From the NCBI GenBank assembly GCA_033442325.1, contig JAWQFM010000015.1, forward strand, positions 1-15,184: DNA of 15,184 bases, written 5' to 3'. The notes under the pieces were generated by a model. The model made no database searches and was not told the origin of the DNA. It was given only the letters and a program-made list of their open reading frames with translations. The position numbers and the translations under genes were made by a program. The first letter of the stretch is position 1, and each line of letters opens with the position of its first letter. The DNA comes from Salpingoeca rosetta. Its lineage: Eukaryota; Protista; Choanoflagellata. Of this stretch, positions 1 to 15,184 are shown piece by piece.

Positions 1-386
1 TCATCGGTGCTGTATGGGCCGTCACGGATGGCGGTTCGGATGGCGCGGTAGATGGCTGGCAGAGGTGGCTTCTTCATCAGCAGTCAGAGGATACACGTAC
101 ACCTGCCATAGATGCACGCACGCATGAACACGCAATCATAACACACACGCAGATAGAGAGTGTGAGGTCATCATGCTTCGGTTGCACTCCATGCCACGCC
201 GTTGCTGTTGCTGTTGCTGTGTTGGTGGGTCTTCACCTTGAACGATGGGCACGTGCGAAGAGGATCGACGGATATGCCGTGCGCGGTGATCGCTGACATC
301 AGGGCCGCCAATGGCAGTGCGATAGTGCAGCGGCATCTCGGGGCAGTGCGTTCTGGTAACAGTGGTGGTTGTGGTGGAGACGATGG
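1..386 (-). pseudogene. Exostosin (EXT / glycosyltransferase family 47)-like gene fragment with apparent frameshift; continues off the left edge
   Basis: Minus-strand exons 386-237 (...DPLRTCPSFK, donor GTGAAG) and 102-1 (acceptor GGCAG) join as FK|VYVYPLTADEEAT. After a 1-nt shift near 60-66 the read continues LPAIYRAIRTAIRDGPYSTD. This resembles EXT1 'FKVYVYP...SYQNILAAIEGSRFYTSDP' (recalled). The unshifted frame hits TGA. Confidence 0.6.
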
Positions 387-461
387 CTGCGTTTGTTGTG
401 TGGTGAGGCGCGCGGATGAAAGGGGATGGGGGGAGTGTTGGGAGATATCTGCAACAAACCG

Positions 462-463
<2 letters not shown>

Positions 464-503
<40 letters not shown>

Positions 504-563
504 ATACACACACACACATACACACACATACGGGTACACACACGCACACACACAAACACACGC
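464..563. repeat. Imperfect (CA)n/(TG)n microsatellite, probably intronic
   Basis: Directly visible CA run with TA/CG interruptions. Confidence 0.95.
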
Positions 564-986
564 ACTGTGTCAAAGAGTTCATTCTCTTCGGCAGACATGA
601 TGCTGTAGAGACGACGCCGTGAAGAGAGCCGCAGAGAAGGATTGCAAGACGATGGCGAGTGATGAGTGGTTCAGTGTGCACACCTCCACCACCAGCAGCA
701 GCAGCAGCAGCGGCAGCGGCGGCCGCAATGCACACGCAACAACAACACAATTCGGTGGTCGCACCTCATGTCACCATCATCCTTGTGCCGGAGCAGCGCC
801 TCCCCTTCCTCTCTTCAGCTGAAGGCGTACCCTGTGGCCCAAACACACACGAGGAACAGAGATCAGGACAACACATCGTAGCACAAGATCAAACGATTGC
901 AAGCAAAGAACCCACAGCAGACGCATGGCAGAATGACCACGTCGACGACACATATTCACACACGCTTACACATACAGTGTGCGCAT

Positions 987-1105
987 ACTTTTGAAAGCAT
1001 TCGCTCTGTCCCGCCACGAGCAGCATCTTGCCAATGTCACCAACACTTTTGAAAGCATTCGCTCTGTCCCGCCACGAGCAGCATCTTGCCAATGTCACCA
1101 ACACT
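987..1105. repeat. Perfect tandem duplication, 2 x 58 bp
   Basis: ACTTTTGAAAGCATTCGCTCTGTCCCGCCACGAGCAGCATCTTGCCAATGTCACCAAC starts at 987 and again at 1045. Confidence 0.95.
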
Positions 1106-1148
1106 CTGCCCCATCGACGCAACCAAGGGAACGTGCGCAAGAGTGATA

Positions 1149-1269
1149 AGCCGTCATCACACGGTTGCCGAGCGAAACGAGAAACACACACACACACACA
1201 CGTCGCTCAGCCGTCATCACACGGTTGCCGAGCGAAACGAGAAACACACACACACACACACGTCGCTCA
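1149..1269. repeat. Perfect tandem duplication, 2 x 60 bp
   Basis: AGCCGTCATCACACGGTTGCCGAGCGAAACGAGAAACACA...CGTCGCTC starts at 1149 and again at 1209. Confidence 0.95.
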
Positions 1270-1809
1270 CTGTCATGATGAGACGCAAGCATTCCATCAT
1301 CCTCCCCAACACTCGCGCATCACACATGTCCAGCGAGATGATGCCGCGCAAGCGGGCTGTTGTGGGGTGTGTGTGTGTGTGAAAACCACGTGTGCATGGG
1401 GCAGGTGATGAGCACCTACAGCGTGCATGCCATGTAAACTGACTTGATGGCAAACTGGGGGATGAATGACGTGTGACTGTAATCACGAGAGAAGACTGAC
1501 CGATGTCAGCGCAAATGCTGTGATTGCTCGCCCGGTACCGCTGTGGAGGTGCGTCCCACTCAAACGCGGCCTTCTGTGTTGCTGGTGCCTTGGTCTCCGC
1601 CACTCTCACTTGCCGATTCCTGTCTGTTTGTTGTTTGCGTGGGAGGAAGAGAGGATGCATCCGTGAGAATACACGTGCCAACAGCAGCAGCACCAGCACC
1701 AGCAGCAGTGATAGCAGTGACAGCAGTGGTTGTGGTTTGGAAATCGGATCACCACCGTGCACTGATACACACACACAACACACACAGAGCGGAGATGTGA
1801 TTGCACCCA

Positions 1810-2242
1810 CCTCGCAGGTGGCCGTGAGTGACACTGCTTGTCGCTTGCCTTGTGGTGTGCATATGTCAGCGGCAAGTGTTGCTAGTGCACGCTCAAGAGC
1901 GTCGTTAGGTTTCTGCAGGCCACTGCCATATCCAATCACAAGAGAACAGCACATGCTCACGTCAGCCAAGCACAACAACGACGACCTGACGACGACGAAA
2001 CCACCACTTTCAGCAGGCGCGCAGCCCCCTGCACGCATCCTTGTGCCACAAGAAGAAGGAAAGAAGGGAGTCCACACCCACACCCACAACAAGACAGCAA
2101 CAGCAACAACCGACAGCACTGCCATCACAACAGACACCGCGTCCCACGTTCACATACTTGGTTGCCTGACGCATGGAACGAACGAATAGCGCCAAGAAGA
2201 AGAAGAACAAGAAGCAGAAGTCGAGGAAGGAACAGTGGGCAT
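1810..2242 (-). pseudogene. Possible degenerate N-terminus of a type II membrane protein (perhaps the 5' part of the exostosin-like gene)
   Basis: The reading MPTVPSST...RQPSM*TWDAVSVVMAVLSVVAVAVLLWVWVW has a hydrophobic anchor preceded by an in-frame TGA (2150-2152). Candidate donors GTGAGC (~1960) and GTGGGT (~1810). No family motif recognised. Confidence 0.25.
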
Positions 2243-2523
2243 GATGTGTGTTGGCTCACCTGAGGATCGTTGACGTGATGTGACGCCTGCTTCGTGTGTG
2301 TGTGTGTGTGCATGTGTGTGTGTGTGTGTGTCAGAGACCTTTCTTCCACATTGGTCTGGTTGGCTGTTGGCTGGTGACTGGGTAGCGATCACCAACAATC
2401 CCCTCTTCCCCTCTCCCACATCTCTCTTCTCCCCCATGCTGCTGTTGCAGTGACTGCCACATCACCCCCTCCTTCCTTCCTTGCCTTGCCTTGCCTCGCT
2501 GTGTGCACTGCACCAAAGAGAAC

Positions 2524-2553
2524 AAGAAGAAGAAGAAGAAGAAGAAGAAGAAG
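2524..2553. repeat. (GAA)n microsatellite
   Basis: About 10 consecutive AAG/GAA units. Confidence 0.9.
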
Positions 2554-2858
2554 AGTGCAAGCAAGCGAGTTTGGGCTGCCACATCTCCACCCAGTCGTGT
2601 CATCGACTGATTTCAGCTTTTCCCCGTCTTCTTCTGCACAAACACGCGCAACAGACGTTTGTCGTGGCTGGTTGCGCGCAATGCACACACACACACCACA
2701 CACACACACACACGCTGCATTCGCTGCGACGAAAGGAAAGGATGGATGGGAAGGTGCGTCGTGGTGGTTGGCGGTGGTGGTTTGGTCACACTCTCAGCCA
2801 CACCAACAACAGCAGCAGCAGCAGCAGGGAGCAGCAGGGGGATATTGATGATGATGAC

Positions 2859-2864
2859 AATGAC
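2859..2864 (+). repeat. Left target-site duplication AATGAC
   Basis: The identical hexamer lies at 8415-8420, directly outside the opposite TIR. Confidence 0.9.
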
Positions 2865-2880
2865 CTGGCCTCGGACATCC
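2865..2880 (+). repeat. Left terminal inverted repeat CTGGCCTCGGACATCC
   Basis: Exact reverse complement of 8399-8414 (GGATGTCCGAGGCCAG). Confidence 0.95.
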
Positions 2881-2885
2881 TCTGC

Positions 2886-2941
2886 GTCCGCTCTGTCCGC
2901 TCTGAGATCGTCCGCTCTGAGCTGTCCGCTCGAGCGGACAG
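2886..2941. repeat. Left subterminal GTCCGCTCTG repeats plus 20-bp palindrome (putative transposase-binding sites)
   Basis: GTCCGCTCTG at 2886, 2895 and 2910; perfect palindrome CTGTCCGCTCGAGCGGACAG at 2922-2941. Confidence 0.85.
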
Positions 2942-3018
2942 ATAATTGTAAACAGCGCACATAATTATCGTGGCTCGCAGATGATTATCAATGTACCGGC
3001 GACTTTTACTTACAACAC

Positions 3019-3185
3019 TTTGGCGCCATGCAACCAACACAACAGAAACCACACACACCACAACACACACGCACCACAACACAACACACACCTTCTCAGC
3101 GGCTTCTCAGCTTCTCTTTTTCTCGCGCGCGCGCCAAACACCCTCCCGCGCGCGCCAAACAACTTCTCGCGCGCGCCTCCATTGG
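3019..3185 (+). promoter_or_regulatory. Putative transposase promoter with E2F-like TTTGGCGC sites and reverse CCAAT
   Basis: TTTGGCGC at 3019-3026; GCGCCAAA at 3131-3138 and 3152-3159 within three CGCGCGCGCC repeats; ATTGG at 3181-3185; ATG at 3260. Confidence 0.4.
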
Positions 3186-3259
3186 GCTATCTCTCATCCC
3201 ATCGTCTACCAACAGTCTCAACACGCAGGCGTTCATTTTCACGACAGAAATAAGCAACG

Positions 3260-4177
3260 ATGTCGAAGCCAGTGTTTGTTGAGGAGCTGCATACGGATGT
3301 GGCTGATGTCGTCGCATTTCACCCAACGTTCGACGTGAGTGTGATGTCAGGTCACCTTGTCTTGGGTTTGTGGTTTGGCTCAGAGTTTCCGCTCAACCTC
3401 AACCACGCATTCGCATGCATGCGTACAGGTATTCACACAGCATCTGCAAGCTGCTGGCTATTCTTCAGCGGATTGCACGTTTACCTTTGGCGGCCGTGAA
3501 GTTACTCTCAAGGAGAATTCATGGCCCTTTTTTGTGCACCAATACCAAACAGACAGCAAGACAGCTTTGCACGTGTCTCGTGTCACTCGAGTGACTCGGC
3601 GCTTCGCGTCGTCCTCAGCCCAGCCACAAGGTGACCAAGCTGTAGACCCAGACGTGCCCCTCCCCAAGAAGGCAAAGAGACCAGGAGAAACGCACAAGGC
3701 TGTCACCCTTGCGCGCGCAGTGCTGCGATCCCGCGCCCACGGAGTGAAAATCATGGGCGGAGACTACGCGTACGAACTGTCCAAAGCACAGCTTACAATC
3801 GGCACACACGAGTGCGTGTTTGTACAACTTGTTGCTGATGCACTCTTTGAACACGATGCCATGCGAAGGACGTGGTCTTTAGTACGCGACAAGCTGGTGG
3901 TCATTCCAGTGATGCGCATACCAGAGTGGCAAACGCTGGTGGCAGCCAAGCACAAGTTGGGTTTGCCTTCGCTCTGTCTTGTTGCCGGTCATGCGCTTTC
4001 AGCCCGTGCGTTCTTGGCCCAGAAGCTGGGTGCACGAGGGGTTGTATTTTGTAATGAGCGACGCAAGCACCCACAATCTCTCCTCGCTGACGTGGCGGAG
4101 TCTCTCGCACATCGTGATCTTGACTCAGAATGCGATATCCCCGTTGCGGTCGCCATGGCAGATCTATCGGCACAGTT

Positions 4178-4222
<45 letters not shown>

Positions 4223-7200
4223 CTACACATGTGTGCGCGTGTGGGTTTGTGTGGGTGAATGTATTTTGTTTTAATAGCCTGTGGTATTGGTGCTCACAGG
4301 GAGCACCTGCAATTCCCTGGGCACGTACACTTACCACGGCTCACATAGGCTGCCTTGTGTGTTACCCTTGTGTACCTACCATGTGGCAGGTGGCACGACG
4401 GAGCATCACATATGGTGCAACACCTTGAGGTACTGGCTTGCGATGGGATGGCAACTCAACGCTCTCCGGACACACCTGTGGACACGCCTGCAGAGCCGTC
4501 ATCATCCAGCGTGACCACGTTGCATGTGACAGATCCGCATGAGCACGGTGCAACCCTGGACCCGGATGAACACACTGATTCAGGCCAGGCCCTACCTGTT
4601 CTTGCAAAACAACGTGCGGAACGGATTCAGAAGATTGGCGACCTTCAGGTATTTATTGAGATGATACTGCGGGTATTCGAGGAGTCTTGTTTGGTCTGTA
4701 TATTCGAACATAAGTCTCATACGTGGCGTGCTGTCCTTTCTTGCTCCCGCTGGTGTAGGCGTTGGGTTACCGGAAGCCGCGCTTTGTTGTCCGATTTGTG
4801 CATGGCAAGAATCGCACGATGATACACGTTCTGTGCCCTGCATGCCCCCCGGCGAAAAACGAAAAGCAGTTCAGCGACATGAAAAAGGCGCGAGATCATG
4901 CCAGCACTTGCACCAACAAGACAGCGAGATCCGGGCCAGGCACGTCCTTGCAAGACATTCGTGTCTCACTGGCACGTGTTAGAAAAGCACAAGATACGCC
5001 GAGCATTGACACTGCACAGTTGACCAAGTTCATCGATTGCGAACAATGGGCTGAAGCTGGACCACCAACAGCAGATGATATTGAGCAGTATGTTTTGAAA
5101 CATTCGTTGCATTGAAGGTTGTCCATCATATTCTGCTTGAGGTGTCTCTTACTTGATGTTGACCAATGCAACAGTTCGTACTGGCTAATAAACAGAGCAT
5201 GTTTGTGTCAATGAATTCAGGTCATATGGGGGCATGTGTAATGCGCTCGAATTGTCGCTAAGACTTGGCATCGTATCCCACAGTGCACCCCACATGGAAG
5301 CCCTTCGTCTCACAATCAACCAAGTGCTGGGGGAAACAACGACGGGCATCACCAGATATTCTCCACTGTTTCACATAGCCCTTGATATAGCGCTAACGTA
5401 TGGGTGTGGGGCATTAGATGACCTCGCTCGTGCTGACCTATTGCCGTGCAGCTCCCGCACGATGAGAAGGTACTTTCTTCCAGCCCAATGCACCAATGGA
5501 GTGAACAATTCACTGTTACTTAATTTTCTCCGAGTTTCAGCCGCAAGCGGAGCGGTATTCAACAGTCCACAATGCAAGGCCATTGCGTGTGCGATTGCTG
5601 TGGATGGGCTCAGCTTAAGCAAAGACATTTGCTATGATGAAGTGTCGGACATGTTTTATGGTCCGTTACCGCCTGTGTCGCCCGAGGAGATGCGACAAAA
5701 GTTGGGTAACGTTGCTGAACTTTGGGAATGGTTAGACTCTGTCGAATGGGCAGACAATGCACATTTGGCATGCTTGACAACAGTGGACGGTGCAGTGTCC
5801 TGCCCGATTGCAGTCAACTACACATCTCACCTTCGAGGGCCTCAACAGGTATTTAAACTTGGTGCGTGCTTGGTGACACAGTGTGATATGCCTGTTGCAT
5901 CTGCGTTGGTGAATCACGCTACACGTAACACCAGTGCAATTGCATGCATCGCAGGTAGAATTGCTCATGAGCGACACGCTGAAAGGCGTTTGCCAATGTC
6001 AGCGATGCTTAGAAAACGATGTTGCGTGCCATTACGAGGAGGGTCTGGAACAGCTAGCTCAGGATTCAGCTTGTATTGCTTGCAAAGAGGCGGGTGTGCA
6101 ATGTGTCCGCATTCAGGTCGTCGTCACAGTGATGGATTCAGAGTCGAGTCAGCTTACCTGGCAGCAGAGGTTGCCTAAAACTGCCATCTGTTCCATTCCA
6201 GACATTGCACACCTCGCGAAAGCCATGAGGAATTATATCATCAACCACTACATATGGCTGGAAGGCTATCTTATCAACACTCGCCAGCTCATTTGGTTAC
6301 ACACCAACGACCTCTGTACAATTAATCCAGTTTGCTGTATTCCCCGAGATCGCACCAGCCACACTCACCTTGAACAGCTGTTGATGGCAGATATTCCTGA
6401 CGCGGTTACAGCTCACCAGCTCTATCCGGACCCAATTGACTACAAGTCGTCCTCATCTGCCACCCGTTCCCCTTATTCCTTCATCACATCGACGTGCATC
6501 GGGATGAAATACGATCTTGTTGTCGACAATGAAGTAGCTTTCCTCGTGAAGCGCTCCGATCCTTCAGTTCGCACTGAAACATCAGCTCGTGGCGTAAAGA
6601 GCGCATGCTTACTCAGTGGCACATCAAATTGGCTGCTGTTGTGTTCCACGGGAATCCTCAAGATGTCACACACAGGAAAAATCACCACGTTGAAAGTCGA
6701 GAGCACCCTGTCCACGCTAGATCATATCCACTTCCATTCTGCAAGCGAAGGGTTGGCGGTGTCAGGCAAGGCGGTTGGACGCTGTGTTATTGAAGGAGAT
6801 ACCATCCGTGTTACGGATGTTGAGCTCTTCTCAATCACGATTCGAGAAGCTGTCAGGTGTGGAGACATGATTTACTTAGCGACAGACAATGGATTGATGA
6901 AGTGTCAGGACGAGCAGCAGAGCACACCATTTATGGAAAAAGTGTGGCATCTGTCAGTCTCTGGAGATTCGGTTGTGTTTTCTTGTGCGTCAGGAATCTT
7001 CTCCTGTGTCAACGAAACAGTGACACCAGTGCTACAACGCACACTCAACTACCCTGCACCCATATCAGTGCTACGGCATACGGTGCTACTGGGTGAAAGA
7101 AACAAGGTCACAATTGTGTCCAGCACAGTACCGTTGAAACGCTACTTGAGGAAAGTACGCAATCTATACACTGCCGGGGGTTTACTTGATCGCCAGAGAA

Positions 7201-8252
7201 AGAAGGACTGCACGCTGCAGGAAGCAATAGCACACGTCCGTGATGTGCATGAATACACGGTTGACCAATACGAGCAGCAACTACAAATTACCGCAGGCAC
7301 TTCAAGCCCGGAGTCACTGCAAGGGCCAGGTGGTCTGTTTGCACGAACTCTCGTTGCCCGCCAAGAACTGTTGCTTGAAGGACTGACACGACTGAACAAA
7401 ACTCTCTCTGGAATGCTGGTGTATAGTCGAGCAATTCAAGAAGACGTCGTGGAGAGTGCCTTTGCGCAGATTCTGAAGCACACATCCGCTGCGCTCACCC
7501 AAAGAGAATTCGGTTACAAGTTCCCAAAAGTGGGACAACTGATGTTACTACGCATACAGCAGGGGCGCAAACGTCTGTTTACATTCAACCATCAGCAACG
7601 AATGTATGCAGGAGTGCAGCTTGGTACACAAACTGGTGTGCCAATCGATGCGACCTTAGAGACACCCATTAAACCGGCACTCCCAGACAGAACAGCGTCA
7701 AAGGAGCTCTATGCACGGGTCAGAGAAGTCATTGGCGACAAAACAGTTGTGTCGCGGATCCGAGGACTCAAGAAGCAGCGACCTGGCACAAAACCAGCCC
7801 TGAGGTACCTTCTCCACAGGAATGCTCTTACAAGCAACCTTGATGGTGTTGCCCTCAGCGTGATGAACGATATCGTTTTTTGTGCTCATTCATTCATGGC
7901 TATTCGTGGCCCCAATCACAAAGTATGGTTTGCACAGTTGACAGTCAATGTGTCACAACACCAACTGGATCGAGGAGCTGACCTTGCTCTGACTTGGCTT
8001 GAATGCGAGAATGACAAGTGGGTGTTTGGCAACCCGGATCTAATCTCAACAAAGTCTTTGATTTGTGACGTTTCGGAGCATATCACTCAAGACCCCTTGC
8101 ATGTGAGCGTGCAAGCGATCGCTGAAGCCAAGCAAAGCATGGCAAGCCTCATTCCACCAAGACAGAACTCAAGTGGAATTTCAGAGCGCGTCTACAGGAC
8201 TACAAAGGACGACAGACGACGACGACAAGGACAACGACAGCACCCTAGTTAA
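3260..8252 (+). CDS. P-element/THAP9-like DDE transposase, multi-domain, about 1,446 aa; exons 3260-3334, 3429-4180, 4390-4648, 4759-5087, 5221-5848, 5955-8252
   Basis: Five GT-AG introns with matching phases (0,2,0,2,0) join the ORF-track pieces into one 4,341-nt open frame. Motifs in P-transposase order: LPCSSRTMRRY; CAIAVDGLSLSKDICYD (D at 5603; cf. CVLAFDEMKVAAAFEYD); VVVTVMDSE (D at 6135; cf. VVAIVSD); PDIAHLAKAMRNY (DxxH at 6201-6212; cf. SDTPHLIKLVRNH); SRAIQEDVVESAFAQI (E at 7452; cf. SRLSQDIVEHFF). Intron 4181-4389 is the least certain junction. Confidence 0.85.
4181..4220. repeat. (GT)20 microsatellite at the 5' end of transposase intron 2
   Basis: The GT run starts exactly at the predicted phase-2 donor. 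Confidence 0.9.
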
Positions 8253-8342
8253 CACTTCAACGACCACTGTTCCTGAAGTTCCCTGTTCCTTTACCCCTTG
8301 TTCCTCATTCTGAAGGCAAAATGCATGATTTTCGCATTTCCG

Positions 8343-8384
8343 TGTCCGCTGTCCGCTCTGTGAATCTGTCCGCTGCAGCGGACA
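8343..8384. repeat. Right subterminal GTCCGCT repeats plus 18-bp palindrome
   Basis: GTCCGCT at 8344 and 8351; perfect palindrome TGTCCGCTGCAGCGGACA at 8367-8384. Confidence 0.85.
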
Positions 8385-8398
8385 AAATGCAATAGAGC

Positions 8399-8414
8399 GG
8401 ATGTCCGAGGCCAG
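8399..8414 (-). repeat. Right terminal inverted repeat
   Basis: GGATGTCCGAGGCCAG is the reverse complement of the left TIR. Confidence 0.95.
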
Positions 8415-8420
8415 AATGAC
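8415..8420 (+). repeat. Right target-site duplication AATGAC
   Basis: Identical to 2859-2864. Confidence 0.9.
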
Positions 8421-9375
8421 ACAAGCAATCCATCAATCAAGCAATCAAGCAGACGAGCAAGCACACAAGCAAGAAGCAAGCAAGCCAAACAAAGGGACAA
8501 GTATTCATTCACTCCGCTTGGACGAGCGACACGTCCACCACGTGGTGCGTGCGTGTGTGTTGTACTCACTGCTCTGCCCTCCTTTACACTGTTCCTCCCT
8601 GCCTCGCAGTCCACTCTCCCTTTCTACCCTTTGCACACCCTTTGCTTGACCTGCTCTCTGCACACCCTCTCTTCTCCACCCCCCCGCCCCTTCACTCACA
8701 CGTCTCAAGTCACATGTCTCTCATCTCACCCTTTGCTTTTGGCTGCAACGCTGCGCGTCTTCATCTCCACCACCACCACCTGTTTGGCAGGCTGACGATG
8801 AGGATGATGATGGTGGCTTGAACGACAGTACCGTGTCCTTGAGCGCGTGCCATCACCGTGTGCCACGACAACAAGAGGCACTTCCTTCTCTCTCGCTCTG
8901 TCTCGGTATGTGTGTGGCTGATGGCGTGGGGGGGGGTGTTGCCTGGGATTTCCATTCCACTGCACTGTACCTCAGTGCGCTGCGTGCCGCGACATGCACA
9001 CCACAGTTTGCACTCCTCCTCCCCCACTTATCCCCTCGGCATGTCCTTGTCCTTGTCAACCACCTCCCCTCGTCCATCACACCCCACCCCCCCCCACACC
9101 CCACACATACTCTCTCTCCTTTACCCCTGTCACGATGTGTGCTTGCTTCAAAGCAGGCCGCTGACATTGTCATCACCGCTGTCAGACGGTGGTCGGTGCC
9201 ATGCACGAGCATGGAGACAGTGAGCCAGCTCGTGGTCTCCAGCGTGGTGGCTGGAATGTGCACTGAGGTGAAGGATCCCACCACCACACTTCCGCTTCCA
9301 TGCCGCCATGGCTGACACCACTGGCACTGCTGGTTAACACGCACCAGCAGGCATCGCTCCCAGCGCCACACATGT

Positions 9376-9415
<40 letters not shown>

Positions 9416-10545
9416 TTGAATTCATTTGCACTCGTTGCCCCTCCCGCATGTCGAAACAACCACGCACACCGACCACCCCTCGTCAACACAACACCATTCA
9501 ACATCCCCACTGGGCTGATGCAGGGCTGCACTGGCACGTCGTGCACGACAGCTTCTCATCGTCAGTTCTCCCTTCTCTCCTGTTTTGTCTTCACACAGGT
9601 CGCATCACCCCCGCCCCACCCTCCCGTTGCACGCGCTTCCCCACCCTCCCGTTGCACGCGTGCACACCTGCTGCTGCAGCCAACCACCCACACACATCGT
9701 CGCCGCAACGCCGCATCAACCAACCGCAGCCACTGACAGCCACGGGCATTGCACCTTTGCTGCCAGCACGTGGCCCCACCTCAACCTGCCACATCATCAT
9801 CACTGCCATGTGTGTGTGTGTGTGTGTGCATGCATGCGTGTTCACACCATCGTCAACCACACCACGCCAACACAGCAACAGCTGCACTGCTTGCTGTCCT
9901 GCGCGGCGTTGTGGCGCTGCACTCAAGGCCCTTTGTCAACCAGTTTCCCGCTGCTAGCTGTGCTTCTCCCTGCCCATCTCAATCACCTCAGCTTCAACCA
10001 CAACTGCTGCTGTTTTTCGCCACCTCATCTTCTGCCAGCGACGTATCCCACCGCGGTCATAGCCGTCACTGCACGCTGCCGGTTTCAAGCAGCTCACTGC
10101 GCTGGACGCTGTTGGCTCGTGGACCACCACACCGTTGTTGGAAGAGGGATTGGCCGTGATTGTGGCGGTTGTTGTGGTGGTACTGCACGCCATGACAACA
10201 ACAGCGGCAGTTGATGAGGTGATGGTGTGTTTGCACTCCTCACTGGTTGCAGCGGCAGCAAGGAGGCGGCCATCGTGTTTCTGGTTCGCATGCATGTGCT
10301 GGCCAACGTGGCGCAGGAGCGGTTCTTGGACTACGACAACGACTCTGTGCCGTTTATGAAGAACATTCTCCAGCACGCGAACGACAGGCAATACCGCATG
10401 CTGCGCGGCCTGTGGGCGTGTTTGTTTGCAAGGACATGTTTGCGCCGGATGCACACGACCTCATGCACATTATGTAAGCCAGCGCCGCCCAGATTGAGGA
10501 GGATGATCCACAACCCACATACATCCACACAAGGTGCGCTCAAGG

Positions 10546-10548
<3 letters not shown>

Positions 10549-10613
<65 letters not shown>

Positions 10614-10630
10614 GTGTGTGTGTGTGTGTG
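10549..10630. repeat. (AG)n followed by (GT)n compound microsatellite
   Basis: About 31 AG units, then a GT run. Confidence 0.95.
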
Positions 10631-10848
10631 TTCATGAACATGTGTGAACATGTCGCTTCGTCGTTTCCCTCCTTTCTCCACTTTCGCCTTGCCAAGCCTC
10701 ACCGCCACCCCTTGTCGTCCTGCCGCGTTCAGGCTGTTGAGTCGCTGCTCGCTGTGATTCAGGGTGCCCGGCTCCCGCGCATCCCCCAACTCCGGCGCGA
10801 CCGAGAACTGCATCTCCGTCTTTGTCAAGATTGCACATGGCCTCTCAG

Positions 10849-10948
<100 letters not shown>

Positions 10949-12606
10949 TGCGACACTCCTTCTTCGCCGTCCTTTGACATTGGTTGTTTGTTCTTTGTTG
11001 TCACGTTGTCGTCGCTTATTCTTTACCTCCTCATCCACCCATCCACCACCAACCCTTGCACAGACGAGATGCTGACACATCTGCTTGACTGGCTGTCTAT
11101 TACAGAAGACGACGATGAGGCAAAGTACATCTTCACATGCCTCGTCGAGGTCCTCCAAGCGTGAGTGCTACGACTGTGTTTTGTGTGTGTGTGGGTGTAT
11201 GTGTGTGTGTGTGTGTGTGCATGTGTCGGTGGTGTGCTCTGCCGCCTGTCGTTCTTGTTCCCGACTGACTCCCCCGTCCCCCCTCCCCCATTGCTCCCTC
11301 TCCTTCCTTGTGTTGTTGCTTCAGTCGGCAAGATCCACGCGTGACCGCGCCTGAGAGCCCGGTGAAGATTGTGCGTGCGTTTGTTTGTGCAGGTGATTGG
11401 CACACCCGCGGCCGCCGTCAACGAGCCCCACTGCCCAGGGCATGTACACAGCCTCATTGTGCGTGGGTTGTGTTGTGTGTGTTTTATGTGTTGTGTGTGT
11501 GTGTGTGTGTGTTTGCTGCCTCGAATATGCGCGATTGTCGTGTACTTCGTGTACTTTCCCATCCTCTTCCTCCTCTTCCTCCCTCCTCCTCATTCTCACA
11601 CTCCTCATTCTCACGCCCTCGTGTCGTTTCCTCTCGTAGAACATGCAGGATTCGCCTGCCCACGGTGTGTTGGGGCAGTTGATGCAGGATCCACAGGTGC
11701 ACGCCCGCGTGCAGTGCGCTGTTGAGGCGCTTAGCTCGTCCGCGTAGTCGCCATGTTGTGATGTGTCGTGTCAACTTGTGCACCAGTTGAACGAATGGCT
11801 GAATGTCTGTCGATTCCTCTGTTACATTCCTCTTGTTGCTCTTTTCCCTCTTCCCTTCTCTTCTTGTTCTTCTCTTCTGTTCTTCCCTTCCTTCACTCTC
11901 CCTCTCGCCTGCTTGCTTGCTTGCTTATGTCACGCCCTTCTTGTGCTTGCCTGTTGTTTCCATTGTATGGCGCTGTGTACGGCTGAACACGTTCTTGGTG
12001 TGTTTGGTGGATGTGCTGCTGCTGCTGCTGTGTGTGTTTGATTCTGGCTTGTGACTGGATGGTGCTGTTTGATGTGCAGAGGGTTTGGCTGTTGTTTGGT
12101 TGGCTTGGCTTCATGTTGCGTGTGGGCACTGCTGTGTGTGTGTGTGGATGTGTGTTGGGAGTGTTGTTTGTGGGTTGGACTGGGAGCGTTGTTTGTGGGT
12201 TGTGTGGCGGACCTGTTCCTTCCTCAGTAAATGGCTCGATGAAAATGATGAGACCCGCTTGACGGTGGTGATGGTGGAGCGGCGGTGATGTTTGTGGTGT
12301 TGATGTGGCTACAGACATTGGTGTATTGTACCGACCAGGCAAGACCAAAAGAAGCTGGGAGGGAGCGGCTGTTGTTCCTTTCGGCGCGACAAAGCGAGTT
12401 GCGTTGCTGCTGGTTGGCTGGAGGCACTTCATCCTGTTTGTTTGTTGTGTTCCGTCAGGAACGAGGGCTCGAAGAGATTGTTGACGAACATCTTCCACGG
12501 AAGCGCTGCTGTGCGGATAACCTCTGAAAGGTTTTGCGAATCGTCCAATGGCTGAGTCGCAAAACAACAACACAAAGGAAACAAACAAAAAGCAGCGCGT
12601 TGAGTT

Positions 12607-12971
12607 GTCGTCCATTTTGTCGTCGTCTTCTTCCAGTCACTCACGAACACGTCACAACAAGCCACAAGGAGAAAAGACGACGCGCCGCCATGTCCGGCAG
12701 CGCAAAGGCGGCGCAGCCGCCGGTTAGGGAAAACCCTGTGCGACAAATCTGGTTCGGGTAGCGCAGCGATGCGGGAGCGAGCGTAGCGGTTAGCGGGGGT
12801 AGGGCTTCACAGCATGCGATTTGATGGTTAGTGGACGCGCCTCGAGCTTTTGCGCGTGGTCACGAACCGGCAATGCTCACTTCGCAACCGTAGTTTAGCA
12901 ATGGTCACCGGTAATATTTTTTAAAACCCTGTCGTCGTCCATTTGTCGTTGTCTTCTTCCAGCTCACGAGC
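12607..12971. repeat. Imperfect ~40-bp direct repeat (12607-12648 and 12934-12971)
   Basis: GTCGTCCATTT(T)GTCGTYGTCTTCTTCCAG(TCA)CTCACGARC occurs in both positions; the second copy runs into the gap. Confidence 0.8.
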
Positions 12972-13128
12972 NNNNNNNNNNNNNNNNNNNNNNNNNNNNN
13001 NNNNNNNNNNNNNNNNNNNNNNNNNNNNNNNNNNNNNNNNNNNNNNNNNNNNNNNNNNNNNNNNNNNNNNNNNNNNNNNNNNNNNNNNNNNNNNNNNNNN
13101 NNNNNNNNNNNNNNNNNNNNNNNNNNNN
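12972..13128. other. Assembly gap (157 N)
   Basis: Run of N. Confidence 1.
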
Positions 13129-13445
13129 GATAGCAGAGTGAGTGCAAAGGCCACCCAAAACGACGTGTTGGAACATGCATGCATGTGTTGGAGAGAAGGA
13201 CACAAGGACACTTCTTGTGATTGTGCTTATTCTTCCCCCCTCTCTCTGCTTGGCTTGTCCTTGTGTTGCCATGGGCGTGGTGTGGCTTGCTGTTGGGTGT
13301 TCACGTGTGCGTGTCCTGTCCCCTCGCACCGCCTGGGCACACTGTGTGTGGTTGTGGCAGGTTGTGACTGGCACCCTCATGTTTTTGCTCTGTGTATCCT
13401 CAGTCTTCTTGCTCATTTCATGACACACACCATTTGGAATTACAG

Positions 13446-15140
13446 CTTGGATGATGATGGCCTCGGCGACATTGGGGCGCGTGCGGTGGCCGAGGCGCTC
13501 AAGGACAACACCTGCCTCAAAACGCTCTTGTGCGTGGTGATGATGAATCTGCTTCGTGTGACATGCATGGTTGACTGGGGTGGCGGTGTTGCATGTTGCA
13601 CCCCTTTCTCCTCCCCTGCTTGCGCATGTTTGGACGTGTGTTCACCGTCGCTCCCTGCGGTTCTTGTGTGTCTGCACAGCCTGTGGGCCAACTCCATCGG
13701 TCCTGAGGGCGCTGTGGCGTTGGCGGAGATGCTGAAGCACAACACAACCCTTGAAATACTCAAGTGAGTGTGTACACGCACACATGCACACACATGTGGG
13801 CTGCGTCACTGCCTTGGACCTTATCGTACACATGTGCCCATGTGTGGTTGATGACTGTGTTGCCACCCACAGCAATCATCATCACGCACTCACTCTGACT
13901 TCCTCACTCACCTCATCCATGTGGCATCATTCCTCTGCGTGGCATTCACCATACCGTCGTGACAGCCTGGACAACAATCCCATCGGCGATGAGGGCGGAG
14001 ATGCTGAAGCACAACACAACCCTTGAAATACTCAAGTGAGTGTGTACACGCACACATGCACACACATGTGGGCTGCGTCACTGCCTTGGACCTTATCATG
14101 CGCTCATGTGTGGCTGGTGGGGTGGGGTTCAACGACTGTGTTGCCACCCACCCGCGGCAGTCATCACTCACTCACTCACTCTTCCTCATCCATGTGGCAT
14201 CATTCCTCTGCGTGGCATTCACCATACCGTCGTGACAGCCTGGACAACAATCCCATCGGCGATGAGGGCGCTGTGGCGTTGGCGGAGATGTTGAAGCACA
14301 ACACGGCCCTCGAAGAACTCCGGTGAGTGTGTACACGCACACATGCACACACGTATGCTGTGTCACTGCCGTTGCACCTTATCACGTGCACATGTGTGGT
14401 TGATGGGGTGGGGTTCAACGACTGTGTTGCCACCCACAGCAATCATCATCACGCACTCACTCACTCACTCTTCCTCATCCATGTGGCATCATCCCTCTGC
14501 GTGGCATCATACCTCTTGACAGCCTGAGTGAGAACTCCATCGGTCCTGAGGGCGCCGCGGCGTTGGCGGAGATGCTGAAGCACAACACGACCCTCACAGT
14601 ACTTGGGTGAGTGTGTACACGCACACATGCACATGTATGCTGCGTCACTGCCTGTTGCACCTTATTACGTGCACATGTGTGGTTGATGACTGTGTTGCCA
14701 CCCACAACAATCATCATCACTCACTCACTCACTCTTCCTCATCCATGTGGCATCATCCCCCTGCGTGGCATCATACCGTCTTGACAGCCTGAGCAACAAC
14801 TCCATCGGCGATAAGGGCGCCGTGGCGTTGGCGGAGATGCTGAAGCACAACACGACCCTCACATGGCTCGGGTGAGTGTGGACACGCACACGCACACATG
14901 CACACACATGTATGCTGCGTCACTGCTGTTGCACCTTTATCACGTGCACATGTGTATGGGTTCAACGACTGCGTTGCCACCCACAGCAATCATCATCACG
15001 CTCTTCCTCATCCATGTGGCATCATCGCCCTGCGTGGCATCATACCATCTTGACAGCCTGCAAATTAATCCCATCAGCGATGAGGGCGCTGTGGCGTTAG
15101 CGGAGATGCTGAAGCACAACACGGCCCTCGAAGAACTCCG
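13446..15140 (+). CDS. Partial LRR protein gene (ribonuclease-inhibitor/NLRC3-type 28-aa repeats), one repeat per 84-bp exon: 13446-13529, 13680-13763, 13966-14035 (70 bp, frameshifted), 14239-14322, 14523-14606, 14788-14871, 15057-15140
   Basis: Each exon is bounded by CAG and GT(G) in phase 2. Exons after the first encode LxxNxIGxEGAxALAEMLKHNTxLxxL; the first is a diverged LDDDGLGDIGARAVAEALKDNTCLKTL. A GTGAGT donor at 13138 suggests an upstream exon in the gap. The gene probably continues past the window end. Confidence 0.88.
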
Positions 15141-15184
15141 GTGAGTGTGTACACGCACACATGCACACACGTATGCTGTGTCAC
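13680..15184 (+). repeat. Tandem exon+intron repeat array, period 265-286 bp
   Basis: Introns share GTGAGTGTGTACACGCACACATGCAC...GACTGTGTTGCCACCCAC...CCTCATCCATGTGGCATCAT...GACAG. Confidence 0.93.

Follow-up and report, generated by a model that had tools for sequence, protein, structure and literature searches.

The window analysed here comprises 15,184 nucleotides of contig JAWQFM010000015.1 (contig C15) of Salpingoeca rosetta, and positions 2865 to 8414 of it are a 5,550-bp insertion. The insertion is bounded by terminal inverted repeats (TIRs), the left one at 2865–2880 on the + strand (first letters CTGGCCTCGGACATCC) and the right one at 8399–8414 on the − strand, which are complementary at 16 of 16 positions (18 of 19 when 19 nt are compared) and whose exact sequence occurs in just these two copies in the whole S. 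rosetta genome. Immediately outside the TIRs lie two copies of AATGAC, at 2859–2864 and 8415–8420; a 7-bp target site duplication (TSD) was looked for, and AATGAC could not be extended on the left or on the right. When the flanks were joined with one AATGAC between them, this pattern was found at 11 sites elsewhere in the genome with 0 to 3 mismatches, whereas a reversed control pattern had 0 genome matches. Therefore, the element boundaries and the 6-bp duplication are fixed exactly by these paralogous empty sites. The initial annotation had described perfect 16-bp TIRs and a perfect AATGAC duplication and had suggested a search for the empty site; it was borne out in each respect, with at least 11 empty sites in the genome, each holding AATGAC once. 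This combination of TIRs, TSD and empty site is that of a class II TIR transposon, and the modelled core of a 33%-identical relative, which matches P transposase and retroviral integrases, together with the conserved D, D and E columns, indicates that an RNase H-fold DDE transposase is probably encoded as well.

Five GTCCGCT repeats lie inside the left end (2886–2939, + strand), together with a palindrome at 2924–2939, and four inside the right end (8344–8383, + strand), with a palindrome at 8368–8383. All nine matches to GTCCGCT in the 15-kb window are within 75 bp of the element ends (1.7 expected), and a count of nine was reached in 0 of 200 shuffles. A marine relative has the same motif and palindrome at its end. 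As judged from this enrichment at the ends, the GTCCGCT repeats are candidate transposase binding sites.

Relatives of the element have comparable ends. TIRs in the family are 16 to 34 bp long, the left TIR being identical to that of a marine relative at 14 of 16 positions, and termini consisting of CTG, 3 to 5 bases and (C)GACA were found in five lineages. Three independent elements have TSDs of 6 bp: AATGAC on C15, AAGATG on C18, and AAAAGC in a marine relative seen in two samples. This marine relative has two different right flanks and so occupies at least two insertion sites. On one metagenome contig with a distant member, TIRs were present and a TSD was absent; this contig may be a chimeric assembly, like L054. 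The lineage is found in the choanoflagellate S. rosetta, one of the unicellular organisms most closely related to animals, and in marine protists.

Gene structure and encoded protein

The insertion holds a single gene of six exons on the + strand, with a CDS of 4,341 nt including the stop codon (1,446 codons, no internal stops) and GT-AG borders at all five introns. Exon 1 (3260–3334, aa 1–25) has a homologous exon and donor position in the marine relative L050, at 1748–1832. Exon 2 (3429–4180, aa 26–275) encodes a conserved N-terminal domain, for which no Pfam or Atlas match was obtained; the identity of aa 43–290 is 31–32% in L050 and L054, and aa 155–275 are 33% identical to an ORF on contig C36. 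Exon 3 (4390–4648, aa 276–362) encodes an acidic, low-complexity linker that was placed by frame continuity and GT-AG sites only and showed no conservation in relatives. Exon 4 (4759–5087, aa 363–471) carries a zinc finger, the pattern of which is kept in relatives, and exon 5 (5221–5848, aa 472–681) a helical, helix-turn-helix (HTH)-like region and RNase H strands 1–3, with a weak PF21787 match. The remainder of the transposase is encoded in one open frame by exon 6 (5955–8252, aa 682–1446 and stop), which is 30–39% identical to marine proteins along its whole length.

The splicing model is a prediction, based on the continuous frame, the GT-AG sites and conservation between species. Spliced aa 521–1439 are colinear with a 963-aa marine protein (33% identity), the match crossing the exon 5/6 junction, and aa 43–290 and 361–471 have the same order in relatives; the marine-metagenome relatives preserve the order of the domains, exon 1 and the junction of exons 5 and 6. 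Five relatives have 53 invariant columns in common, and the element's protein retains every one of them. Of the single uninterrupted spliced frame of about 1,446 aa in the initial annotation, the intact reading and the GT-AG borders stood, whereas RNA support for the splicing was not confirmed, there being 0 reads between 3247 and 8221 in two RNA-seq runs, each about 26% sampled (other runs consisted of unspliced, DNA-type contigs).

We consider it improbable that this model is over-joined, such that the first 500 residues come from another gene or from untranslated sequence and the transposase is about 940 aa long. The zero RNA reads and the unconserved exon 3 would fit such a reading, as would the products of 726–970 aa given by metagenome gene callers and the public model PTSG_05793, which differs from the 1,446-aa model. 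However, relatives have exon 1, the N-terminal domain and the finger exon upstream as well, with strand and order unchanged and 31–43% identity; the callers behind the metagenome products are apparently blind to introns, and PTSG_05793 omits two candidate catalytic residues, D742 and E1181.

About 85 bp upstream of the ATG is a 21-bp GC-rich repeat in 2.7 copies (3122–3177, + strand), which is a candidate promoter element. It holds GCGCGCCAAAC, which we take to resemble E2F sites, and a similar TTGGCGCCAAA is found upstream of the start codon of a relative.

The domains of the protein, all encoded on the + strand, were assigned with the help of a structural model of the 33%-identical relative, which was folded rather than the element's own protein (alignments of 11–14 rows, mean pLDDT 72–73). 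The zinc finger in exon 4 (C388-x2-C391-x17-H409-x3-C413; 4834–4911) follows a pattern, CPxCP...F(S/T)D..KA..HA..(H/C), that is kept in L050, L054 and L064. The spacing in the family, C-x2-C-x16/17-H-x3-C/H, is BED-like, and the Pfam zf-BED profile gave no match to the finger. D600 in exon 5 (5603–5605) is the candidate first catalytic Asp. A cysteine cluster, CxxC...C...CxxC...C (aa 694–731; 5991–6104), lies between the first core helix and strand 4, is conserved across the family and may bind zinc. It is followed by the putative second catalytic Asp, D742 in DSESSQ, and by D764xxH767xxK770xxR773N774 (together 6135–6224), the D and H of which hardly vary in alignment A2.

After strand 5, the model of the relative, mapped onto the window, places a six-bladed NHL-type β-propeller at about aa 832–1071 (6405–7124). 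Residues 334–594 of the model match the Brat NHL domain (1q7f) with a Z score of 23.9 over 241 of 279 residues, the propeller matches Pizza6 with a TM score of 0.74, and the ESM Atlas agrees. As far as the model shows, it is superposable on NHL domains, an assignment that concerns the fold only; Pfam NHL was matched weakly, and in one family member only (E 0.005). The propeller is conserved among members that are just 20–25% identical to each other. An α-helical region follows at about aa 1071–1216 (7122–7559; model helices 587–731) and contains QED1178VVE1181S, of which the Q, E, D, V, E and S are invariant in alignment A3; E1181 (7452–7454) is the candidate third catalytic residue. In the model, this helical region falls inside the 376-residue range aligned to P transposase (6p5a), and the insertion domain of the P element is likewise helical (PMC7776569). 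A C-terminal β-rich domain at about aa 1328–1386 (7893–8069; model strands 840–894, pLDDT partly low) has conserved W/WLE residues. D600, D742, D764xxH767xxKxxRN and D1178xxE1181 are family-wide motifs, and D600, D742 and E1181 are probably the catalytic residues.

Kinship to P/THAP9 and comparison with other superfamilies

The N-terminal core model was compared with the PDB by Foldseek, and it was found that the only two matches at E<1e-3 were both P element transposase (3.3e-7 and 9.5e-7), the next match being at 0.045. With VIA-align, the N-terminal core also had 6p5a first (Z 8.6, 221 residues), and the full model aligned to 6p5a with a Z score of 22.1 and an rmsd of 3.7 over 376 residues (model residues 20–766 against chain residues 148–569). 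These alignments begin at P residue 148 or 159 and have just 12–14% identity. The nearest Pfam-annotated ESM Atlas clusters all belong to the THAP9/P families PF21787, PF21788, PF21789 or PF12017. The catalytic motifs had been described as following the P/THAP9 pattern, with a Foldseek-type comparison proposed as a check, and both the structural ranking and the family-wide motifs agree with that description.

At the level of sequence profiles, the protein does not belong to the Pfam P families. PF21787 gave 12.6–13.9 bits for the element's protein and three relatives, a weak match against a cut-off of 24.6, and profile searches with PF21788 (the P GTP-binding insertion domain family, absent from the element's protein), PF21789, PF12596 and PF12017 gave no match at all. 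A family profile search of the PDB did not find 6p5a. An N-terminal THAP (C2CH) domain was looked for with PF05485 and was absent in every piece and relative. P-superfamily TSDs are 7–9 bp (PMC3698922, PMC7776569), and that of the three independent elements is exactly 6 bp. An exhaustive search for relatives yielded only 16 clusters, and 0 of the 16 had been named a P or THAP9 protein by the source.

Like Drosophila P transposase (6P5A/6PE2) and the P/THAP9 superfamily (P, 1360/Hoppel, Galileo, Pdre), the modelled protein has an HTH-like region ahead of an RNase H domain that is split by an insertion after strand 5, and the element shares with them a D...D...D(2)H...K..RN...D-x-x-E pattern, TIRs with subterminal repeats, and a multi-exon gene. 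Unlike in P/THAP9, a BED-like C2HC/C2H2 finger stands in place of THAP, the N-terminus bears a conserved domain of about 250 aa, the RNase H domain contains a Cys cluster, and the insertion region includes a six-bladed NHL-type propeller; the protein is 1,446 aa long as opposed to 751–900, the TSD 6 bp as opposed to 7–9 bp, and the termini CTG...CAG as opposed to CA...TG.

It could be argued that the element is merely a divergent member of the P superfamily, the 6-bp TSD, the lack of THAP and the extra domains being within the variation of the superfamily. The top structural match, the Atlas neighbours and the common D(2)H motif agree with this, and TSDs in the superfamily already vary, from 7 to 9 bp (PMC3698922). 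We nevertheless hold this to be rather unlikely, in view of the low identity of the structural alignments, the Pfam P families all below cut-off (with no match to the C-terminal and GTP-binding families), the combination of CTG...CAG termini and no THAP with a TSD that is constant in three elements, the retention of the propeller across such dissimilar members, and the 16 clusters, none of them named by the source as P or THAP9. A distinct P-related family, as proposed in the initial annotation, is favoured by these features and by the (C)GACA ends. The element is also absent from the published S. rosetta transposable element catalogue (PMC6875170), with which a comparison had been suggested, and the results support a real, new P-related lineage with a design different from that of P.

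We regard it as very improbable that the element belongs to another C/DxxH superfamily, mainly Dada, with Kolobok or hAT as alternatives. For Kolobok and Dada, the PDB contains no structure, so P cannot be told apart from these two by structural rank, and both are set apart by TSD, termini and motifs only. Dada-U6_DR has a transposase of similar size (1,402 aa, with D567, D635 and E811) and 6-bp TSDs (Kojima and Jurka 2013, PMC3706591), and Dada resembles the element in its 6–7-bp TSD, multi-exon transposase of about 1,400 aa, DxxH motif and zinc fingers. However, Dada elements have no TIRs and insert into multicopy small RNA genes (tRNA, snRNA) (PMC3706591), whereas the element has TIRs and the targets of its family are not RNA genes. 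The core motif strings are also unrelated (MDSTKK, VDRDCC, LDVWHFMRRF and SLESFHLHLNRF in Dada versus AVDGLS, MDSESSQ, PDIAHLAKAMRN and QEDVVES here), and Dada was rejected. Kolobok is likewise a member of the C/DxxH group, with zinc fingers inserted in its catalytic region, but its finger is downstream of DxxH, and not upstream of the second Asp as in the element. Kolobok has TTAA duplications and RR..YY termini (PMC9587614), and it was rejected on the TSDs of the family (AATGAC, AAGATG, AAAAGC) and its CT..AG termini. The BED-like finger spacing recalls hAT; however, Hermes, the solved hAT transposase, was not among the top 50 structural matches, of which P transposase was the first.

Genomic setting and mobility

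The flanks of the P-related element are a repeat of about 15 copies that is found at both ends of several contigs, and the insertion site is a subtelomere-type (chromosome-end) repeat. The element is present in no other copy of this repeat, and the nearest copies are 97–98% identical on the right flank. Therefore, the insertion is not ancient relative to the repeat. The full element is single copy in the S. rosetta genome, and a second TIR pair, MITEs or other derivatives were sought there and not found. The only other trace is a decayed 189-bp fragment on C21, 96% identical and with stop codons, and the sister element on C18 contains a copia-like fragment that interrupts it.

It is possible, at a little short of an even chance, that the element is an immobile fossil, intact but silenced and perhaps a subtly inactivated last copy, in which case the descriptions "young" and "usable as a tool" would fail. 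The single copy, the lack of derivatives and of RNA reads, the broken C18 and decayed C21 copies, and the position in a common subtelomeric sequence are in keeping with this, and S. rosetta subtelomeres are reportedly H3K27me3-rich (PMC12572184). On the other hand, the TIRs and TSD are perfect, the frame of 1,446 codons is uninterrupted, 53 of 53 invariant columns are kept, and the repeat copies that lack the element include near-identical ones. The initial annotation had called the element probably young and potentially still active, which, with one copy, no MITEs, no RNA reads and a subtelomere-type site, can be kept only as something that we infer; the use of the element as a genetic tool is speculative.

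We consider it highly probable that 2865–8414 is an autonomous-looking cut-and-paste transposon in a subtelomere-type repeat, with a single six-exon gene encoding a 1,446-aa DDE transposase of a deep, uncatalogued P/THAP9-related lineage.

Proposed mechanism and significance

By homology, the C2HC/C2H2 finger (aa 388–413) and the HTH-like helices of this transposase would bind the GTCCGCT repeats and the CTG..CGGACA termini, and a multimer would bring the two ends together. The split RNase H domain (D600, D742 and E1181, with D764xxH767 and D1178) would then cleave the ends and join their 3′ ends to the target strands with a 6-bp stagger, the repair of which would give the 6-bp duplication. 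As modelled, the catalytic domain is interrupted after strand 5 by the propeller, followed by the helical region that bears the putative catalytic Glu. The most plausible guess is that the propeller contacts nucleic acid or chromatin, at the target or at the donor.

RAG1-RAG2 and ProtoRAG are DDE RNase H recombinases that work with a six-bladed β-propeller; there, a Transib-like core is combined with a propeller of the kelch type that is a protein of its own, whereas in the element, the predicted NHL-type propeller would be fused in cis inside a P-like core. We take this likeness as an analogy only, and not as a sign of common origin or role.

As a tentative proposal, possible rather than probable, the element may be the founding, still-intact member of a eukaryotic DDE lineage of superfamily rank that is sister to P/THAP9 and marked by a BED-like finger, a cis-fused NHL propeller, CTG..CGGACA termini and a 6-bp stagger. 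If this is true, the lineage would bear on the origin of P/THAP9 in animals. If the element is mobile, S. rosetta would have a native transposon tool, and nature would offer an example of a DDE recombinase that is assisted by a propeller.

Element ends and insertion site

The window is the start of contig C15 (bases 1 to 15,184) in the S. rosetta genome (55.4 Mb, 68 contigs). The perfect 16-bp terminal inverted repeats (TIRs) and the AATGAC duplication that the initial annotation had reported here were both recovered. The TIRs at 2865-2880 and 8399-8414 are complementary at 16 of 16 bases, or at 18 of 19 when 19 bases are compared, and the target site duplication (TSD) AATGAC lies directly outside them, at 2859-2864 and 8415-8420, reaching a maximum of 6 bp with no extension to 7 bases on either side. 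The empty site that the initial annotation had proposed to look for was also found: the joined flanks, GATGATGATGAC-AATGAC-ACAAGCAATCC, are present at 11 other places in the genome, with 0 to 3 mismatches, and the reversed control pattern was found zero times. These 11 paralogous empty sites, which carry the joined flanks with a single AATGAC, prove that 5,550 bp were inserted and that 6 bp of the target were duplicated. The empty-site form was also present among RNA and DNA reads, as loose read ends at 8415. A reading of these ends as excision or polymorphism at the C15 locus was rejected, as their source is the paralogous repeat copies, and they therefore provide no evidence of either event at this locus.

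The window contains nine GTCCGCT heptamers, and every one of them is in the element, no more than 75 bases from one of its two ends (1.7 expected; none of 200 shuffles reached nine), and there is one palindromic GTCCGCT pair at each end.

Both flanks (window 1-2864 and 8415-8700) consist of a repeat of about 15 copies that are 77-98% identical, for example at C29:897241-897824, C32:774903-775509, C27:26350-26939, and C27:1048836-1049384. Copies in one orientation lie between a few kb and about 30 kb from a contig start, and those in the other orientation have high coordinates; for contigs of known length (e.g., C18, C21, and C36), such coordinates are close to the contig end. C26, C27, and C32 carry the repeat at each end. 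These contig-end positions fit the "common sub-telomeric sequence" reported for S. rosetta (PMC12572184), which the flank repeat probably represents. The repeat is transcribed, because RNA reads cover 8421-8600. Separately, a 269-bp tandem repeat (3.8 copies, 80% match) occupies window 14122-15169.

Gene model and relatives

Six open pieces joined at GT-AG sites yield a coding sequence of 4,341 nt with its stop codon, in which 1,446 codons run without an internal stop; this is the uninterrupted spliced frame given in the initial annotation. Residues 521-1439 of this frame are colinear with a 963-aa marine protein (33% identity) across the exon 5/6 junction, and the N-terminal domain (aa 43-290) and the finger exon (aa 361-471) are found upstream in relatives in the same order and on the same strand, with 31-43% identity. 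Exon 1 and its donor site are also conserved, and exon 3, an acidic linker, is the only part lacking a cross-species counterpart. This conservation supports most of the predicted 1,446-aa gene model. The RNA data speak neither for nor against splicing, since zero reads fell between 3247 and 8221 in two 2026 RNA-seq runs (each sampled to about one-quarter; the flanking repeat was covered), and in two further runs the element is covered by unspliced contigs of the DNA type.

The element overlaps the hypothetical gene PTSG_05793 of S. rosetta ATCC 50818 (window 3260-8252). The public model, of 1,081 aa, agrees only patchily with the conserved frame, and it appears to be mis-modelled because the segments bearing D742 and E1181, two of the candidate catalytic residues, are skipped. 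Literature searches with the PTSG_05793 locus tag found no paper. Upstream of the start codon there are GC-rich repeats containing GCGCGCCAAAC (window 3122-3177), and the equivalent region of a marine relative (L050 6975-6995) contains the palindromic TTGGCGCCAAA. Both resemble E2F-type sites, a hint that transcription may be linked to the cell cycle.

An exhaustive HMMER search of 1.8 billion representative proteins with exon 6 returned only 16 clusters, consisting of the mis-modelled PTSG_05793, its paralogue PTSG_06860 on contig C18, and unnamed marine-metagenome proteins, including some from Tara Oceans samples. A further protein search with family alignment A1, in which word candidates were overwhelmingly numerous, found only an already known member, and a scan of JGI metagenomes with alignment A3 found no relative.

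The marine element encoding protein P0021 has a perfect 34-bp TIR, of which the first 16 bases match the TIR of the C15 element at 14 positions, and its TSD is AAAAGC, found independently in two samples; a second right flank indicates at least two insertion sites. A second, 25-36% identical member of the family, which carries PTSG_06860 (C18:718363-728582), has a perfect 30-bp TIR starting with CTGGGGGG and a TSD of AAGATG. A copia-like pol fragment (RVT_2, rve) on the opposite strand interrupts it. Transposase sequence of 1,268 bp is duplicated on the two sides of this fragment (99.8% identical), which may reflect either rearrangement or faulty assembly. A more distant marine member (L058/L063) spans 5,980 bp with a perfect 22-bp TIR (L063 35-6014, JGI sample 3300031223). 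Its flanks, AACAAG and CCTTGA on the sole contig with both ends, show no duplication, possibly because this contig is a chimera joining two insertion sites or because the clade behaves differently. For the marine element encoding P0017, the right end, terminating in GCGGCTGTCCGCATGCAG, was recovered, and it shares the GTCCGCTCTG repeats and the palindrome with the C15 element; the left end was not recovered because the assemblies break at a microsatellite and a subterminal palindrome. Across five lineages with 20-40% protein identity, the termini start with CTG, followed by 3-5 bases and then (C)GACA, and the TSD is 6 bp in all three elements that have matched flanks.

A single 1,024-aa open frame on C36 (C36:552242-555313; L017 3242-6316), which has no Pfam match, shares the N-terminal domain of the transposase (33% over 122 aa) and nothing else with that protein, and it may represent either a host gene or another mobile element.

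Kinship to and departures from the P element transposase

Pfam searches of all six exon products returned only PF21787, the TNP-like RNase H N-terminal domain (E 0.17). This match is weak but recurrent, as exon 5 and three relatives scored 12.6-13.9 bits against a cut-off of 24.6; no match was found in the family proteins to the THAP, GTP-binding-domain, RNase H C-terminal, or P C-terminal Pfam families. The PF21787 profile found no match in the genome, a result that is uninformative because the control genomes gave none either. Against the PDB, phmmer searches with exons 5 and 6 returned nothing relevant, and a family profile gave only weak G-beta WD40 matches (E 0.07) and missed the P transposase. 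Because the sequence libraries gave no name, the 963-aa relative was folded with the family alignment (pLDDT 72.8, pTM 0.68), and its N-terminal core was also folded alone (pLDDT 72.2).

A Foldseek comparison of the kind proposed in the initial annotation was made with the core model of the relative, and only two PDB matches fell below 1e-3, both of them the Drosophila P element transposase (3.3e-7 and 9.5e-7), followed by foamy-virus integrase (0.045) and Transib (0.057). VIA-align also placed the P transposase structure 6p5a first (Z 8.6 over 221 residues; retroviral integrases Z 7.5 or less). The full model aligned with 6p5a over 376 residues (Z 22.1, rmsd 3.7; model 20-766, chain 148-569), which was the sole non-propeller entry among its top 50 matches. 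The P/THAP9 pattern of catalytic motifs noted earlier was borne out family-wide, in AVD600G, MD742SESSQ, PD764IAH767LAK770AMR773N774, and QED1178VVE1181S.

Among the ESM Atlas neighbours of the core, all that carry Pfam annotation are THAP9/P clusters, and the other three rows are unannotated basidiomycete proteins. These three clusters (rows 1, 3, and 6) are as close in shape as the annotated ones, and they may mark additional P-related lineages of fungi that have gone unrecognised. Atlas feature searches with the 963-aa relative and with the N-terminal domain returned nothing.

The proposal that the TSD and accessory domains differ from those of P also held. The TSD of the P superfamily is 7-9 bp (PMC3698922, PMC7776569), whereas that of the new family is 6 bp in the three elements with matched flanks. 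In the P element transposase, an all-helical GTP-binding insertion domain lies between strand 5 and helix 4 (PMC7776569). Model residues 334-594 form a six-bladed NHL-type propeller (Brat NHL Z 23.9; Pizza6 TM 0.74; the Atlas agrees), which maps from the model of the relative to window 6405-7124. It is predicted to follow strand 5 and to precede a helical region of about 110 residues leading to the predicted catalytic Glu. A literature search found no paper on a DDE transposase with a beta-propeller fused into its insertion domain. There is also a conserved cysteine cluster upstream of strand 4, and a predicted DNA-binding finger, C-x2-C-x16/17-H-x3-C/H, with BED-like rather than THAP spacing and no Pfam match. 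The conserved N-terminal domain of about 250 aa belongs to no recognisable family.

Copy number, rank, and significance

The comparison of both ends with the genome that the initial annotation had suggested for collecting copies and TSD lengths revealed no further copies of the C15 type, both ends being unique. A genome search with the terminal 16-mer, allowing two mismatches, gave matches near background only (210 against 134 in the control). Two near-TIR matches lying inverted and 142 bp apart on C2 were considered as a MITE candidate and rejected as ordinary GC-rich, coding-like sequence. A 189-bp fragment at C21:1141856-1142044 (L010 5856-6044, minus strand) is 96.3% identical to window 6972-7160, at the propeller end. 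It contains two in-frame TGA codons, has no TIRs nearby, and is either a trace of another, lost copy or captured filler DNA.

The structural match to P, the conserved termini, the 6-bp TSDs, and the absence from the published catalogue support the earlier proposal of a P-related but distinct lineage, which may be either a deep branch within P or a superfamily sister to it. Dada resembles the new family in its 6-7-bp TSD and protein size, but it is ruled out by its absent TIRs, its small-RNA-gene targets, and its unrelated motif strings (PMC3706591). Kolobok is ruled out by its RR..YY termini and by TTAA duplications in contrast to the 6-bp TSDs found here (PMC9587614). The published S. rosetta catalogue contains seven DNA transposon families (Helitron, Harbinger, MULE, Sola1, two Tigger, and one Tc1/mariner), none of them P-like (PMC6875170); the element is thus absent from it.

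The most likely mechanism would be ordinary DDE cut-and-paste transposition with a 6-bp stagger, in which the finger/HTH module would read the conserved ends and GTCCGCT repeats and so direct transposition. The description of the element as young, active, and usable as a tool is unproven.

The element adds an eighth DNA transposon family to the S. rosetta catalogue, is accompanied by a disrupted sister element on C18, and corrects the PTSG_05793 model. Both P/THAP9 transposases and THAP domains are viewed as animal traits. An enzyme with a P-like structure but another finger, present in the animals' sister group and also in marine plankton, provides an outgroup with which to ask how P/THAP9 and its GTP-binding insertion domain originated. 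The propeller fusion is a testable case of accessory domains shaping end or target handling, and, should the protein prove active, the element's short conserved ends and its repeats would make a compact donor for insertional mutagenesis in this choanoflagellate model.

What the first reader, a model, noticed from the sequence alone, without database searches (positions are those of the whole stretch)
6400..7140. Probable beta-propeller inserted in the transposase insertion domain, where P transposase binds GTP
The second D (6135) and catalytic E (7452) are 439 aa apart, versus about 230 in Drosophila P transposase. The extra ~240 aa consist of short hydrophobic strands in blade-like units (YDLVVDNEVAFLV; WLLLCSTGILKM; GLAVSGKAVGRC; DMIYLATDNGLMKC; VWHLSVSGDSVVFSCASGIFSC; VLLGERNKVTIV). 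Helical sequence resumes afterwards (LKRYLRKVRNLY). In P/THAP9 this region is the all-helical GTP-binding domain. A propeller here could be a protein/ligand-binding module for targeting or regulation and could be linked to the altered TSD length (inference).
Basis: partly seen in the sequence, partly recalled or inferred. Interest (0 to 1): 0.8.

Follow-up and report, generated by a model that had tools for sequence, protein, structure and literature searches.

The report
Six-bladed propeller nested inside a transposase
A mobile DNA element in the choanoflagellate Salpingoeca rosetta encodes a cut-and-paste enzyme with a complete six-bladed propeller domain built into the middle of its catalytic region, an arrangement I found described in no paper or domain library, and relatives in sea anemones share it.

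Summary
The window is Salpingoeca rosetta DNA. Positions 2865-8414 are a DNA transposon with perfect 16-bp inverted ends and a 6-bp target duplication (AATGAC). RNA reads show a precise empty site at this locus.

Its transposase has D1 at 5603, D2 at 6135 and E at 7452. D2 and E are 439 aa apart, against 228 aa in Drosophila P transposase.

Relatives from other eukaryotes keep a large insert at the same position. In the cnidarian branch (Exaiptasia; the Nematostella protein shares the layout but gave no NHL hit) it scores as Pfam NHL above threshold.

The link to P transposase is weak but consistent. No GTP-binding domain, THAP domain or 8-bp duplication was found. What the propeller does is inferred, not shown.

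The parts
2865..8414 (+). The whole DNA transposon (5550 bp) that carries the transposase gene.
   Evidence: It is bounded by perfect 16-bp inverted ends and a 6-bp direct duplication. RNA reads join 2858/2864 to 8415/8421, a precise empty site.
2859..2864 (.). Left copy of the target-site duplication, AATGAC.
   Evidence: Only one copy is present in the empty-site reads.
8415..8420 (.). Right copy of the target-site duplication, AATGAC.
2865..2880 (+). Left terminal inverted repeat, CTGGCCTCGGACATCC.
   Evidence: It is the reverse complement of 8399-8414.
8399..8414 (-). Right terminal inverted repeat.
5234..5848 (+). Exon encoding the N-terminal half of the RNase H-like fold. Catalytic D1 (AVDGLSL) is at 5603-5605.
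   Evidence: The D is invariant in the 20-row family alignment A5. Its only Pfam hit is TNP-like_RNaseH_N, E 0.053.
5849..5954 (+). Phase-0 GT..AG intron (106 nt) joining the two catalytic exons.
   Evidence: The junction lies at the same place in the homologous locus L001, and the relative P0039 reads through it without an intron.
5997..6104 (+). Cysteine cluster C-x2-C-x6-C-x14-C-x2-C-x6-C (Zn2Cys6-like), between D1 and D2.
   Evidence: The same spacing recurs in P0003, P0006, P0012, P0016 and P0019. Weak profile hits to PPR1, PUT3, Pho7 and LEU3.
6135..6137 (+). Catalytic D2.
   Evidence: Invariant in alignment A4. It aligns with D303 of P transposase 6p5a.
6201..6233 (+). DxxH-x2-K-x2-RN motif (DIAHLAKAMRN), the start of the insertion region.
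   Evidence: H is invariant and K nearly so. It aligns with SDTPHLIKLVRN of 6p5a.
6396..7145 (+). Six-bladed NHL-like beta-propeller (model residues 148-397): 24 strands. I assign the first strand (6405-6425) to the last blade, which would close the ring; this comes from strand order, not from coordinates.
7128..7451 (+). Helical second half of the insertion region, with the conserved QGPGG motif at 7320-7334.
   Evidence: DSSP helices 392-407, 421-445 and 464-483. QGPxG is conserved across branches.
7452..7454 (+). Catalytic E, in the motif VVExxFS.
   Evidence: E is nearly invariant and the following F invariant in alignment A6.
5955..8252 (+). Last exon: Zn cluster, D2, insertion region with propeller, E and a C-terminal beta-rich domain.
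   Evidence: Uninterrupted ORF, 26-38% identical over its whole length to P0002, P0003, P0004 and P0006.

Best explanation
Shown: window 6396-7145 encodes a compact, closed six-bladed beta-propeller of the NHL type. It is an integral, translated part of the DDE transposase of a 5.55-kb cut-and-paste transposon of Salpingoeca rosetta.

The propeller is nested as a loop insertion inside the mostly helical insertion region of the RNase H-like catalytic domain. It follows beta5 and the DxxH motif and precedes the helix that carries the catalytic E. Relatives in other eukaryotes, including a cnidarian branch, all carry a large insert at this position, and in the cnidarian branch it scores as Pfam NHL. 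It therefore looks like a standing feature of the lineage rather than an accident of this copy.

Inferred: the chain enters and leaves the propeller through neighbouring strands of the last blade. The conserved residues cluster at that entry/exit side (P148, Q155, P158, P160, R200, P393, L394, Y397). The propeller is therefore probably docked rigidly on the insertion region next to the active site, with its other face free.

Its most likely role is as a platform in the transposition complex. It would hold flanking or target DNA, or the partner subunit, in place for cleavage and joining. That is the job done by the helical insertion domains of P, Hermes and RAG1, and in trans by the RAG2 propeller.

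No GTP-binding module was detected, so GTP dependence is not expected.
For: Fold:
- AlphaFold2 model m585c6b76d328: mean pLDDT 78.2, pTM 0.68, with 24 strands between residues 151 and 390.
- Foldseek: at least 500 hits with E <= 0.001, and the listed ones are propellers.

Independent sequence evidence:
- The family profile A2 hits NHLRC2 6g7w at E 0.0012 and the designed NHL propeller Pizza6 at E 0.0035.
- Pfam NHL scores above its cut-off of 20 bits in P0036 (38.5), P0054 from Exaiptasia (29.3), P0050, P0052 and P0056. In each case the hit lies between that protein's D2 module and its E module.

Position:
- Order of elements along the model: D2 at residue 61, beta5 at 79-82, DxxH at 83-86, helices to 143, propeller at 148-397, helices at 392-494, E at 500.

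Conservation:
- P0002, P0003, P0004, P0006 and P0007 keep the domain in continuous ORFs at 21-27% identity.
- Every family member in which both flanking modules were detected has roughly 270-480 aa between them.

The element is a real, recently mobile transposon:
- Inverted ends, target duplication and empty-site reads.

Catalytic residues:
- D1, D2, H of DxxH and E are invariant or nearly so.
Against: - The window's own propeller has no Pfam NHL hit.
- hhalign could not align it to the cnidarian-branch insert (probability below 1%). Against another distant group only the last blade aligned (83%). A single origin of the insert across the family is therefore not proven.
- The propeller is the least conserved part of the protein and is electrically neutral (24 K+R against 24 D+E). 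That does not point to nucleic-acid binding.
- No RNA reads cover the gene in three RNA-seq runs, so translation of this copy is unconfirmed.
- The catalytic exon with D1 was not in the model, and the non-propeller parts were never tested structurally (note).
- The functional role is pure inference.
Confidence: 0.8

Rival explanations
1. The propeller is a targeting or regulatory module rather than part of the catalytic machinery. It would bind a host protein, chromatin mark or small ligand that decides where or when the element moves.
For: The propeller evolves faster than the catalytic modules (21-27% identity against 33-55%), as expected of a specificity surface. NHL and related propellers are common protein- and ligand-binding platforms (hits: teneurins, PknD sensor, lactonases). 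Its net charge is neutral.
Against: It lies in the insertion region, which in solved transposases packs against the active site and DNA (PMC7776569). No ligand-binding or enzymatic residues of the lactonase-type propellers were examined, and no partner is known.
Confidence: 0.3
2. The propeller functionally replaces the GTP cofactor of P transposase. A protein element, rather than a bound nucleotide, would position the transposon end for catalysis.
For: The propeller begins about 62 residues after the H of DxxH. In P transposase the GTP-contacting residues K385-N447 lie 42-104 residues after the equivalent H343. No GTP-binding domain signal was found. The aspartate three residues before E (equivalent to P's D528) is kept in the window's own branch.
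Against: The correspondence rests on linear distance only. The helical parts do not align to P by sequence, and the D at E-3 is lost in distant branches. No structure superposition on 6p5a could be made.
Confidence: 0.15
3. The segment is a captured host gene fragment or passenger that is tolerated but dispensable, or is not translated at all. The annotated gene model PTSG_05793 removes part of it.
For: PTSG_05793 (P0001) splices out the residues VWHLS...LLDRQ. No RNA reads are available to settle the splicing.
Against: The same annotated model uses wrong reading frames that destroy D2 and the DxxH motif, so it is not credible. The segment is in frame with both catalytic halves and is conserved as a foldable domain in at least six independent homologues from other samples, in continuous ORFs. 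An unselected intron or passenger would not keep an ORF and a fold at 21-27% identity.
Confidence: 0.04

Closest known systems
Drosophila P element transposase / THAP9 (PDB 6p5a; Pfam TNP-like domains)
   Same: Both are DDE RNase H-like enzymes with a DxxH-x2-K-x2-RN motif after D2. In a D2-module profile search of all PDB sequences, P transposase is the only hit, and it aligns D2 to D303 and the motif to SDTPHLIKLVRN. The only Pfam family hit by the D1 module is TNP-like_RNaseH_N. Both have a large insertion between beta5 and the E helix, and both genes contain introns.
   Different: All similarity scores fall below the curated or significant thresholds (E 0.0035-0.7). There is no THAP domain and no detectable GTP-binding insertion domain. 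The target duplication is 6 bp rather than 8, and the ends are 16 bp rather than 31. D2 and E are 439 aa apart rather than 228 because of the propeller. A Zn2Cys6-like cluster sits between D1 and D2.
RAG1-RAG2 recombinase and the ProtoRAG/Transib transposases
   Same: A DDE enzyme with a helical insertion region works together with a six-bladed beta-propeller (own knowledge; RAG2 is a Kelch-type propeller).
   Different: In RAG the propeller is a separate protein of the Kelch type. Here it is an NHL-like domain within the same chain, inside the insertion region. No sequence relation to RAG1, RAG2 or Transib was found, and the duplication is 6 bp rather than 5.
NHL-repeat propellers (PknD sensor domain 1rwi, Brat 1q7f, TRIM71 9jur, Lin41 6fpt, NHLRC2 6g7w)
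   Different: The window's domain is more compact, about 250 aa including a disordered loop, and does not itself match Pfam NHL. Sequence identity to the structural matches is 6-14%. It is nested in an enzyme rather than terminal or free-standing.
Dada transposases with a DEDDy exonuclease inserted after D2 (PMC3706591)
   Same: This is a precedent for a whole foreign domain inserted into the catalytic core of a eukaryotic DDE transposase with a DxxH motif. Dada also has a 6-7 bp target duplication.
   Different: The Dada insert is an exonuclease located between D2 and DxxH. Dada has no terminal inverted repeats and targets small-RNA genes, and its D2 and E are 176 aa apart. No direct sequence comparison with Dada could be made here.

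Membership tests
P element / THAP9 superfamily | Catalytic domain matches the Pfam TNP-like RNase H models (PF21787 N-terminal, PF21789 C-terminal) above the gathering score. | tested here: not met
   PF21787 is the only family hit by the D1 exon, but at E 0.053 and 14.3 bits against a cut-off of 24.6. The best score in relatives is 18.1 bits, E 0.0035, in Nematostella P0057. No hit to the C-terminal model.
P element / THAP9 superfamily | DDE triad with a DxxH motif after the second D. | tested here: met
   D1, D2, H and E are invariant or nearly so in alignments A4-A6. D2 and the motif align to D303 and DTPHLIKLVRN of 6p5a (E 0.71). The motif is also shared with hAT, Kolobok, MuDR and Dada (PMC3706591), so it is not exclusive to P.
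P element / THAP9 superfamily | Helical GTP-binding insertion domain (PF21788) with GTP-contact residues K385, K400, V401, S409, F443, D444, N447 and D528. | tested here: not met
   No Pfam hit at E <= 5 in any of 24 members. A profile of the helical+E region finds only designed helical bundles in the PDB. Only a D at E-3 (the D528 position) is present, and only in the near branch. Structural superposition was not possible.
P element / THAP9 superfamily | N-terminal THAP zinc-finger DNA-binding domain. | tested here: not met
   No THAP hit in any upstream ORF at E <= 1. The upstream exon has a C-x2-C...H-x4-C finger instead.
P element / THAP9 superfamily | 8-bp target-site duplication. | tested here: not met
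   The duplication is 6 bp (AATGAC), fixed by the empty-site reads. This is a single insertion only.
NHL-repeat six-bladed beta-propeller | Closed six-bladed propeller superposable on solved NHL domains. | tested here: met
NHL-repeat six-bladed beta-propeller | Sequence match to the Pfam NHL repeat (PF01436) above 20 bits. | tested here: not met
   No hit for the window's protein. The criterion is met in distant family members at the same position: P0036 38.5 bits, P0056 34.3, P0054 29.3.
Zn2Cys6 binuclear cluster (for the Cys cluster upstream of D2) | C-x2-C-x6-C-x5-12-C-x2-C-x6-8-C spacing, and a Pfam Zn_clus match. | tested here: inconclusive
   The spacing is exact in relatives (middle loop 6-9 residues) and slightly long in the window (14 residues). 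Pfam Zn_clus gives E 0.37 at best, and the PDB hits PPR1, PUT3, Pho7 and LEU3 give E 0.19-0.8.

The most novel reading that the evidence does not exclude
This is an undescribed lineage, possibly a superfamily, of eukaryotic DDE transposons found in choanoflagellates, cnidarians and uncultured eukaryotes. Its catalytic core has built in a six-bladed propeller that is required for DNA cleavage or joining. It would act as a within-chain counterpart of RAG2, clamping flanking or target DNA next to the active site. A Zn2Cys6-like cluster inside the RNase H fold would read CCG-N6-CGG palindromes at the element's ends.
Probability: 0.2. Interest if true: 0.85.

Novelty: new variant of a known kind. 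Interest (0 to 1): 0.66.

Why it matters
In P, Hermes and RAG1 the insertion domain is helical and shapes the active site. P transposase is noted as unique for binding GTP there (PMC7776569). A lineage that places a whole propeller at this position shows that the site tolerates, and perhaps exploits, a completely different kind of module.

It also offers a natural single-chain parallel to the RAG1-RAG2 pairing of a DDE enzyme with a six-bladed propeller. That parallel bears on how such partnerships arise.

The element looks intact and recently mobile in a genetically tractable relative of animals, so the idea can be tested directly.

The family is invisible to Pfam. It is also absent from the published S. 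rosetta transposon survey (PMC6875170), and its copy here is mis-annotated as a host gene (PTSG_05793).

Tried and rejected
- **First AlphaFold2 run.** With a 3-row alignment the mean pLDDT was 36, too low to use. I replaced it with a 45-row alignment.
- **Word-index search with the 24-row alignment.** It returned only the window's own gene model, so that search was wasted.
- **ESM Atlas.** Feature searches with the ORF, with P0003 and with the propeller alone gave no usable hit. The Atlas structure search returned only bacterial propeller proteins.
- **PDB profile searches of the other modules.** The D1 module and the helical+E module gave only noise. The relation to P therefore rests on the D2 module and on sub-threshold Pfam hits.
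- **hhalign between propellers.** The window-clade propeller did not align to the inserts of distant branches. Only the last blade aligned with one group (83%), and nothing aligned with the cnidarian branch.
- **RNA reads.** They gave no coverage of the gene, so splicing could not be tested directly.
- **Dada.** I considered it because of the 6-7 bp duplication and rejected it. Dada has no inverted ends, targets small-RNA genes and has D2 and E 176 aa apart.
- **KDZ/Zisupton, hAT and Kolobok.** No Pfam hits. No reference sequences were available for a direct comparison.
- **Boundaries in relatives.** The ends of the related element in L002-L005 could not be fixed, because the contigs break in a CT microsatellite. 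The inverted repeats around the L007 copy were not resolved.

Full report
**What the window is.**
The 772-aa ORF at 5934-8252 is 99% identical, over the parts it shares, to Salpingoeca rosetta PTSG_05793, an annotated 'hypothetical protein'. That gene model threads through the region in several frames. It removes the catalytic motifs, so it is an annotation artefact and not evidence of splicing.

**The element around the finding.**
- At 2865-2880 and 8399-8414 there are perfect 16-bp inverted ends (CTGGCCTCGGACATCC), flanked by a direct AATGAC on each side.
- I laid three 2026 RNA-seq runs of the same species on 2900-8500. About a quarter of each run was read.
- Depth was essentially zero over 3274-8322 and 12-39x from 8415 onward.
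- The unmatched left parts of those reads spell the sequence that ends at 2858 in the window.
- The reads therefore carry the site without the element and with a single AATGAC. None of the seven equivalent cut positions gives GT..AG, so this is an empty site and not an intron.
- This fixes the boundaries and the 6-bp duplication. It also shows the insertion is absent from the DNA behind those transcripts: either a polymorphism or a paralogous empty locus. Mixed-frequency differences at 8424-8465 leave the second possibility open.
- The published S. rosetta transposon survey lists Helitron, Harbinger, MULE, Sola1, two Tigger and one Tc1/mariner family. None of them has 16-bp ends and a 6-bp duplication (PMC6875170).

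**The transposase.**
- The catalytic domain is split by a phase-0 GT..AG intron at 5849-5954. The junction lies at the same place in a 38%-identical homologous locus, L001, and the relative P0039 reads through it without an intron.
- D1 is at 5603 (AVDGLSL), D2 at 6135 (VMDSES), and the motif DIAHLAKAMRN at 6201-6233. The catalytic E is at 7452 in VVESAF.
- All of these are invariant or nearly so in family alignments.
- D2 and E are 439 aa apart, against 228 in P transposase (D303, E531; PMC7776569).

**The fold of the insert.**
- An exhaustive profile search of 1.84 billion representatives found 38 relatives.
- With a 45-row alignment, AlphaFold2 gave a model of window:5955-8249 with mean pLDDT 78.2 and pTM 0.68.
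- Residues 151-390 form 24 strands. Block pLDDT is 79-97 over residues 171-400, with one disordered loop at 163-170. Helices flank the strands on both sides.
- VIA-align against 48,161 PDB representatives put six-bladed NHL or SMP-30-type propellers at the top:

|---|---|---|---|
| PknD sensor domain | 21.4 | 2.9 | 224 of 254 |
| Teneurin-like NHL | 21.2 | 2.9 | 232 |
| Brat NHL | 21.0 | 3.6 | 238 |
| TRIM71 | 20.8 | 2.7 | 220 |
| Lin41 | 20.8 | 2.9 | 223 |
| Mei-P26 | 20.3 | 3.7 | 233 |

- These matches all cover model residues 148-399. Foldseek agreed (best E 5e-10, at least 500 matches at E <= 0.001, the listed ones propellers).
- Twenty-four strands at four per blade give six blades.
- By strand order, the first strand (151-157) would complete the last blade. 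The chain would then enter and leave side by side, the usual way a propeller sits in a loop of another domain. I inferred this from strand order and did not inspect coordinates.

**Independent sequence support.**
- A profile of 24 family members hits NHLRC2 (E 0.0012) and the designed NHL propeller Pizza6 (E 0.0035) in the PDB.
- Distant full-length members pass the Pfam NHL cut-off of 20 bits: P0036 38.5, P0056 34.3, P0054 29.3, P0050 28.5, P0052 25.6. In each, the repeats lie between that protein's D2 module and its E module.
- P0054 is Exaiptasia diaphana LOC114574924. P0057, which shares the module order but gave no NHL hit, is a Nematostella vectensis predicted protein.
- Clusters in that branch hold up to 247 near-identical sequences, as expected of a multi-copy element.
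- In every family member where both flanking modules could be located, roughly 270-480 aa separate them. No propeller-less member was seen.

**Limits on the homology claim.**
- The window's own propeller does not match Pfam NHL.
- hhalign aligned only its last blade to one distant group (83%) and nothing to the cnidarian branch.
- A single origin of the insert is therefore likely from its constant position, but not proven.
- Within the near clade the propeller is the least conserved part (21-27% identity against 33-55% for the catalytic modules).
- The conserved residues are mostly glycines, prolines and hydrophobics. An invariant arginine and a conserved PDP/PL-x2-Y frame sit at the entry and exit.
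- Its net charge is zero.

**Where it sits relative to P.**
- The order along the chain is D2, helix, beta5, DxxH helix, a hairpin and three short helices, the propeller, about 100 helical residues with a conserved QGPxG, and then the E helix.
- That is the insertion-domain position, between beta5 and alpha4, described for P, Hermes and RAG1 (PMC7776569).
- The relation to P itself is thin but consistent. P transposase is the only PDB sequence hit by the D2-module profile, with D2 on D303 and the motif on SDTPHLIKLVRN (E 0.71).
- TNP-like_RNaseH_N is the only Pfam family hit by the D1 module, in the window (E 0.053), in P0012 (0.09) and in Nematostella P0057 (0.0035). All are below its cut-off.
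- No GTP-binding insertion domain, C-terminal TNP-like domain or THAP domain was detected, and the duplication is 6 bp.
- By linear distance the propeller starts about 62 residues after the DxxH histidine. That falls within the 42-104-residue stretch where P's GTP contacts lie. This is arithmetic, not a superposition.

**Mechanism.**
Shown: a conserved, closed six-bladed propeller nested in the insertion region of an intact, recently mobile DDE transposase.

Inferred: it is docked through its entry/exit side and presents its free face to DNA or to the partner subunit in the transposition complex. That role is analogous to the helical insertion domains of related enzymes and to RAG2 acting on RAG1.

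The main alternative is a targeting or regulatory surface, which its faster evolution favours. A link to the 6-bp duplication is untested.

**Verdict.**
P-superfamily membership, the GTP-site equivalence and the function remain open. I found no description of a propeller inside a transposase insertion domain in the searched literature.

The scan's own note s1-438641 had already flagged the element and its 6-bp duplication on this same window. I confirmed those features here.

Noticed in passing
window 2858-2865 and 8414-8421: RNA-seq reads from three 2026 runs of the same species read straight from ...GATGATGAC into AATGACACAAGC. This is a precise empty site with one copy of the 6-bp duplication, and the element itself has essentially no RNA coverage. 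The insertion is therefore polymorphic between cultures, or a paralogous empty locus exists.
   Followed up: partly
window 5997-6104: A cysteine cluster with Zn2Cys6 binuclear-cluster spacing sits inside the RNase H-like fold between D1 and D2. It is conserved across the family, including the cnidarian branch (which has a longer middle loop). Profile hits to PPR1, PUT3, Pho7 and LEU3 are weak.
   Followed up: partly
window 2886-2945 and 8344-8384: All nine copies of GTCCGCTS in the window lie within 80 bp of the element's ends (1.0 expected by chance). They include perfect palindromes, CTGTCCGCTCGAGCGGACAG and TGTCCGCTGCAGCGGACA, which are CCG-N6-CGG sites of the kind Zn2Cys6 dimers bind (own knowledge). 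A relative only 33% identical in protein (L002) carries GTCCGCTCTG repeats and a similar palindrome. These are candidate transposase binding sites, at unequal distances from the two ends (about 70 and 38 bp).
   Followed up: partly
window 7320-7334: A QGPxG motif about 40 residues before the catalytic E is conserved in both near and distant branches of the family. Its role is unknown.
   Followed up: no
window 7872-8150: A C-terminal beta-rich domain (model residues 640-732, pLDDT 84-90) was confidently predicted but not identified. It was never searched on its own.
   Followed up: no
window 3300-8300 (PTSG_05793): The public gene model for this locus splices through the transposon in several wrong frames and runs on into flanking sequence. 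It is a mis-annotated transposase, not a host gene.
   Followed up: yes
window 3655, 4475, 7983: Contigs of another run of the same organism (X1, library type not recorded) carry the element with three fixed single-base differences from the window. This is either another copy or strain variation.
   Followed up: no
P0050-P0057 (relatives); L007:10001-13480: The NHL-bearing branch of the family occurs in Exaiptasia diaphana and Nematostella vectensis, and on a 917-kb eukaryotic metagenome contig as single intronless ORFs. Clusters hold up to 247 near-identical sequences, which suggests active multi-copy elements in cnidarians.
   Followed up: partly
window 4762-5115: An upstream exon encodes a C-x2-C...H-x4-C zinc finger, conserved in L001. 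It is not a THAP domain and is probably the N-terminal DNA-binding module.
   Followed up: no
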